Source: Candidatus Cryptobacteroides pullicola (GTDB taxonomy: Bacteria; Bacteroidota; Bacteroidia; Bacteroidales; UBA932). Taken from it: 64,000 nt of DNA. Of the stretch, positions 1 through 64,000 are shown piece after piece (position 1 is the stretch's first letter; the number at the start of each line of letters is the position of its first letter). The stretch lies in NCBI GenBank assembly GCA_018711725.1, contig DVHX01000014.1, positions 16,184 to 80,183 on the forward strand, in the 5' to 3' direction. The translations under genes were made by a program, and so were the position numbers. The notes beneath the pieces were generated by a model. That model was given only the letters and a program-made list of their open reading frames with translations. It did not search any database and was not told where the DNA came from.

Positions 1-2856
1 CTGGTGAACGCAGGGAGCGCCCTGTGCTCCGCCCTTACCATAATGCTGCTGTACCTTACGGTAGTATGGTTCGTGCGGCGCATGATACTCCCCGCCCCGG
101 ACGGCAGCTACAGCTCCGCACAGGCCGTGGTGATAATGGGTTCCGGCCTCGTGGGCGCGCTTGCCTACTGCTTCTCCGACACTTTCTGGTTCTCCGCGGT
201 CGAAGGAGAGGTGTATGCGATGTCCTCGCTGTTCACAGCGCTGGTGTTCTGGGCGATGACCATGTGGTACGACCGTGCCGACAGGCCGCATGCAGACAAG
301 TGGATAGTGCTGATAGCCTTCCTCATGGGAATGAGCATCGGGGTGCACCTGCTCAACCTGCTGACCATTCCCGCGCTCGTGTTCATGTACTACTACCGCA
401 AAATGGGCGACCGTAGGCTGAACTTCTGGGGCTGGCTCAGGATATTCGCCGTCGGCGTAGTCATACTGGCGCTGATACTGTTCGTGATAATCCCCGTGCT
501 GCCCAAGCTCGCCGCATATACCGACCTGCTGTTCGTGAACGTGTTCGGCCTGCCGTACAACAGCGGCGCCGTGTTCTTCATGGCGGTGCTGCTCGCTCTG
601 TGCTTTTGGGGGATATTCGCCACGCTGCGCAGGGGCAAGGTGTTCTGGAACACCTCGCTGCTCTGCCTCACTACGATAATAATAGGCTTCTCGGTATTCA
701 GCATAGACGTCATACGCTCCTGCGCGAAGACCCCTACCAACGAATACCAGCCCGACAACGCCTTCACCCTGGTGCGCTACCTCTCCCGCGAGCAGTACGG
801 TTCGACACCACTGCTGTACGGGCAGTACTTCGGGGCTCCGTACGACATCAAGTCCGACAGCTACTGGGCTCCCCTCGACGGCAAGTACGTGAAGGCCGAG
901 GCACCCCTCGACGCCGAATACCTTCCCGAGGGCAAGATGCTCTTCCCCCGCATGTGGGCGACCAGCCCCGACGGCCGCTACGAAGAGTTCTACCTCTCGT
1001 ACATGAAGGACGGCGAAGGGAAGAAAGTCCCCGGAGCGAGCTACCGCAAGCCGACTATGGGCGCGAACCTGCGCTTCTTCTTCGACTACCAGATGAACTG
1101 GATGTACTGGCGCTACTTCATGTGGAACTTCGTCGGCCGCCAGAACCAGATACACGCTCCCGTGCCCGGAGATATCTTCCACGGCAACTGGGAGAGCGGG
1201 ATCAAGTTCATAGACAACATACGCCTCGGCGACCAGAGCGGTGCGCCTGCGACGCTCTCGCAGGACAAGGGCAAGAACCACTACTTCTTCCTGCCGCTGA
1301 TACTCGGCCTGCTCGGACTGTTCGCGCAGTTCGACAAGGACAGGCGCGGGTGCTGGCTCAGCTTCCTGATGTTCTTCATGACGGGCATAGCGATAGTGCT
1401 GTACCTCAACCAGCAGCCCTACCAGGTGCGTGAGAGGGACTATGCCTACGCGGGTTCGTTCTATTTCTTCAGCGCATGGATAGGAATGGGCGTCGCGGGG
1501 CTGTACATGCTCGTGCAGAAGCTTCTCAAGGGCCGCGGACAGACTGCCTCTGCGGTTGGACTGAGCGTTGCCTGCCTGTTCGTGCCCGTCCTTATGGGCG
1601 CCCAGAACTGGGACGACCATGACCGCTCCAACAGGCGCACCGCCGTGGAAATGGCCAGGAACTACCTCAACTCCGTAGGCCCCGACGGCATACTCATCAC
1701 CCACGGCGACAACGACACCTTCCCCCTGTGGTACGCCCAGGAGGTGGAGGACGTGCGTACCGATGTCAGGATATGCAACACCTCGCTGCTCGGCACCGAC
1801 TGGCACATCGACCAGATGAAATGGGCTGTCAACGAGTCTGCACCGCTGCCCCTGACGGTAGGCCAGGACCAGTATCTGTACGGTACCAACGAGTGGATAC
1901 CCATACTCGACCTGCGCGAGGAGGTTATGGATATACGCGACGTGATGACCCTGTTCAAGCATCCCCAGGTCAAGGCTCCGATGTCGAGCGGCCGCAAGGT
2001 GGACTATATAGCATCGCGCAGGATTTCGGTGCCCGTCAACAGGGAGAACGTCATTAAGAGCGGGATCCTCGACGAGAAGTACGCCTCGCAGATTCCCGAC
2101 TCGATAATCCTCACGATTCCTCAGGACAAGGACTATATCTCCAAGCCCGAACTCTTCATGCTCGACCTGCTCTCGGGATACGAGTGGGACAGGCCCATAA
2201 ACCTGCTCAGCATGGGCGGCGACCTCAACATAGGCATCAAGGAATATCTCGAGTACCAGGGCTATTCGTTCAAGTTCGTGCCCATAAAGAACAAGACCAC
2301 CACCACTCAGGCAGGATTTGTCGATACGGACGAGCTCTACCGCCTGATGACCGAGGTGTACAGCTTCGACGCGGTGTCTGCGGGCGACTACTTCATCGAC
2401 TATCAGAACCACTACACGCATCTCGGCGTCATGTCGCTGCGCACGCTGTTCGTGACTTCCGCCGAAGCCTTCATGCGGGCGGGCGAGAACGACCGCGCCC
2501 TCGAGATGCTCGACCGCTGCGAACAGGTGATGGCGCACTATCCGATAGAGGCGATTCCCCTCGGCTTCTCCGGCAACGACTACATGGTCGTCAGCGCCGT
2601 CCAGGACTACTACAGGCTCGGACAGCCCGAGAAGGCGCGCGCCCTTGCAGACAGGCTGGCGCCGGAGCTGCTCCATACCGCATCCTTCTACCTCGACTTC
2701 TATGACTGGGGCGTCAGCGAGTTCGAAATGGCGGGAAGCTATATCTACATGCTCTCGGACGTGCTGCGCTCGAACGGCGAGGCCGAAAGCGCGGACGCCC
2801 TGATAGACGAGTTTGCCGATATGATAGAGACTTCGACCGGACAGAGGCCGTCGTGA
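1..2856 (+). CDS. DUF2723 family multi-pass membrane protein (GT-C-like glycosyltransferase), 5'-truncated by the window edge
   Basis: Open frame from base 1; many TM helices; motifs FWFSAVEGEVYA, GLSIGVHLLNLL-like, RERDYAYAGS, GDNDTFPLWY typical of DUF2723 proteins. Confidence 0.85.
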   Translation: MVNAGSALCSALTIMLLYLTVVWFVRRMILPAPDGSYSSAQAVVIMGSGLVGALAYCFSDTFWFSAVEGEVYAMSSLFTALVFWAMTMWYDRADRPHADKWIVLIAFLMGMSIGVHLLNLLTIPALVFMYYYRKMGDRRLNFWGWLRIFAVGVVILALILFVIIPVLPKLAAYTDLLFVNVFGLPYNSGAVFFMAVLLALCFWGIFATLRRGKVFWNTSLLCLTTIIIGFSVFSIDVIRSCAKTPTNEYQPDNAFTLVRYLSREQYGSTPLLYGQYFGAPYDIKSDSYWAPLDGKYVKAEAPLDAEYLPEGKMLFPRMWATSPDGRYEEFYLSYMKDGEGKKVPGASYRKPTMGANLRFFFDYQMNWMYWRYFMWNFVGRQNQIHAPVPGDIFHGNWESGIKFIDNIRLGDQSGAPATLSQDKGKNHYFFLPLILGLLGLFAQFDKDRRGCWLSFLMFFMTGIAIVLYLNQQPYQVRERDYAYAGSFYFFSAWIGMGVAGLYMLVQKLLKGRGQTASAVGLSVACLFVPVLMGAQNWDDHDRSNRRTAVEMARNYLNSVGPDGILITHGDNDTFPLWYAQEVEDVRTDVRICNTSLLGTDWHIDQMKWAVNESAPLPLTVGQDQYLYGTNEWIPILDLREEVMDIRDVMTLFKHPQVKAPMSSGRKVDYIASRRISVPVNRENVIKSGILDEKYASQIPDSIILTIPQDKDYISKPELFMLDLLSGYEWDRPINLLSMGGDLNIGIKEYLEYQGYSFKFVPIKNKTTTTQAGFVDTDELYRLMTEVYSFDAVSAGDYFIDYQNHYTHLGVMSLRTLFVTSAEAFMRAGENDRALEMLDRCEQVMAHYPIEAIPLGFSGNDYMVVSAVQDYYRLGQPEKARALADRLAPELLHTASFYLDFYDWGVSEFEMAGSYIYMLSDVLRSNGEAESADALIDEFADMIETSTGQRPS

Positions 2857-2902
2857 CGGCAGTGCGCCGCGGCGTTGTGCCGGCCGGTTTCACGCCGGAG
2901 GC

Positions 2903-3826
2903 TCAGCGCTTCAGCCGGAGTACCACCGATAACGGGAGGGACTTGCCGAAACTGTCGGAGAGGGCGAGCTCTCCCGTCTGCATTTCGCAGTCCCGTGCGC
3001 CTGCGCCCAGACCGAACGCCTGCCTGACCACGGTCTCTCCCATAAGAGGTGAGAAGCCGTTGGAGTAGAGGTTGAGCACGAGGAACGAGTCCCTGCGGGA
3101 GAGGATGCCGTTTATGGAGAGCATCATGTCGAACAGGCACTCGTCCAGTTTCCACTTCTCGCCGTCGGGGCCGTGGCCGTATGCCGGCGGGTCCATTATT
3201 ATGCCGTCGTAGACATTGCCCCTGCGCTGCTCGCGCCGGACGAACTTCATCGCGTCCTCGACCACCCAGCGTATGCCGTCGAGCCCGGAGCGTTCCATGT
3301 TGCCCCTTGCCCAGGTGACCACCTGCCTTACCGAGTCGAGGTGTGTCACGTCGGCTCCTGCGGCCTTAGCCGCGAGCGATGCCGCTCCGGTGTATGCGAA
3401 CAGGTTGAGCACCCTGGGAGCACGGCCGAGCCGGGCGGAGAGATCGCGCGTGCTGCGGTAGATGTATTCCCAGTTGGGCGCCTGCTCGGGGAAGACACCC
3501 ACATGCTTGAACGAGGTCAGCCCCAGCCGCAGCGAGAACTCCGGCCCGCCTCCCGGGCCGCCGTAGCGTATGTACCACTGGTCTTCGCTGCGCCTGAGAC
3601 GCTCCCAGGTGCCGCTCTCCTCCTTTCCGGCCTTGCCGAAGCCCGCACCGGGGCGGAAGCGCGTGTGCGCCGTCCTGAGCCACTCGGAGCCGTCCATGGA
3701 TTTAGCCCACAGGGCCTTGGGCTCGGGCCGTATGATACGGTAGGGGCCGAACCTCTCGAGCTTCTCCCCGTCGCCGGAGTCGACGAGCTCGTAATCTTTC
3801 CAAAATGCACCGGGAAATTCTGTCAT
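2903..3826 (-). CDS. Class I SAM-dependent methyltransferase (RlmI/YwbD-like)
   Basis: [17 protein letters not shown]-terminus, [15 protein letters not shown]-binding motif, IIMDPPAYG motif. Confidence 0.85.
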
Positions 3827-3831
3827 GGCTG

Positions 3832-3839
3832 CAAAGATA
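3832..3839 (-). promoter_or_regulatory. Bacteroidetes -7 promoter element TATCTTTG for the methyltransferase
   Basis: Exact TAnnTTTG match, 5 nt upstream of the ATG at 3826. Confidence 0.6.
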
Positions 3840-3852
3840 TTGATAAAATTGC

Positions 3853-3860
3853 TAACTTTG
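3853..3860 (+). promoter_or_regulatory. Bacteroidetes -7 promoter element TAACTTTG for pgk
   Basis: Exact TAnnTTTG match upstream of ATG 3894; implies the ORF-track start at 3825 is too early. Confidence 0.65.
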
Positions 3861-3893
3861 CCTTTCGGACAAACAATTATACTCTATATCATT

Positions 3894-5147
3894 ATGCAGC
3901 AACACATAGACACTTACGATTTCGCGGGCAAGAAAGCTATCGTCCGCGTAGACTTCAACGTCCCCCTCAACGACAAGTTCGAGATTACGGACGACACCCG
4001 TATCCGTGCGGCTATCCCCACCCTCAAGAAGGTGCTTGCCGGAGGCGGCTCCCTCATCATCATGTCTCATCTCGGACGTCCCAAGGGAGTGACCGACAAA
4101 TACTCCCTCAAGCACATCGTGGCCCATGTCTCCGAGTGTCTCGGAGTGCCTGTGAAGTTCGCTCCCGACTGCCAGAAGGCACAGGACGAGGTTGCGGCCC
4201 TCAAGCCCGGCGAGGCACTGCTGCTCGAGAACCTCCGCTTCTACGCCGAGGAGGAGGGCAAGCCCCGCGGACTCGCCGAGGATGCCACCGACGAGGAGAA
4301 GAAGGCCGCCAAGGCTGCCGTCAAGGAGAGCCAGAAGGAGTTCACCAAGACCCTCGCATCCTATGCTGACTGCTACATCAACGACGCGTTCGGCACCGCA
4401 CACCGCGCACACGCATCGACCGCTCTCATAGCCAAGTACTTCCCCAACGACAAGATGTTCGGCTACCTTATGGAGGGCGAAATCAAGGCTATCGACAACG
4501 TGCTCAAGAACGCCAGCCATCCCTTCACCGCGGTTATCGGAGGCTCCAAGGTATCTTCCAAGCTCGCGGTGCTCGAGAACATGCTCGAGAAGGTCGACAA
4601 CCTCATCATCGGCGGCGGTATGGGATATACTTTCGTAAAGGCCCAGGGCGGCAAGATAGGCAAGTCGCTGCATGAGGACGACCTGATGCCCCAGGCCCTC
4701 GAGATTCTCGAGAAGGCAAAGCAGAAGGGCGTGAATATCTACCTTCCCACCCAGTCCGTAGTTGCCGATGACTTCAGCAACGATGCCGCTACCAAGGTCG
4801 TTCCCACCAACGACATCCCCGAGGGCTGGGAGGGAATGGACGTCGCCCAGGCTTCGCTCGATGTATGGAAGGATGTCATTCTCTCTTCCAAGACCGTGCT
4901 CTGGAACGGCCCCGTGGGCGTATTCGAGATGCCGGCCTTCGCCAAGGGAACCCTCCAGATTGCCGAGGACCTCGCCCAGGCTACCGAGAAGGGTGCATAC
5001 ACCCTCGTAGGCGGCGGCGACTCTGTCGCTGCTGTCACCCAGATGGGCTATGCCAAGAAGGTGAGCTATGTATCCACCGGCGGCGGCGCGATGCTCGAGG
5101 CTCTCGAAGGCAAGGACCTGCCCGGTATCGCGGCTATACGCGAGTAA
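3894..5147 (+). CDS. pgk: Phosphoglycerate kinase
   Basis: [41 protein letters not shown] motifs; start placed at MQQHID. Confidence 0.97.
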
Positions 5148-5183
5148 GATCCGGCGTCCCCTGCGGATTCCGACCTATATCAG

Positions 5184-5220
5184 AGACGGCTGCGCATCTG
5201 CGCGGCCGTCTTTCGTTGTT
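5184..5220 (+). terminator. Probable intrinsic terminator after pgk
   Basis: Stem AGACGGCTGCGCA / TGCGCGGCCGTCT (one G-U pair) followed by a T-rich tract. Confidence 0.6.
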
Positions 5221-5261
5221 CTTGCTGCAAGGTGCAGGTTGCCGTTCAAGGAATAAATTTT

Positions 5262-5269
5262 TATTTTTG
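5262..5269 (+). promoter_or_regulatory. -7 promoter element TATTTTTG for the TPR/HTH regulator
   Basis: TAnnTTTG match 27 nt upstream of ATG 5297. Confidence 0.45.
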
Positions 5270-5296
5270 TCTGTCAGTCGATAGTCATGCAGTCTC

Positions 5297-6931
5297 ATGA
5301 GAAGAACAGCATTCATATTCGTCACCGTAATACTCATTTCCCTCGCCGCAAGCTCGTGCGACAGAGGTGCGTACCGGGAGCTCGCGGATATCGAATCCTA
5401 TGCCGCCGAGCGTCCCGACAGCGCGCTGCAGGCGCTCGAGAAGATAGATGCCAGCAGGATCCGCAGGGCGAAGGTCAGGGCCAGGTACTGCCTGCTGAAG
5501 TCGATGACTCTGGACAATAACCACATAGACGTGACGGACGACAGCCTGATAAATATCGCGGTAAAATGGTATGGCAGACACGGAAAGGCGGATGAAAAAC
5601 TAATGGCATACTACTATCAAGGTCTGGTATACCAGAACGCCGAAGACCAGGAAGAAGCCATGAAAAGCTTCTTCTTGGCCGGAAGGTCTGCCGGCAGGTC
5701 TACGGACAACATACAGAAAGGGCTGCTGCTCGATGCCAAGGCGGCAGTCTATGAGAGCCTGTTCAGATTCGATGATGCTATCGAGAACACTTCCGAAGCA
5801 GCAAACCTCTACCTTTCCGAAAGAGACACCGTCCGGTACATCAATTCCCTCTTGTCCGTATGCTCCGAATATCTGGCCTATGACGAACCCGCCGATGCCT
5901 CGAAGTTACTTTCCGATATAAGGAAATTCCGCCGGTCAATGTCGGACAAGCAGATAAACGACTACTATCTGATGCGCCTGATAGCATCCGTCAAGGATAA
6001 TGACGGTGTCGAAGAAAGCATATCGGCATACCTCAGGAATGTCTCAGACCCTACTGAGACAGACTGGGTAGCCCTTGCATACGGGTACCTCAGCACGGAA
6101 GAATTCGACTTGGGTCTGGAAGCCCTTTCACGCTACAGGGAAACCGAATCTGACTATAACAGCAACCCTGCCTACCTCATTGCCAATTCCAGGCTGAACG
6201 AACTGACCGGACAGTACAGAGATGCCTTCCTGTCCTACCGGGAGTATGCAGGCCTGTCCGACATGTCGGATATGGCAATATTTGAAAGTGACGCGCAATA
6301 CATCGAATCCATGCTGGAAGCCACATACAAACTCCGTAGCAGGAACCTGTGGATAGTCATCCTGGTACTCTCCTCTACTACTTTCATATTCGTAGGGCTG
6401 TTCGTTTCAACAAGGCTGAGACAGCTTAAAGGCAAAAGCTACAAGCTCGAAAAGGCAATGACCTCATACAGGGAACTCTATGAACAGGCGGAGGATGAGA
6501 AGAAAAATCTCCAAAGAGTCAGAAAACTTCCGGGACTTGAGAAAGAAATAAGGAAATCTATCGAGGAACGGCTTGACATGCTGAACATGTTCATCATCGC
6601 TTCATTGTCGAAGAATCTCATGGCATCGGCAACCGATGCCATGGACAGCTATCTGCAAGACAGGGAAAGATTCATATACTCCACCAGACTGTCTTTTTCC
6701 GCCCTGCATCCGAAATTCATATCGCAACTGAAGAAGGCGGACCTTACTGAACCTGAAATAGGATACTGCTGCCTTTACTGTCTCGGCATGAACGGGAGTG
6801 ATATTGCTGCATATCTCGGCCGCAAGTCGTTCTACAACGACTCCAACGCCATACGGAAAAAGCTGGGACTGAGCATGCATGACAGGAACATCAGCGGCTT
6901 CCTCCGCGAAATGATGCACAGTCTGGACTAA
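5297..6931 (+). CDS. Membrane-spanning one-component regulator: periplasmic TPR-like sensor, TM helix, coiled coil, C-terminal LuxR-like HTH
   Basis: Signal/lipobox (LAASSC); helical repeats such as AYYYQGLVYQN; hydrophobic LWIVILVLSSTTFIFVGLFVS; C-terminal LTEPEIGYCCLYCLGMNGSDIAAYLG...IRKKLGL. Confidence 0.75.
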   Translation: MRRTAFIFVTVILISLAASSCDRGAYRELADIESYAAERPDSALQALEKIDASRIRRAKVRARYCLLKSMTLDNNHIDVTDDSLINIAVKWYGRHGKADEKLMAYYYQGLVYQNAEDQEEAMKSFFLAGRSAGRSTDNIQKGLLLDAKAAVYESLFRFDDAIENTSEAANLYLSERDTVRYINSLLSVCSEYLAYDEPADASKLLSDIRKFRRSMSDKQINDYYLMRLIASVKDNDGVEESISAYLRNVSDPTETDWVALAYGYLSTEEFDLGLEALSRYRETESDYNSNPAYLIANSRLNELTGQYRDAFLSYREYAGLSDMSDMAIFESDAQYIESMLEATYKLRSRNLWIVILVLSSTTFIFVGLFVSTRLRQLKGKSYKLEKAMTSYRELYEQAEDEKKNLQRVRKLPGLEKEIRKSIEERLDMLNMFIIASLSKNLMASATDAMDSYLQDRERFIYSTRLSFSALHPKFISQLKKADLTEPEIGYCCLYCLGMNGSDIAAYLGRKSFYNDSNAIRKKLGLSMHDRNISGFLREMMHSLD

Positions 6932-6969
6932 CAGAGTTTAATATCCGCACATATTTGCCCTTATAAGAT

Positions 6970-7003
6970 ACTCCTCTGATAACAAGCAAGTTATCAGAGG
7001 AGT
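6970..7003. repeat. Perfect 14-bp inverted repeat with 6-bp spacer
   Basis: ACTCCTCTGATAAC-AAGCAA-GTTATCAGAGGAGT. Confidence 0.9.
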
Positions 7004-7160
7004 GGAGCATTGTACCGTATTAATTGGCCATAATTTTTTACCGCTATAAAATATTGGTTAACAGACAATTATATTGTATACCGGATATGAAACTTAAATT
7101 TTTGCAATGATATCACTATTTTCTACATTGCAAACCGAAACGAACAAAACCCAGACACCC

Positions 7161-8080
7161 ATGAGACCACCAGCCAGATTACTCTGCACGCTCCTCGCGT
7201 GCATGTGCGCGCTTTGCGGACTTTCTGCCCAGACGTCGGAGGGGACTACGGGACCGTGGACAGGGACGACTTCGGGGTCTACCCGACGCTCTCGCTGCTC
7301 TACATGCCCTCGGACGCGCACGAACTCTCGCTCGACCTCTCCACCTCCATAGCCAGGCCGACCTATACGATGCTTAACCCGTTCATAACCTATACCTCGC
7401 CCACGACCTGCACACAGTTCAACCCCGACTTGAAGGCCTCCAGAGACCTGGATCTGATGTTCTGCTACGTCCTGCTGGACGACTACATGCTGACGGTGGA
7501 CTACTGGTACGCCTCCGACACGTGGACGGAGTTCGTGCTGCCGGACGGCGACATGACGCGCAAGTTCACGGCCAACTACGGCAACAGCCACGACCTGTAT
7601 GCCTCTCTGCTCGTGTCCAAGAGCCTGTTCAAGGGCCGCTGGAACCTTTCGGCAGAAGCGGAACTGGACTACTCGTATGAATTCGGCGGGATAGAGGGAC
7701 GGCCCATAGACAACCACAACCTCAACTGGGATATAACCCTGAAGAACAACGTGGCGCTCTCGAGGAGGCACGGCTGGTACCTCGACGTAAAATACCAGTA
7801 CCACAGTGCGAGCTCCTGGGTGGCCTATGACGTTCCTGCCAGGCAGGAAATGGAGGCCTACCTGATGAAGGAGTTCGACAGGGCCTCGCTCTCGATAGGA
7901 GTGTACGGTTACCTGGTGCCCGAGCTGACCAGGAGCAAGACCTACGGCGACTACGCCTTCTCGATAAGCGACAGGAGGTATATCACCGGAGTGGTGACCT
8001 TCTCCTACACCTTCGGCAACAAGCGCGCCCGCGGGGTCGCGGCGCACAGCAATCAGGACATCGTGAACCGCATACAGTAG
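7161..8080 (+). pseudogene. Outer-membrane beta-barrel (OMP_b-brl_3-like) gene with internal deletion and frameshift
   Basis: Signal peptide MRPPARLLCTLLACMCALCGLSA-QT starts at ATG 7161 and stops at 7352; a different frame from about 7240 encodes a barrel C-terminal half (YPTLSLLY, RPTYTMLNPF, FNPDLKAS, VTFSYTFGN). Confidence 0.65.
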
Positions 8081-8127
8081 TAACTATACCGGCCGAGCGG
8101 AACTTACGATATGCCGCTATAATGGAT

Positions 8128-9255
8128 TCAGCCGCTATCCCGAACTGGGGAACTGAACGGCAATGCGGTCATATATACCGCAGGCTCGCCGGATCCCGGG
8201 TCTTCGGTAAGCGTGTACAGCGTGCCGTCGTCCGGCGTCACCACGAAATCGTAGAAAGGGGTGTCGGTCGCGAAGCATCCGACAAACTTCCCGTTCCAGT
8301 CATATACTTCGATTTCATCGGCGCAGTACCACGGATAGCCCTTGTAAGGCTTGTACTCGGGATTGTAAGGATTCAGCGAGACATATATGAAGTGGTCTGT
8401 CGTATATGCGTCGATTCCCCGGTAGCTTGTCCCGAGAGGCTTGAAGTTCAGTCCGTCCGGCGTAGCCTCGTATACTGGAGGTATGGAATATATGCTTGCC
8501 TCGTGAGACAGAGTGAAGTCTTTCCCAAGGCGCAGGATTTCAAGATACCTTCCCTCGCCCGAAGCGTATAGCAGCCTGTCTCCGTTTATGAATATGTCTG
8601 CATTGCCGGTGTAGATGCTTTGCTTTGGGATTACCGGGCCTGAATAATTGTCATCTATCCAGTAGTTCATTCCCCTGACAGTTCGCTCGGATATATTTAT
8701 CGCGTTGAGCAGGTTCTCCTTTCCGAATTCCTCTCCTATGAGAATGAAGTCCTGTCCTCCGGCCGGAACGAAACTCATTCCCAACAGCATGGATCCTATC
8801 CATTGCAGGTCGTACTCTTTCCATTTGTCATATCCTGAGCCGCTCCTGAGATCTTTGACGGCCGCGCATACTATCTTGGGCAGTTCTCCGGACAGGCTCG
8901 CATCGAGCATATACAGACTGTCTTGTCTGAGGTAGAATGAAGGATATGTGAACTCGAACGGCCCCCTTCCCTTTATTCCGAAAGAGCCGTCGCGTTTCAG
9001 GGAATCTCCGGCGATGTCGTATATTACAGCAACGGTATCGGGATAAAAAGACCGCATAATCAAACTGTTCCCTGATACGCATATGAACTCGCGTCCCATG
9101 AGGGCGTCGGCATGGAGTCTCGTGCCTTCGATTACGGCAGAAGGGCTTTTCTTGTCATGCTGCTCTCCGGCGCATCCCGATAGCCCAGTGAGGAGGACGG
9201 CGATGGATAGCGGAAGCAGTATCGATGATTTGAGATAAGATGTTCCTTTGCTCAT
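8128..9255 (-). CDS. Lipoprotein, TolB-like 6-bladed beta-propeller (BF3164-like)
   Basis: Lipobox GLSGC; GSFGIKGRGPFEF and IEVYDWNGKFVGCF motifs; lies directly downstream of NVEALA peptides. Confidence 0.7.
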   Translation of the reverse strand: MSKGTSYLKSSILLPLSIAVLLTGLSGCAGEQHDKKSPSAVIEGTRLHADALMGREFICVSGNSLIMRSFYPDTVAVIYDIAGDSLKRDGSFGIKGRGPFEFTYPSFYLRQDSLYMLDASLSGELPKIVCAAVKDLRSGSGYDKWKEYDLQWIGSMLLGMSFVPAGGQDFILIGEEFGKENLLNAINISERTVRGMNYWIDDNYSGPVIPKQSIYTGNADIFINGDRLLYASGEGRYLEILRLGKDFTLSHEASIYSIPPVYEATPDGLNFKPLGTSYRGIDAYTTDHFIYVSLNPYNPEYKPYKGYPWYCADEIEVYDWNGKFVGCFATDTPFYDFVVTPDDGTLYTLTEDPGSGEPAVYMTALPFSSPVRDSG

Positions 9256-9497
9256 ATGCGCTGGGCGTTACTTATACTAAAATAGTGCAATGAACCGTCT
9301 ACATAGCCGATCTGCACTTCACAGACTTGTCCTGGTACTTCAATGCACGGTAGGACATATTGTCCTTCTCCATTGGTCAATGCCTCTATATTGGCATTGA
9401 GAATAGGGTCTATATTGTTGTCGACCTTGCAATTAATTAAGATTAAAGCGCCTATCACCGTCAATGTGGCTGTAAGGGATATCAAGAATCGTTTCAT
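9252..9497 (-). CDS. NVEALA-family small secreted peptide (81 aa)
   Basis: Basic N-terminus plus hydrophobic helix, NANIEALTNGE motif, C-x7-C; 4-bp overlap with the propeller gene. Confidence 0.8.
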   Translation of the reverse strand: MKRFLISLTATLTVIGALILINCKVDNNIDPILNANIEALTNGEGQYVLPCIEVPGQVCEVQIGYVDGSLHYFSISNAQRI

Positions 9498-9503
9498 GGC
9501 TTT

Positions 9504-9779
9504 TTAACGTGCATAGTAAACATTTATTGCATCGGGTAACCTGAACTTATGGTAAGACCCGTCTCCATAGTATGCATTTATCAAGCATTCTGATCCGGCC
9601 ATATAAATGCAATCAACCTCTAAATCAGCCTCACCACTGGCAAGAGCTTCGACATTCTCTGAGAAATAATACCCGCCTGTGATATGGTTCTTGCTTGAGA
9701 GATTAAGGGTAACGAAAAGTGACGCAGCTATTGATAATATGCCGATAGCTGTAATAAGATAAAATAGATTCTTCTTCAT
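9504..9779 (-). CDS. NVEALA-family small secreted peptide (91 aa)
   Basis: MKK plus hydrophobic helix, ENVEALASGE motif, C-x7-C. Confidence 0.85.
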   Translation of the reverse strand: MKKNLFYLITAIGILSIAASLFVTLNLSSKNHITGGYYFSENVEALASGEADLEVDCIYMAGSECLINAYYGDGSYHKFRLPDAINVYYAR

Positions 9780-9795
9780 GGTTAGTTGTTTTTCT

Positions 9796-9827
9796 CAAAG
9801 GTATCATATTTTTTTTTGAAATACAAT
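9796..9827 (-). promoter_or_regulatory. Promoter of the NVEALA operon: ATTG-N20-TACCTTTG
   Basis: Exact -7 element at 9796-9803 and a -33-like ATTG at 9824-9827; spacer contains a 9-nt homopolymer. Confidence 0.6.
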
Positions 9828-10091
9828 AGTTTATACATCAGATGAAGTGATTTGGAAGATACAGGCTGTCGTCTTGCCCACATAGATGAAAGAAATCCGG
9901 GACGGCAGGTTTCACAGGAACGGCCCTGGAAGTTACAGCTGGACATATCCATATCTTCTGGCAAGTCGTTGTTCCCTGATATTCCGCGGCTCCTTTCTGC
10001 AAAACACCTTCCACGCCAGTGGCCATTGGGTGAATAAATCCCGTTCTGAAGTAATCCTGCATGGTCCTGCCGGATATCATGTAATAATTGC

Positions 10092-10099
10092 TATCTTTG
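10092..10099 (+). promoter_or_regulatory. -7 promoter element TATCTTTG for lgt
   Basis: Exact TAnnTTTG match 22 nt upstream of ATG 10122. Confidence 0.6.
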
Positions 10100-10121
10100 C
10101 AGTCTTGAAACTTATGCGCCT

Positions 10122-10958
10122 ATGTTCGCTCAACTTGCGGTATATTGGAATGTCGACCCGGTGATGCTCCAGCTGGGAGGTCTGACCCTGAGGTGGTACG
10201 GCCTGCTCTTCGCGCTGGGCTTCGTGCTGGGTTGGTTCCTTTTCAAGTGGTTCTTCAAGACGGAGAAGCTCGACCAGAACCTGCTCGACCCGCTGTTCGT
10301 GACGGTGATCGTCGCGACGGTGGTGGGCGCCAGGCTCGGGCACTGCATATTCTATCAGCCGGACTACTATTTCGGCTCGTGGAGCGGCTTCTGGGAGATT
10401 TTCATGCCGTGGAAGGGCGGGCTTGCCTCGCACGGCGGCGCGATTGCCCTGCTGATAGGCATCTGGTGGTTTGCGCGCAGGTACGGCCGCAGGGAGGGTA
10501 TAGACTTCTTGTGGCTGATCGACAAGCTCTGCATCGCGGTGGCCTTCGCGGGCTGCCTGATAAGGCTCGGGAACCTGTTCAACTCCGAGATATACGGAGA
10601 TGCCACCGACCTGCCGTGGGGCTTCGTGTTCGAGCGCAACGGCGAGACCGTGCCCAAGCATCCGACCCAGCTGTACGAGGCGCTGACCTACCTGATTCTC
10701 GGGCTCGTGATGCTCTGGATATACAGATACAGGCCCGGCAAGGTATACAGGGGTTTCTATTTCGGCTTCTTCCTCGTAGGCTGCTTCGGCATGAGGTTCC
10801 TCATCGAGTTCATCAAGGAGCCGCAGGTTGGTTTCGAGGAGAACATGGTCCTGAACATGGGACAGCTGCTTTCGATACCGTTCGTCCTTCTTGGAATCGC
10901 GGCTCTCGTATTCTCTTTTTCCAAGAAGATTCCGTCGCGCATAGTCCGGCAGCGCTGA
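10122..10958 (+). CDS. lgt: Prolipoprotein diacylglyceryl transferase
   Basis: LRWYGLLF, GARLGHC, GGLASHGG, IRLGNLFNSEIYG, HPTQLYE motifs. Confidence 0.96.
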   Translation: MFAQLAVYWNVDPVMLQLGGLTLRWYGLLFALGFVLGWFLFKWFFKTEKLDQNLLDPLFVTVIVATVVGARLGHCIFYQPDYYFGSWSGFWEIFMPWKGGLASHGGAIALLIGIWWFARRYGRREGIDFLWLIDKLCIAVAFAGCLIRLGNLFNSEIYGDATDLPWGFVFERNGETVPKHPTQLYEALTYLILGLVMLWIYRYRPGKVYRGFYFGFFLVGCFGMRFLIEFIKEPQVGFEENMVLNMGQLLSIPFVLLGIAALVFSFSKKIPSRIVRQR

Positions 10959-11081
10959 CCAAATGGCATAATATTTGTCTGACGGTGCGCGGATATTTTG
11001 ACGCCGCTTAATGATTGTCGCTGCGTTTCGCGGAAGTGCTTTTGTTCCGCGTGCAGGCTGCAGCGTTTATTATATTAGTGT

Positions 11082-12548
11082 ATGAAGAAAACAGTAATTT
11101 TGTTGGTTGCTGTCTCGTCCGTTTTCTGCATTGGGGCGCACGCCCGGGACGTGGTACAGCAGGTCGATACGGCCTCAGCGCCCAAGTCGATCACTCTCGA
11201 GCAGGCGCTTCAGATCGCACTGAGCGAAAATGCGTCCGTCAAGGTGGCGGACATGGAGATAGAGAGGACGGGATATGCCCGCAAGGGTACTTATGCCTCT
11301 CTTTTTCCGCAGATAGACGGTAACGCTTCCTACCAGCGCACTATCGAAAAGCAGGTGATGTATATGGACTTCGACATGGGCGGAGGTGCATCCGGAGGCT
11401 CGTCGGAAGGTTCCGGCTCGTCTGCCGGTTCGTCGGCCGCTTCGAGCGGAGGCGGAATCGAGGTGGGACGCTGGAACACATGGTCTGCCGGAATCACGGC
11501 TTCCATGCCTCTGGTGAACGCCCAGCTCTGGAAGAGCCTGAAGATTTCCGATCAGGACGTGGAGCTGGCGGTCGAGGCCGCGAGGAGTTCGCGTCTCGAA
11601 ATGGTCAACCAGGTGAAGCAGGCATATTTCGCCTGCCTGCTCGCGAAGGAGGCCTTCGAGGTGTACAAGTCGGTCTACGAGAACGCTCTCGAGAACTACA
11701 AGCTCACAGAGATGAAGTACAACGCCAAGAGGGCGTCGGAACTCGAGCTCACGAGGGCCAAGACCACCCTCGCCAATGCGATTCCGGATGTCTATAATGC
11801 CGAAAGTTCAGTGATACTGTCACTCTGGCAGCTCAAGGCGGTCATGGGAGTCGACCTCGACGAGAATATCGACGTGGCCGAGACTCTTGAGAATTATGCC
11901 GACAGCATGCTCGGCGACCTGGCCGCTTCCGGCGACTCGCTCTCGCTCGAGAACAACAGCACGATGAGGCAGCTCGCCATCCAGGCCGAGCAGCTCGCCA
12001 ATACTATCAAGCTGCAGCAGTACGCCAACATCCCGACGCTTTCGCTCGCGTTCTCCTACAACTTCAACGCGATGACCAACGACTTCAACTTCAGCGAGTA
12101 CAGGTGGTCGCCCTACTCTTATGTGGGAGTGACGCTCTCGATTCCTATCTTCGCCGGCGGCAAGAGGCACAGCGCGATACGCCAGGCGAAGGTGCAGGCC
12201 GCCGAACTGAACGTGCAGCGTGCCGACACCGAGCGCCAGCTCAAGATAGCCATACGCCAGAACCTCAACCAAATGGAGACGGCCATGAAGAGCTACGGGG
12301 CGTCGCAGACGGCGCTTGTGTCCGCCCAGAAGGCATACGACATCACGGCCAAGTCCTACGAGGTCGGAAGCAGTACCCTGACCGACCTCAACGACGCGCA
12401 GCTCGCGCTCACCCAGTCGCAGCTTGCCGTGTCGCAGGCGGTATATGATTTCGTAATCGCGAAGTCCAGCCTCGAGAGCACCGTGGGTGCGGATTTCATC
12501 GATGCTGACGGAAATGTCCAACTGAATAATACATACGAAAATGAATAG
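11082..12548 (+). CDS. TolC family outer membrane efflux protein
   Basis: Signal peptide, ITLEQALQIALSEN, helical repeats, GVTLSIPIFAGG; first gene of an RND operon. Confidence 0.92.
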   Translation: MKKTVILLVAVSSVFCIGAHARDVVQQVDTASAPKSITLEQALQIALSENASVKVADMEIERTGYARKGTYASLFPQIDGNASYQRTIEKQVMYMDFDMGGGASGGSSEGSGSSAGSSAASSGGGIEVGRWNTWSAGITASMPLVNAQLWKSLKISDQDVELAVEAARSSRLEMVNQVKQAYFACLLAKEAFEVYKSVYENALENYKLTEMKYNAKRASELELTRAKTTLANAIPDVYNAESSVILSLWQLKAVMGVDLDENIDVAETLENYADSMLGDLAASGDSLSLENNSTMRQLAIQAEQLANTIKLQQYANIPTLSLAFSYNFNAMTNDFNFSEYRWSPYSYVGVTLSIPIFAGGKRHSAIRQAKVQAAELNVQRADTERQLKIAIRQNLNQMETAMKSYGASQTALVSAQKAYDITAKSYEVGSSTLTDLNDAQLALTQSQLAVSQAVYDFVIAKSSLESTVGADFIDADGNVQLNNTYENE

Positions 12549-13563
12549 AAGCTTGATTTTAGCAGCGGGTGCGCTGGCCGTCGTTCTGTCCAGCTGCGCC
12601 GGAAATAAGAAAGACGAAGGACAGGCCGTGGTCGCGGAGCAGGTACACAACGTGACCGTGACCGTTACCGCAAGGGAGCAGGTTCCCCAGACGGGAATAT
12701 ATTCTTCCACGGTCCAGGCGAACGTGGTCAACAACATAGCGTCGCAGACCGCAGGACGTATACGCACGCTCAATGTCGAGGTAGGCGACTTCGTGGAGAA
12801 GGGACAGGTACTTGCCGAAATGGACAGGACCCAGCTCGACCAGGCGGCCCTTACGCTGAAGAACAACGAGACCGAGTTCGAGCGCATCAAGGCCCTCTTC
12901 GAGGAGGGCGGCGTGTCGCAGTCCGACTATGAGACCGCGGAACTCAGCTACAACGTTTCCAAGAGCTCGTACGACAACCTTCTCGAGAACACGGTGCTTC
13001 TCGCTCCCGTCAGCGGCGTGATAACCGCACGCAACTACGACGTGGGCGACATGTACGCCATGTCCTCTCCTATCTACACCCTGCAGCAGATCACTCCCGT
13101 GAAGCTGCTCGTGCCCGTGTCCGAAATGGACTACACCAACGTGCACCAGGGCGACAAGGTCAGCCTCACCGTGGACGCCATTCCCGGCAGGACCTTCACC
13201 GGCTCGGTGGTCAGGGTATATCCCGTGATCGACCCCACTTCGCATACCTTCAATGTCGAGGTGCATGTGCCCAATACCGACAGGGCAATCCGTCCCGGCA
13301 TGTATGCCCGCGTGACCGTGACCTTCGGCGTCAACGACAGCATAGTCCTGCCTGACACCGCGGTGCTCAAGCAGCAGGGTTCGGGCGTGCGTACCGTGTT
13401 CGTGCTCGGCGACGACAATACGGTGGAGCCGAGGATAGTTACCGTAGGCCTGCATTTCGACGGCCGGTATGAGATCCTTTCAGGTCTCGAAGAAGGTGAA
13501 ACAGTAGTCGTTACGGGCAACTCGAGCCTCAACGGCGGCGATAAAGTGGAGGTGGTAGAATGA
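12541..13563 (+). CDS. RND efflux periplasmic adaptor (MFP) lipoprotein
   Basis: Lipobox VLSSC; GRIRTLNVEVGDFVEKGQVLA lipoyl motif; APVSGVIT; IRPGMYARV. Confidence 0.93.
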   Translation: MNRSLILAAGALAVVLSSCAGNKKDEGQAVVAEQVHNVTVTVTAREQVPQTGIYSSTVQANVVNNIASQTAGRIRTLNVEVGDFVEKGQVLAEMDRTQLDQAALTLKNNETEFERIKALFEEGGVSQSDYETAELSYNVSKSSYDNLLENTVLLAPVSGVITARNYDVGDMYAMSSPIYTLQQITPVKLLVPVSEMDYTNVHQGDKVSLTVDAIPGRTFTGSVVRVYPVIDPTSHTFNVEVHVPNTDRAIRPGMYARVTVTFGVNDSIVLPDTAVLKQQGSGVRTVFVLGDDNTVEPRIVTVGLHFDGRYEILSGLEEGETVVVTGNSSLNGGDKVEVVE

Positions 13564-16500
13564 GTATAATCCGCTCGGCGGTCAACAAGCCGGTAACTAC
13601 GACCCTTGTCTTCGTCGCATTTGCGATTCTGGGAGTGTTCTCCCTCGTGAAGACATCGATCGCCCAGTTCCCGGAATTTGACTCAAACGTTATAATGGTA
13701 ATGTCTTCATATCCCGGCGCCAATGCCGAGGATATCGAGACGAACCTCACGAAGATACTCGAGAACGCCCTGAACGGCGTGGAAGACCTCAAGGATCTTA
13801 CTTCCCAGTCCAAGGAGAACATCTCCCTGCTTACTCTCGAATTCGAATACGGCGTAGACATAGAGGAGGCGACGAACAATGTCCGGGACAAGCTGGACCT
13901 CGTCAACTCCAACCTGCCGGACGGGTGTACCATGCCCGTGATCTTCAAGTTCAGCGCCGACGACATGCCTATCATGATGCTCTCCGCCACGGCGGACGTC
14001 AGCCTGGCCGGTCTCGACAAGATACTTGACGACAAGGTCACGACCCCTCTGGCCCGTGTTAACGGCGTGGGTACCGTTTCCGTGGCAGGTGCGCCGACCC
14101 GTGAGATACAGGTCTACTGCGACCCCAACAAGCTCGAGGCCTACGGTCTGAGCATCAGCGGAATATCTTCTGTGCTCGCGGCCGAGAACAGGAACCTACC
14201 TTCGGGATATATCGACATAGGTTCCGAGACCTACACCCTCCGCGTGCAGAAGGAGTTCACGGACCCTTCCGAGATGCTCGACGTGGTCGTGGGCTCGTTT
14301 GACGGCAAGGCCGTATACCTGCGCGACGTGGCTACCGTCAACGACGGCCAGGAGGAGCGCGAGCAGGAGTCGTACACCAACGGCGAGCGTTCTGCACGAA
14401 TCATTATCCAGAAGCAGTCCGGCGCCAATACGGTGAACGTCATCAACGGAGTCAAGGAGAGGCTCGCCGAAATCGAGCAGACCCTCCCTTCCGACATCGA
14501 GATATCTACCGTATACGACGGTTCAACCGAAATCATCGACTCTATCAACACGCTGGTCGAGACTATCATCATCACCTTCCTGATAGTGACGCTCGTGGTG
14601 TTTGTGTTCCTCGGCAACTGGAAGTCGACGATAATCATCATCCTGTCCATTCCCCTTGCGCTGCTGGCTTCGCTCATCTACCTGTATGCGACCGGCAACA
14701 CGCTGAACATCATCTCGATGTCGGCGCTCTCCATTGCAATCGGTATGGTCGTGGACGACTCCATAGTGGTGCTCGAGAACATCACCACGCACCTGTCGCG
14801 AGGCGAGAAGCCCAAGGAGGCCGCCGTACACGGAACTTCCGAGGTGGGTATCTCCGTCATGGCCTCTACCCTCACGATGCTCTGCGTGTTCCTGCCCCTT
14901 ACGATGATCAGCGGTATGGCCGGAATCATGTTCCAGCAGCTCGGCTGGATAGTCAGCATCATCATGATAATCTCCGTGGCCGCGGCGCTTACCTTCGTGC
15001 CCATGCTCTGTGCATACTGGCTCAAGGCCGAAGTGACGCACGGCAAGGCCTACAGGATTTTCTTTGCGCCTATCAATGCCTTCCTCGACTGGATTTCGAG
15101 GGGATATGCGCATGTCATCCGCTGGGCTACCAAGCGCAGGAGGATAGTCGTGCTGACTTTCGCCGGCGTGTTCGTGGTGGCAATGGTGATATTCATCCCG
15201 AGGCTCACCACGGAGTACTTCCCCCACCAGGATTCGGACCGCGTATCCGCGACCATAGAGCTTCCCATGGGTACGGCCCAGGATGTGACCCGCGAGTTTG
15301 CGGCACGCCTTAACGACGACATCGTAGCTGCCGTTCCCGAGACGCAGATCATCAACTATACCTTCGGACAGGCCGACTCCGACAACACCTTCGCGAGCAT
15401 GCAGGACAACGGTACGCAGCTGATATCCTTCACCGTGAACATCGGTTCGAGCGGGGAGCGCGAGCGCACTTCCGCCGAGATAGCCGACGTCGTCAGGGAT
15501 GTCGTGTCGCAGTATCCCGAGATCCGCAGGGCCACCGTCACCGAAGGCGGCGGCGGAATGGGCGGCGCGTCGACAGTGGATGTCGAGGTCTACGGCTACA
15601 GCTTCGACGAGACCGACCGTATCGCACGCGCCCTGCAGGAGAAGATGCTCGAGAGCCCTACATATACTCAGGTTACGCTCAGCCGTGACGAGTACACCCC
15701 CGAGCTCCAGATGGACTTCGACCGCACCAAGCTCGCCCTCAACGGGCTCAACTCATCTACCGCGGGTGCCGCGTTCAGCGCAGCGATGAGCGGTTCGATG
15801 GAGTCCTATTACCGCGAGGACGGCGAGGAGTACGATATCCGTGTGCGCTACTCTCCCGAGTACCGTACCAGGGTCGAAGATCTCGAGAACATTCTCGTGA
15901 CCAACGGCTACGGCCAGCAGGTGAGGATGAAGGACCTCGGAAACGTGGTCGAGACCCTCGTGCCTCCTACTATAGAGCGTAAGGACAGGGAGCGTCTGGT
16001 GACCGTCAGCGGTATAGTTGCCAACGGAGCCGCGCTCAGCGAGGCCGTCGCTGCCGCGGAGGCCGCGATAAGCAGCACGGAAATCCCGACCGAACTGTCT
16101 GTAGTCATTGCCGGTGACTATGAAGACCAGCAGGACATGTTCGGCGACCTGCTTGTGCTCGTCGTGCTGATGATAGTGCTCGTGTACATGGTGATGGCGT
16201 CGCAGTTCGAAGCCCTGATGGCTCCTTTCGTGATAATGTTCTCGCTGCCGTTCGCGCTCGTCGGAGTGTTCCTCGGCCTCGAACTTGCCGGTGAGGCGCT
16301 CGGAGTCATGGCCCTCATAGGTATAATAATGCTGATCGGTATAGTGGTGAAGAACGGTATCGTGCTCATCGACTATACGATACTGTGCCGCGAGAGGGGA
16401 ATGAACATACGCGACGCGTCCACTACGGCTGCACGCAGCCGACTGCGTCCTATCCTCATGACCACCCTCACCACCGTGCTCGGTATGCTGCCTCTGGCCG

Positions 16501-16649
16501 TCAGCCAGGGAGAGGGCGCCGAGATGTGGAGGCCTCTCGGAATCACGGTATGCTGGGGTCTGACTATATCGACCCTCATCACCCTCGTGCTGATTCCTAC
16601 GCTTTACTGCTCGCTGTCTTATAGAATGGAAAGGAGGAAAAAGAAATGA
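13560..16649 (+). CDS. RND efflux permease (AcrB/AcrD/AcrF family)
   Basis: 1029 aa, 12-TM pattern, IGMVVDDSIVVLEN, IGIVVKNGIVLID, RLRPILMTT. Confidence 0.95.
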   Translation: MSIIRSAVNKPVTTTLVFVAFAILGVFSLVKTSIAQFPEFDSNVIMVMSSYPGANAEDIETNLTKILENALNGVEDLKDLTSQSKENISLLTLEFEYGVDIEEATNNVRDKLDLVNSNLPDGCTMPVIFKFSADDMPIMMLSATADVSLAGLDKILDDKVTTPLARVNGVGTVSVAGAPTREIQVYCDPNKLEAYGLSISGISSVLAAENRNLPSGYIDIGSETYTLRVQKEFTDPSEMLDVVVGSFDGKAVYLRDVATVNDGQEEREQESYTNGERSARIIIQKQSGANTVNVINGVKERLAEIEQTLPSDIEISTVYDGSTEIIDSINTLVETIIITFLIVTLVVFVFLGNWKSTIIIILSIPLALLASLIYLYATGNTLNIISMSALSIAIGMVVDDSIVVLENITTHLSRGEKPKEAAVHGTSEVGISVMASTLTMLCVFLPLTMISGMAGIMFQQLGWIVSIIMIISVAAALTFVPMLCAYWLKAEVTHGKAYRIFFAPINAFLDWISRGYAHVIRWATKRRRIVVLTFAGVFVVAMVIFIPRLTTEYFPHQDSDRVSATIELPMGTAQDVTREFAARLNDDIVAAVPETQIINYTFGQADSDNTFASMQDNGTQLISFTVNIGSSGERERTSAEIADVVRDVVSQYPEIRRATVTEGGGGMGGASTVDVEVYGYSFDETDRIARALQEKMLESPTYTQVTLSRDEYTPELQMDFDRTKLALNGLNSSTAGAAFSAAMSGSMESYYREDGEEYDIRVRYSPEYRTRVEDLENILVTNGYGQQVRMKDLGNVVETLVPPTIERKDRERLVTVSGIVANGAALSEAVAAAEAAISSTEIPTELSVVIAGDYEDQQDMFGDLLVLVVLMIVLVYMVMASQFEALMAPFVIMFSLPFALVGVFLGLELAGEALGVMALIGIIMLIGIVVKNGIVLIDYTILCRERGMNIRDASTTAARSRLRPILMTTLTTVLGMLPLAVSQGEGAEMWRPLGITVCWGLTISTLITLVLIPTLYCSLSYRMERRKKK

Positions 16650-16939
16650 AAGCAATGTTCATAGCATATAACCAGTCGTTTAACGAGGAGATCGTACAGG
16701 CTCTGCAGGAGTGCGGCCAGAAGGGCTTCACGCGATGGCAGGACATCGAGGGCCGGGGCCATTTCAACGGCCAGCCCCGTCTCGGAAGCCACGCCTGGCC
16801 CGAACTCAATCAGGGAGTGCTCGCCGTGATGCCCGACGAAGTGGTCGACAAGGTGCTCGCCGTCCTGAAGGCCAAGGATGAGGCCGCTCCGGAGTTGGGA
16901 CTGCGCGCTTTCGTCTGGAATGTGGAGAAGTATTATTAA
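16646..16939 (+). CDS. PG0541-family P-II-like transporter-associated protein
   Basis: MKAMFIAYNQ...GFTRWQDIEGRG...PRLGSHAWPELN, coupled to the RND permease stop. Confidence 0.75.
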   Translation: MKAMFIAYNQSFNEEIVQALQECGQKGFTRWQDIEGRGHFNGQPRLGSHAWPELNQGVLAVMPDEVVDKVLAVLKAKDEAAPELGLRAFVWNVEKYY

Positions 16940-16962
16940 TTCTCTTATTATTTGCTATATTT

Positions 16963-16999
16963 GCACCTGCCGCCGGGCGTCCGGCGACAGGTGTTTTTT
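16963..16999 (+). terminator. Intrinsic terminator of the RND operon, overlapping the trxA promoter
   Basis: GCACCTG-CCGCCGG-GCGT-CCGGCGA-CAGGTGT followed by a T run; TATATTTG at 16956-16963. Confidence 0.6.
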
Positions 17000-17012
17000 A
17001 AATAGGTATATT

Positions 17013-17327
17013 ATGGCACAAGTTGTAACGAATGCGAATATCGCAGAGATACTGTCATCTTCAAAACCTGTGGTGATTGACTTCTGGGCCACATGGTGCG
17101 GCCCCTGCCGTGTGCTCGGCCCTACCGTAGAGGAGGTCGCCGGCGAGTACGAGGGCCGTGCGGTCGTTGCCAAATGCAACGTCGACGACTGTGAGGACAT
17201 CTCTATGAAGTACGGCATCCGCAACATTCCCACGCTGCTGTTCTTCAAGGACGGACAGGTGGTGGACAGGACCGTCGGAGTCGTATCGAAACAGGAAATA
17301 ACATCCAAGATTGACAAACTGATTTAG
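17013..17327 (+). CDS. trxA: Thioredoxin
   Basis: DFWATWCGPC active site; 104 aa from MAQVVT. Confidence 0.96.
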   Translation: MAQVVTNANIAEILSSSKPVVIDFWATWCGPCRVLGPTVEEVAGEYEGRAVVAKCNVDDCEDISMKYGIRNIPTLLFFKDGQVVDRTVGVVSKQEITSKIDKLI

Positions 17328-17333
17328 TTCGAC

Positions 17334-17990
17334 ATGAAAAAACTTATCGCAGCAGCAGTCGCTGTCTTCTGTATGGCAGTCAGCGCACAAGCCCAGATCG
17401 GTATTACCGCGGGACTTACTTCGACTTCTTCTACTCTCAAGGATGCCAAGCAGTCCTTCGAGAGCGGCAATGTGAACCAGTACCATGTAGGCCTTGTCTA
17501 CAAGATCGGACTGGGCAACATCCTCGCAATCCAGCCGGGACTCGTCTATAATGTCAAAGGAAGCAGCTTTGACATAAGCAACATCGGAAACACCTCGGTA
17601 GATTTCAAGACCGGGTTCCTCGAGATTCCCGTGCAGGTTCAGGCCGGACTCGGCATAGGCAAGATAGCCAGGGTATATGCCCTTGCAGAGCCTTTCGTCG
17701 GAGTCGCCGTTTCCAACAAGGTGACCGTCAATTCTGCCGTCGAGGCAATCTCCGGCACGCAGAAGACCTGGGACAATGTCAAGAACCGTATGGAGTACGG
17801 AATAGGACTCGGTGCAGGCGTGGAGCTGTTCAGGCATGTCCAGGCCAGTGTCAAGTATTTCTGGAACTTCGGCAACCTCTACGGCCAGAATACCGAGAAT
17901 CCTGACCTTGATTCTGTCGTGAACGACATCCTGAATGTCGACAAGAACAATGTCGGAGGTATCGCTGCCACCGTGACCGTCCTTTTCTAA
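17334..17990 (+). CDS. Outer membrane beta-barrel (porin/PorT-like, OMP_b-brl_2) protein
   Basis: Signal peptide ending AQA, amphipathic beta strands, YGIGLGAGVE, terminal Phe. Confidence 0.75.
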   Translation: MKKLIAAAVAVFCMAVSAQAQIGITAGLTSTSSTLKDAKQSFESGNVNQYHVGLVYKIGLGNILAIQPGLVYNVKGSSFDISNIGNTSVDFKTGFLEIPVQVQAGLGIGKIARVYALAEPFVGVAVSNKVTVNSAVEAISGTQKTWDNVKNRMEYGIGLGAGVELFRHVQASVKYFWNFGNLYGQNTENPDLDSVVNDILNVDKNNVGGIAATVTVLF

Positions 17991-17999
17991 AAGAACCGT

Positions 18000-18530
18000 A
18001 TGGCAGACAAGTCGGCGGTAATATTCTGTTCCGCCAGCGACGATATAGACCCTATCTACAACCAGGCTGCACGGGAAGTTGTCCGTGCGGCTTGTTTGTG
18101 TGGATATGACATAGTGTCGGGCGGTACCGTGAAGGGCACCATGAGGCATGTGTGCGACGAGGCGGCGGCCTGCGGCGTCAGGGTCAGGGGAGTGATTCCC
18201 CGCTTCATGAAGGGGCTGGAGCATCCCGCGCTTACCGAATGCGTGTGGACGGACAGGATGTCCCAGCGCAAGGACGGCATGCGCGAAGGGACATGCCTTG
18301 CGATAGCTCTCCCCGGAGGGATAGGCACCATGGACGAACTTGCCGAGACATACTGCCTCGCCAAGATGCGGCTCTATCCGGGACGGGTGGTCGCATTCGA
18401 CATGGACGGCTTCTACGAGCCTTTCAAGGCCCAGCTCGACCTCTATGTGAGGAAAGGCATGCTGGACGCGGAATCCCGCGCTCTGATCGCCTTTCCCGAA
18501 ACCCTCTCCGAACTCAAGGAACTTCTGTGA
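18000..18530 (+). CDS. LOG family nucleotide 5'-monophosphate nucleosidase
   Basis: IVSGG, LPGGIGTMDE (PGGxGTxxE) motif. Confidence 0.88.
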   Translation: MADKSAVIFCSASDDIDPIYNQAAREVVRAACLCGYDIVSGGTVKGTMRHVCDEAAACGVRVRGVIPRFMKGLEHPALTECVWTDRMSQRKDGMREGTCLAIALPGGIGTMDELAETYCLAKMRLYPGRVVAFDMDGFYEPFKAQLDLYVRKGMLDAESRALIAFPETLSELKELL

Positions 18531-19501
18531 CAAGGGAAGATATCATATCGTATCTGGAACCTTTCTGGGGCCGGACGCTTTCTTTCATGAAGGAGGCGCT
18601 CAGGAGCGACGTGCCGCTGCTCGATTCGGTCAACGAGTCCGTGGCCGGAGCTTCCGGCAAGATGCTCCGCCCCATGATGAGCCTGCTCGTGGCCAGGGCG
18701 ATAGGGACTCCTAACGACGACAGCTGCCGCTACGCCTCGGCCTGCGAACTGCTGCACAATGCCACGCTTATGCACGACGACGTGGCCGACGAGAGTTCCA
18801 GGCGCCGCGGAAGGCCTACGGTGTCGGCCCTGCTGGGTCCGTCGGCCGCGGTGCTGGTAGGGGATTTCTGGCTCTCCAAGGCCGTCGAGCTGGCCGCGAA
18901 CTCACAGCACTTCGTCAAGGTGGTCAAGATCTTCTCTAAGAGTCTCACGGACCTCGCGGAGGGCGAGATGTTCCAAATGGAGAAGGCGGGCAGCTGCGAC
19001 ACCGACGAGGAAGACTATTACCGCATAATAAAATGCAAGACGGCGTCGCTCTTCGAGGCGGCGGGCGTCTCCGGAGCCTGCTCGGTCGATGCAGGCGAGG
19101 CCGAGGTCGAGGCTGTGCGCAATTTCAGCGTACTTTACGGCATGGCCTTCCAGATAAAGGACGACATACTGGACTATACCGGTACCGACGAGCTCGGCAA
19201 GCCTCTCGGAGTCGACCTCCGGGAGAAGAAGATCACCCTGCCGCTGCTCGGTGCGCTGAGAAACCTTCCCGAGAGCGAACGGGCGAGGGTCAGGCGCATG
19301 ATATGCGAGGCCGACAAGCGTCCGGAATACTGCCGGCAGCTCAGGGAGCTTACCCTTTCTTCCGGAGGAATAGAGTATGCGCTAGCCAGGCTCGACGAGT
19401 TCGTGGGCCGTGCGATAGAGGCTCTCGGCGCATTCGCCGACACTCCGGCCAGGGAATGCCTGGTGTACATAGCAAGGCAGAACGCACACAGGAGGATATG
19501 A
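18527..19501 (+). CDS. Polyprenyl diphosphate synthase (IspB-like, long chain)
   Basis: GKMLRP, ELLHNATLMHDDVAD, RRGRPT, FQIKDDILD; GTG start overlapping the LOG stop. Confidence 0.9.
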   Translation: MTREDIISYLEPFWGRTLSFMKEALRSDVPLLDSVNESVAGASGKMLRPMMSLLVARAIGTPNDDSCRYASACELLHNATLMHDDVADESSRRRGRPTVSALLGPSAAVLVGDFWLSKAVELAANSQHFVKVVKIFSKSLTDLAEGEMFQMEKAGSCDTDEEDYYRIIKCKTASLFEAAGVSGACSVDAGEAEVEAVRNFSVLYGMAFQIKDDILDYTGTDELGKPLGVDLREKKITLPLLGALRNLPESERARVRRMICEADKRPEYCRQLRELTLSSGGIEYALARLDEFVGRAIEALGAFADTPARECLVYIARQNAHRRI

Positions 19502-20484
19502 ATTTTTCGCAGGTGAAAGGGAACCGTGAGGTGGTCAGGACCCTCGTCTCCATGGTGGATTCCGGCAGGATTCCCCACGCCGTCATGTTCCACGAGGAGG
19601 ATGGCGGAGAGGCGTTCCCGCTGTGCCTTGCGCTGCTCAGCTATCTCTACTGCCGCAATCGCGCGCATTCCGACAGCTGCTCGCAGTGCCCGTCCTGCAA
19701 CCGTATAGACAAGCTCATACATCCCGACGTGCATTTCATCTTCCCTACCGCGTCGTCTGCCCTGACCGGGCAGTATATGGCGCAGCTGCGCGGACTGGTT
19801 TCGGAGAAGCTGCCCTTTACCGAAGACGACGTGTGCTCGGCGTTCGGCATAGAGGGGAAGAGGCAGATCATTGCGGTGGGCGAGGCCAGGCACCTGCTCG
19901 ATTCCCTGTCGGTGACGGCCCTGGAGGGAGGATACCGCTCCGTGGTGATATACCTTCCGGAGAAGATGAACGCCGAGGCGGCCAACAGACTGCTCAAGAT
20001 AGTGGAGGAACCGCCGCAGCTGACCCTGTTCCTGATGATAACCCACCACCCCGAGCAGGTGCTCCAGACCATATCCTCACGCTGCCTGCACATACAGGTG
20101 GAGCGTGCGGGAACCGTCGGTCCGGCCGTGACCTTCCAGTCTCCCGAACTCTTCGACGCACTGATGGACGCGCTCTGCTCGCGCGACCTGCTCTCATGCC
20201 AGGAGGCGGCCGACAGACTTTCTGCGCTTCCCTCGCGCGAGGATGCCAAAGCTTTTTGTAAATTTGCAGCATATAGGCTGCGCCATATCTTCCTTGCCCA
20301 GCAGGGGCTGCCCCTTCCTCCGGATGCGGGCGCGCAGGTTGCCCGCTGGGCTCCGCTCTGCAGGAAAAGCTTCCCGCGCAACGCGCTCGGGGTGCTCGAC
20401 AGGGCCTCGCGGATGCTCGACCTCAACGTGAACGTCAAGATCCTGTTCGCGGATATGGCGGATAAACTGTTTTTGTATATATGA
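19498..20484 (+). CDS. holB: DNA polymerase III subunit delta'
   Basis: GRIPHAVMF, CSQCPSC, HPDVHF, NAEAANRLLKIVEEPP, LQTISSRC; start placed at MNFSQV. Confidence 0.88.
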   Translation: MNFSQVKGNREVVRTLVSMVDSGRIPHAVMFHEEDGGEAFPLCLALLSYLYCRNRAHSDSCSQCPSCNRIDKLIHPDVHFIFPTASSALTGQYMAQLRGLVSEKLPFTEDDVCSAFGIEGKRQIIAVGEARHLLDSLSVTALEGGYRSVVIYLPEKMNAEAANRLLKIVEEPPQLTLFLMITHHPEQVLQTISSRCLHIQVERAGTVGPAVTFQSPELFDALMDALCSRDLLSCQEAADRLSALPSREDAKAFCKFAAYRLRHIFLAQQGLPLPPDAGAQVARWAPLCRKSFPRNALGVLDRASRMLDLNVNVKILFADMADKLFLYI

Positions 20485-21674
20485 ACAACGAATCGATACA
20501 ATACGATTGTTCCAGGGGCTGTGTCGTGACCCACGACAGGCATACGGGCGAGACCAGCTGCACCTATCGTGCCGGATGCTGCAAGCTCGGCGACTACAAC
20601 TGGCTCAAGGATGCTGCCGACGGCTCCTACAAGGACCTTTTCGAGGTGCGCTTCAAGAACACGCGGAAAGGGATATATGTCAACGACTCCTCACAGAACA
20701 TCAGGATAGGGGACATGGTGATGGTCGAGGCCGCGACAGGACTCGACCTCGGCATAGTGACCCTCGAGGGCCCTATCGTCGGGCGGCAGATGAAATCCAA
20801 GGGCATAGACCCCGGGACAGCCGCGTTCAGGAAGATATACCGCAAGGCGCGCCAGTCCGACATCGAACGCTGGCAGAACGCCATAGCCAGGGAGCAGGAG
20901 ACCATGATCAAGGCCCGCAGCATCGCGGCCGAGATGGGTCTCGAGATGAAGATAGGCGATGTCGAGTTCCAGGGCGACGGGACCAAGGCTATATTCTATT
21001 ATATCGCCGACGGCAGGGTGGACTTCCGCCAGCTGATCAAGGCGTTCGCGGAGGAGTTCCGCATACGGATAGAGATGAAGCAGATAGGCGCGCGCCAGGA
21101 GGCCGGGCTCATCGGAGGCCTGGGAATCTGCGGCCGCGAGCTCTGCTGCGCCAACTACATCTCCTCGTTCCAGAGCATCTCGACTTCCGCCGCCCGCGTC
21201 CAGGACCTGTCGCTCAACCCCCAGAAGCTCGCAGGACAGTGCGGAAAGCTCAAGTGCTGCCTGAATTACGAGGTTCCGGCATATCTCGACGCCCAGTCGC
21301 GCATTCCCAGGCTGTCCGGCCCGCTGGAGCTCGAGGACGGCCAGGCCTACCTGCGGAAGACCGACATCCTGTCCGAGACGATGTACTTCTCGTATGACAG
21401 GACTTCCGACGCCAACCTCTATCCTCTCCCTGCCTCCAGGGTCAGGGAAATACTTAAGATGAACCAGGCGGGCGAGAAGCCCGGGTCGCTGCAGGGTGCT
21501 CCCAAGCGCCAGGCGTCTCCGGAGTTCGTCACCGCCGTTGGAGACGACAGTATCAGCCGTTTCGACACGCCTAAGCGCAGGAAACCACGCGGAGGGAAGG
21601 GCAGGCAGGCCCAGTCCAGGGGAGGCGCTCCCCGCCGCAGGCCCCAGCAGAAGGCCCAGGCCAAGGAGAAATGA
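20481..21674 (+). CDS. PSP1 domain protein (YaaT/RicT family)
   Basis: RVDFRQLIK, RIEMKQIGARQEAGLIGGLGICGRELCC, KLAGQCGKLKCCL. Confidence 0.9.
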   Translation: MNNESIQYDCSRGCVVTHDRHTGETSCTYRAGCCKLGDYNWLKDAADGSYKDLFEVRFKNTRKGIYVNDSSQNIRIGDMVMVEAATGLDLGIVTLEGPIVGRQMKSKGIDPGTAAFRKIYRKARQSDIERWQNAIAREQETMIKARSIAAEMGLEMKIGDVEFQGDGTKAIFYYIADGRVDFRQLIKAFAEEFRIRIEMKQIGARQEAGLIGGLGICGRELCCANYISSFQSISTSAARVQDLSLNPQKLAGQCGKLKCCLNYEVPAYLDAQSRIPRLSGPLELEDGQAYLRKTDILSETMYFSYDRTSDANLYPLPASRVREILKMNQAGEKPGSLQGAPKRQASPEFVTAVGDDSISRFDTPKRRKPRGGKGRQAQSRGGAPRRRPQQKAQAKEK

Positions 21675-22108
21675 CATCCTTTTTCCGCAGTTGGATACTC
21701 TTTCCTGCCTGCGTGCTGACGCTCGTCGCCGGAGCCTGCGCGAAACCGTCGGTGCAGGAGCAGTTCGTGCGTTCCGACGAGGCCCGCATGGGGGTGTATG
21801 CCTTCGAGCTTGACCTCGACTCATCTTCCCGGAGCTACGACATATATCTGTATTCCTCGACCGTCCTCGACACGCGGCTCGACGAGGTGCGGCTGGACGT
21901 GCAGTGGATATCGCCTTCCGGCGGGGCCGCCTCGGAGACGGTATATCTCCGCGATGTCTGCAAGCGGGGCGTGAAGGAGCTGTACCGCAGCGGCGTGGAG
22001 CCCGACGAGAGAGGCGTGTGGCGGTTGAGGGTCAAGGTGTATGATCCGGGCGACGACCTTACGGGGCTCGGAATAATATGTGAATCCCATGGGACACGAC
22101 AAACTTAG
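21671..22108 (+). CDS. GldH-like lipoprotein
   Basis: Lipobox VAGAC, size about 145 aa, C-terminal GLGII; position after holB-PSP1 as in other Bacteroidales. Confidence 0.55.
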   Translation: MTSFFRSWILFPACVLTLVAGACAKPSVQEQFVRSDEARMGVYAFELDLDSSSRSYDIYLYSSTVLDTRLDEVRLDVQWISPSGGAASETVYLRDVCKRGVKELYRSGVEPDERGVWRLRVKVYDPGDDLTGLGIICESHGTRQT

Positions 22109-22931
22109 GAAATTCGCCGAGAACGAGACTTTCGGATGCCTTGTGCAGGCGTCCTCCGCCGAGCTGCTCGTGGACGGATACGAGAATCTCAGGGACCACC
22201 CGATGAAAGGCAGGTGGAGGGAGCGCATGTTCCCCATGCAGGGCCCCGACGCCCCGCTCGTGCTTGAACTCGGCTGCGGCAAGGGCGAGTACACCATAGA
22301 CCTTGCGCAGAGGTTCCCGGACTCCGATTTCATAGGCGTGGATATCAAAGGGGCGAGACTGTGGAAAGGTGCGAAGCATGTGCACACCCACGGGGTGCCC
22401 AACGCAGCGTTCCTGCGCGCCAGGATAGAGTTCATAAAGGCGTTCTTCGCTCCTGGAGAGGTGTCGGAACTGTGGCTGACATTTTCCGACCCCCAGTTCC
22501 GCAGCGAGAACTCCCGCCTGACTTCCCCGATGTTCCTCGAACGCTACCGTTCTTTCCTGAAGGAGGGTGGTGTCGTGCATCTGAAGACGGACTCCCGCTT
22601 CCTGCACGAGTATACGAAAGCCGTGTGCAGGGTCAACGGCCTCGAGCTCCTCGCCTGCACCGATGACCTGTACTCGGAGCGTTCCCGGGCGGCACTTGCG
22701 GGAAAGGCCGGCGCGGAACTCTACGAAGTGCAGACCTTCTACGAGAAGATGTTCCTCGCCCAGGGATATAGGATCACGTACCTGAGCTTCGTCATCGACC
22801 ATGACGGGGACTATCTGTATCCGCGCAGGCCGGAGGACTTCGATCCGGACTACTGGCGCAGCGTGGAGGGACCCCGCCTGCTCTTCGGCCGGGACTCCGC
22901 GGAGACCCGCCGGCAGAAGATGAAGGGATAG
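22089..22931 (+). CDS. trmB: tRNA (guanine-N7)-methyltransferase
   Basis: VLELGCGKGEY, GVDIKGARLW, FSDPQ, HLKTDS, QTFYEK. Confidence 0.95.
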   Translation: MGHDKLRKFAENETFGCLVQASSAELLVDGYENLRDHPMKGRWRERMFPMQGPDAPLVLELGCGKGEYTIDLAQRFPDSDFIGVDIKGARLWKGAKHVHTHGVPNAAFLRARIEFIKAFFAPGEVSELWLTFSDPQFRSENSRLTSPMFLERYRSFLKEGGVVHLKTDSRFLHEYTKAVCRVNGLELLACTDDLYSERSRAALAGKAGAELYEVQTFYEKMFLAQGYRITYLSFVIDHDGDYLYPRRPEDFDPDYWRSVEGPRLLFGRDSAETRRQKMKG

Positions 22932-22954
22932 GGACACTACTGGAGAAATTTTAC

Positions 22955-22962
22955 TATCTTTG
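22955..22962 (+). promoter_or_regulatory. -7 promoter element TATCTTTG for metK
   Basis: Exact match 13 nt upstream of the riboswitch-like element. Confidence 0.65.
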
Positions 22963-22975
22963 CCGTCCAAACCAA

Positions 22976-23025
22976 GCGAGGAGAGATTTGACTGCTTGCA
23001 ACCTCGCACAAAAAAATGCTAAAAT
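22976..23025 (+). ncRNA. SAM-II (SAM_alpha)-like riboswitch in the metK leader
   Basis: P1 GCGAGG/CCUCGC; L1 GAUUU; UUGCA pairing with UGC[U]AA (bulged U); A-rich L3; ends at the metK AUG. Confidence 0.75.
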
Positions 23026-24261
23026 ATGAACTATCTTTTTACGTCGGAGTCAGTCTCCGAAGGTCATCCCGACAAGGTCGCCGACCAGATTTCAGATGCA
23101 ATTCTCGATGAGTTCCTCCGCCAGGACCCCGAATCCAAGGTGGCCTGCGAGACTTTCTGCACCGCAGGACTCGTAGTCGTGGGCGGAGAAGTACGCTCGG
23201 ACCATGCCTATGTGGACATCCCCGCCGTGGCGCGCCGCGTCATAGGCAGGATAGGCTACAACAAGGCCGAATACGGATTCGACGCCTCCTCGTGCGGGGT
23301 GATCTCCACCATTCACGAGCAGAGTGCCGATATAAACAGGGGCGTCGTGCGCAGCCTCCCCGAAGAGCAGGGTGCGGGCGACCAGGGCATGATGTTCGGC
23401 TATGCCGTGATAGACACGGACGAATACATGCCCCTCGCGCTGTCGGTCTCCCACAAGCTGCTGCAGGTGCTCGCCGACATCCGGCACAACGAGCCTGCAC
23501 TTATGCCCTATCTAAGGCCTGACGCCAAGGCGCAGGTGACAGTCGAGTTCTCGCGCAAGCACTGCCCCGTCAGGATACATACCATAGTCGTCAGCACGCA
23601 GCATGACGAGTTCGACACGGACGAGGCCATGCACGGCCGCATTGAAAACGACATCCGCACCATAGTGATCCCGAGGCTCATATCGTCCCTGCCTTCAAGG
23701 ACTGCGGCCCTTTTCGACGACAGGTTCATCCTGCATGTCAACCCTACGGGCAAGTTCGTCATCGGCGGTCCTGCGGGTGACACCGGACTTACCGGGCGCA
23801 AGATAATCGTGGATACCTACGGCGGGCGCGGGGCGCACGGCGGCGGAGCGTTCTCCGGCAAGGACCCCTCCAAGGTCGACCGTTCGGCGGCGTACGCGGC
23901 AAGGCATATCGCCAAGAACCTCGTCGCGGCGGGCGCGGCCAAGGAGTGCCTGGTGCAGGTGGCATACGCAATCGGAGTCGCCGAGCCCGTCAGCATCTTC
24001 GTCGACACCTACGGTACGGCTTCCGTTCCCGGATATGAGGGACAGCAGGCCGACTCGTATATAGCTTCCAGGATAGGGAAACTGTTCGACATGCGTCCGG
24101 CTGCGATAATCGAACGCTTCGCCCTCAAGAATCCCATTTACGAGCCCTGTGCATCGTACGGCCACATGGGCCGCGAGCCTTATGTCAGGGACGGGATGCA
24201 GTTCTTCGGCTGGGAAAGGCTCGATGCCGTGGAACTCATCAGGGAAGAGTTCCGCCTGTAA
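23026..24261 (+). CDS. metK: S-adenosylmethionine synthetase
   Basis: FTSESVSEGHPDK, GAGDQGMMFGYA, GLTGRKIIVDTYGG, GGGAFSGKDPSKVDRS. Confidence 0.98.
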   Translation: MNYLFTSESVSEGHPDKVADQISDAILDEFLRQDPESKVACETFCTAGLVVVGGEVRSDHAYVDIPAVARRVIGRIGYNKAEYGFDASSCGVISTIHEQSADINRGVVRSLPEEQGAGDQGMMFGYAVIDTDEYMPLALSVSHKLLQVLADIRHNEPALMPYLRPDAKAQVTVEFSRKHCPVRIHTIVVSTQHDEFDTDEAMHGRIENDIRTIVIPRLISSLPSRTAALFDDRFILHVNPTGKFVIGGPAGDTGLTGRKIIVDTYGGRGAHGGGAFSGKDPSKVDRSAAYAARHIAKNLVAAGAAKECLVQVAYAIGVAEPVSIFVDTYGTASVPGYEGQQADSYIASRIGKLFDMRPAAIIERFALKNPIYEPCASYGHMGREPYVRDGMQFFGWERLDAVELIREEFRL

Positions 24262-24288
24262 GGGAAAACCGCTATCTTTGACGGAGCC

Positions 24289-24744
24289 ATGGCAAGGGAA
24301 AAACAGCGCAGGGTGCAGATAAACAACAAGAAGGCCGCGTTCGAATACGAGTTCCTCGAAGAGTACGACGCCGGCATAGTACTCGTGGGCACGGAGATCA
24401 AGTCTATCCGCGCCGGCAAGGCCTCGCTCCAGGATGCCTACTGCTATTTCTCGGGCGGGGAGCTGTATGTGCGCGGAATGAATGTCGCCACCTATTTCTG
24501 GGCTTCTGCCTGGAGCAGCCACGAGCCGATGCGCGACCGCAAGCTGCTGCTCACAAGGCGCGAGCTCAGGCATCTCGCGCAGGCCGTCAAGACCAAGGGG
24601 CTCACGATAGTCGCCACGCGCCTCTATATTTCGGCAGAGGGCTACGCCAAGTTGCACATCGCCCTCGCGAAAGGCAAGAAGGAGTACGACAAGCGGGCCA
24701 GCATAAAGGAGAAGGACATACGCCGCGAACTGGAACGGGGATAG
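24289..24744 (+). CDS. smpB: SsrA-binding protein
   Basis: NKKAAFEY, AGIVLVGTEIKSIR, RKLLL, KGKKEYDKR; TATCTTTG at 24273-24280. Confidence 0.97.
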   Translation: MAREKQRRVQINNKKAAFEYEFLEEYDAGIVLVGTEIKSIRAGKASLQDAYCYFSGGELYVRGMNVATYFWASAWSSHEPMRDRKLLLTRRELRHLAQAVKTKGLTIVATRLYISAEGYAKLHIALAKGKKEYDKRASIKEKDIRRELERG

Positions 24745-24758
24745 ACGGGTATCATCTT

Positions 24759-25580
24759 ATGCTCAACGGCATGCCAGAGAGGAAATCCATACCGGCAGAA
24801 CTTCCCGCGCCCGAAGTCATCGACGTCGGGGCTCTGGGGCGGGACTACTGCTGCGGCCGGGTCGACCTCATAGTCGTGCTCGGCCCCACGGCCTCCGGGA
24901 AGACGCGCTATGCCGTAAGCCTCGCAAAGGCGCTCGGCAGAGCCGAAATCATCTCCGCCGACTCGCGCCAGGTCTACCGCGGCATGGACATAGGCACAGG
25001 TAAGGATCTCTGCGAATACGGGGACATCCCCTATCATCTGATAGACATCGCCGATCCGGGCGACGGCTACAATGTCTACCGCTTCGTGGAGGATTTCAAG
25101 CAGGCCTATGCGCAGATACGCTCGCGCGGCGCCGTGCCCATACTCTGTGGCGGCACTGGCCTCTATATCAACGCCGTCACCGCAGGCTACGATTTCAGGG
25201 AACGCACCCCTCTCAGTGCGGAGAGACGGCACGGCCGCACGGTGGCTGACGGACTTCCGTCCAAGCCGTATTTCATAGGGACGCTCGTGAGCCGCGAAGT
25301 GCGCAACGCAAGGATAGACCGCCGGCTCGACGCCAGGCTCGAGGAAGGCATGGTGGACGAGATACGCGGCCTGCTCGAAGGCGGCGTGCCGGCCGAGACG
25401 CTGATTTCCTACGGACTTGAATACAAGTTCGTGACCCTCTACCTCACCGGCCGGCTCGGCTACGGACAGATGCGCGAGAAACTCGCCACCGCCATACACC
25501 AGTTCGCCAAGCGGCAGATGACCTGGTTCCGCGGCATGGAGCGCTCCGGCGCGCTCATCCACTGGACGGAAGTGCGGTAA
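24759..25580 (+). CDS. miaA: tRNA dimethylallyltransferase
   Basis: LGPTASGKT, IISADSRQVYRGMDIGTGK, GGTGLY, FAKRQMTWF. Confidence 0.92.
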   Translation: MLNGMPERKSIPAELPAPEVIDVGALGRDYCCGRVDLIVVLGPTASGKTRYAVSLAKALGRAEIISADSRQVYRGMDIGTGKDLCEYGDIPYHLIDIADPGDGYNVYRFVEDFKQAYAQIRSRGAVPILCGGTGLYINAVTAGYDFRERTPLSAERRHGRTVADGLPSKPYFIGTLVSREVRNARIDRRLDARLEEGMVDEIRGLLEGGVPAETLISYGLEYKFVTLYLTGRLGYGQMREKLATAIHQFAKRQMTWFRGMERSGALIHWTEVR

Positions 25581-25675
25581 AGACAGAAATTGATAATTTA
25601 TAGGAAAAGGGCATCCTTTGGGCAAATTCATTAAAATTTAACATCCGATTGGTTGCTTGATAGAAAGGAAAACGC

Positions 25676-25744
25676 TACCTTTGCCGCCGAAAATCTAGTT
25701 TAGTAGGCAGTGTATTTGAATTCTGATAAAATACCCTATCTTTG
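25676..25744 (+). promoter_or_regulatory. Two tandem -7 promoter elements upstream of the TonB-dependent receptor
   Basis: TACCTTTG at 25676-25683 and TATCTTTG at 25737-25744. Confidence 0.55.
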
Positions 25745-25780
25745 CGCTGGGCAATTTAGTTTTCTAATTATAAAAACAGT

Positions 25781-28700
25781 ATGAAAAAAACCATCAAAAG
25801 TCTATTGCTGTCTTTAGCGGCGATGCTTTTCGTTGTCTCTGCTTCGGCTCAGGTAACGACCTCCGCGTTGAACGGTAGGATCGCCGACGAGAACGGAGAG
25901 ACGATTCCGGGAGCGACCGTAATCGCCACCCACACGCCTTCAGGCACCCAGTACTATGCTGTGGCCAATGCCGAAGGCCGTTTCTTTATCAACGGTATGC
26001 GTTCCGGCGGCCCCTACACCGTAGAGGTCAGCTGCCTCGGTTACCAGACCGTTACCTATACCGACATCACCCTCCAGCTCGCGGAGTCATACAACCTCTC
26101 CGCCGACCTGGCTATAGACAACGAGATGCTGAGCGAGGCTATCGTGGTCTCTACGGCTGCGTCAAGGCTCTCCGTAGAGAAGACCGGTGCCGCCACCAAC
26201 ATCTCCAACGACCAGATTACCGCCCTCCCTACCGTAACGAGGAGCATCGAGGACGTGACCAGGCTCTCTCCCTACGGAGGAAACGGAATGACCTTCGCCG
26301 GAGCTGACGGACGTACCGCCAACTTCACCGTCGACGGTGCCAACTTCAACAACAACTTCGGTCTCAACGACGGCCTTCCCGGAGGCGGCAACCCTATCTC
26401 TCTCGACGCAATCGAGGAGCTCCAGGTCGTGATCTCTCCCTATGACGTCCGCCAGACCAACTTCATCGGAGGCGGTGTGAACGCTATCACCAAGTCAGGT
26501 ACCAACACCTTCAAGGGTAGCGCCTATGTATACCACCGCAACGAGAACCTCCGCGGCGATACTATCGCAGGCGAGCAGATCGACGGTGCGCGTGCGGTAG
26601 ACCGCAACACCACCTACGGCTTCACCCTCGGCGGACCTATCGTGAAGAACAAGCTGTTCTTCTTCGTGAACGCCGAATATGTGAAGATCCCTACCATTGC
26701 CAACAGGTGGAGGGCATCCACCGACGGAGTCGCCGTGCCTAACAGCTATATTTCCCGCACTACCGTGGCCGACCTCCAGAAGGTTTCCGACTTCGTCAAG
26801 GAGAAATACGGCTACGATACCGGTTCATACACCGACTTCCCCGCAGACGAGAGCAACCTCAAGCTGCTCGGCCGTATCGACTGGAACATCAACGACAACC
26901 ACAAGCTCGCGCTGAGGTACAACTACACCCTCAACAGGTACTGGCAGTCGCCCAACGCGACTTCCATGGACGGCGGTACCCGTGCGGTAAACGCCAGAAT
27001 GTCACAGGCCAGCATGAGCTACGCCAATTCGATGTATTCGATGGACAATGTCGTAAGCACCGTTTCGCTCGACCTCAACAGCCGTCTTTCCGACAGGCTC
27101 TCCAACCAGCTGCTCGTGACCTACTCCAAGCTTGACGACGTGCGCGGCAGCACCTCCGACGAGTTCCCGTTCATCGACATCCTCAAGGACGGTGACAACT
27201 ACATATCTCTCGGCTACGAGCTGTTCACCTGGAACAACGCCGTCCACAACACCCACTTCAGCGTAAAGGACGACCTCACCTACTTCAGCGGCGACCACAA
27301 GATTACCGGAGGCATCAACTTCGAGTACCAGATGGCCGACAACATCTATATGAGGAACGGTACAGGTTACTACCGCTATTCAAGTCTCGACGACTTCCTC
27401 AACGGAAGGACTCCGGAGATTGTCAACCTCACCTACGGATATGACGGCGAGACCGCTCCTGCGGCAAGGGTTCAGTTCTACAAGGCCGGTATCTACGCCC
27501 AGGACGAGTGGCAGGCTGCCGACAACTTCATGCTCACCTACGGCCTGCGTCTCGACGGACTGTTCTTCAACAACGCCGACCTTATGACCAACAAGGCTAT
27601 CTACGACCTCGGGTATCCCGACGAGAACGGCAATGTCCGCCATATCGATACCGGCAAGTGGCCTACCTCCAAGATCACCCTGTCTCCCCGCGTGGGCTTC
27701 ACCTGGGACATACTCGGTGACAACTCGCTCACTTTCCGCGGCGGTACCGGACTCTTCTCAGGCCGTCTACCTCTCGTGTTCTTCACCAACATGCCTACCA
27801 ACGGCGGTATGGTGCAGTTCCAGGCACAGCTCAACCAGGACAGCCTGACCGAGTTCCTCGAGAAGCAGGGTCAGACTGTTACCAGCAATCCTATGGATAA
27901 TTTCGCCGGCGGTCTCGTTACCGACGAGAACGGCAAGGCTACCGCACAGGCTCTGCTCGACAAGCTCGCAAGCCTCGGCTATCCTACGACTATCAAGCCC
28001 GAGGACGGTGAACTCCCTTCTTCTATCTCTGCGGTAGATCCCCACTTCAAGATGCCTCAGGTATGGAAGACCTCTGTCGCCCTCGACTACGCGTTCCCCA
28101 CTTCGTTCCCCTTCTCTCTCACCGGTGAGTTCATCTACAACAAGACTATCAACGGTGTGACCATTTCCGACTGGAGCATCATGCCTGTCGGCGGATTCGC
28201 AAGGCTCAACGGCGTGGACAACCGCGCGATCTATCCCGATGTGTTCCGTACCGGCACCAAGGCATTCGTGCTCGAGAACACCAACAAGGGTTACGGATAC
28301 TCTGCGAGCGTATCGCTCAACATGAGCCCCATCGAGGGTCTCGACATCATGGCCGCATATACCCACACCATGAGCAAGGAACTCACCGGTATGCCCGGCT
28401 CCAACGCCGAGTCTGCATTCACCTATGTTCCTACCGTCGAGGGCCCCAACAACATCAGGCTCCACAATTCGCAGTATGTGACTCCCGACCGTGTGGTAGC
28501 GTCCCTCACCCATAGCGACAAGAGCGGCAACCACTACAGCTTCATCTACGAGGCGTTCAGGGGCGGTTACAACTACTCTTACATGACTACCAACGACATG
28601 AACGGCGACGGCTATAACTACGATGCCATTTTCATCCCTACGGACGAGCAGGTTGCCAACAACGAGTTCAGGTTCGCTTCGGAGGACGATGCCGCCCGCT

Positions 28701-29101
28701 TCATGGACTTCGTGCACAACGATCCCTACCTGAGCAAGCATCAGGGCCAGTATGCCGAGGCATACAGCGTATACTCTCCCTGGGTCCACAGGCTCGACTT
28801 CAGCTATAAGCACGACTTCAAGGTGAACATCGGAAACACCACCAACGTGCTCCAGCTCAGCCTCGACATCAAGAACCTGCTCAACCTCTTCAACTCCAAC
28901 TGGGGTGTGATGAAGCAGCTCAATCCCGATGCTATCGGCTCGGATGCGCGCATCCTTAACTATGACGGAGTGGACGCCGACGGTTACGCAGTCTTCTCTA
29001 CCCCTTCCGGCATCAACGCCAACACCCAGACCTTCGTTCCCTACCACGGAATCGGACAGTGCTGGTATGCGTCTATCGGAATCAAATACCTGTTCAACTA
29101 A
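25781..29101 (+). CDS. TonB-dependent receptor with N-terminal carboxypeptidase-regulatory-like domain (Oar-like)
   Basis: Signal peptide, GETIPGATV, NFTVDGANFNNNFGL plug region, GGGVNAITKSGTN, terminal YLFN; 1106 aa. Confidence 0.93.
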   Translation: MKKTIKSLLLSLAAMLFVVSASAQVTTSALNGRIADENGETIPGATVIATHTPSGTQYYAVANAEGRFFINGMRSGGPYTVEVSCLGYQTVTYTDITLQLAESYNLSADLAIDNEMLSEAIVVSTAASRLSVEKTGAATNISNDQITALPTVTRSIEDVTRLSPYGGNGMTFAGADGRTANFTVDGANFNNNFGLNDGLPGGGNPISLDAIEELQVVISPYDVRQTNFIGGGVNAITKSGTNTFKGSAYVYHRNENLRGDTIAGEQIDGARAVDRNTTYGFTLGGPIVKNKLFFFVNAEYVKIPTIANRWRASTDGVAVPNSYISRTTVADLQKVSDFVKEKYGYDTGSYTDFPADESNLKLLGRIDWNINDNHKLALRYNYTLNRYWQSPNATSMDGGTRAVNARMSQASMSYANSMYSMDNVVSTVSLDLNSRLSDRLSNQLLVTYSKLDDVRGSTSDEFPFIDILKDGDNYISLGYELFTWNNAVHNTHFSVKDDLTYFSGDHKITGGINFEYQMADNIYMRNGTGYYRYSSLDDFLNGRTPEIVNLTYGYDGETAPAARVQFYKAGIYAQDEWQAADNFMLTYGLRLDGLFFNNADLMTNKAIYDLGYPDENGNVRHIDTGKWPTSKITLSPRVGFTWDILGDNSLTFRGGTGLFSGRLPLVFFTNMPTNGGMVQFQAQLNQDSLTEFLEKQGQTVTSNPMDNFAGGLVTDENGKATAQALLDKLASLGYPTTIKPEDGELPSSISAVDPHFKMPQVWKTSVALDYAFPTSFPFSLTGEFIYNKTINGVTISDWSIMPVGGFARLNGVDNRAIYPDVFRTGTKAFVLENTNKGYGYSASVSLNMSPIEGLDIMAAYTHTMSKELTGMPGSNAESAFTYVPTVEGPNNIRLHNSQYVTPDRVVASLTHSDKSGNHYSFIYEAFRGGYNYSYMTTNDMNGDGYNYDAIFIPTDEQVANNEFRFASEDDAARFMDFVHNDPYLSKHQGQYAEAYSVYSPWVHRLDFSYKHDFKVNIGNTTNVLQLSLDIKNLLNLFNSNWGVMKQLNPDAIGSDARILNYDGVDADGYAVFSTPSGINANTQTFVPYHGIGQCWYASIGIKYLFN

Positions 29102-29115
29102 TTTGACTGATTCTT

Positions 29116-30693
29116 ATGAAACTCAAAGTATTATTCGCTTCCTTAATTGCAGGCGCACTTCTTCTCAGCTCATGCGAGCAGAAATTCACGCCTACATATC
29201 TTGACGATATCAAGGTCAGCCAGTCCTATGTCGCTATCGACATGACGGGAGGCTCCGTAGATATTACTCTTACTGCGGAAGACGCATGGAATGTGTCATT
29301 CATCGGAACAGGTTACGGTACCAACAAGCAGGCTACTGTCGACTGGGTTACGGTAAGCCCCATGTCGGGTAGCGCCGCCGAAGATCAGGTGCTGACCTTC
29401 GAGGCCGCCGAGACCCTGAACGGAAGGAACTGCGTCGTGCTTATCGAATGCGGCAGCGGTGACAGCAAGGTAACCCAGTACATTAATGTCATCCAGGGCC
29501 TTCCCGTCACCGAGGAGGTCAGCTGCGAGGAAGTCATCGAGAACGGAATCGACGGCAAGACCTACCGTGTCACCGGTATCTGTACCTCGATCTCCAACAC
29601 CGAGTACGGCAACTGGTATCTGAACGACGGCACCGGAGAGCTTTATATCTACGGTACCAAGAATGAGAACGGACAGTATCCTAAGGATGCGGAAGGCGGC
29701 TGGGAGGCATTCGGCATCGAGGTAGGCGACGAGGTTACCGTCGAGGGACCGAAGCTTACCTACGGCAGCACCATCGAGCTCGAGGACGCCACGCTGATCA
29801 GTGTCAACAAGTCGCTGATTGCAGTGGAGTCAGTCGATCCCGAGGATGCTTCGTTCCCTCTTGAGGGCGGCAACGTCAGCGTGACCCTCAACTGCAAGGG
29901 CGACGGCATCGGAGTCGAGATTCCCGCAGAGGCCCAGGAGTGGCTCTCGATAGCTTCTATCGGCGGAACGGCTTCCGCCCCCGTTGTGACCTTCCAGGCC
30001 GCATACAACAATCTCGGCGACCGCAACGTGACCGTTACCTTCACGACCAAGGACGATGAGGGCAAGGAGTACACCACCGAGCAGTCGTTCTTCCAGAAGG
30101 GCTCTATCATCGACGCGACCGCTGCCGAGATCAACGCTGCTGCCGACGGCGATACCCAGTACCGTCTGACCGGCTACATCAGGGAGGTCGCCAACGACCT
30201 TTACGGCAACCTCTATGTAACCGACTTCTCGGGTGAGGTATATGTCTACGGCGTCCTCGACGAGAACGGCGAGAGCAAGCAGTGGGCCAACATGGGCATC
30301 GACGAAGGCGACATCATCACCGTCGTAGGTCCCAAGGGTTCGTACAAGGGAGATCCCCAGATGGTTGATGTCAGCGTCGAGGACCACAAGGCCGTTACCG
30401 AGGCTACCCTTGCGGAGTTCATCGCCGCCGAGAAGGCCGATGACGTGTGGTATCGCCTGACCGGAACCGTCAACGACATCTACAATACCACCTACGGCAA
30501 CTTCCACCTGCTTGACGGCGAGGGTAACGATGTGACCGTATACGGCCTCGTTGCAGGCTGGGGCGGCCCCGATAAGGAGTTCGCATCCCTCGGCATCGAG
30601 GAAGGTGATGTCGTTACTATCGTGGGCGTACGTGACGAGTACAACGGCACCGTACAGGTAGGCGACGCGTTCTTCGTATCGAAGGCCGAATAA
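29116..30693 (+). CDS. Surface lipoprotein with BACON-like domains and three OB-fold-like repeats
   Basis: Lipobox LLSSC; three repeats of YRxTGxxxxxxNxxYGN...VYG...GIxxGDxxTxxG; BACON-like WVTVSPMSG and WLSIASIGG. Confidence 0.7.
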   Translation: MKLKVLFASLIAGALLLSSCEQKFTPTYLDDIKVSQSYVAIDMTGGSVDITLTAEDAWNVSFIGTGYGTNKQATVDWVTVSPMSGSAAEDQVLTFEAAETLNGRNCVVLIECGSGDSKVTQYINVIQGLPVTEEVSCEEVIENGIDGKTYRVTGICTSISNTEYGNWYLNDGTGELYIYGTKNENGQYPKDAEGGWEAFGIEVGDEVTVEGPKLTYGSTIELEDATLISVNKSLIAVESVDPEDASFPLEGGNVSVTLNCKGDGIGVEIPAEAQEWLSIASIGGTASAPVVTFQAAYNNLGDRNVTVTFTTKDDEGKEYTTEQSFFQKGSIIDATAAEINAAADGDTQYRLTGYIREVANDLYGNLYVTDFSGEVYVYGVLDENGESKQWANMGIDEGDIITVVGPKGSYKGDPQMVDVSVEDHKAVTEATLAEFIAAEKADDVWYRLTGTVNDIYNTTYGNFHLLDGEGNDVTVYGLVAGWGGPDKEFASLGIEEGDVVTIVGVRDEYNGTVQVGDAFFVSKAE

Positions 30694-30717
30694 ACCCGGC
30701 TTCAGGATATATTCCAG

Positions 30718-30748
30718 GGAGGAAGGTTCATGCCTTCCTCCTTTTTTT
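30718..30748 (+). terminator. Intrinsic terminator after the TBDR-lipoprotein pair
   Basis: GGAGGAAGG-TTCATG-CCTTCCTCC followed by T7. Confidence 0.85.
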
Positions 30749-30832
30749 GCTGACAGGCGTCAGAAAAAGGGATGTCCGGTATATCCCTTTCCCCGAACGG
30801 GCTGAAGCGGATGAAGTGATTGATTATTTGAT

Positions 30833-30840
30833 TATATTTG
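30833..30840 (+). promoter_or_regulatory. -7 promoter element TATATTTG for the nuclease genes
   Basis: Exact TAnnTTTG match upstream of the start at 30864. Confidence 0.55.
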
Positions 30841-30863
30841 CCTGATAAAAGCAAATCGGTATC

Positions 30864-32537
30864 GTGATGAAACATAAAGTCATATTCTGGGCTGCGGCAT
30901 CGGTACTCGCCGTCCTCGCAGCATGCAACAAGCCTTCCGGGCTCGAACCTCAGATAAGCATCAGCGCCAAGGATCCGGTCGAAGCGCCTGCTACGGAGTA
31001 CAGCTACAGCTTCAAGCTGACGGCTACCGTCGACTGGGAAATCCGCGGACTCGACGAGGACGAGAAGTCATGGCTCGAGGTCAGTCCCGTTTCCGGCGCC
31101 GGCTCGTCCTATCCCCAGACTGTCACAGTCGATATAAAGGCCAATACCTCGGCAGCCGAACGCAGCGCCACATTCGAGTTCTACGGCTCCGGTCTGAGCG
31201 CGCCCCTGACTATAGTCCAGGCCGGTACCGCCGAGACCGAGATATATTCCGTGTCTTTCCTCGACGGACAGGGCGGTTTCACGGTCGAGGACAAGGACAA
31301 GCCTGCCGCGATAGACGAAATCTGGAAGCACGACCCTAAGTACGGCATGGTGGCCACGGCATACAAGTCCGACACGCAGGAGAACCTTGCATCCGAGAGC
31401 TGGCTCGTGTCGCCCGTGATCGACCTCACCGCCGAAAGCGCGGCATATCTCAGCTTCAAGCATGCCGTGAACTTCTTCAAGGACGCTTCCGTGCTCCCCG
31501 ACGAGGCTGCGGTCTGGGTAAGGGAGGAGAACGGCACATGGGAGCGTCTCGAGGGAGTCTACTATCCCCCGACCATGAGCTGGACTTTCATGGATTCCGG
31601 GTCGCTCGACCTCGGCGCCTATGTCGGCAGGAAGATGCAGTTCGCCTTCGTATACAGCAGCACCGCCGAGAAGGCGGGTACCTGGGAAATCCAGGAAGTG
31701 TCCGTCACGAGGAATGATACCGGCCTTCCCGAGGAACTGACTCCCGACACTCCCGGCCTGTGGCTCGAGCTGCCCGCGCTTGACGATGCCGGCTCCGGCC
31801 TCTGCTTCATAAGCCACGACATGCCCCTTGGAGGAAAGGACGTTCGCAACTACTCATACTGCTACAGCACCGGCGACAGGCTCGCCCTCTGGGTGGCATA
31901 CCCCCTCAACGACGGCCTCAGGGGCAACGGCGGCAGGAGCGACGAATGGAGCCTCGACCCCAAGATGCCCCGCAAGTACCAGCCCATACTCTACCGGTCA
32001 TACACCGACAGGGATGAGAACGACGAGAACATATACAACCGCGGACATCAGATTCCCTCTGCCGACAGGCTCGACGCGGAGGCCAACCTGAAGACTTTCT
32101 ACTTTACCAACAGCGCTCCCCAGAGCGGCAGCTTCAACAGCGGCGTATGGGCGGACCTCGAGAACATGGTGCGCGACTGGTCTTCCGACATGGATACGCT
32201 CTATGTCGTGACCGGTGTCGACATCGCGGGCGCCACCGAAGTCGCCCATGACAACGAGGGCAACGAGGTCACGGTTCCGACAGGCTTCTACAAGGCCCTG
32301 CTCGGATATGACAAGGACGCCTCGTTCGGCGCGGAGACTGGCGGATACATAGGAATCGCCTTCTACTTCGAGCACAGGGATTATTCCGGCGGCAGCTCTG
32401 CCGTCATGGAGCAGTCCATGAGCATCGACGCTCTCGAGGACATGCTCGGCTACGACTTCTTCGTGAACCTTCCCGCAAAGATAGGGGAGGACGGGGCGGC
32501 CGCGGTAGAGTCTGCGGTGGATTCATGGTGGAACTGA
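30864..32537 (+). CDS. Lipoprotein: BACON domain, beta-sandwich domain and DNA/RNA non-specific endonuclease (NucA/EndoG type)
   Basis: Lipobox LAAC; WLEVSPVSG BACON; ESWLVSPVIDL; YNRGHQIPSADR and FYFTNSAPQ...FNSGVWADLE beta-beta-alpha-metal motifs. Confidence 0.88.
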   Translation: MMKHKVIFWAAASVLAVLAACNKPSGLEPQISISAKDPVEAPATEYSYSFKLTATVDWEIRGLDEDEKSWLEVSPVSGAGSSYPQTVTVDIKANTSAAERSATFEFYGSGLSAPLTIVQAGTAETEIYSVSFLDGQGGFTVEDKDKPAAIDEIWKHDPKYGMVATAYKSDTQENLASESWLVSPVIDLTAESAAYLSFKHAVNFFKDASVLPDEAAVWVREENGTWERLEGVYYPPTMSWTFMDSGSLDLGAYVGRKMQFAFVYSSTAEKAGTWEIQEVSVTRNDTGLPEELTPDTPGLWLELPALDDAGSGLCFISHDMPLGGKDVRNYSYCYSTGDRLALWVAYPLNDGLRGNGGRSDEWSLDPKMPRKYQPILYRSYTDRDENDENIYNRGHQIPSADRLDAEANLKTFYFTNSAPQSGSFNSGVWADLENMVRDWSSDMDTLYVVTGVDIAGATEVAHDNEGNEVTVPTGFYKALLGYDKDASFGAETGGYIGIAFYFEHRDYSGGSSAVMEQSMSIDALEDMLGYDFFVNLPAKIGEDGAAAVESAVDSWWN

Positions 32538-32565
32538 CGCCTGGGCGGCAAATCTGTCTGACGAT

Positions 32566-33630
32566 ATGAGAAAGTCGGTTTTTACGGCCCTGCTTGCTGT
32601 CGTGCTGCTGTGCAGCTGCGGCAGGACGCAGAAATATGTGGTGGGGTTCTACAACCTCGAGAACCTGTTCGACACGGTGGACGACCCTGCGGTGAACGAC
32701 GAGGAGTTCCTCCCCGAGGGCAGGAACCACTGGACGCAGGACAAGTACGAAGTCAAGCTCCGCAACATCGCCAGCGTCATCGAGGCGATGAAGGAGGAGA
32801 ACGGTGTGTTCCATACCGTTCTCGGCGTGAGCGAGGTGGAGAACGCGGGCGTGCTCGAAGACCTTGTGGCCGAGCCGGGAATCGCCCCTGCCGGATATGA
32901 GATAGTCCATTACGACAGCCCCGACCGTCGCGGAATCGATGTCGCGCTGCTCTACAGGCCCGACCAGTTCGAACTGCTCGACAGCGAGGCCATTCCGTTC
33001 TCGTTCGATGACACGGAAGTGGACATCACCCTCTCGCCCGAGGAACAGGCCGACTTCCGCACCCGCGACATCCTTATGGCGCGCGGACTCCTCGGGGGCG
33101 AGCAGTTCGCATTCTATGTGGCGCACCTGCCCTCGCGCGTAGGCGGGAAGGGCGGCGACCTGCGCTCCCTCGGCGCGGAGATAATCTACAACCATTCCCA
33201 GGCCCTCATGCAGGAGTTCCCGGGCATCAAGATTGTAGTTATGGGCGACATGAACGACAACCCCACCGACGTAAGCATGACGGAGTGGATGCATGCAGAG
33301 GAAGACATAGACGAAGTGGATTCCAGGGCCGGATACTTCAGCCCGTTCACGCAGCTGCTCGAGGACGGTTACGGTTCGCTGGAATACAGGGGAGAGTGGA
33401 ACATCTACGACATCATCCTCGTGAACTACGACCTCGCGGCGGCACCGGACGGTGGCCTGCACATCCTCGAGACTGGGGACGAAGGCCATTACGGCTGCGT
33501 GTTCAGCAGGCCGTTCATGGTGCAGCAGAGCGGACGCTTCGCAGGCACCCCGTTCCGTTCGTTCTCGTACGGGGAGTTCATCGGAGGGTACTCCGACCAC
33601 TATCCGACATATATAGTAATCGGCAGATAG
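32566..33630 (+). CDS. Endonuclease/exonuclease/phosphatase (DNase I-like) family lipoprotein
   Basis: Lipobox LCSC; FYNLENLFD, GVSEVEN, VMGDMND, YSDHYP. Confidence 0.9.
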   Translation: MRKSVFTALLAVVLLCSCGRTQKYVVGFYNLENLFDTVDDPAVNDEEFLPEGRNHWTQDKYEVKLRNIASVIEAMKEENGVFHTVLGVSEVENAGVLEDLVAEPGIAPAGYEIVHYDSPDRRGIDVALLYRPDQFELLDSEAIPFSFDDTEVDITLSPEEQADFRTRDILMARGLLGGEQFAFYVAHLPSRVGGKGGDLRSLGAEIIYNHSQALMQEFPGIKIVVMGDMNDNPTDVSMTEWMHAEEDIDEVDSRAGYFSPFTQLLEDGYGSLEYRGEWNIYDIILVNYDLAAAPDGGLHILETGDEGHYGCVFSRPFMVQQSGRFAGTPFRSFSYGEFIGGYSDHYPTYIVIGR

Positions 33631-33658
33631 TCCGTACAACAATATCAGTTATTAGTGT

Positions 33659-35671
33659 ATGAAGAAGTTATTTTCATTATTGGCAATCGCAACCGTTATG
33701 ACAGCCTGCGGCGAAAAGAATCCCTTCCTCGCCGAGTGGGACACCCCTTACGGCATCCCTCCCTACGACGAGATTGAAATCGAAGACTATATACCGGCGA
33801 TCAAGGCCGGAATCGAACAGCAGAACGCCCAGATCGAGGAAATCACCTCCAATCCCGACGCTCCTACCTTCGAGAACACCATAGTGCCCCTCGAACTCTC
33901 GGGCGAGATACTCGACAAGGTGCTCGGCGTGCTCTACAATGTCAGCGAGACCGACCGCAGCGATTCCCTCGATGCGGTGATGACGGAGGCAATCCCCATG
34001 CTCAGCGAGCATTCCGACAATATCTCGTTCAACAGGGATCTTTACGAAAGGATAGCCGCGGTCTACAACGGCGACCAGAGCGGCCTCACGCGCGAGCAGC
34101 AGGTCGTGCTGAAAAAACGTTTCGAGAGCTTCGAGCGCGAGGGCATAGGCCTTGACGAGCAGAAGCAGGCCGAGCTCCGCACAATCAACGGCCGTATTGC
34201 GGAACTCACCCAGAAGATAGGCAACAACATCCTCGCCGAGTCCAACGCCTTCGCCGAGAAGTTCGGCTTCAGCGTTTCGGAGTATCCCGCGAAGATGACG
34301 ACGACCGAAGACCGCGAACTCCGCCGCCAGTATAACGAGGCCTACCAGATGCGCGGCCACAACGGCAACGAATACGACAACTCCGACCTGATACTCGAAC
34401 TCGTGGACCAGCGCCTGCGCAAGGCGAACATACTCGGCTATGAGACTTCCGCGGCCTACACGCTTTCAGACAAGATGGCGGCGGATCCCGAGACCGTGGA
34501 CTCCTTCCTCGAGGGCATAATGCAGGCCGCCGTGGCCAAGGCCAGGCTCGAACTTGCCGACATGCAGGCCATTATGGACGAGGATATAAAAGAGGGGAAG
34601 CTTCCCGAGGGCTCGAAGATAGAGCAGTGGGACTGGTGGTACTATGCCGAGAAGGTGCGCAAGGCGAAGTACGACCTCGACGAGTCGCAGACCAGGCCCT
34701 ACTTCAGGATAGACAATGTGGTGGACGGTGTGTTCCGTGCGGCCGAGACCCTCTACGGCGTGAATGCCGAGAAGCTGGAGGGCGTCCCCGCCTACAATCC
34801 CGAGGTCACCACCTATAAGATAACCGCCGACGACGGCTCCCTGATAGGCATATTCACGACCGACTACTTCCCCCGCGACAGCAAGAGGGGAGGCGCCTGG
34901 ATGAACAATGTGCGCAACCAGTATGTGGATGCAGAGGGCAACGACGTGCGCCCTATCATAGTCAATGTCGCGAACCTTCCCGAATATCTCGGCATCGACG
35001 AGGTGCTCACCGTGTTCCACGAGTTCGGACACGCCCTGCACGGGCTGCTGTCGAAGTGCACCTATCCTTCGGTGAGCGGCACTTCCGTGACCCGCGACTT
35101 CGTCGAGATGTTCTCGCAGTTCAACGAGAACTGGGCGTTCCAGCCCGAGCTTCTCGCGCTCTATGCCAAGAACGAGGCCGGCGAGGTGATTCCCGACGAG
35201 CTCGTGAAGAAGATAAACGCTTCGCTGAAGTTCAACCAGGGCTTCATGACGACCGAGCTCTGCGCCGCATCCATGCTCGACATGGCATGGCATGAGCTCG
35301 AGAGCGTGGAAGGCGTCGATGTAGACGAGTTCGAGGCTGCCGTGGCCGAGAGGATAGGCCTGATACCCGAGATAACCTTCCGCTACCGCAGCACCTACTT
35401 CAACCATATCTTCGGCGGCAGCGGCTACAACTCCGGCTATTACGGCTACCTCTGGGCGGAGGTACTCGACAAGGACGCGTTCAGCGTGTTCCAGAACTCT
35501 CCTAACGGAATCTGGGACCTCGCCCTTGCCGACAAGTTCAAGAAGACCTTCCTCGAGAAGGGCGGCTCCGAGGAGCCTATGGTGCTCTACAAGGAGTTCG
35601 TAGGACGCGAGCCCGACTCCAGGGCTATGCTGCTCGGCCGCGGACTCATAGAGGAGGACGATGCGGAATAA
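33659..35671 (+). CDS. M3 family metallopeptidase (Dcp-like) lipoprotein
   Basis: Lipobox MTAC; FHEFGHALH, DFVEMFSQFNE, GYYGYLWAEVLD. Confidence 0.92.
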   Translation: MKKLFSLLAIATVMTACGEKNPFLAEWDTPYGIPPYDEIEIEDYIPAIKAGIEQQNAQIEEITSNPDAPTFENTIVPLELSGEILDKVLGVLYNVSETDRSDSLDAVMTEAIPMLSEHSDNISFNRDLYERIAAVYNGDQSGLTREQQVVLKKRFESFEREGIGLDEQKQAELRTINGRIAELTQKIGNNILAESNAFAEKFGFSVSEYPAKMTTTEDRELRRQYNEAYQMRGHNGNEYDNSDLILELVDQRLRKANILGYETSAAYTLSDKMAADPETVDSFLEGIMQAAVAKARLELADMQAIMDEDIKEGKLPEGSKIEQWDWWYYAEKVRKAKYDLDESQTRPYFRIDNVVDGVFRAAETLYGVNAEKLEGVPAYNPEVTTYKITADDGSLIGIFTTDYFPRDSKRGGAWMNNVRNQYVDAEGNDVRPIIVNVANLPEYLGIDEVLTVFHEFGHALHGLLSKCTYPSVSGTSVTRDFVEMFSQFNENWAFQPELLALYAKNEAGEVIPDELVKKINASLKFNQGFMTTELCAASMLDMAWHELESVEGVDVDEFEAAVAERIGLIPEITFRYRSTYFNHIFGGSGYNSGYYGYLWAEVLDKDAFSVFQNSPNGIWDLALADKFKKTFLEKGGSEEPMVLYKEFVGREPDSRAMLLGRGLIEEDDAE

Positions 35672-35729
35672 TGCCGGAGAGATGCTCTGGAACAGCAATG
35701 TATAGAAACGGATAAAAAAACACTGAAAT

Positions 35730-37250
35730 ATGAACAGAAAAGTACTACTGATGATTCTGGACGGTTGGGGTGAAGGAAAGCACGACCATTCCAATGCGAT
35801 CTATACGCAGGGCGCGCCTTTCATCGACAGCCTCCGCGCGAAATATCCCATGTCTCACCTGCAGGCCTGCGGCGAATATGTGGGCCTGCCCGACGGCCAG
35901 ATGGGCAACTCCGAGGTAGGACACATGAACCTCGGTGCCGGCAGGGTCGTATATCAGGACCTCGTGAAGATAAACATGGCCTGCCGCGACCACAAGCTCC
36001 TCGAGAACAAGGAGATACGCGCTGCGTACGACTATGTGAAGACCAGCGGCGGCAAGCTCCACTTCATGGGTCTCTGCTCGCACGGCGGAGTCCACTCCAG
36101 CCTTGACCACCTCTATGAGTTCCTGCGCGTCGCGAAGCAGGAGGGACTCGACAAGGTGTATGTGCACTGCTTCATGGACGGCCGCGACACCGACCCCCAC
36201 AGCGGTTACGGCTTCGTCGAGGAGCTCGAGAAGAAGATGTCGGAAAGCGTGGGAAAGGTCGCCACTGTCTGCGGAAGGTTCTATGCAATGGATCGCGACA
36301 AGCGCTGGGGCCGCGTCAAGGAGGCCTACGACATGCTCGTCGAGGGAAAGGGTGCCGAGTACACTTCGGCTCTCGATGCGATCAAGGCTTCGTATGACGC
36401 CGACGTCACTGACGAGTTCATCAAGCCCGTGGTGATCACTGAGGGAGGAAAGCCCGTCGCCAGGGTGGAGAAGGGAGATGCGGTGATATTCTTCAACTTC
36501 CGCAACGACCGCGCCCGCGAGCTTACCTCCGTGCTTACCCAGCACGACATGCCCGAGGAGGGAATGCATACCCTGCCGCTCTACTACTGCTGCCTCACTC
36601 CCTATGACGCATCGTTCACGGGAGTGCACATACTCTTCGACAAGGAGGAGGTCACCGACACTCTCGGAGAGACCGTGGCCAAGGCCGGAAAGCGTCAGCT
36701 GCGCATCGCGGAGACCGAGAAGTACGCACATGTGACCTTCTTCTTCAACGGCGGACGCGAGACTCCGTTCGAGAACGAGGACCGCATACTCGTGAACTCG
36801 CCCAAGGTGGCCACCTACGACCTGCAGCCCGAGATGAGCGCGATCGAGGTCACCGACAAGCTCTGCGCCGCGCTGCGCGAGGAGAAGGAGGACATGGTGA
36901 TACTGAACTTCGCCAACGGCGACATGGTGGGCCATACCGGTGTCTATGATGCGATACGCAATGCGGTGGGATGCATAGACGGCTGCGTGGAGGCTGTTGT
37001 GACCACGGCCCTCGCACACGGCTATGTGGTGCTGCTGACCGCCGACCACGGCAATGCAGACCATGCGGTGAACGAGGACGGTACTCCCAACACCGCCCAC
37101 TCGCTCAATCCCGTGCAGTTCATAGTGATAGGAGCCGGCGACGAGGTCAAGGCCGTCAAGGACGGCGCCCTCTGCAACGTCGCGCCCACCATTCTCAAGT
37201 TAATGGGAATCCCCCAGCCCGCCGCAATGACGGCCGAGCCGCTGATATAG
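35730..37250 (+). CDS. gpmI: 2,3-bisphosphoglycerate-independent phosphoglycerate mutase
   Basis: [44 protein letters not shown]. Confidence 0.97.
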
Positions 37251-37251
37251 A

Positions 37252-37417
37252 CCGGACTGCCGGACACGGGAACAGCCGTTCGGCACTGTTCCTGTCCGCT
37301 CCGGAAAATCTGCAAGTATGTCCCCGGGAGGCGTTTTCCCTGTTGATTAGCCTCCCGGGGACATACTTTGCAGATTATGGCAATGGCAGGGACGGGAAGA
37401 TGTTCCCGCAGTCCCGG
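37252..37417. repeat. Multi-hairpin palindromic element between convergent gpmI and DUF5020 genes
   Basis: Inverted repeat 37307-37332 / 37350-37376 (26/27 bp, one indel), flanking hairpins 37261-37296 and about 37389-37414. Confidence 0.75.
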
Positions 37418-37421
37418 CAGC

Positions 37422-38183
37422 TCAGAACACCCACTTCACTCCGGCACAGGGGCGGCATCTGAAGCCCCTGACGGTGCCGAAGTCATAGGACAGCTCCACT
37501 TCGCCTCCGACATTCAGGTTGTCGCAGCCGAAGTGGCGTCCTGCATTATACCACAGCTGCGGTTCCGTGATGAATATGCAGTGCGAGGTCTCGGGCAGGA
37601 TGTCTCCGTAGCGGTCGCTCAGCAGCGTGTGCTCCTCCCACCAGAAGTCGGCGAAGCCGGTGAACGTCAGCCCCGCGAGGCCGAAGAGGTCTTTCATCGT
37701 CCATGCGGCGGTGAACTGCAGCGGAAGCCTGCTGCGCGTGCCGGCATCGGTATATGTGATGTATTTGTAGAGGACTTTGAGGTTGAGGGTGTTGCGGAAG
37801 TCTGCGCTGTGCAGGAACCAGTCCGCACCCGCGAGGAAGGCGTTGTTTATGGTGTAGCCCCTGTACACGCCTCCGTCGTATTCGACATGCAGGCTCAGCG
37901 GTGCGAGCGCCGTGCCCTGCCAGAAGTTCAGGCAGCGGGAGATTTCGAGATATGTCCCGCCGGGAGCTATCACGCCGCCCCGGGGGCCTCTTTCGCTGAA
38001 GTCGTGGTCTACGAAAAAGAAGGTGTTGCCCCAGTTGTCGGAATAGAAGCCTTCCAGCGTCGTGGTAACATGGCGGCGGTCGGAGCCGAAGTCGTACTGG
38101 ATCTGGAGGTTGGTCTGTGCGGCTGCCTGCCCCGTGCAGAGGAGCGAGGCCGCTGCGGCGATGAAAACTATGATTTTCTTCAT
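37422..38183 (-). CDS. DUF5020 family outer membrane protein (Tsx-like nucleoside channel)
   Basis: Signal peptide ending AAA-QTNLQIQYDFG; TTTLEGFYSDNWGNTFFFVD; TFTGFADFW; terminal Phe; TAAATTTG at 38215-38222 on the minus strand. Confidence 0.75.
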   Translation of the reverse strand: MKKIIVFIAAAASLLCTGQAAAQTNLQIQYDFGSDRRHVTTTLEGFYSDNWGNTFFFVDHDFSERGPRGGVIAPGGTYLEISRCLNFWQGTALAPLSLHVEYDGGVYRGYTINNAFLAGADWFLHSADFRNTLNLKVLYKYITYTDAGTRSRLPLQFTAAWTMKDLFGLAGLTFTGFADFWWEEHTLLSDRYGDILPETSHCIFITEPQLWYNAGRHFGCDNLNVGGEVELSYDFGTVRGFRCRPCAGVKWVF

Positions 38184-38269
38184 TTCTGTCGACAAATAAC
38201 TCTAACTAACGCCGCAAATTTAGGAATAATATGCAAGATTTGCGTAAATTTGCCAAGATTCAAGGTAAT

Positions 38270-40273
38270 ATGCGTAAAAGTTCGAAGAAGTTCAGGCAGC
38301 ACCGCAAGAAAGTCTATCCCCAGGTCGAGGGAAGGGTGCAGATGACCCGCGAGGGCTATATTTTCGTGATAGTGGAAGGAGAGGACGAGGATGTGTTCGT
38401 CAAGGCGTCCAAGACGAAGCACGCCCTTGACGGCGACATAGTGAAAGTCGCGGTAACAAAACAGAGCAACAAGGAGAAGGGTAAGAGGAAGGAAGGCGAG
38501 GTGGTGGAGATAGTCCGCCGCTCGGGAAAGCCCTTCGTCGGAATATACCACAGCATAGGCGACCAGGCATGGGTGCTGATGCAGAGCAAGTCCATGCCCT
38601 ACGACATAGAGGTGGACCCGAAGGCCGCCGAGGAGGCGGGAGCCCGGAGCGGAATGAAGGTGGCCGTCGTAGTCGACGGCTGGGAGCGTAAGGCGACCAC
38701 TCCGCGCGGGCATCTTACCGATGTGCTCGGAGAGCCCGGAAAGAACGACACCGAGATGCATGCGATACTCGCCGAGTTCAACCTGCCCTACCGTTTCGAG
38801 CCCGAGGTCGAGAACGCTGCCGACAAGATTTCGGACGAGATTACGCCCGAAGACCTCAAGGGGCGCAAGGATTTCAGGGATGTGCTGACATTCACCATAG
38901 ACCCTGCCGACGCGAAGGACTTCGACGACGCCCTGTCGTTCCGCAGGCTGCCCGACGGCAACTACGAGGTGGGCGTGCATATCGCCGATGTCTCGCATTA
39001 TGTAAGGCCGGGCGGCATAGTCGACAAGGAGGCCCGCATGCGCGGAACCTCGGTATACCTTGTCGACCGCACCGTGCCCATGCTTCCCGAGAAGCTCTGC
39101 AACAAGCTCTGCTCGCTGCGTCCGGACGAAGACAAGCTCGTGTTCTCCGCCGTATTCGAGATGACTCCCGAAGCCAGGGTGCTCTCGAGCTGGATAGGCC
39201 GCGCCGTGATCAGGTCCGACCGCAGGCTGGACTACGACGGGGCGCAGAAGATCATCGAGGCTCCAGAAGTGCCGGAGTCCGATGCCCTTGCGGCGGCCAT
39301 ACGCGAGCTTAACCGCCTCGCGGGCCTCATGAAGGCCGAGGAGAGGAAGGCCGGGGCGATAGACTTCGACCGTCCGGAGATGAAGGTCGAGGTGGATCCG
39401 GAAGGAAAGCCCGTAAGGGTCTACGAGAAGATATCGAAGGAGGCCAACTGGTTGATTGAGGAGTTCATGCTGCTTGCCAACAGGACTGTGGCGGAATACG
39501 CCGCTACCGGCGGCAGGATGAACGGTGTCGCGGCCAAGTCTCCCAAGACCTTCGTCTACCGTATCCACGGAGAGCCCAACGAGGTCAAGCTCGAAGGGCT
39601 GCGCGTGTTCGCGAAGGGCTTCGGATACAGGGTCGAGAACGCGAAGGGGCGCGACATTGCCGCCGAGCTCAACCGCCTGCTCGACTCCGCCAAGGGCAAG
39701 CCCGAATATGCCGCCCTCGAGAACCTCGCACTGCGCTCTATGGCGAAGGCCGTCTACAGCACCGACAACATCGGCCATTTCGGCCTTGCGTTCAGGTTCT
39801 ACACGCACTTCACCTCGCCCATACGCCGTTATCCCGACCTCATGGTCCACCGCCTGCTGGCAAAGTACCTCGCCGGCGGCGCCTCGGAGGACAAGGAATA
39901 CTACGAGCAGGAGTGCCGCTACGCTTCCGAGAGGGAAATGGTGGCTGCCGATGCGGAGCGCACTTCGGTGAAATACAAGCTGGTCGAGTTCATGCAGGAC
40001 AAGATAGGGCAGGAATTCGACGGAACCGTTTCCGGCATCACCGAGTGGGGCATGTATGTCGAGATAGAGCCTACCAAGATAGAGGGCATGGTCGCCCTCA
40101 GGGAGATAAAGTCCGACTTCTTCGAGTTCGACGAGCCGCGCTACAGGCTGATAGGACGCAGGACGCGCAAGGTGTTCCGTCTCGGTGACAGCGTGCGCAT
40201 CAGGGTCAAGGAGGCCAATCTCGAGCAGCGCCTGCTCGACTACGAGCTTGTGGAGGATGAGACCGCCGCATGA
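38270..40273 (+). CDS. rnr: Ribonuclease R
   Basis: TIDPADAKDFDDALS, LIEEFMLLAN, YTHFTSPIRRYPDL, C-terminal S1 domain; TAAATTTG at 38245-38252 favours start 38270. Confidence 0.96.
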   Translation: MRKSSKKFRQHRKKVYPQVEGRVQMTREGYIFVIVEGEDEDVFVKASKTKHALDGDIVKVAVTKQSNKEKGKRKEGEVVEIVRRSGKPFVGIYHSIGDQAWVLMQSKSMPYDIEVDPKAAEEAGARSGMKVAVVVDGWERKATTPRGHLTDVLGEPGKNDTEMHAILAEFNLPYRFEPEVENAADKISDEITPEDLKGRKDFRDVLTFTIDPADAKDFDDALSFRRLPDGNYEVGVHIADVSHYVRPGGIVDKEARMRGTSVYLVDRTVPMLPEKLCNKLCSLRPDEDKLVFSAVFEMTPEARVLSSWIGRAVIRSDRRLDYDGAQKIIEAPEVPESDALAAAIRELNRLAGLMKAEERKAGAIDFDRPEMKVEVDPEGKPVRVYEKISKEANWLIEEFMLLANRTVAEYAATGGRMNGVAAKSPKTFVYRIHGEPNEVKLEGLRVFAKGFGYRVENAKGRDIAAELNRLLDSAKGKPEYAALENLALRSMAKAVYSTDNIGHFGLAFRFYTHFTSPIRRYPDLMVHRLLAKYLAGGASEDKEYYEQECRYASEREMVAADAERTSVKYKLVEFMQDKIGQEFDGTVSGITEWGMYVEIEPTKIEGMVALREIKSDFFEFDEPRYRLIGRRTRKVFRLGDSVRIRVKEANLEQRLLDYELVEDETAA

Positions 40274-40283
40274 GCGGCGTGTC

Positions 40284-41225
40284 CTATCTGAATTTCCTGT
40301 CTTCCTCGAGCATCCCGAGATAGGAGTTGTACCTTTCGGGGCTTATCTCGCCCCTGTCTACGGCGTCCTTGACTGCGCAGCCGGGTTCGTGGGTATGCGT
40401 GCACGGGATGAAGCGGCATCCGTCCGATACCCTCAGCATTTCGGGGAAATATTTCGAGATCTCCTCCTTTTCGAGGTCGACGAGTCCGAAGCCCCTTATC
40501 CCTGGGCTGTCTATCAGGAAGCCTCCGTCCCGGAGGCGGTACATCTCGTATAGCGAGGTTGTGTGGCGGCCCTGCAGGTGCGAGGCCGATATCCTGCCTG
40601 TCTTGGGGTCGAGGGAGGGGTCTATCGACTTTATGAGGCTCGACTTTCCGACGCCCGACTCTCCGGAGAACAGGCTCAGGCGGCCTTTGCACAGTTCCTT
40701 GAGCGCGTCTATGCCTTCTCCTGTCACCGTCGAGGACGGTATCACGCGGTATCCGGCACCTTCATAGGTGTGTATGAAGTGCGCCACCTCTTGCGGAGCC
40801 TCTGCACCGTAGAGGTCGATCTTGTTGAGGACTATCACCGCCGGGATTCCGTAGACTTCGCAGGTCACGAGTATGCGGTCGAGCAGCGGCAGTTTCAGTT
40901 CCGGGAAGAACAGGCTGACGGCTATTACGGCCTGGTCGATATTGGCGGCTATGATGTGCGACTGCCTCGAGAGGTTCGTGGACTTGCGTATCAGATAGTT
41001 GCTTCTCGGGAGGACTTCTGTTATCACAGCCGGATCCTGGGTGGAGATATGTTCCGGTGCCGTGAAACGCACCCTGTCGCCTACCGCCACGGGATTGGTC
41101 GCGCCGTTCATGGAAAGCCGCACCCTGCCCCTCAGCACGGCGGGGAACAGTTCCCATTCGGGCAGCCGGCTCAGCAGATAGTGGCTTCCGGCGTTCTTGA
41201 CTACAGTAGCCGTGCCTTCCGTCAT
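40284..41225 (-). CDS. rsgA: Ribosome small subunit-dependent GTPase
   Basis: LNKID, GESGVGKSSL, GRHTT, DSPGIR, CRFIPCTHTHEPGC. Confidence 0.96.
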   Translation of the reverse strand: MTEGTATVVKNAGSHYLLSRLPEWELFPAVLRGRVRLSMNGATNPVAVGDRVRFTAPEHISTQDPAVITEVLPRSNYLIRKSTNLSRQSHIIAANIDQAVIAVSLFFPELKLPLLDRILVTCEVYGIPAVIVLNKIDLYGAEAPQEVAHFIHTYEGAGYRVIPSSTVTGEGIDALKELCKGRLSLFSGESGVGKSSLIKSIDPSLDPKTGRISASHLQGRHTTSLYEMYRLRDGGFLIDSPGIRGFGLVDLEKEEISKYFPEMLRVSDGCRFIPCTHTHEPGCAVKDAVDRGEISPERYNSYLGMLEEDRKFR

Positions 41226-42202
41226 CTCGTCCTGCCTACAAGCCTGTCTGCAAACCGCCTTAGAACTTCCAGTGCGTCCTCCTGGAGTCCGACGCCCTGC
41301 ACGGCGTCCAGGGCCTCGCGGGTGAAGCGGTCGATCTCGTCCTTCGCGTCAGTGTCGACGCCGCCCCGTATATAGGCGTTGCGCACTGCCGTTATCTTGC
41401 CTGCCTTGAGTGCCTTGCTCTCCGCCTTGCGGGTGAATATGTCGAGGAAGGCGTCCTTGTCGTCAGTCTTCTCGAGGGTGCGCACTGTGAGCCAGCTCTT
41501 CTTGCCGTTTACTATATCGCCTCCTATGGGCTTGCCGAACACCTTCTCGTCTCCGAAGGTGTCGAGGTAGTCGTCGGCAATCTGGAACGCCATGCCGAGC
41601 TTGTAGCCGTATTCGTAGAGAGCCTTGCACTGCTGCCCGGACGCGCCTCCTATTATTGCGCCCATTTCGGCGGAGCAGGCTATCAGGACGGCCGTCTTGA
41701 GGCCTATCATCTTGTCGTAGGCGGCCATGCTCACCTCCCGCATGTCTTCGAACTCCATGTCGTACTGCTGTCCCTCGCATACCTGCGAGGCTGTCTTGGA
41801 AAACAGGTCCATGATCCTGTCCAGCACCCTGTGCGGAGCCTTGGCCACTCTCCTGTAGGCGTCGATGAGCATCACGTCACCGGAAAGGATGGCCGTGTCC
41901 TCGTTCCACTTCTTCCATACGGCGGGCATTCCGCGCCTCATCGGTGAGCGGTCCATTATGTCGTCGTGCATAAGGGTGAACGAGTGGAACACCTCGAGCG
42001 CGGCGGCGGGTGAGAGGATGTGCTCGCCGAAGTCGTCGGAGAAGAACGAGTATGCCGTGACGCACAACTGCGGCCGGACTCTCTTGCCGCCTATCTCTAT
42101 CATGTATCTGAGAGGGCCGTAGAGCCCTTTCGGCTCCGCGGCGAAGCGTATGTCCTCGAACATCCCGCGTATGATCCCGTCTATCCTTTCTTCTGTAATC
42201 AT
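41222..42202 (-). CDS. Polyprenyl synthetase (IspA/GGPP synthase-like)
   Basis: GGKRVRP, HSFTLMHDDIMD, CEGQQYD, FQIADDYLD; start placed at MITEER. Confidence 0.9.
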   Translation of the reverse strand: MITEERIDGIIRGMFEDIRFAAEPKGLYGPLRYMIEIGGKRVRPQLCVTAYSFFSDDFGEHILSPAAALEVFHSFTLMHDDIMDRSPMRRGMPAVWKKWNEDTAILSGDVMLIDAYRRVAKAPHRVLDRIMDLFSKTASQVCEGQQYDMEFEDMREVSMAAYDKMIGLKTAVLIACSAEMGAIIGGASGQQCKALYEYGYKLGMAFQIADDYLDTFGDEKVFGKPIGGDIVNGKKSWLTVRTLEKTDDKDAFLDIFTRKAESKALKAGKITAVRNAYIRGGVDTDAKDEIDRFTREALDAVQGVGLQEDALEVLRRFADRLVGRTR

Positions 42203-42361
42203 CTCACTGCTTGTCTGTTTTACGGCGAATTTACCATTATTTCGCCGTAATAGCAACAATGCCTGTCCTCAAAGCACCGCTGTCCTGTTCCATTCCCCAT
42301 CGCAGGTGCTTGCTCTTCTCGCGGGGGAGCGCTATCTTTACGCGAAACAGGAAGTATTGTT

Positions 42362-43009
42362 ATGAGACTTATCTTTGCGACCGGCAATGCCGGGAAGCTG
42401 CGCGAGGCGCGGGAGATACTCGGGCAGGGTGTTGAGGTCCTCTCGCAGGCGGAGGCCGGAATAGACGGGGATGTCGTGGAGGACGGAACGACGCTCGAAC
42501 AGAATTCGCTGATAAAGGCGAGGAGGATACACGAACTGTCGGGCGCAGATTGCTTCGCCGACGACACCGGGCTCGAGGTGGATGCCCTCGGAGGTGCGCC
42601 CGGAGTGCTTTCGGCCCGCTATGCCGCCAGTTTCGAAGGCTCGGGGGCGTGCAGCCATGATGCCCTTGCCAACATGCACCGCCTGCTTTCAGAACTCTCG
42701 GCACTGGGTCCCGGGGTGTCCCGCCGGGCACGTTTCCGCACCGTGGTGACGCTCTGCCTCGGCGGCGAGTACTTCAGCTTCGAGGGCGAGGTCGCGGGGA
42801 GCATAGGCTATGGGATGAAGGGGGACGGGGGCTTCGGCTACGACCCTGTATTCATACCGGACGGCTTCGGAGGCAGGACCATGGCCGAGATAAGCGAGGA
42901 GGAGAAGAACTCCGTATCGCACAGGGGCAGGGCTCTGAGGGCTATGGCCGCTTTTCTTGCCAGATATAGATCTTGTCGCCCCGGCGGAGCTTTCCCTGGG
43001 GGCAGATAG
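42362..43009 (+). CDS. rdgB: Non-canonical purine NTP pyrophosphatase
   Basis: FATGNAGK, ADDTGLEVDALGGAPGVLSARY, GFGYDPVF, SHRGRA. Confidence 0.95.
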   Translation: MRLIFATGNAGKLREAREILGQGVEVLSQAEAGIDGDVVEDGTTLEQNSLIKARRIHELSGADCFADDTGLEVDALGGAPGVLSARYAASFEGSGACSHDALANMHRLLSELSALGPGVSRRARFRTVVTLCLGGEYFSFEGEVAGSIGYGMKGDGGFGYDPVFIPDGFGGRTMAEISEEEKNSVSHRGRALRAMAAFLARYRSCRPGGAFPGGR

Positions 43010-44204
43010 ACGGGTCTACCGCTACCGAGCATCTGACGCCCTTGGGCGCCGTGTCGGCCTTTTCGAGGTTTACCCTGAGGTCGTCGACCCTGAATTCGAC
43101 GACTCCGGTGGTGGAGCCTATGGCCATGGCCCTGTCGCCGACATGCAGCGCTTCCGACTCTATGGAGATCTCGGCCACCGCTATCCTGTCGAACCAGTTG
43201 GTCACCTTGCCGCAGTAGATTTTCTTCATCGTGGCCTGCGAACCGTACACTTCGCTCCACTGTCCGAGGCGTGCGCCCTGGTAGTATCCGTCCCAGAAGC
43301 CGCGGTTGAACACTTCCGAGAGCTCTTTGCGCAGTCCTGCGGCCAGTTCGGGAGTATATGTGCCGTCGCATACCGCGTCGGCGGCCCTGCGGTAGCACGA
43401 AGCGCAGCGCTTCACATATTCGGCGGACCTCGCGCGGCCCTCTATCTTGAACACCTTGACGCCGCTTTCGACTATGCGGTCCATGAAGTCTATCGTGCAG
43501 AGGTCCTTGGGCGACATTATGTACTTGTTGTCTATGTCCAGCCTGTTGCCGGTCTCCAGGTCGGTGACTTCATATCCCCTGCGGCAGACCTGGTAGCATT
43601 CTCCGCGGTTGGCCGATGCGCCGTAGCTGTGCAGCGACAGGTAGCACTTGCCGCTTATGGCCATGCAGAGCGCGCCATGGGCGAACATCTCTATCCTTAC
43701 CTTCTTCCCCGAAGGGCCGCAGATGTCCTCGCGTTCTATAGTGTCGTAGATTTCCCTGACCTGTCCGAGGTTGAGCTCCCGCGCCAGCACCACCACATCG
43801 GCGAACGATGCATAGAAGCGCAGCGCCTCGGCGTTGGAAATGGACAGCTGGGTGGATATGTGCACCTCGAGGCCTATGCTGCGGCAGTACGAAATCGCCG
43901 CCATGTCGGAGGCTATCACCGCGTCCACCCCCGCCTCGCGCGCCGCGTCGAGGGTCTGCCGCATCGGGCCGAGGTCTTCTGGATACAGGACTATGTTGAG
44001 CGTCAGGTAGCTCCTGACTCCTGACTCCCGGCAGATGCGGACTATCTCGGGAAGGTCTTCCGGCCTGAAGTTGTTTGCGGAGTGGCTGCGCATGTTGAGG
44101 TGTCCGACGCCGAAATATACGGAATCGGCGCCTCCCTGTATGGCCGCGTGCAGGCATTCGAAATTGCCGGCCGGAGCCATTATTTCCAGTTCTGACTTCT
44201 GCAT
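42942..44204 (-). CDS. Peptidase U32 family protein (TrhP/PrtC-like)
   Basis: EIMAPAG, GADSVYFG, FAHGALCMAISGKC, NRGECYQVCRR, KIEGRAR. Confidence 0.9.
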   Translation of the reverse strand: MQKSELEIMAPAGNFECLHAAIQGGADSVYFGVGHLNMRSHSANNFRPEDLPEIVRICRESGVRSYLTLNIVLYPEDLGPMRQTLDAAREAGVDAVIASDMAAISYCRSIGLEVHISTQLSISNAEALRFYASFADVVVLARELNLGQVREIYDTIEREDICGPSGKKVRIEMFAHGALCMAISGKCYLSLHSYGASANRGECYQVCRRGYEVTDLETGNRLDIDNKYIMSPKDLCTIDFMDRIVESGVKVFKIEGRARSAEYVKRCASCYRRAADAVCDGTYTPELAAGLRKELSEVFNRGFWDGYYQGARLGQWSEVYGSQATMKKIYCGKVTNWFDRIAVAEISIESEALHVGDRAMAIGSTTGVVEFRVDDLRVNLEKADTAPKGVRCSVAVDPSICPQGKLRRGDKIYIWQEKRP

Positions 44205-44213
44205 GGGGCAAAG

Positions 44214-44858
44214 TTAGCCAATAAATTCGAACAATTCCGTCAGCACGGGCAGGGAGCGTATGTTGAGCGGGTAGTCGAGGTGGAAGCCCAGATACCTTAT
44301 GAGCCCCTCTGCGATTGCGCCGCGTGTCCTGCCGTTGAGGGGCAGGAGCATCGACGACGCGAAGTCGAGCCTGAGCAGGGCTTCGACTTGCGGAGAGCAG
44401 TCGCCGACGAAGGGTCTGAGGTCGGCGGCCTCGGGCGAGAATCCGAGGCAGACAGCAAGTTCCAGCAGGAAGCGCAGGTGGTAGTTGCTGAACTCGGAGT
44501 CGAGCGCGTCGAGGGTGAGTATGGACTTGCGGCACCAGTCGTAGAGCCCGTCACCCTCCGTGCCTTCACGTACCGCGCGGTAGAGCACTTCGCTCATGAA
44601 CAGGCAGATAGAGTTCTTTGCAAGGCTCGATCGGAGCCCGTCGAGCGGGTAGACCGTGCCTGCACCCCTGAGACGCCACAGATCGCTCCTCCTGTTCTCC
44701 ACCACCTCTGCCTCGAGTATGTTGAGCGGGAGGTACAGGGCCGGGGCGCGCCTTGCCACGGCCGTTATGAAGCTCCTGCGCCCGTATTCCCTGCTGAGGG
44801 CGTGTATTACCAGCGAACTGTCGGCCGTCTTGGTTGTGTTGAGGACTATCAGCTCCAT
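44214..44858 (-). CDS. recO: DNA repair protein RecO
   Basis: N-terminal OB-like DSSLVIHALSREYGRRSF, LFMSEVLY, FLLELAVCLGFSP, RGAIAEGLIRYLGFH. Confidence 0.8.
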   Translation of the reverse strand: MELIVLNTTKTADSSLVIHALSREYGRRSFITAVARRAPALYLPLNILEAEVVENRRSDLWRLRGAGTVYPLDGLRSSLAKNSICLFMSEVLYRAVREGTEGDGLYDWCRKSILTLDALDSEFSNYHLRFLLELAVCLGFSPEAADLRPFVGDCSPQVEALLRLDFASSMLLPLNGRTRGAIAEGLIRYLGFHLDYPLNIRSLPVLTELFEFIG

Positions 44859-46483
44859 TATACTGCTATCCTCTCGCTGGCGAGAGCCTGCCTCAGGGCA
44901 TCGTCGTAGCGCAGGCGCACGATGACCCCTGCGGGCTGGAAGTAGTACCTTACGACTATCTCCTCCTCTATCAGGGGTACTATCTCGTCTTTCTTGAGCC
45001 TGAGGAACTCTTCCTTCTCCATGTCGAGGGACTCCTCAAGGGCCTCTATCTGGGGTGCCATGGCATCCTTGAGCCCGTCCCTCTCGAGTTCGGTGCACAT
45101 TATGTCGAAGTAGGTCTTGGCCGTGGAGCGGTAGTCGAACTCCTTGTCCCTGGCGAAGGCTATGAAATCCTCGTAGTCCGCATCCGTGAGGCGGAACTCC
45201 TCTGCGGGCGCTATGGTCTCGTGGCGCCTTACATAGTCCAGTACGAACTCCTCTATGACGCCGTAGGCGACGAGCGAGTAGGACAGCCGGCTGTAGCTGT
45301 GGGGCTCGATAGTGACGTCGGGGGTGATTCCGCCGCCGTCACGCACTATCCTTCCGGCAGCCGTCCTGAACTCGTTGGTCAGAGAGTCGGGAATCTGGCT
45401 GACGCTGCCGTCCTCGTTCCTGTGCGAGTAGTCGATAGCCTGCACGCAGCGTCCCGAGGGGGTATAGTATTTTGCGGTGGTCACCTTCAGCTCTCCTCCG
45501 TAGGGCAGGCTCCTTATGGACTGCACGAGGCCCTTGCCGAAGGTCCTGGTGCCCATTATCGTGGCCCTGTCCATGTCCTGCAGGGCTCCGGCCACGATTT
45601 CCGAGGACGATGCCGATCCGGAGTCTACCATGACAATCAGGTCGAGCTTCGTGTCTACCGGCTCCCGGGTTGTCCTGACCACATAGTTGGCGTCCTTCTC
45701 CCTGCCCTTGGCGGTCACGACGAGAGAACCCTTCGGCACGAATATCGACACTATCTCCGCAGCCTCGGAGAGCAGTCCGCCTCCGTTGCCGCGCAGGTCG
45801 AGCACCAGCGTGCGCATGCCCTGCTTCTTGAGGTTCACCACTTCGTCGCGGACTTCCCCTGAGACTCCCTCGGAGAATCCCGTCAGCAGTATGTACCCGG
45901 TGGTGTCGTCGACCATGCCTGCGTACTGCATGTCCGGCAGGTGGATTTTCTCGCGTGTCACCTCGAGGTCGACGATCTCGCCGGTGTAGACTTTCTTCAC
46001 CTTGAACCTGACCTTGGTGCCGGGTTCTCCTTTCATCCTCTCGCTGCACTGCTGGGAGTTCAGGCCTATGACGGATGTCGTGTCAATCTGCATTATCTCG
46101 TCGCCGCAGCGCAGCCCGTACTTGTGGGCCGGGGAGCCTTCGTAGGGCTCGTTGATTATCACGTTGCCGTTGACGTCGGGCTTGTAGATGACCGCGCCTA
46201 TTCCGCCGTAGGTGTTGCTTATCATCAGCTGCAGGTCCTCGTTCTCCTCGGCGGGGATGTAGACGGTATAGGGGTCGAGCCCGGAGAGCATCGCGTCCAC
46301 TCCGCGGCGCTCGATAGCGTCGACGGGCAGCGAGTCCACATAGGAGGTGCTGAGTTCCTTGAGTATCGCGGTGTGGATCTCGGTCCACTTGCCGAGCCTG
46401 AAGTTCCGCGACTGTGCGCTGCAGACCACCGTACACAGGCCTGCGGCGAGCGATATGAGAATTGTTCTTGCCTTCATCGTCAT
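44858..46483 (-). CDS. S41 family carboxyl-terminal protease
   Basis: LDPYT, YGGIG PDZ domain, VLDLRGNGGGLL, SASSSEIVAG, TFGKGLVQ. Confidence 0.93.
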   Translation of the reverse strand: MTMKARTILISLAAGLCTVVCSAQSRNFRLGKWTEIHTAILKELSTSYVDSLPVDAIERRGVDAMLSGLDPYTVYIPAEENEDLQLMISNTYGGIGAVIYKPDVNGNVIINEPYEGSPAHKYGLRCGDEIMQIDTTSVIGLNSQQCSERMKGEPGTKVRFKVKKVYTGEIVDLEVTREKIHLPDMQYAGMVDDTTGYILLTGFSEGVSGEVRDEVVNLKKQGMRTLVLDLRGNGGGLLSEAAEIVSIFVPKGSLVVTAKGREKDANYVVRTTREPVDTKLDLIVMVDSGSASSSEIVAGALQDMDRATIMGTRTFGKGLVQSIRSLPYGGELKVTTAKYYTPSGRCVQAIDYSHRNEDGSVSQIPDSLTNEFRTAAGRIVRDGGGITPDVTIEPHSYSRLSYSLVAYGVIEEFVLDYVRRHETIAPAEEFRLTDADYEDFIAFARDKEFDYRSTAKTYFDIMCTELERDGLKDAMAPQIEALEESLDMEKEEFLRLKKDEIVPLIEEEIVVRYYFQPAGVIVRLRYDDALRQALASERIAV

Positions 46484-46504
46484 GTTATATCGTATCTGAA
46501 GATT

Positions 46505-47350
46505 CTATGATGCGGAGAGCAGCAGGGTCAGTCCTGCAAGCAATATGCCTAAGTCGACCGCCTTGTCGCGTATGTTGTGCTCCCCGAACAGCAGCGCCCC
46601 GCCCAGGAACGTTATCACTACCGAGCTTCTGCGTATCATGGATACCACCGACAGCAGCGCGTCGTCCTGCTTTACGGCGAAAAAGTACAGTGCGTCCGAA
46701 ACCGTTATCAGCACCGCTATCAGCACTATCGTCCAGTCCCAGCGGAACTTCCCGGCCGTGCCCCTGCCCGACAGGTGCCGCGCGAGCATTACTGCGGCGA
46801 GCACCGCAGTGATGTAGAGGTTGGCCCAGCTCTGCACGAACATCGGCTCCATGGTCTGGAGTATGTACTTGTCGTACAGGGCGCTTGCCGAGCCTGTCAG
46901 TATCGACAGCAGCATCCATGCCACGCCCCTGCTGCGGCTGAACCTTATTCCGTCCTTTTTGCTGGAGCGTCCCAGCAGGTAGAGGGCTCCTATCACCAGT
47001 ACGACTCCCGCCCACTGCCAGATGTTGAGCCTCTCTCCGAAAAGTATTATGGAGAAGATGACGACGAACATCGGTCGGGACGCCTTCAGCGTGCTTGCCG
47101 TCGTGAGCGGAAGCAGTCTCATCGCCTCCAGTCCCGAAATCCATGACGAGGACACCAGCAGGGCCTTGATTACCAGCCTGAGGTGGTCTCCGGCCGACCC
47201 GCCGCTGAGGAAAGGGCAGAGGAACAGCGTCGTCAGGGCGGTCGAGAACAGAAGTATCCACAACACACCGTTGCGTTTCAGCGCCTGTTTCTTTGCGATG
47301 TCATAGCATCCGAGCAGCAGGGCCGAGCCCACAGTCATCCAAAGCCACAT
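46505..47350 (-). CDS. EamA/DMT family transporter
   Basis: About 10 TM helices in two repeats, [18 protein letters not shown]; start placed at MWLWM. Confidence 0.85.
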
Positions 47351-47417
47351 AAATTTTCGTTCTGTACGGGCTCCAAAGATAGTCAAAAGCTGAGAAAATT
47401 TGTGCATCTTTGCCTGA

Positions 47418-50138
47418 ATGATTGACAACGACGACATAATACGCATACGGGGTGCGCGCGCCCACAACCTCAAGGATGTGGATGTCGACATCCCCCGGCG
47501 GAAGTTCGTGGTGATAAGCGGACTGAGCGGCAGCGGAAAGTCTTCGCTCGCCTTCGACACCATATATGCCGAGGGGCAGAGGAGGTACATGAACACCCTG
47601 TCGCCGTATGCCAAGCATTTCATGGGCATACTCGAGAAGCCGGCCGTGGAGAGTATCACCGGCCTGAGCCCTATCATAGCCATAGAGCAGAAGACCACGG
47701 GCAACAATCCCCGTTCGACGGTCGGCACCATAACCGAAATTTCCGATTTCCTGCGCCTGCTGTTCGCCAAGGCCTCCACCGCCTATTCCCCCGTGAGCGG
47801 GAAGGAAATGGTGCGCTACACCGACTCTCAGATAGTCGAGCTCGTCATGGATGTGTACCGCGGCCGCAGGTGCCTGCTGCTCGCCCCACTGGTCAACGGG
47901 CGCAAGGGCAGCTACAAGGAGCTCTTCGAGCAGCTCCGCAAGAAAGGCTACACCCAGGTCCGCGTGGACTCGTCGCTTGTCGACCTCTCGGAACTCGACT
48001 CGCTCGACCGCTACAAGGCTCATTTCATAGAGCTGGTCGTGGACAAGCTCAAGCCAGGAGCCGGCGACGAGGGCAGGATAAGGGGGTCTGTCGCGGCGGC
48101 ACTCACTCTCGGCAAGGGGTCGGTGGCCGTGCTCGATGCCGAGACTTCTGTCCTGCGCCACTATTCCAAGCATCTCGTCGATCCCGAGAGCGGTGTCTCG
48201 CTCAAGGAGCCTGCGCCGCATTCGTTCTCGTTCAATTCGCCCGAGGGCTACTGTCCGCACTGCAAGGGCCTGGGTGTGGTGCCTGACGTGAATTTCGATA
48301 CCATTGTCCCCGACCGCAGCCTGAGCATCGCCGACGGGGCCATACTGCCTCTCGGGCCACTGAGAGGCAGCCGCAAGTCCGAAACCGTACGCGCCATAGC
48401 CCGCAAGCACGGTTTCTCGGTATACGAACCCGTGTCGGAACTGCCCGACGGGGAACTTTCTCTGCTGATATTCGGCTCCGACGAGTTCTTCCGCATCGGA
48501 GAAGGTCCCCAGGCCGAAATGGTGACCTGGGACGGGCTCGTGGACGACATCGAAGACAAGATAGTCTGCCCGGTCTGCCACGGGACGCGCCTCAACGCCG
48601 AGGCCTCGTATTTCCGCATTGACGGCAAGGATATCTCGCAGGTGGGGGCCATGGAGATTTCGGAACTCGCCCTCTGGCTGAAGGAGCTTCCCGGAAAGCT
48701 TTCCGCCAAGGCGGGAGCGATAGCCTGCGACATACTGCGCGAACTCGACGACAGGGTCAGGTTCCTGCTCGACGTCGGGCTCGACTACCTCACCCTCGAC
48801 CGTCCGGCATCCAGCCTTTCGGGCGGAGAGGGGCAGCGCATACGCCTCGCCACCCAGATAGGCTCGAAGCTCGTGAACGTGATATACATACTGGACGAGC
48901 CCAGCATAGGCCTGCATCCGAGGGACAACCGCAAGCTCATAAATTCCCTGAAACACCTGCGCGACGAGGGCAATACCGTGATAGTCGTGGAGCACGACGA
49001 GGAGACGATACGCAGCGCAGACTGGATAGTGGACGTGGGTCCCGGGGCGGGGGAGAACGGCGGCAGGATATGCTACAGCGGCCCGGCGAGACCCTATGTG
49101 AACCCTGTACCTTCGCCTTCGCTGCGCAGGCAGGGGAACGGAAAGAGCCTCGTGATACGCGGCGCGCGCGGCAACAACCTCAAGGGCATAGACGTCCGCT
49201 TCCCGCTCGGGATGCTGATCGGCATAAGCGGCGTCAGCGGTTCGGGAAAGTCCAGCCTCATAAACCAGACCCTGATGCCCGCGCTCAAGTCGCATTTCTA
49301 TAATTTCAAGACCCGCCCCCTGCCTTTCGACGGTGTCGACGGGCTCGAGAACATCGACAAGGTCATAGAGATAGACCAGAGTCCGATAGGACGCACCCCG
49401 CGTTCGAATCCGGCCACCTTCACCGGCGTGTTCAATGACATACGGGCGCTTTTCGAGGATACACCCGACGCCAAGGTGCGCGGCTTCAAGGCGGGCCGGT
49501 TCTCGTTCAATGTCGAGGGCGGCCGCTGCGAGGCCTGCAAGGGCGCTGGAATAAAGGTCATAGAGATGAATTTCCTGCCTTCCGTCAATGTGGTCTGCGA
49601 CGCCTGCGGCGGACGGCGCTACAAGGAAGACACGCTTGCGGTGCGGTACAAGGGCAAGAACATAGGCGAAGTGCTCGAGATGCCGGTAAGCGAGGCCTAC
49701 GAGTTCTTCAAGAGCCACCCCCGCATAGCCCCGAAGCTGAAAGCCATGCTGGACGTGGGCCTGGGCTATGTGCATCTCGGGCAGTCTGCGGTCACGCTCT
49801 CCGGAGGCGAATGCCAGAGGATGAAGCTCGCTGCGGAACTCTTCCGCAAGGCGACGGGAAAGACCCTCTATATGCTCGACGAGCCTACGACCGGCCTGCA
49901 TGCCGAGGATGTCAGGGTGCTTATGGACGTGCTCGAGAAGCTCGTCGACCAGGGCAACACCGTGATAGTCATCGAACACAACCTTGACGTGCTCAAGAGG
50001 GCGGACTACCTCATAGACATGGGTCCCGGGGGAGGCGCCGCGGGCGGCAGGATTATTGCAAGCGGAACTCCGGAGCAGGTGTGTGCAGACCCTGCGTCCG
50101 TTACAGGCGAATATCTGAAAAATTTTCTAACTATATGA
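47418..50138 (+). CDS. uvrA: Excinuclease ABC subunit A
   Basis: [52 protein letters not shown], zinc-finger Cys pairs. Confidence 0.97.
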
Positions 50139-51127
50139 CAAAGATTCAGGCGGCAAGGCAGGAATATACGAACTGGTGCCGCGCCATAGGGCTGGACAGC
50201 CTCGACAAGGTCAACGACGCCCTCCAGGCAGGCGAGGGCATCGAACTTATCAACCTCTCGGAAGCCCGACAGGAGAGGAAGTATGCCGAGGTGGCAGACC
50301 AGATATCATGGAACCGCAAGACCAGGCGCATAGTGATGATGTCCGGGCCGTCTTCGAGCGGCAAGACGAGTTCCTCGCTGCGCATAGCCCAGCAGGCCCG
50401 CGTGCTCGGCCTCAACCCGAGGGTGATAGAGCTCGACAACTATTTCGTGGACAGAGAGCAGACCCCGCGCGACAAGGACGGCAACTACGACTTCGAGGCT
50501 CTGGAGGCCATGGACATAAAGCTGCTCGGCGAGCAGCTGTCGACCCTGCTCTCGGGCGGGGAGGTGGAACTCCCGAAGTTCAACTTCGTCAAGGGCTGCC
50601 GCGAGAGTTCCGGCGTAGTGATGAAGCTCGCGCCCAACGACATCCTTTTCATGGAAGGCATACACGCGCTCAACCCGGCACTTACGCCCGACCTTGACCA
50701 GAAGCACATATTCCGCGTATATATCTCGGCCCTGTCGTCCCTTCCCGAGGGCAGGAAGTACCACAGTTCCACCACCGACAAGCGCCTGCTGCGCAGGATA
50801 GTGCGCGACAACCGCACGAGGGGCATATCTCCCGAGGAGAACATACTCCGCTGGCCGTCCGTGCGCAGGGGGGAGAACAAGAACATCTTCCCCTTCGAGG
50901 AGAATGCCGACATAGTGTTCAACTCGTCGACGCTGTACGACATCCCCTTGCTGAAATATTACGCGGAGCCTCTGCTCTGCGGCATAAGCGTCTCCTCGCC
51001 CGCGTACTCCAAGGCCCGGGATCTGCTCGGGTTCATGGAGAAGGTCGTGTGTCTGAAGCCTTCGGAGATAGCGGCCATTCCGCCTACCTCGATAATGAGG
51101 GAGTTCATCGGCGGTCAGACGCTCTGA
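50135..51127 (+). CDS. Uridine kinase / nucleoside kinase family protein
   Basis: SGPSSSGKT P-loop, VIELDNYF, FMEGIHALNP, RLLRRIVRD. Confidence 0.85.
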   Translation: MTKIQAARQEYTNWCRAIGLDSLDKVNDALQAGEGIELINLSEARQERKYAEVADQISWNRKTRRIVMMSGPSSSGKTSSSLRIAQQARVLGLNPRVIELDNYFVDREQTPRDKDGNYDFEALEAMDIKLLGEQLSTLLSGGEVELPKFNFVKGCRESSGVVMKLAPNDILFMEGIHALNPALTPDLDQKHIFRVYISALSSLPEGRKYHSSTTDKRLLRRIVRDNRTRGISPEENILRWPSVRRGENKNIFPFEENADIVFNSSTLYDIPLLKYYAEPLLCGISVSSPAYSKARDLLGFMEKVVCLKPSEIAAIPPTSIMREFIGGQTL

Positions 51128-51147
51128 CGAAAATGACCAACGTTTAA

Positions 51148-51864
51148 ATGAATACATTTATGGATAAAGGCAAATTCTACAGCGGCCTGGCTATAATGCT
51201 CGGCCTCATCGTGCTCGGACTTATGATTCCGAAGGCGGTCAGGGAGTTCCGCTCATTCGACCGTACAGTCAATGTCAAGGGCCTCTGTGAAAGGGAGGTC
51301 GAGGCAGACAAGGTGATCTGGCCCGTGGTGTACAAGGTCATGGACAACGACCTCGGGAACATATATTCCGTCACCGACCGCAACAACGCCGCGATAGTGG
51401 AGTTCCTCAAGTCGGGAGGGCTGCAGGACTCCGAGATCACGGTTTCGGTGCCGTCCATTTCCGACAAGTACGCCAACGAGTACGGCAACAACGACCGCAC
51501 CTACCGTTATATCGCCACGAATATCGTGACAGTATGCACCGACAAGGTCGACAGGGTGCTCGCGCTGATGTCGCGTCAGTCGGAGCTGCTGCGCAAGGGC
51601 ATAGTCACGGCCGGCAACGACTGGGAGAATCCCGTTGAGTTCCGCTACGAGTCGCTGAACGACATCAAGCCCGAGATGATAGAGGAGGCAACTAAGAACG
51701 CCCGCGAGGCCGCGCAGAAGTTCGCCACCGACTCCGGAAGCTCTCTGGGAAAGATAAAGACCGCCAGCCAGGGGACTTTCACGATTTCCGACAGGGACAG
51801 CAACACCCCCTACATCAAGAAGGTGAGGGTGGTCACTTCCGTCACCTATTATCTCAAGAACTAA
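51148..51864 (+). CDS. SIMPL domain-containing protein
   Basis: N-terminal TM; VNVKGLCEREVEAD, KPEMIEEATKNAREAA, KKVRVV. Confidence 0.88.
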   Translation: MNTFMDKGKFYSGLAIMLGLIVLGLMIPKAVREFRSFDRTVNVKGLCEREVEADKVIWPVVYKVMDNDLGNIYSVTDRNNAAIVEFLKSGGLQDSEITVSVPSISDKYANEYGNNDRTYRYIATNIVTVCTDKVDRVLALMSRQSELLRKGIVTAGNDWENPVEFRYESLNDIKPEMIEEATKNAREAAQKFATDSGSSLGKIKTASQGTFTISDRDSNTPYIKKVRVVTSVTYYLKN

Positions 51865-51876
51865 ACGCTCCGGGGA

Positions 51877-52602
51877 CTATCTGTCCGCAGAACCGGGTCC
51901 TCTGATTATTACCGGCTCCGCATCGGGGCCGGTTTCTTCTTCCGGCTCGTTGAACGGCTCGAGGAAGGGGTTGCCCGTGCGTTCCCTGCCTATGGTCGTC
52001 GCGGGGCCGTGCCCGGGGTATACCGCCGTGACCGGGTCTAGGACTATGAGCTTCTCCATTATGGAGCGTATCTCGTCGTCGTATTCGCCGTAGGGGAGGT
52101 CCGTGCGCCCGATCGCCCCGGCGAAGAGGGTGTCTCCGCTGAAAAGCATGTCCCATTCGTCATCGTGCAGCAGGTAGCTCATACCTCCCGGAGTGTGTCC
52201 CGGGGTGGCAATTGGCTCGAAGCGCAGGCCGGAGACTTCTATTACGGCACCTTCTGACGCTTCGCCATGCCTGAAACTGCAGTCCGGTACCGGCAGACCG
52301 AACCTGCCGCACATCTCAGGAAGAATCTCCAGTACGGGGAGGTCTGCGGTATTCATATATACCGGGATGCCGGGAAACCGCTCCAGCAGGGGCGCGACTC
52401 CGTAGATGTGGTCGAAATGTGCGTGGGTCAGCAGTATAGCCGCCGGAACGAGCTGCCTGGAGCCGAGAGTGCCGAGGAAGGCGTCAGTCTCCCGCCCCGA
52501 CCGGAATCCGGGATCTATCACCGCGCACCTTCCGTCCGCAGCGGTGACTGTGTAGGTCTTCTCCTGGAAAGGGTTGAATGTGAAGTCCAGTATTTCGTGC
52601 AT
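51877..52602 (-). CDS. MBL-fold metallo-hydrolase (glyoxalase II-like)
   Basis: LLTHAHFDHIYG, TPGHTPG, FSGDTLF, YPGHG. Confidence 0.92.
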   Translation of the reverse strand: MHEILDFTFNPFQEKTYTVTAADGRCAVIDPGFRSGRETDAFLGTLGSRQLVPAAILLTHAHFDHIYGVAPLLERFPGIPVYMNTADLPVLEILPEMCGRFGLPVPDCSFRHGEASEGAVIEVSGLRFEPIATPGHTPGGMSYLLHDDEWDMLFSGDTLFAGAIGRTDLPYGEYDDEIRSIMEKLIVLDPVTAVYPGHGPATTIGRERTGNPFLEPFNEPEEETGPDAEPVIIRGPGSADR

Positions 52603-52678
52603 GGCTATTTATTCCTGTTACGGCCGTAAAATTACAAAACTTGTGTTAATTTTGTAGGATTTCAGTTCAAGACGTACT

Positions 52679-53293
52679 ATGCACATAGGAATCGCGGGAA
52701 ATATAGGCAGCGGCAAGACAACGCTCACGAGGATGCTTGCGGAAAGGTACGGCTGGACTCCGAAGTACGAGTCCGTGACCTACAATCCCTATCTGGAGGA
52801 CTATTACGGCGACATCCCGAGGTGGTCGTACAACCTCGAGACATATTTCCTTGCGCAGAGGTTCCGCGATCTGCTCGACATATCCCGTTCGGACGATGTG
52901 ATAATCCAGGACAGGACGATACTTGAGGGCGTGCACATATTCGTGCGCAACAACTACGAGCTGGGCAACCTCTCGCAGCGCGACTACGACACCTACATGA
53001 TGCTTTTCAACCTGATGATGTCGCTTGTGCATCTTCCCGATCTGCTGATCTACCTCAAGTCTTCGGTGCCGCAGCTCGTGGCCCGGATACAGAAGCGCGG
53101 GCGCGGCTACGAGCAGAGCATGAGCCTGGAGTATCTCGAGGGGCTCAACCGCCGCTATGACGAGTGGATAGGCTCGTATGAGGGCAGGCTGCTCGTGGTG
53201 GACGCCGACAGGCTCGACTTCGAGTCCGACCCCGCCGCCTTCGAGTCCATAACAGACAGGATAGACGCCCAGCTGTACGGACTTTTCAAATGA
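52679..53293 (+). CDS. Deoxynucleoside kinase (dGK-like)
   Basis: IAGNIGSGKTT, NPYLEDYY, NLETYF, QDRT, RIQKRGR. Confidence 0.9.
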   Translation: MHIGIAGNIGSGKTTLTRMLAERYGWTPKYESVTYNPYLEDYYGDIPRWSYNLETYFLAQRFRDLLDISRSDDVIIQDRTILEGVHIFVRNNYELGNLSQRDYDTYMMLFNLMMSLVHLPDLLIYLKSSVPQLVARIQKRGRGYEQSMSLEYLEGLNRRYDEWIGSYEGRLLVVDADRLDFESDPAAFESITDRIDAQLYGLFK

Positions 53294-53336
53294 GCGGAAT
53301 CTTTCTAAATTTGCAAGGCTTATAACTTTTCAGGAT

Positions 53337-53975
53337 ATGCATATAGCGATTGCCGGAAACATAGGTAGCGGAAAGACGACCCTCACGAGGATGCTCGTCT
53401 CCCGCTACGGCTGGACCCCGAAGTACGAGTCCGTCGACTTCAACCCGTATCTTGCCGATTTCTACGAGGATATGGCCAGGTGGTCGTTCAACCTCCAGAT
53501 ATATTTCCTCAACAAGCGGTTCAAGGATGTGGTGGAGATAGCGAAAATGGACGACGTCGTGGTGCAGGACAGGACCATATTCGAGGACGCCAGGATATTC
53601 GCCCCCAACCTCCACGACATGGGGCTTATGAGCACCAGGGACTTCGAGAACTACACCGACCTCTTCGACCTGATGATGTCGCTCGTGGGCTATCCCGACC
53701 TGCTGATATACCTGCGTTCGTCCATTCCCAACCTGATAGCGCAGATACAGAGGCGCGGCCGCGACTACGAGAAGAGCATACGCATCGACTACCTTACCGG
53801 CCTCAACGAGAAATACGAGGCCTGGATCAGGGACTATCCCGGAAGGCTTCTGATAATAGACGCCGACAACATCAAGTTCGGCAACGACCCCGCCGCCTTC
53901 GAGAAGGTGACCGACATGATAGACGCCGAGCTCTACGGCCTCTTCTCCCAGCCCCAGGATGACAAACAACGCTAA
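53337..53975 (+). CDS. Deoxynucleoside kinase (dAK/dCK-like)
   Basis: IAGNIGSGKTT, NPYLADFY, NLQIYF, QDRTIFED, IQRRGR. Confidence 0.9.
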   Translation: MHIAIAGNIGSGKTTLTRMLVSRYGWTPKYESVDFNPYLADFYEDMARWSFNLQIYFLNKRFKDVVEIAKMDDVVVQDRTIFEDARIFAPNLHDMGLMSTRDFENYTDLFDLMMSLVGYPDLLIYLRSSIPNLIAQIQRRGRDYEKSIRIDYLTGLNEKYEAWIRDYPGRLLIIDADNIKFGNDPAAFEKVTDMIDAELYGLFSQPQDDKQR

Positions 53976-55905
53976 AACCAGTATACCTATGGCAGATACA
54001 AGACCTACTATCATCGATTTCGTAAAGAAGTACACCGCCCTCTATTCGGACCATACCTTCCTCAGGGAGAAGGTGGGCGGAGAATGGACCGAGACATCCT
54101 TCGCGCGTACGCACGAGGAAGGCCGCATACTGGCCGCCGGCTTCATGGCAATGGGCCTGAAGAAGGGTGAGAAGGTCGCCCTGATCTCTGAAGGGCGCAA
54201 CCAGTGGATATTCTCCGAACTCGGCATACTGTATGCCGGAGGGGTGAACGTGCCGCTGTCGTTCAAGCTCGAGTCGGACGCCGACCTCACCTTCCGCATA
54301 AACCATTCCGATTCGCGCTTCCTTGTGGCGTCCCAGACCCAGATAGACAAGATACGCAGGGTCATCGACAGGTGCCCGTCGGTGGAGAAAGTCATCGTCA
54401 TGGATGATATAGAGCTGCGCGACGCCGAGATGCCCCTCTCGGAGCTGCACCGCATGGGAGAGGAGTTCCTGAAGACCCGTTCCGGCGAACTGGAGGAGAG
54501 AATGGCCTCCGTCGGCCCCGACGACTACGCCAACATAAGCTATACCTCCGGAACCACGGCCGACCCCAAGGGCATACTGCTCACCCACCGCAACTATACG
54601 GCCAACGTGGAGCAGGCGCGCTCCGTGATAGGCGTGCCGGAAGGCTCCGTAATGCTGATAATACTGCCTCTCGACCATTGCTTCGCGCATGTCGCGGGCT
54701 TCTATGTAATGATGAGCTACGGCGGAAGCGTGGCCACCGTCCCCTGCGGCAAGAGCACGGTTACGCTGCTTAAGAATATCCCGGTTGCGATACGCGAGGT
54801 GCGTCCCCACGTGATGCTGTCGGTGCCTACGCTTTCGAAGAACTTCAAGAAGAACTTCGAGAGCGCGATAAAGAAGAACGGCGCCTTCGTCGAGAAGCTC
54901 TACGAGTTCGGGCTCAGGAACGCCATAGCCTACAACAGGGACTACTACAACGCAGGACGGCCCTGGTGGAAGCTGTGGTGGAGAAAGCCGCTGAACAGCC
55001 TGATAGACAAGCTGGTGTTCTCGAAGATCCGCGAGGGCTTCGGCGGACGCATGATGTTCTTCGTAGGAGGAGGTGCACTGCTCGACATAGAGCTGCAGAG
55101 ATATTTCTGCGCCATAGGCATGCCCATTTTCCAGGGCTACGGCCTTTCCGAGGCCACGCCCGTCATCTGCGCGAATTCCCCGGACCATGCGAGGTTCGGC
55201 TCGTCCGGACGCGTCGTCCAGCCTATGGACATCAAGATATGCGACGAGGAGGGTAACTCCCTCCCTGCCGGACAGACGGGCGAGATAGTGATACGCGGAG
55301 AGAATGTCATGGCCGGCTACTGGAAGAATCCCGAGGCTACGGCGAAGACCATAGTCGACGGCTGGCTGCATACCGGCGACCGCGGCTATCTCTGCAAGGA
55401 CGATCCCCGCTTCCTGTATGTGACCGGACGCTTCAAGAGCCTGCTGATCGCGGCCGACGGTGAGAAATATTCTCCCGAAGGATATGAGGACAGCCTTGCC
55501 GACGGCTCGAAGTACATCGAGGCATCGGTGCTCTACAATAACCAGAGTCCCTATACCGTGGTGCTGGTCATCCCCAACAAGGCCGCTCTCTCCGAGGAGG
55601 TCAGGAAGTCCGGTCTGGATCCTTCGAGCCTCGAGGGCAGGAAGGCCCAGCTTGAAATCATCCGGAAGGAAGTCGACGCCTACCGTCCCGGAGGACGCAA
55701 GGCGGGACTCTTCCCCGACAGGTGGCTCCCGACAGCGATAATCGTCGGCGACACGCCTTTCACCGAGCAGAACGGCATGCTGAACACGACCATGAAAATG
55801 GTCCGCGGCAAGGTGGAGAAGTTCTATGCCGCGCGCATTGACTATGCGATGACCCCGGAGGGCAGGCAGCTGTTCAACGAAAAGAACCTGGAATCCCTGC
55901 TGTAG
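53959..55905 (+). CDS. Long-chain fatty acid--CoA ligase (AMP-binding); start may be 53989
   Basis: ISYTSGTTADPKG, GYGLSEA, WLHTGDRG, GRFKSL. Confidence 0.9.
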   Translation: MTNNAKTSIPMADTRPTIIDFVKKYTALYSDHTFLREKVGGEWTETSFARTHEEGRILAAGFMAMGLKKGEKVALISEGRNQWIFSELGILYAGGVNVPLSFKLESDADLTFRINHSDSRFLVASQTQIDKIRRVIDRCPSVEKVIVMDDIELRDAEMPLSELHRMGEEFLKTRSGELEERMASVGPDDYANISYTSGTTADPKGILLTHRNYTANVEQARSVIGVPEGSVMLIILPLDHCFAHVAGFYVMMSYGGSVATVPCGKSTVTLLKNIPVAIREVRPHVMLSVPTLSKNFKKNFESAIKKNGAFVEKLYEFGLRNAIAYNRDYYNAGRPWWKLWWRKPLNSLIDKLVFSKIREGFGGRMMFFVGGGALLDIELQRYFCAIGMPIFQGYGLSEATPVICANSPDHARFGSSGRVVQPMDIKICDEEGNSLPAGQTGEIVIRGENVMAGYWKNPEATAKTIVDGWLHTGDRGYLCKDDPRFLYVTGRFKSLLIAADGEKYSPEGYEDSLADGSKYIEASVLYNNQSPYTVVLVIPNKAALSEEVRKSGLDPSSLEGRKAQLEIIRKEVDAYRPGGRKAGLFPDRWLPTAIIVGDTPFTEQNGMLNTTMKMVRGKVEKFYAARIDYAMTPEGRQLFNEKNLESLL

Positions 55906-55915
55906 GCCTGCTGAC

Positions 55916-56887
55916 ATGGAAGGGAGGGAAAGCAGATATGTGGCCGGCATAGATGTCGGCGGACAGACATCCAAGATAGGAATAGTCGGCCCCGGAGGAG
56001 ACATACTCGCCCGCAGGGTGATCCGCTCCGACTGCTACGGCTCCGATTTCGGCGCCTACATCTCCGCGCTGTCTTCCGCCGTTTCCGAAACCGTGTCCGA
56101 AGCCGGCATAGACGGTGTGGCCGCTGTCGGTGCGGGCGCTCCCAACGCCAACCACTACAGCGGCATGATATGTTCGGCTCCCAACCTGGAGTGGGCTGCC
56201 GGCCGTTGCGTGGATTTCGTCCACGCCCTGTCTTCCTCGCTTGGAGGAATCCCCGTGTCGGTTACCAACGATGCCAACGCGGCCGCCCTCGGCGAGAGGA
56301 GGTACGGCGTCGCGGCCGGCATGGACGATTTCATAATGATTACCCTCGGTACCGGTGTAGGCAGCGGCATCGTGGCAGGCGGCCGCCTGCTCTACGGCCA
56401 TGACTCTCTTGCCGGAGAGCTTGGACACACATGCGCCGTCCGTGAAGGAGGGCGGCCCTGCGGCTGCGGAAAGACAGGATGTCTGGAGACATACTGTTCC
56501 GCCACCGGAGTGGCGAGGACCGCCCGCGAGTGGCTTGGCTCGAGCGCCGAACCGTCTCTGCTGCGCAGCGTGCAGACGCTGGATTCCAAGGCGGTGTATG
56601 AAGCCGCAAGGCAGGGCGATCCGCTGGCGCTGCGTATATTCGAATATACAGGCACGATTCTTGGACGCTCACTGGCCGATTTCGTGGCTTTCAGCTCTCC
56701 GGAGGCCATAGTGCTTTTCGGCGGGCTCGCGAGGGCGCGGGAGTTCCTGCAGGAACCGGTGAAGACAGCTATGGACGACAACCTCCTGCCGGTCTGGAAG
56801 GGCAGGATAAAGTTACTTTTCTCCACGCTCAGGGAGTCCGATGCCGCGATACTCGGGGCTGCGGCGCTCGCGTGGGAAGATGCTTGA
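55916..56887 (+). CDS. ROK family glucokinase
   Basis: GIDVGG, NDANAAALGE, LGTGVGSG, GELGH, CGCGKTGCLE. Confidence 0.9.
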   Translation: MEGRESRYVAGIDVGGQTSKIGIVGPGGDILARRVIRSDCYGSDFGAYISALSSAVSETVSEAGIDGVAAVGAGAPNANHYSGMICSAPNLEWAAGRCVDFVHALSSSLGGIPVSVTNDANAAALGERRYGVAAGMDDFIMITLGTGVGSGIVAGGRLLYGHDSLAGELGHTCAVREGGRPCGCGKTGCLETYCSATGVARTAREWLGSSAEPSLLRSVQTLDSKAVYEAARQGDPLALRIFEYTGTILGRSLADFVAFSSPEAIVLFGGLARAREFLQEPVKTAMDDNLLPVWKGRIKLLFSTLRESDAAILGAAALAWEDA

Positions 56888-56912
56888 AGACAATGAACCA
56901 AAAATATCTGAA

Positions 56913-57698
56913 ATGAAAAGGAATTCTGTTGTTATGGCCCTGTTGGCGGGCCTGGCAGCCGTAGCTTGCAACAATACGGCTGCCGACAAGGGAACGGCTG
57001 CAGAAGGTGCCGCCCCTGAAACCATGACTGCCGATGACTACATCCCCTCGAAGGCAGAAGTCGACTCGGTAAGCTACCTTATGGGTGTGAACTTCGGTAT
57101 CTTCATGAAGTCTTACGGCTTCACCGGGCTCAACTACTCCAAGATCGTCGGCGGAATCAAGGACTGCATGGAGGCCGAGGGCGATCCCCGCTCGGAGGAG
57201 TTCTACTCTCAGCTCAAGTATTCTCCCGAGTCTATCAACAACGCTTTCAACGCCTATCTCGAGAAGAAGAACAACTACGAGGCTCTCGTGAACAAGGAGG
57301 CTTCCGAGAAGTTCCTCGAGGAGAACGCGTCCAGGGCAGGCGTGACGAAGACGGAGTCAGGTCTCCAGTATGAGATACTCGAGCCCGGCAACGACGTGAA
57401 GGCTACGCTGCGCGACACCGTCTATGTCCACTATACCGGAACCCTTATCGACGGCACCGTGTTCGACCAGACGCTCGAGGAGAACGACGCCGTGGCCATT
57501 CCCTTGTCGAATGTGATCCGCGGCTGGCAGGAGGGGCTTCCCCTTGTCGGAGAAGGCGGCCACATAAAGCTCTATGTGCCTTCGGAACTCGGCTACGGCA
57601 GCCAGGGCAATCCTGTCATCAAGCCCAATTCGGCCCTTGTCTTCGATGTGAAGGTCGAGAAGGTGGGCAAGGCTCCTGCGACAGAGAGCGAGGAGTAG
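56913..57698 (+). CDS. FKBP-type peptidyl-prolyl isomerase lipoprotein
   Basis: Lipobox AVAC; ESGLQYEI, VHYTGTLIDGTVFD, VIRGWQEGL, PSELGYG. Confidence 0.93.
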   Translation: MKRNSVVMALLAGLAAVACNNTAADKGTAAEGAAPETMTADDYIPSKAEVDSVSYLMGVNFGIFMKSYGFTGLNYSKIVGGIKDCMEAEGDPRSEEFYSQLKYSPESINNAFNAYLEKKNNYEALVNKEASEKFLEENASRAGVTKTESGLQYEILEPGNDVKATLRDTVYVHYTGTLIDGTVFDQTLEENDAVAIPLSNVIRGWQEGLPLVGEGGHIKLYVPSELGYGSQGNPVIKPNSALVFDVKVEKVGKAPATESEE

Positions 57699-57710
57699 TT
57701 CCGCCCATAT

Positions 57711-57763
57711 ACAGAATAAAGGACGGCGGCCGGATGCTTTTCCCGGCCGCCGCCTTTATCTGT
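57711..57763. terminator. Bidirectional terminator between FKBP and serA
   Basis: ATAAAGG-A-CGGCGGCCGG / CCGGCCGCCG-CCTTTAT stem with A-rich and T-rich flanks. Confidence 0.75.
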
Positions 57764-57794
57764 TAAGGTGTCTATTCTGCTGTTTTCCTGCTTT

Positions 57795-57832
57795 GCCTCA
57801 ACGTATGTCTCCCGGGAGACATATTCCGAGGC
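57795..57832. repeat. Perfect 20-bp palindrome with flanking GCCTC/GAGGC
   Basis: TATGTCTCCC|GGGAGACATA at 57804-57823. Confidence 0.8.
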
Positions 57833-57901
57833 TACTGCGAACGATACCATGGCAGCGCGGATAATATTCCTGTATCCTGCGGCTGCATGTGCCGGACCGC
57901 C

Positions 57902-58825
57902 CTACCTGTTCACCTGGAACCTGGTGCAGCCGTCCTTGAAGAACGATACTATCTGGCGTGCAGCTGCGAGTCCGGCGTTGAGGTTGGCTTCGGCGGTCTG
58001 CGCTCCCATTTTCTTGGGAGTGGCGAACACGCGCAGGCCGAACTTCTCCCTGAGGGCGTCGATGTTGCCGGGAGCCACATCGGTGGCATACTTCAGGTCG
58101 CCCCTCTCTTCCAGGGCCTTCATGAGTCCGTCTTCGTCGATAACCTCCTTCCTGGCCGTGTTGACAAGCGTGGCGCCCTTCGGCATGCTGCTGATGAGAT
58201 CGTAGCCTATCGACTTTACGGTCTGCGGCGTCGCGGGAATATGCACGCTGACGAAGTCGCATGACGAATACAGGTCTTCTGCCCTTTCGACGGGCTCCGC
58301 TCCGGCTTCCGCTATCTTTTCCGCCGGCAGGAAGGGATCCGTGGCCCAGACCTTCATCCCGAGGGCGGACGCCTTGGCCGCGACGAGCCTGCCCACGTTG
58401 CCGAAAGCCTGTATGCCCAGGGTCTTTCCCTGTATCTCGCTTCCGGTCGCAGGGGTGAACTGTCCCCTTGACATGTAGATCATCATCGCAATCGCAAGCT
58501 CGGCCACGGCGTTGGAGTTCTGCCCGGGAGTGTTCATCACGACTATGCCTCTCGCGCTGCAGGCTTCGAGGTCTACGTTGTCGTATCCGGCTCCGGCCCT
58601 GACCACGATTTTCAACTTCGGGGCGGCGGCCACGATTTCGGCCGTGACCTTGTCGGATCTTATTATCAGCGCGTCGGCGTCTCTGACGGCTTCGGCGAGT
58701 TCGTCCTGGGAGCCGTATTTCTCGAGGACTGCCGTCTCGAGCCCGCCTTCGCGGAGTATGTCTTCGATGCCCGCCACGGCTGCCGCGGCGAAGGGCTTCT
58801 GGGTTGCTATCAGTGCTTTCATCAC
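57902..58825 (-). CDS. serA: D-3-phosphoglycerate dehydrogenase (short type)
   Basis: [40 protein letters not shown]; adjacent to serC. Confidence 0.85.
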
Positions 58826-59895
58826 TTGTGGAGCCTTTCGAATTCCTGCATTGCGGATGTGAGCGCCTCCACGTCTTCCAGCGTGCAGGCGTTATAGAGA
58901 GATGCCCTGAATCCGCCGACGGAGCGGTGTCCCTTGATGCCTACTATGCCCCTGTCCTTCGAGAATGACAGGAACTCGTCCTGCAGGCTTTCATAGCCCG
59001 GAGCCATTACGAAGCATACGTTCATTATCGAGCGGTCGCACTTCTCGGCCGTACCGGTGAACATGGCGTTGCGGTCTATCTCGGCGTAGAGGGCGGCGGC
59101 CTTCTTCTCGTCGAGCGCGTGCATGGCCTCGACTCCTCCCATTGACTTGAGCCACTTGAGGGTCTCGTTCATCACGAATATCGCGAATACGGGGGGAGTG
59201 TTGAACATCGAGCCCTTGTCGATGTGCACGCGGTAGTCGAGCATCGTGGGGATGCGGCGGCGGACCTTGCCGAGGGAATCCTTGCGCACTATGGCGAAGG
59301 CTACGCCGGCGGGACCCGCGTTCTTCTGCGCTCCGCCGTAGATCAGCGCGTACTTGCCGACATCGACCTTGCGCGAGAGTATGTCGGACGACATGTCGGC
59401 CACGAGGGGTACGGGGCTGTCGATATCCTCCTTGATTTCCGTGCCGTAGATAGTGTTGTTCGTGGTGATGTGGAAATAGTCCAGGTCGGAGGGAATCTCG
59501 TATCCCTTGGGAATGTAGGAGAAGTTCCTGTCGGCCGAGGAGGCTACCGCGACGGCGTCTCCCAGCCCCTGGGCTTCTTTCAGGGCCTTGCGGGCCCATA
59601 CACCGGTCTCGAGGTATCCGGCCCTGTGCTCGAGATAGTTCATTGCCACGCAGAGGAATTCCAGGCTTGCTCCGCCTCCGAGGAATATGACCTCGTGTGT
59701 GTCGGGAATGTCCAGGAGCTCTTTCCAGAGAGAACGGCACTCGTCCATGACCTCTCCCCATTCCTTGCTGCGGTGGGAGACGGAGAGCAGTGAGATACCG
59801 GTTCCGTTGAAGTCCTTCAGGGCTTCGGCCGTGCTGTCTATGGCCGCCTGCGGAAGCAGGCAGGGCCCTGCGTTGAATACGTGCAATTTACCCAT
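58822..59895 (-). CDS. serC: Phosphoserine aminotransferase
   Basis: [49 protein letters not shown]. Confidence 0.96.
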
Positions 59896-59901
59896 AACTT
59901 T

Positions 59902-60507
59902 TTATTTTAAATGGTCGATAAAGGTATCAATTTTTCTCAATCTTTCCAACAGGGTGTCTTCGAGGGAGAGCCTGGCGAACGCCTCCAGCGAGCATTCTGT
60001 CGAGAACGACTGCCTTCGCTGAGGGATGTCCATGTCCTTGAGGACCTTCATTACGGCGGGAAGGCTGCCGTAGCCGAAAGACAGCCTCAGCCACTCTCCG
60101 GCGGTCTTCTCGCATTTCTGCGCGGACTGCAGCGCATCGGCCGTGGAGGTCTTGTAGGCCCGTATGAGCCCTGGTATGCCGAGCTTTATGCCTCCGAAAT
60201 ACCTGACTACCACGACGAGCACGTCGCTCAGGGACGCGGAGTCTATCTGCCCGAGTATGGGCCTGCCCGCCGAACCCGCCGGCTCGCCGTCGTCGCCGGC
60301 CTTCCATACGGTGCCGCCGAGTCCGATGCGGTATGCGTAGCAGTGGTGACGGGCGTCGTGGTATTCCTTGCGCACGCTGCAGAGTATCTCCCTGACCTCG
60401 CTCTCGTCCTCCACCGGGTAGGCAAGTGCTATGAAGCGGCTGCCGTTGTCCTTGTAGAGGCCTTCGGAAGGGCCGCTGATGCTGAGGTATGTATCTTTTG
60501 CGCCCAT
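59902..60507 (-). CDS. YigZ/IMPACT family protein
   Basis: SRFIA, DARHHCYAYR, DDGEPAGSAGRP, VVVRYFGGIKLG; TAATTTTG 8 nt upstream of ATG 60507. Confidence 0.92.
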   Translation of the reverse strand: MGAKDTYLSISGPSEGLYKDNGSRFIALAYPVEDESEVREILCSVRKEYHDARHHCYAYRIGLGGTVWKAGDDGEPAGSAGRPILGQIDSASLSDVLVVVVRYFGGIKLGIPGLIRAYKTSTADALQSAQKCEKTAGEWLRLSFGYGSLPAVMKVLKDMDIPQRRQSFSTECSLEAFARLSLEDTLLERLRKIDTFIDHLK

Positions 60508-60547
60508 GGCAGAGTCAAAATTAAGCATAATTTAGTATCTTCGCAAT

Positions 60548-61099
60548 ATGGTTTACAGATACAGGATAACTCTCGCAGACATCAAAGGCTTCTTCAGAGT
60601 ATATGCCGTGAATGCCAGGAATTCGCTATATACCTTTCATAAACAGTTGTGTTCGGACCTCGAGTTCCAGCTTGACCAGCCCGTGCTGTTCAAGGCCTTG
60701 GACGGGGACGGCACCGTGATTGCCAGGTATGCCCTTGTGGATATAGGCTACGGGACCATAGACGACATCACCTTTGCCGATGCCGTGAAGGCCGGTGCGG
60801 CGTGTTTCCAGTATTTCTATGACGTACGCTCCAGGAAGAGCGTGATTGTCACTCTCGAGGGACAGGATACGGGCGATGCCGTACAGCAGCCCGTGCTGCT
60901 CGAGTCGAAAGGCCCCGTGCCCGCCGAGTTCGACAACGGCTATGTGGCGTTCGAAGACCTTCCCGCCGAGAAACGCAGGCTGCCCGGGTCCGGCGGCGGT
61001 GATGAAGATGACGAAGACGGCCTGGACGACGACGGGCCGGACGAGGACGAGCGCGAAGAAGAGGAGCTCGTGTATGACGAAGATGAAGACCGCCCTTGA
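60548..61099 (+). CDS. Hypothetical protein with acidic tail (pRiA4b ORF-3 / TnpR-passenger-like, tentative)
   Basis: MVYRYRI start, host-like codon use, FQYFYD, ESKGPVP, D/E-rich C-terminus. Confidence 0.55.
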   Translation: MVYRYRITLADIKGFFRVYAVNARNSLYTFHKQLCSDLEFQLDQPVLFKALDGDGTVIARYALVDIGYGTIDDITFADAVKAGAACFQYFYDVRSRKSVIVTLEGQDTGDAVQQPVLLESKGPVPAEFDNGYVAFEDLPAEKRRLPGSGGGDEDDEDGLDDDGPDEDEREEEELVYDEDEDRP

Positions 61100-61118
61100 G
61101 CGGTCTTCTTGCTTTTTT
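61085..61118 (+). terminator. Intrinsic terminator overlapping the stop of the acidic-tail gene
   Basis: GAAGACCGC-CCTTGA-GCGGTCTTC followed by TTGCTTTTTT. Confidence 0.7.
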
Positions 61119-61172
61119 GATATTTAATGGCTATCTTGGGTAACATATTACTGATAACTGATGTCTTGAAGT

Positions 61173-62417
61173 ATGGTACGAGTCAAGCCTTTCGCGGCGT
61201 TACGCCCTCCAAGGAGCATGGTCACGCAGGTCGCGGCCCCTCCGTATGATGTGCTCAATTCGCAGGAAGCGAAGGATATGGCGTCGGAGAAGTCCCTTCT
61301 CCATATCACGAGGCCCGAAATAGATTTCGACCCCATGCCCGGCGAGCATGACGATGCCGTGTATGCCAGGGCGGTCGAGAATTTCCGCGCCTGGCAGGAG
61401 CGCGGCTGGCTCGTGCGCGATCCCAAGCCCTGCTACTATATCTACGCCCAGACCATGGACGGGCGGACGCAGTACGGCCTGGTGTTCTGCGCCCACATAG
61501 ACGACTATGCCTCCGGCGCTATCAGGAGGCACGAGCTCACGAGGCGCGACAAGGAGGACGACCGCATGAGGCACGTGCGCATCCAGAACGCCAACATCGA
61601 GCCGGTGTTCTTCTCCTACAAGGACGACGCCGGGCTCGCCTCCGTCGTTGAATCCTATGTGATGCGCGAACCCGAATACGACTTCACCGACGAGCACGGG
61701 TTCGGACACAGGTTCTGGGTGATAGACGATGATGACGACATAGCCCGTGTCACCTCCGCCTTCGAGACGCGTGTCGACGCCCTTTACATAGCCGACGGAC
61801 ATCACCGTACCGCCGCGGCGGCAAGGGTCGGGGAGGAGAAGAAGGCTGCCGATCCGGGCCATACCGGCGACGAGGAGTACAACTACTTCATGGCAGTCGG
61901 CTTCCCCGCGAGCCAGCTCAGGATCCTGGACTACAACAGGGTGGTCAGGGACCTTGCCGGAATGGACACGGAGACTTTCCTCTCCAGGCTTTCGGAGGAC
62001 TTCACGGTCGAGTCTAAGGGCAGCAGTTCCTACCGCCCCGCGGCCCTGCACAACTTCTCCATGTATCTCGACGGATGCTGGTATTCGCTTACGGCAAAGG
62101 ACGGCACCTACGACGACTCCGACCCTATCGGCGTGCTGGACGTCACGGTGCTCTCGACCCTTGTTCTCGACAAGCTCCTCGGAATCAAGGACCTCCGTAC
62201 CGACAGGCGCATAGACTTCGTCGGAGGGATCAGAGGCCTCGAAGCCCTGTCTTCGAGGGTCGACAGCGGCGAGATGAAGGTCGCCTTCGCGCTGTATCCC
62301 GTCTCCATGAAGCAGCTTACGGACATTGCGGACAACGGCATGATAATGCCGCCCAAGACCACGTGGTTCGAGCCGAAGCTGCGTTCGGGACTTGCCATAC
62401 ATACTTTGGACGACTGA
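61173..62417 (+). CDS. DUF1015 family protein
   Basis: VAAPPYDV, IRRHELTR, YIADGHHR, MPPKTTWFEPKLRSG. Confidence 0.92.
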   Translation: MVRVKPFAALRPPRSMVTQVAAPPYDVLNSQEAKDMASEKSLLHITRPEIDFDPMPGEHDDAVYARAVENFRAWQERGWLVRDPKPCYYIYAQTMDGRTQYGLVFCAHIDDYASGAIRRHELTRRDKEDDRMRHVRIQNANIEPVFFSYKDDAGLASVVESYVMREPEYDFTDEHGFGHRFWVIDDDDDIARVTSAFETRVDALYIADGHHRTAAAARVGEEKKAADPGHTGDEEYNYFMAVGFPASQLRILDYNRVVRDLAGMDTETFLSRLSEDFTVESKGSSSYRPAALHNFSMYLDGCWYSLTAKDGTYDDSDPIGVLDVTVLSTLVLDKLLGIKDLRTDRRIDFVGGIRGLEALSSRVDSGEMKVAFALYPVSMKQLTDIADNGMIMPPKTTWFEPKLRSGLAIHTLDD

Positions 62418-62429
62418 ATCGACGGCTTT

Positions 62430-64000
62430 ATGGATAGGGCGCTGGTACGCAGGAAACTCAAGGAATTCTTCGGTTACGACACCTTCAAGGGAGAGCAGGA
62501 AGAGATAATCAACCACCTGATAGGCGGGGGAGACTGCTTCGTGCTGATGCCGACCGGAGGAGGAAAGTCGTTGTGCTATCAGCTTCCGGCCCTTCTCATG
62601 GAGGGTACGGCGATAGTGATCTCGCCTCTCATCGCACTGATGAAGAACCAGGTCGACCTGCTCAGGGGTTTCGAGTGCGGTTCGGGCAGCATAGCCCATT
62701 TCCTGAACTCTTCGCTTTCCCGCCAGCAGGTGGAGGAGGTGCGCGAAGATCTCCTCGCCGGGAAGACCAGGCTCCTGTATGTGGCTCCGGAATCCCTGAC
62801 GAAGGAGGAGAACATCGCCCTGATGAAGGAGGTGAAGATCTCGTTCTATGCCGTGGACGAGGCGCATTGCATCTCGGAGTGGGGACATGACTTCCGGCCG
62901 GAGTACAGGCGCATACGCTCGTCGGTGGAGCAGATCGGAAGGGCGCCTATAATCGCCCTCACGGCCACTGCGACGCCGAAAGTGCAGAACGACATAATCA
63001 AGAACCTGGGCATACAGGATGCGAGGGTGTTCAAGTCCTCCTTCAACAGGCCCAACCTCTACTACGAGGTAAGGGACAAGGTCGACACGGAGAAGGACAT
63101 CATCAAGTTCATCCGCCAGAATCCCGGCAAGTCCGGCATAATATACTGCCTGAGCCGCAAGAAGGTGGAGGAGCTCGCGCAGCTGCTGTGCATCAACGGC
63201 ATCAAGGCCCTGCCGTACCATGCGGGACTGGACGCGAAGACCCGGGCCGAGAACCAGGACAGGTTCCTTTCCGAAGAAGTGGACGTGATCGTGGCCACGA
63301 TTGCCTTCGGTATGGGAATAGACAAGCCTGACGTGCGCTTCGTGATCCACTACGACATTCCCAAGAGCATAGAGAGCTACTACCAGGAGACCGGCCGTGC
63401 TGGACGCGACGGCATGGAGGGTGTGTGCATAGTCTACTACAGCTACAAGGACATACGGAAGCTCGAGAAGTTCATGCAGGGCAGGCCCGTCGCGGAGCAG
63501 GAGATAAACCGCCAGCTGCTTTCCGAAGTCATGGCCTACGCGGAGTCGAGCCAGTGCCGCAGGAAGCTCCTTCTCAACTATTTCGGAGAGGACTACGGCC
63601 AGGACAACTGCCACTGCTGCGACAACTGCCTGCACCCCAAGCCTACTTTCGACGGCAGGGAGGAGATGAGCCTGGTGATACGGCTCGTCGACTCGCTCCA
63701 CGAGCATTTCAAGATAGACCACCTCGCCAATATACTCGCCGGGACCGGCAACTCCATTATCAAGTCGTACAGGCACGACGAATTGGAATTCTTCGGCGCA
63801 GGAGCCTCCCGCTCCGAGAAGTTCTGGTGTACCGTGATACACCAGGGGCTCATCGCCAGGCTGCTCGGCAAGGAGATCGAGAGCTACGGGCTGATATATG
63901 TGACGGATCTCGGGCGAAAGTTCCTCGAGGATCCGTGGAAGCTCGACCTGGTGGAAGACAGGACATTCTCTACCGGCCAGGACGACGAGGACGACGAGGA
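62430..64000 (+). CDS. recQ: ATP-dependent DNA helicase RecQ, 3'-truncated (missing from the ORF track because no stop lies in the window)
   Basis: FGYDTFKGEQ, LMPTGGGKSLCYQLP, AVDEAHCISEWGHDFRP, ALTATA, VATIAFGMGIDK, YYQETGRAGRDG. Confidence 0.96.
   Translation, partial: MDRALVRRKLKEFFGYDTFKGEQEEIINHLIGGGDCFVLMPTGGGKSLCYQLPALLMEGTAIVISPLIALMKNQVDLLRGFECGSGSIAHFLNSSLSRQQVEEVREDLLAGKTRLLYVAPESLTKEENIALMKEVKISFYAVDEAHCISEWGHDFRPEYRRIRSSVEQIGRAPIIALTATATPKVQNDIIKNLGIQDARVFKSSFNRPNLYYEVRDKVDTEKDIIKFIRQNPGKSGIIYCLSRKKVEELAQLLCINGIKALPYHAGLDAKTRAENQDRFLSEEVDVIVATIAFGMGIDKPDVRFVIHYDIPKSIESYYQETGRAGRDGMEGVCIVYYSYKDIRKLEKFMQGRPVAEQEINRQLLSEVMAYAESSQCRRKLLLNYFGEDYGQDNCHCCDNCLHPKPTFDGREEMSLVIRLVDSLHEHFKIDHLANILAGTGNSIIKSYRHDELEFFGAGASRSEKFWCTVIHQGLIARLLGKEIESYGLIYVTDLGRKFLEDPWKLDLVEDRTFSTGQDDEDDE

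Follow-up and report, generated by a model that had tools for sequence, protein, structure and literature searches.

Two members of a rare NVEALA subfamily with a predicted hairpin core, encoded ahead of a propeller lipoprotein gene in Candidatus Cryptobacteroides pullicola

We analyzed a 64,000-nucleotide stretch of DNA from Candidatus Cryptobacteroides pullicola (assembly GCA_018711725.1, contig DVHX01000014.1, positions 16,184 to 80,183 of the forward strand), here called the window. An earlier note, made from the sequence alone, had placed a pair of NVEALA-type genes at positions 9252 to 9779, and this segment holds exactly two tandem open reading frames (ORFs) on the minus strand, which we call A and B. 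The features of the locus, in window coordinates, are as follows.

5148-10121, no strand assigned: accessory island of about 5 kb between pgk and lgt, with a regulator-like gene, a barrel gene remnant, the propeller gene, B, and A
5297-6931, plus strand: gene for a 544-aa membrane regulator-like protein within the island, described from sequence features
7161-8080, plus strand: remnant of an outer-membrane barrel gene, left by deletion in an 802-aa CarboxypepD_reg + OMP_b-brl_3 gene
8128-9255, minus strand: propeller lipoprotein gene (375 aa, lipobox LSGC, predicted six-bladed NHL/TolB-like beta-propeller)
9252-9497, minus strand: gene B, ORF for an 81-aa NVEALA-type precursor (NIEALTNGE)
9504-9779, minus strand: gene A, ORF for a 91-aa NVEALA-type precursor
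9796-9803, minus strand: candidate Bacteroidetes -7 box TACCTTTG (TAnnTTTG), a consensus match only

The precursor encoded by A begins with MKK and a 21-residue apolar helix, followed by a 16-residue linker, NVEALASGE, and a core reading C57-x7-C65-x7-DGS that ends in an ...NVYYAR tail. B carries the same C-x7-C-x7-DGS core without the C-terminal tail. The NVEALA motif occupies residues 42 to 47 in A, and NIEALT occupies residues 36 to 41 in B. Only 6 nt separate the stop codon of A from the start codon of B, and the stop codon of B overlaps the ATG of the lipoprotein gene by 4 nt (ATGA), so A, B, and the propeller lipoprotein gene appear to form one compact operon. As read from the sequence, the candidate box TACCTTTG lies 16 nt from the ATG of A, and an equivalent box, TATATTTG, is found upstream of P0019 in the related locus L042. 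A search for a conserved noncoding leader RNA upstream of A was negative (upstream conservation within the species only, and no match in Rfam). Six contigs from related strains carry both ORFs intact, and in five of the six, gene callers had missed, truncated, or miscalled B. Between strains, the pN/pS ratio was 0.17 in A and 0.10 in B, and the propeller gene had a ratio of 0.25. The intact ORFs, together with the ratios for A and B, indicate that these are real, constrained genes.

The operon is part of an insertion between two housekeeping neighbors: pgk and lgt are 12 to 170 nt apart in three genomes of the same genus and about 5 kb apart in the window. A hairpin-type match was absent from all 23 other congeners. 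The GC content is 39% in A, 41.5% in B, and 52% in the propeller gene, against 57.6% for the genome, and the orthologous cassette is similarly low in GC within its own GC-rich host. From sequence composition and gene context, the operon appears to lie on a horizontally acquired low-GC island. The regulator-like protein encoded there combines a lipoprotein-type signal and a TPR-like region with a single transmembrane (TM) segment and, at its C terminus, a LuxR-like helix-turn-helix; it gave a distant match to the BT3442 family (66 bits) and no Pfam domain above the threshold, and only its position links it to the peptides. From the barrel gene, which is intact in a related strain, tblastn recovered only two segments of the L003 protein, residues 1 to 27 and 525 to 802, which lie in different frames, and Pfam OMP_b-brl_3 matched the remnant at model positions 151 to 407. 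The RND pump gene beside lgt (ACR_tran) was also considered as a part of the system and was rejected; in related strains it directly adjoins lgt, and its position is outside the island.

The earlier note had quoted a stretch of 43 residues from each protein, and both were found in the translations, each starting at N[VI]EAL and covering the whole core. They align without gaps at 17 of 43 identities. Most of the residues outside the scaffold do differ, and the spacing GE-x6-C-x7-C-x7-DGS-x-H-x-F-x4-A is exact in both proteins when read directly from the alignment. Over their full lengths, A and B match each other by BLASTP with an E value of 3e-11 and 31% identity, and gaps are confined to the N-terminal hydrophobic and linker part. 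The core after GE has 11 ungapped identities in 34 positions, a number that was equaled by none of 200,000 shuffles.

Word-based searches reached only relatives that were at least 86% identical, and an exhaustive profile search was needed to go beyond them. This search covered 1.84 billion cluster representatives and yielded 26 clusters at an E value of <=1e-3, nearly all of them proteins of 76 to 93 aa with the same core. One profile match, the 2366-aa VCBS-like repeat protein P0014, was set aside as a likeness at the motif level and not homology, as it matches only 'NA.AL..GE' and the strand that follows, with a score summed over eight repeats. Spacings were counted in 27 subfamily sequences, 24 of which could be parsed. 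Both cysteines are invariant across the parsed sequences. Seven residues lie between them in 18 of the 24 (eight in 5 sequences and six in 1), and the distance from the second cysteine to the turn is x7 in 24/24, with the turn itself reading DG[ST] in 20/24. The longer motif proposed in the earlier note, C-x7-C-x7-DGSxHxF, therefore holds in homologs for its Cys-Cys-DG[ST] part and breaks down beyond it: the "H" position is H in 8/24 and R in 7/24 sequences, and the "F" position is not conserved. Judged by these counts, the C-x7-C-x7-DG[ST] scaffold appears to be the signature of a small, rare subfamily.

The only family to match the peptides was PF14055 (NVEALA), with 21.6 bits for A and 14.0 bits for B at a gathering cutoff of 27. 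All six NVEALA-type ORFs of the genome (A, B, and four more) fall below this cutoff. We aligned the subfamily by hhalign with PF14055 members, represented by 15 proteins from other Bacteroidales genomes that score above the cutoff. The comparison gave a probability of 99.0% and an E value of 3.8e-18 over 64 columns, which run from the helix and linker through NVEAL and GE as far as the first Cys pair, and this result identifies A and B as divergent relatives of PF14055. In addition, the A/B profile reaches P0023, a PF14055-annotated protein, at an E value of 5e-5; the P0023 cluster is present in 363 collection blocks. Across 40 sequences, the leader has a median length of 37 aa and an apolar run of 18 residues (range, 10 to 25; KD19, 2.1), with 15 residues between the run and NVEAL, and these leader statistics match those of true PF14055 members.

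The resemblance to PF14055 extends over MKK, the apolar helix, a linker of about 15 residues, N[VI]EALA..E, a Cys-containing tail, and a total length of 70 to 110 aa. The taxon is the same, and so is the type of neighbor, a TolB_like/DUF5128 propeller lipoprotein. Typical PF14055 tails are hypervariable, whereas the A/B subfamily keeps its C-x7-C-x7-DG[ST] hairpin core and, unlike typical members, often occurs as tandem sets of different peptides ahead of one propeller. Neither the peptides nor the propeller had a match in NCBIfam, PADLOC, or PDB sequences. In a sample of 151 Bacteroidales genomes, PF14055 was found above the cutoff in 6, with 5 to 8 copies in several of these. Taken together, the profile comparisons suggest that A and B represent distinct members of a rare subfamily within the Bacteroidales NVEALA family.

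The two genes do not behave as recent variants of each other. Another species has the same gene order, with P0010 (A-like) followed by P0017 (B-like) and then an orthologous propeller gene, whose product is 57% identical to the propeller of the window. P0010 is the closest ortholog of A and comes first in the tandem. P0017 is the ortholog of B and comes second in L037, L038, and L033, the last of which has a B ortholog that is uncalled yet intact. Core identity is 54% between A and P0010 and 48% between B and P0017, compared with about 32% between A and B. In the peptide tree, B groups with P0017 (support, 94/79). Since the peptide-only tree comprises 50 columns and is too short for deep A/B clades, we base the orthology on the highest identities, on the order of the genes, and on this grouping of B with P0017. 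Each gene thus has its own ortholog in another species, and the orthologs resemble each other more than A resembles B, which indicates that the duplication is old. We conclude from these comparisons that A and B are an old pair and not recent duplicates. At other loci, a single propeller follows between one and three different hairpin peptides.

The AlphaFold2 model of A, built from a 25-sequence alignment, has a TM helix at residues 3 to 31, a disordered linker, a short helix at residues 38 to 47 that covers FSENVEALAS, and two strands at residues 57 to 70 and 76 to 86. The small beta-hairpin suggested in the earlier note is present in the model, where it turns at DGS with a pLDDT of ~87 to 92. 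The core, with its two invariant cysteines, is therefore predicted to be an extracytoplasmic beta-hairpin of 35 to 45 residues around the DG[ST] turn. Both cysteines fall within one extended strand, the first long one, in the modeled secondary structure, and the model therefore gives no clear sign of an intramolecular disulfide; from the invariance of the cysteines, such a bond in the core is plausible. Foldseek searches with the peptide model returned only noise (E values above 0.8).

The motif NxEALxxGE had been likened to a leader-cleavage signature. It corresponds to N.EAL..GE, the name-giving motif of PF14055, and paralogs in another locus (L041) bear out its position at the boundary between leader and core. 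The DNA of the three L041 paralogs is 87 to 92% identical from the ATG to NVEAL and 31 to 59% identical after NVEAL, and the DNA upstream of them is unrelated. This pattern points to a shared leader with exchangeable cores. In 27 subfamily members, the residue after NVEAL is A (11 members), T (9), S (5), I (1), or V (1). A putative AxA triplet would be A-L-A in A and A-L-T in B. The putative -1 site is I or V in two orthologs and lies 10 to 21 residues past the apolar run, which is atypical for type I signal peptidase; for these two reasons, a canonical AxA site is not secure. With 18 to 25 residues and NVEAL about 15 residues beyond it, the apolar segment looks like a membrane anchor more than a cleavable signal peptide.

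Other routes of export and maturation were searched for by gene content. There is no conserved GG motif of the kind found in double-glycine leaders, the leader being a hydrophobic signal anchor, and the island contains no gene for a C39 peptidase or an ABC exporter. The window locus itself has no peptidase, oxidoreductase, or exporter gene. RiPP-modifying enzymes (radical SAM, YcaO, LanM, MNIO, etc.) are missing from the window locus and from seven related loci, which carry only the propeller, a CxxC lipoprotein, S26, Wzy_C, and a transglutaminase-like protein. We also considered B as a lipoprotein ('LILINC') and dismissed the idea because the Cys is not conserved: neither the ortholog P0017 nor A has it. 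N, which stands at -1, is atypical as well. Related loci recurrently add genes that the window locus lacks, namely those for a CxxC lipoprotein of ~185 aa without a Pfam match, as well as a Wzy_C/TPR membrane protein and an extra Peptidase_S26. Elsewhere in the source genome, contig C16 encodes a CSTC lipoprotein beside an NVEALA gene. Contig C29 has a second S26 gene inside another NVEALA locus, with its Ser and Lys boxes intact (SM.PT and KR..G.PGD), and a transglutaminase-like lipoprotein too. By their gene context, these C16 and C29 accessory genes could act in trans on A and B.

The propeller lipoprotein scored 26 bits against PF15869 (cutoff, 29.2), a domain carried by 10 of 16 homologs. 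Its AlphaFold2 model (pLDDT, 88; pTM, 0.85) is all-beta and propeller-like. Foldseek returned propellers only (among them Drp35, Brat NHL, and BVU_1028), with TM scores of about 0.5, and provided no functional lead; the searches also found no PDB sequence relative and no recognizable enzyme or immunity homolog. In all seven loci with enough flanking sequence, the gene immediately after those for the hairpin-type peptides encodes a PF15869/PF17170 TolB_like lipoprotein. We built a tree of 20 propeller sequences, including 4 paralogs from the source genome that lie beside other NVEALA types. The seven propellers downstream of hairpin peptides form one clade (SH-aLRT, 99), and none of 500 label shuffles was as clustered. 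Because peptide type and propeller lineage covary in this way, the propeller is probably specific for the hairpin peptide type. It is very likely, in our judgment, that A and B are mini-proteins of the NVEALA family that are exported and have a cognate partner in the propeller.

The best overall explanation is that A, B, and the propeller make up a module of secreted peptides and their partner protein, a reading to which we give a probability of roughly 0.6. Each precursor (~85 aa) would comprise an N-terminal Sec-type signal-anchor helix, a linker of ~15 residues, the N[VI]EAL helix, a conserved G/N/S-E, and the hairpin core. Sec would insert or export the precursors, and the core would be oxidized in the periplasm. 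It would then probably be freed by a proteolytic cut at the NVEAL(A/T/S) boundary or close to it; as a separate question, we put proteolytic release of A and B at about even odds. Accessory genes outside the window locus, namely the S26 and transglutaminase-like lipoprotein genes on C29 and the CxxC lipoprotein gene on C16, might supply this step in trans. The propeller lipoprotein would bind the mature hairpin as an immunity or sequestering protein, a chaperone, or a receptor. Our leading guess at a function, offered tentatively, is a bacteriocin-like pair of antagonistic peptide and immunity protein. A more specific version, which we consider improbable, makes A and B a two-peptide product: the hairpins would join along their edges to make a single small beta-sheet with cross-links through the two invariant cysteines of each chain, and the product would mature entirely outside the cytoplasm and be recognized by a lineage-specific propeller.

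Two alternatives keep the propeller as a partner and differ in what the peptides do. A and B might remain uncleaved as bitopic inner-membrane proteins (N-in, C-out), with the NVEALA helix and the hairpin docked on the propeller in a trans-envelope or regulatory complex. The apolar run of 18 to 25 residues has a Kyte-Doolittle score of ~2.1 to 2.6, typical of TM anchors, and AlphaFold2 gives a 29-residue helix; a locus without a peptidase, the occurrence of I or V at the putative -1 site in two orthologs, and a core under purifying selection, as expected of a structural partner, all fit this scheme. It accords less well with the dedicated extra S26 signal peptidase that recurs in related loci and with the presence of several different peptides per propeller. 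The wider family, moreover, combines a constant leader with hypervariable cores, and its leaders are homogenized per genome, which is the pattern of precursor peptides. We regard a permanently anchored product as rather unlikely. Alternatively, A and B could be pheromone-like signals sensed by the TPR/TM/HTH regulator-like protein of the island, with the propeller as a binding protein or receptor. The regulator-like gene does lie in the same inserted island, and Trans_reg_C or regulator-like genes are found near NVEALA genes in L047. However, the regulator is missing from most of the related hairpin loci examined, its association is positional only, and no hallmark of a two-component or quorum-sensing system was found. 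The partner that covaries with the peptides is the propeller and not the regulator, and we consider signaling through this protein very unlikely.

The remaining alternative builds on the earlier note and takes A and B as recent paralogs on a fixed scaffold whose surface is under diversifying selection, as pherotype or toxin variants. Scaffold positions are indeed kept while the fill between them diverges, and the length of the Cys-Cys loop varies across the family. Among strain alleles of A, all six nonsynonymous differences are located in the core, four of them in the Cys-Cys loop; this clustering is the sole hint in the direction of diversification. Against it, the between-strain pN/pS ratios given above are at most 0.25 throughout the operon, so diversifying selection by point mutation is unsupported, and the separate orthologs of A and B make the duplication old. 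The differences between strains resemble the replacement of alleles by recombination. Between-strain pS is 0.08 in the flanking genes lgt and OEP, compared with 0.17 in A and 0.53 in B, and the propeller gene is a mosaic with a pS of ~0.01 in codons 61 to 240 and 0.23 to 0.39 at both ends. The high pS of B relative to this background, the mosaic propeller, and the low pN/pS point to exchange of diverged alleles under purifying selection as the source of the variation. Recent diversification is thus largely refuted, and we give it hardly any weight next to the secreted-peptide module.

If the peptides of the module are antagonistic, the closest parallels in organization are operons of class IIb and Sec-dependent class II bacteriocins with an adjacent immunity gene, such as those of lactococcin G and plantaricin EF/JK. 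In class IIb systems, two small precursor genes likewise stand in tandem with a coevolving partner gene directly after them, and the precursors likewise combine a conserved leader with a variable mature part at a strain-variable, horizontally acquired locus. Unlike these systems, the A/B locus has a long signal anchor in place of a double-glycine leader and no C39 peptidase/ABC exporter. Its partner is a 375-aa propeller lipoprotein, whereas that of class IIb bacteriocins is a small membrane immunity protein, and one to three peptides occur per propeller in the A/B subfamily; the antimicrobial role of A and B is a guess. Bacteroidetocins are reportedly peptide toxins of Bacteroidales and are said to be, likewise, small, ribosomal, Cys-containing peptides of gut Bacteroidales encoded at mobile or variable loci. 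They reportedly have a double-glycine leader and a dedicated exporter, in contrast to the signal anchor and NVEAL motif of NVEALA proteins, and no search that we made found sequence similarity between them and A or B.

For the propeller, the comparable proteins are the LanI-type immunity lipoproteins NisI and SpaI, and the PedC-type thioredoxin accessory proteins that serve pediocin-like bacteriocins are comparable to other genes of these loci. NisI and SpaI are likewise surface or periplasmic lipoproteins that are specific for one peptide type and encoded beside its gene. As with PedC, a dedicated CxxC thioredoxin-like lipoprotein is present in loci related to that of A and B. The folds of NisI, SpaI, and PedC are unrelated to the six-bladed propeller predicted here, and no homology was found; binding or immunity by the propeller is proposed from covariation only. 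A literature search found no paper naming the NVEALA family or its propeller partners in such a role.

For the window, the result is the more modest one of naming two unannotated or miscalled small genes and placing them on what appears to be a mobile island. PF14055 is already catalogued in Pfam, with no function assigned there. New here, as far as the sequence comparisons go, would be the rare subfamily with a conserved hairpin core, the conserved hetero-tandems in which different peptide genes precede a single propeller gene, and a minimal version of three genes carried on a mobile island. NVEALA peptides and propeller lipoproteins occur in multiple copies in a minority of Bacteroidales genomes, common gut species included, and the hypervariable tails of most NVEALA members resist analysis. 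The A/B subfamily has a conserved modeled hairpin, invariant cysteines, a one-to-one match with a propeller lineage, and a three-gene operon, which makes it a good entry point for work on binding, structure, and antagonism or signaling. If the two-peptide reading were true, it would provide the first structurally defined, tractable branch of a widespread Bacteroidales peptide-plus-propeller system, whether weapon and immunity or signal and receptor.

Synonymous divergence (pS) between the window and the related-strain contig L001 was uneven over positions 8128-9779, which hold the propeller gene and the two small NVEALA-type genes: the flanking lgt/OEP genes had 0.08, gene A 0.17 and gene B 0.53. 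Within the propeller gene itself, pS was a mosaic, with a middle at about 0.01 and ends at 0.23-0.39, and the two strains carry unrelated signal peptides on their propellers. Together, these patterns point to allele replacement by recombination in the peptide operon.

At another locus, L041, one genome carries three NVEALA paralogues:

L041 364-654, NVEALA paralogue
L041 3586-3864, NVEALA paralogue
L041 5195-5464, NVEALA paralogue

Their leaders were 87-92% identical in DNA, and the shared stretch ended at NVEAL. The cores differed among the three (one of them is of a non-hairpin type). A common leader joined to differing cores suggests leader homogenisation or core swapping.

The inserted island that holds the peptide operon contains two further genes, and two more NVEALA-type ORFs lie on other contigs of the genome:

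5297-6931, + strand, 544-aa protein, same island as the peptide operon
7161-8080, + strand, outer-membrane barrel gene (CarboxypepD_reg and OMP_b-brl_3), deletion remnant
C18:26888-27079, NVEALA-type ORF without the N-terminal apolar helix
C37:2275-2493, NVEALA-type ORF without the N-terminal apolar helix

The 544-aa protein combines a single TM segment with a lipoprotein-type signal, a TPR-like region and, at its C-terminal end, a LuxR-like HTH; its BT3442-family match is distant (66 bits). Compared with the 802-aa protein of related strain L003, the barrel gene retains just residues 1-27 and 525-802, in different frames. The ORFs on C18 and C37 are probably decayed copies. Because TolB_like propeller matches in the genome (at least 7) outnumber NVEALA ORFs (6), some propellers are orphans.

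The NVEALA-hairpin profile also matched, in eight stretches, P0014, a giant metagenome protein (2366 aa) with VCBS/cadherin-like repeats that read 'LNANAEALAGGE..TE.FTVTLSDGSTTT'. This likeness probably reflects a local motif in common, in which a helix is followed by a strand, a DG[ST] turn and a second strand, not homology.

Just 5' of the A-type ATG, an (A/T)TAAC end was conserved in different species (window 9781-9786 and equivalent sites in L033, L038 and L042), and may be a translation-initiation context. The B-type gene was absent or truncated in public gene calls for most of L001, L003-L006 and L033, with its frame intact; B-type small genes are systematically under-annotated.

Follow-up and report, generated by a model that had tools for sequence, protein, structure and literature searches.

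Bacteroides thetaiotaomicron encodes a DNA-utilization locus, ddbABCDEF, that comprises three nucleases, the TonB-dependent transporter (TBDT) DdbC and the DUF5689 protein DdbD, and that has been likened to PULs (Sharan et al., PNAS 2025; PMC12478041). Loci of this type were first defined in 2025, for DdbC-related transporters only; they deplete exogenous DNA in B. thetaiotaomicron, for which DNA is a poor sole source of carbon, nitrogen or phosphorus, and the system shares ancestry with one for transformation (PMC12478041). Given how poorly DNA serves as a sole source, 'nutrient' may be an oversimplification. In Riemerella anatipestifer, the pair RA0C_RS04915/04920 (PMC8459023, as cited in PMC12478041) is of the DdbC/DUF5689 type, consists of an outer-membrane TBDT and an adjoining binding protein proposed to move DNA in a transformation role, and has an EEP-type nuclease next door.

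We analysed a window of 64,000 nucleotides from Candidatus Cryptobacteroides pullicola, a gut Bacteroidales with a small genome. An earlier note on this DNA had proposed a candidate extracellular DNA-utilization locus at positions 25781-33630 and had pointed to a Bacteroides DNA-degradation (ddb) locus of which this might be a divergent version. That locus is real (ddbABCDEF; PMC12478041) and 'divergent' is apt: the nucleases are ddb-like, the EEP enzyme sharing 63% identity with that of a congener, and the transporter pair shows no detectable homology to DdbC or DdbD. On the basis of domains and motifs, a modelled OB fold, TBDT-lipoprotein adjacency, nuclease linkage, and co-localization and site-swapping with DdbC-type cassettes, the locus probably binds, cuts and imports extracellular nucleic acid for salvage in a PUL- and ddb-like manner.

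Gene order and predicted transcription units

All four open reading frames are present and co-directional on the forward strand, as first described: an Oar-like TBDT of 1106 aa (25781-29101), a lipoprotein of 525 aa in the SusD position (29116-30693), a NucA-type lipoprotein nuclease (30867-32537) and an EEP lipoprotein nuclease (32566-33630). The second gene starts 14 bp past the TBDT stop codon, and reading of the sequence upstream of the TBDT gene predicts two Bacteroidetes-type -7 promoter motifs, TACCTTTG (25676-25683, forward strand) and TATCTTTG (25737-25744, forward strand), which both fit the Bacteroides -7 consensus TAnnTTTG. An intrinsic terminator with a 12-bp stem, six G-C pairs and a T-run lies 3′ of the lipoprotein gene (30716-30743 or 30716-30751, forward strand), followed by a further predicted TAnnTTTG-type motif, TATATTTG (30833-30840, forward strand), 27 nt 5′ of the nuclease ATG, itself one codon past the listed GTG. 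Because this terminator and promoter motif separate the OB lipoprotein gene from the NucA gene, the transporter pair and the nucleases are predicted to be two transcription units and not a single four-gene operon, and a separate unit for the nucleases counts against the nucleic-acid-utilization reading. A sigma-70 promoter scan is uninformative for Bacteroidetes, and an Rfam scan returned no riboswitch. Two further observations count against the utilization reading: there is no regulator gene within the locus, and its next conserved neighbour, which accompanies the nuclease pair in the clade, encodes an M3 (Dcp-like) peptidase lipoprotein (33659-35671, forward strand), a possible member of the system.

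The transporter and its OB-fold partner

The TBDT combines an SPI signal, an N-terminal CarboxypepD_reg domain, a candidate TonB box (EAIVVS) and a PF25183 barrel (OMP_b-brl_4, E 5e-49). It has no NCBIfam family match and therefore no SusC/RagA signature, and its partner lipoprotein has no SusD Pfam match, in agreement with its initial description as an Oar-like TBDT without SusD. The locus thus resembles a SusC/SusD PUL in its TBDT with an N-terminal carboxypeptidase-regulatory-like domain, the lipoprotein gene immediately 3′ and its putative surface and periplasmic hydrolases, but differs in lacking SusD, the SusC/RagA signature and glycoside hydrolases, its enzymes being nucleases.

The partner carries a lipobox with lipidated Cys20 and five domains on the forward strand: BACON1 (~29203-29496), OB1 (~29512-29811), BACON2 (~29812-30099), OB2 (30103-30390) and OB3 (30394-30690). 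Three OB-like repeats had been proposed, and AlphaFold2 models contain three β-barrel domains beyond the BACONs (pLDDT 83.8 for the whole chain); the two BACON domains were missing from that original domain list. A two-domain model of OB2-OB3 (pLDDT 95.5) matched nucleic-acid-binding OB folds exclusively in Foldseek, including Pot1-ssDNA, TEBP, Thermus SSB, RPA32/14, the LysRS anticodon domain and the AIM2/IFI16 HIN domain (best matches 7cuh, 1k8g, 2ihf, 8c5y, 2pqa and 3rn2; TM <=0.56, normalised to single-OB targets). This smaller model was needed, as the whole chain yielded only beads-on-a-string Ig-like matches (TM ~0.15). A profile search of PDB sequences returned RPA32 as best match (E 1e-3), and the modelled domains fit, at the level of fold only, the closed five-stranded β-barrel of the SSB, RPA, Pot1 and HIN type. 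OB and BACON folds are able to bind other polymers, which counts against the utilization reading.

Published ddb loci are recognized by a BLASTp match to one of four DdbC queries (E <= 1e-15, >50% identity, >75% coverage; PMC12478041). With TBDTs adjoining DUF5689 in four genomes as stand-ins for these queries, the best match of the window TBDT was non-significant (E 0.002 over 163 aa). DUF5689 (PF18942) has no match on the OB lipoprotein or anywhere in the genome, hhalign of the OB tandem against the DUF5689 alignment gave 1% probability, and the two share only weak PF01336 OB matches. From these sequence comparisons, in which proxies represent DdbC, we are fairly confident that the transporter pair, here called type C, falls outside the published ddb subtypes; a prior description of an Oar-like TBDT/OB-lipoprotein pair appears to be lacking. 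Likeness to ddb lies in the bind, cut and import logic, in the placing of a lipoprotein gene, its product of DNA-binding-type fold, immediately 3′ of the TBDT gene, in NucA-type and EEP_3 nucleases directly downstream of the transporter pair, and in the exchange of cassettes at one constant position in the chromosome. By contrast, the window locus has a BACON-OB-BACON-OB-OB partner in place of DUF5689, a PF25183/Oar-like TBDT, an EEP nuclease with a lipobox and not an SPI signal, two predicted transcription units, and no equivalent of DdbE or DdbF.

Two nucleases and their predicted location

The first nuclease comprises BACON (~30993-31226), choice-of-anchor J (~31275-31706) and Endonuclease_NS/NucA (~31818-32477; PF01223, E 1.5e-39) domains, all on the forward strand; the genome has no other NucA-family gene. 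Its NRGH, TNSAPQ and DLE motifs align with catalytic positions of Anabaena NucA (1ZM8) and supply the RGH His, Mg-binding Asn and downstream Glu of a predicted Endonuclease_NS ββα-metal site, so that the BACON-tethered NucA/EndoG nuclease with NRGH of the earlier note has its domains and catalytic motifs intact. Its call of a DNase I-like EEP lipoprotein is likewise borne out: the second enzyme has a lipobox, matches Exo_endo_phos_3 (PF19580, E 3e-90) and retains YNLENLF (NLE), GDMNDNP (GDMND) and YSDHYP (SDH), corresponding to the N-x-E, GDxND and SDH His motifs expected of a candidate EEP nuclease. A sequence search found no solved EEP homologue. Identity of the EEP protein is 63% to the SPI-type EEP in the congener's DdbC/DUF5689 locus and 34-41% to EEP_3 proteins adjoining DUF5689 pairs; similarity to DdbC/DUF5689 loci is seen in the EEP nuclease (34-63%) and not in the TBDT, in the proxy comparison, or in a DUF5689 partner.

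Both enzymes had been regarded as surface nucleases, a view that is supported only in part. Both are lipoproteins, and neither has the acidic export signal, defined as at least two D/E within six residues after the lipidated Cys, that is present in 65 of 70 OB-lipoprotein orthologues, a frequency that favours the utilization reading. The residues following the EEP Cys (GRTQKY) lack this signal and the enzyme therefore probably faces the periplasm; the window OB lipoprotein reads C-EQKFTP, with one D/E only. Weak or absent signals on the OB lipoprotein and NucA count against the utilization reading.

An outer-membrane system like that of Riemerella, in which the pair would hand DNA to ComEC for natural transformation and not for catabolism, would draw support from the ancestry that ddb shares with transformation, from a ComEC-family protein encoded in the genome and from modelled OB domains most like ssDNA binders. 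However, the transporter has no homology to the RA0C pair and, unlike DdbC-like TBDTs, no DUF5689 partner, and two nonspecific nucleases flank the pair here, with a nucleotide phosphodiesterase in other lineages; we regard a transformation role as improbable.

Linkage across genomes and cassette exchange

The linkage on which a utilization reading depends is conserved. Among 80 loci kept from a survey of species-representative genomes, 77 have the TBDT gene immediately 5′ of the OB-lipoprotein gene, the remaining three being cut by contig ends, and the window TBDT is 62-89% identical to the TBDT of every complete locus. A co-directional nuclease or phosphodiesterase lies within 3.5 kb of the pair in at least 31 of 71 loci. 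These enzymes belong to four unrelated families, namely the type I nucleotide phosphodiesterase NPP (PF01663; 20 loci), Endonuclease_NS (8), EEP_3 (4) and Endonuclease_1 (3; one was shown to be a fusion with DUF5689 and a T9SS tail), and the associations group by clade on the TBDT tree. The pair is represented by >3,500 proteins in a metagenome protein search and, across species-representative genomes, by no fewer than 547 loci; Prevotella, Muribaculaceae and B. uniformis, all dominant in the gut or rumen, are among its carriers. An adjoining nuclease is absent from about half of the loci, and Oar-like TBDTs ~52% identical, which occur in Phocaeicola relatives and were left out of the family, have no OB partner; both observations count against the utilization reading.

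In a congener (G007), the same metK...M3-iPGM site that holds the window locus encodes an Oar-like TBDT, a BACON-OB-OB lipoprotein, BACON-NucA, EEP_3, a DdbC-like TBDT and DUF5689, such that the Oar-like/OB and DdbC/DUF5689 pairs flank the same two nucleases. We rejected a cassette swap for this genome, as both transporter pairs are present. In a dimorphic species identified from source names as B. uniformis, one site between the same two genes, with flanks ~99% identical, holds either type C plus NucA or an alternative cassette of a DdbC-related TBDT, a choice-of-anchor-J lipoprotein and NucA. The alternative (915-aa TBDT, 830-aa lipoprotein), found in B. uniformis and Phocaeicola relatives, is probably the 'Pv type' of PMC12478041. 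It includes a homologous NucA (38% identity), and choice-of-anchor J is common to the cassette and the window nuclease (32% over 183 aa). The 915-aa TBDT is 27% identical to DdbC-like TBDTs (E 1e-83); its alignments to type C TBDTs from B. uniformis and P. sartorii span only 125-249 residues (E ~1e-5), and it has no match to the window TBDT at E 1e-3; the 830-aa lipoprotein, unlike the type C partner, has no OB domains. An assignment of the three-gene P. sartorii/human-gut locus to Pv1, and then to Pv2, of PMC12478041 was set aside because the alternative cassette fits 'Pv type' better (27% identity; 6640 versus 6651 bp). Two of the four published DdbC queries, WP_005843284.1 and WP_117829583.1, were not among the cluster listings examined.

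These distributions also bear on whether the TBDT/OB-BACON pair imports peptides, glycans or another non-nucleic-acid substrate beside nucleases that adjoin it incidentally. Carbohydrate binding was the first role proposed for BACON, an M3 peptidase adjoins, about half of the loci have no nuclease and related Oar-like TBDTs pair with other partners. Against this, the structural matches of the modelled domains are all nucleic-acid OB folds, neighbours are enriched in nucleic-acid enzymes with no glycoside hydrolases adjoining the pair in the loci read, and the cassette for which the B. uniformis one is exchanged is DdbC-related and retains a homologous NucA, leaving such a substrate with a slim chance. 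Nucleases that work extracellularly without import, in biofilm eDNA remodelling or on host DNA traps, beside a functionally unrelated pair are equally doubtful: the nucleases lie past a terminator with their own promoter motif, but no export signal is present on the EEP enzyme, the pair's linkage to four nuclease or phosphodiesterase families is non-random and the pair co-localizes with DdbCD in the congener.

For nucleic-acid utilization, we propose that the triple-OB/BACON lipoprotein, surface-anchored beside the Oar-like TBDT, would capture extracellular nucleic acid, which the sugar-nonspecific NucA-type lipoprotein nuclease would cut to oligonucleotides. The TBDT would import these fragments, a periplasm-tethered EEP_3 nuclease would trim them, and 5′-nucleotidases, of which the genome encodes two, together with permeases may finish the salvage of nucleosides, phosphate and bases. 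In this scheme, the exposure of proteins at the surface, their assembly into a complex, the species imported and the purpose served in the cell are inferred. More tentatively, the pair may represent a fifth class of Bacteroidales nucleic-acid importer that arose independently, is spread widely through Prevotellaceae, Muribaculaceae and gut lineages with small genomes, and serves single-stranded nucleic acid, RNA or oligonucleotides and not duplex DNA, a specialization suggested by the resemblance of the OB domains to SSB, RPA and Pot1 and by a type I nucleotide phosphodiesterase as the commonest neighbour. If the pair imports nucleic acid, it would constitute a second, non-homologous route for gut nucleic-acid turnover and nucleobase production and would explain the strain-level cassette dimorphism of B. 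uniformis, whose strains with either cassette offer a tractable test bed.

Gene content and transcription units

The four co-directional genes that the earlier note had read as a candidate extracellular DNA utilization locus (25781–33630) are borne out by the list of open reading frames. The first (P0001, 25781–29101) encodes a 1,106-aa TonB-dependent transporter (TBDT) in which a signal peptide and a CarboxypepD_reg domain precede an Oar-type barrel (PF25183); it has no match among NCBIfam families and thus carries no SusC/RagA signature, in keeping with the proposed Oar-like, SusD-less receptor. Beginning 14 bp past its stop codon, the second (P0002, 29116–30693) encodes a 525-aa lipoprotein whose lipobox cysteine is Cys20 and which contains two BACON domains. 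The third (P0003, from an ATG at 30867 to 32537) joins BACON, choice-of-anchor J and Endonuclease_NS domains, with catalytic positions NRGH, TNSAPQ and DLE aligned with those of Anabaena NucA (1ZM8), and the fourth (P0004, 32566–33630) encodes a predicted EEP enzyme (EEP_3; PF19580, E = 3e-90) in which the N-x-E, GDMND and SDH motifs are all intact, so that the anticipated BACON-tethered NucA/EndoG nuclease and DNase I-like EEP lipoprotein are both recovered. Housekeeping genes flank the locus: a trmB-like gene, metK, smpB and miaA lie upstream, and the downstream side encodes an M3 peptidase lipoprotein, then iPGM and RNase R. The Dcp-like M3 peptidase lipoprotein (33659–35671) likewise follows the nuclease pair in eight related loci and in a congener. 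A second, divergent EEP_3 paralogue, 27% identical to P0004, is present in the genome at C44:9706–10491.

An unusually strong intrinsic terminator (30716–30743; 12-bp stem and T-run) directly follows the P0002 gene, a TAnnTTTG promoter motif (30833–30840) lies between P0002 and P0003, and two more motifs of this kind stand ahead of the TBDT gene. These signals predict two transcription units, split between P0002 and P0003, rather than a single operon. Such a terminator would suit a transporter pair that forms a self-contained cassette and can be exchanged as a unit.

The Oar-like transporter and OB lipoprotein pair

Our literature searches found no description of an Oar-like TBDT paired with an OB lipoprotein, an arrangement we term type C. 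The P0002 family is large, with over 3,500 proteins; among species-representative genomes it accounts for at least 547 loci. A TBDT 62–89% identical to the window's lies directly upstream of the OB lipoprotein in 77 of the 80 loci kept, its position being cut by contig ends in the remaining three. A co-directional gene for a nuclease or phosphodiesterase is found no more than 3.5 kb away in at least 31 of 71 loci. Four unrelated enzyme families are represented, of which type I nucleotide phosphodiesterase is the commonest (20 loci), followed by Endonuclease_NS (8), EEP_3 (4) and Endonuclease_1 (3, the Pfam-scanned copy being a fusion with DUF5689 and a T9SS tail). Linkage is thus conserved across genomes, which argues against two less likely alternatives: that the nucleases have an extracellular role only, and that the pair handles a substrate other than nucleic acid. 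On the TBDT tree the enzyme associations are clade-specific, and the window's well-supported clade contains 14 small-genome gut Bacteroidales, 8 of them with NucA. Type C is patchily distributed. An even sample of the order has it in 2 of 167 genera (DUF5689 occurs in 94); of 101 genomes from the window's own family 31 carry it, as does 1 of the 41 Phocaeicola genomes sampled.

At two loci, DUF5689 is fused to secreted nucleases adjoining the pair, as Endonuclease_1–DUF5689–T9SS tail (L074:5620–7551) and as BACON–DUF5689–BACON–Endonuclease_NS (L015:3564–5636). Immediately after the OB lipoprotein, Prolixibacteraceae-type loci (L045, L047, L058 and L075) encode NadA, and loci of another clade (L031, L042, L060, L068 and L069) encode the ribonucleotide reductase large subunit; both are nucleotide-related and neither is a nuclease.

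The three OB-fold-like repeats noticed earlier are supported by structural models, which give P0002 the predicted architecture SPII-BACON-OB-BACON-OB-OB. Modelled over its full length with AlphaFold2, P0002 has five beta-rich domains (pLDDT 83.8), and a model of residues 330–525 based on 25 orthologues reaches pLDDT 95.5. Every Foldseek match of the latter model in the PDB is a nucleic-acid-binding OB protein, including Pot1 with ssDNA, Oxytricha TEBP, Thermus SSB, RPA32/14, the LysRS anticodon-binding domain and the AIM2/IFI16 HIN domain; RPA32 is also the best match for P0002 in a profile search of PDB sequences (E = 1e-3). These modelled similarities favour single-strand binders.

Acidic residues just after the lipidated Cys are the lipoprotein export signal of Bacteroidetes. 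At least two occur within six positions of this Cys in 65 of 70 OB-lipoprotein orthologues; P0002 itself has one in this stretch, and NucA (C-NKPSGL) and EEP (C-GRTQKY) have none. As EEP_3 homologues in loci of the DdbC type, described below, carry SPI signals, P0004 is probably periplasmic. The proposal of two surface nucleases is thus upheld only in part, since neither of these lipoprotein enzymes carries the acidic signal.

Relationship to ddb systems

The Bacteroides thetaiotaomicron DNA-degradation locus named in the earlier note exists as ddbABCDEF (Sharan et al., PNAS 2025; PMC12478041). It comprises three nucleases, the TBDT DdbC and DdbD, a DUF5689 protein (PF18942) with a HIN-like fold. 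The same study put forward a PUL-like model and kinship to Riemerella transformation genes, and used BLAST to DdbC to define four subtypes, Bt1, Bt2, Pv1 and Pv2 (PMC12478041). BT3560–3563 had earlier been tied to biofilm formation (PMC8851478).

By its nucleases the window would qualify as a ddb locus, but not by its transporter. P0004 is 63% identical to the EEP_3 within the congener's DdbC/DUF5689 locus and 34–41% identical to EEP_3 genes adjoining TBDT–DUF5689 pairs in other genomes. By contrast, a search of the whole genome found no DUF5689, BLAST of P0001 gives nothing significant among TBDTs linked to DUF5689, and hhalign detects no relation between the P0002 OB tandem and DUF5689. These results fit the suggested divergent version of ddb, with a ddb-like EEP nuclease beside a transporter pair without detected homology to DdbC or DUF5689. 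Because the published search was anchored on DdbC homology (PMC12478041), and none was seen in the window's TBDT with DUF5689-linked TBDTs standing in for DdbC queries, type C quite probably lies outside all four subtypes.

Two observations tie the type C pair to ddb systems. In the congener G007, the same metK...M3–iPGM site carries, in order, an Oar-like TBDT that shares 33% identity with P0001, a BACON-OB-OB lipoprotein, BACON-NucA, EEP_3, a DdbC-like TBDT, DUF5689 and the M3 peptidase, so that two non-homologous transporter pairs flank one nuclease pair (L119 and L088; G007:C5:52000–82900). In B. uniformis strains, traced by exact-protein look-up of a flanking helicase, either of two cassettes occupies the site between the same ABC-F and DEAD helicase genes, with flanks about 99% identical: type C with NucA (L109) in about 18–19 of 24 contigs read, and a 915-aa TBDT, an 830-aa choice-of-anchor-J lipoprotein and a homologous NucA (L110) in 5 of 24. 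This 915-aa TBDT is 27% identical to DdbC-like TBDTs (E = 1e-83). The second cassette would fit the published 'Pv type' in its divergence from Bt-type DdbC (about 25% identity), in its length (6,640 bp versus 6,651 bp for Pv1, assuming a dropped digit in the printed Pv1 coordinates) and in its TBDT homologues in Phocaeicola relatives, where a choice-of-anchor-J protein is always next.

In one such relative, an Oar-like TBDT lies about 0.5 kb from a DdbC-related, alternative-type TBDT on a single contig (G242:C15:68517–74530), possibly another dual-transporter locus. A choice-of-anchor-J-like module recurs in the window's nuclease (31275–31706), at the C-terminus of a DdbD-like DUF5689 protein (L087:9954–11237; 35% over 132 aa) and in the 830-aa lipoprotein (L110:4975–7467; 32% over 183 aa), and may be a docking or binding module common to these systems.

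Proposed role in nucleic-acid utilization

Natural transformation as the role of the pair is improbable, even with a ComEC-family gene in the genome. The gene observation is confirmed and extracellular nucleic-acid utilization is supported as its reading. NucA enzymes are sugar-nonspecific, and the genome encodes two 5′-nucleotidases. We judge it fairly probable that the whole pathway operates as follows: the OB lipoprotein would capture nucleic acid, which may be dsDNA, ssDNA, RNA or oligonucleotides, at the cell surface, NucA would cleave it, the TBDT would import the products in a TonB-dependent manner, EEP_3 would trim the imported material in the periplasm and the two 5′-nucleotidases would carry out salvage.
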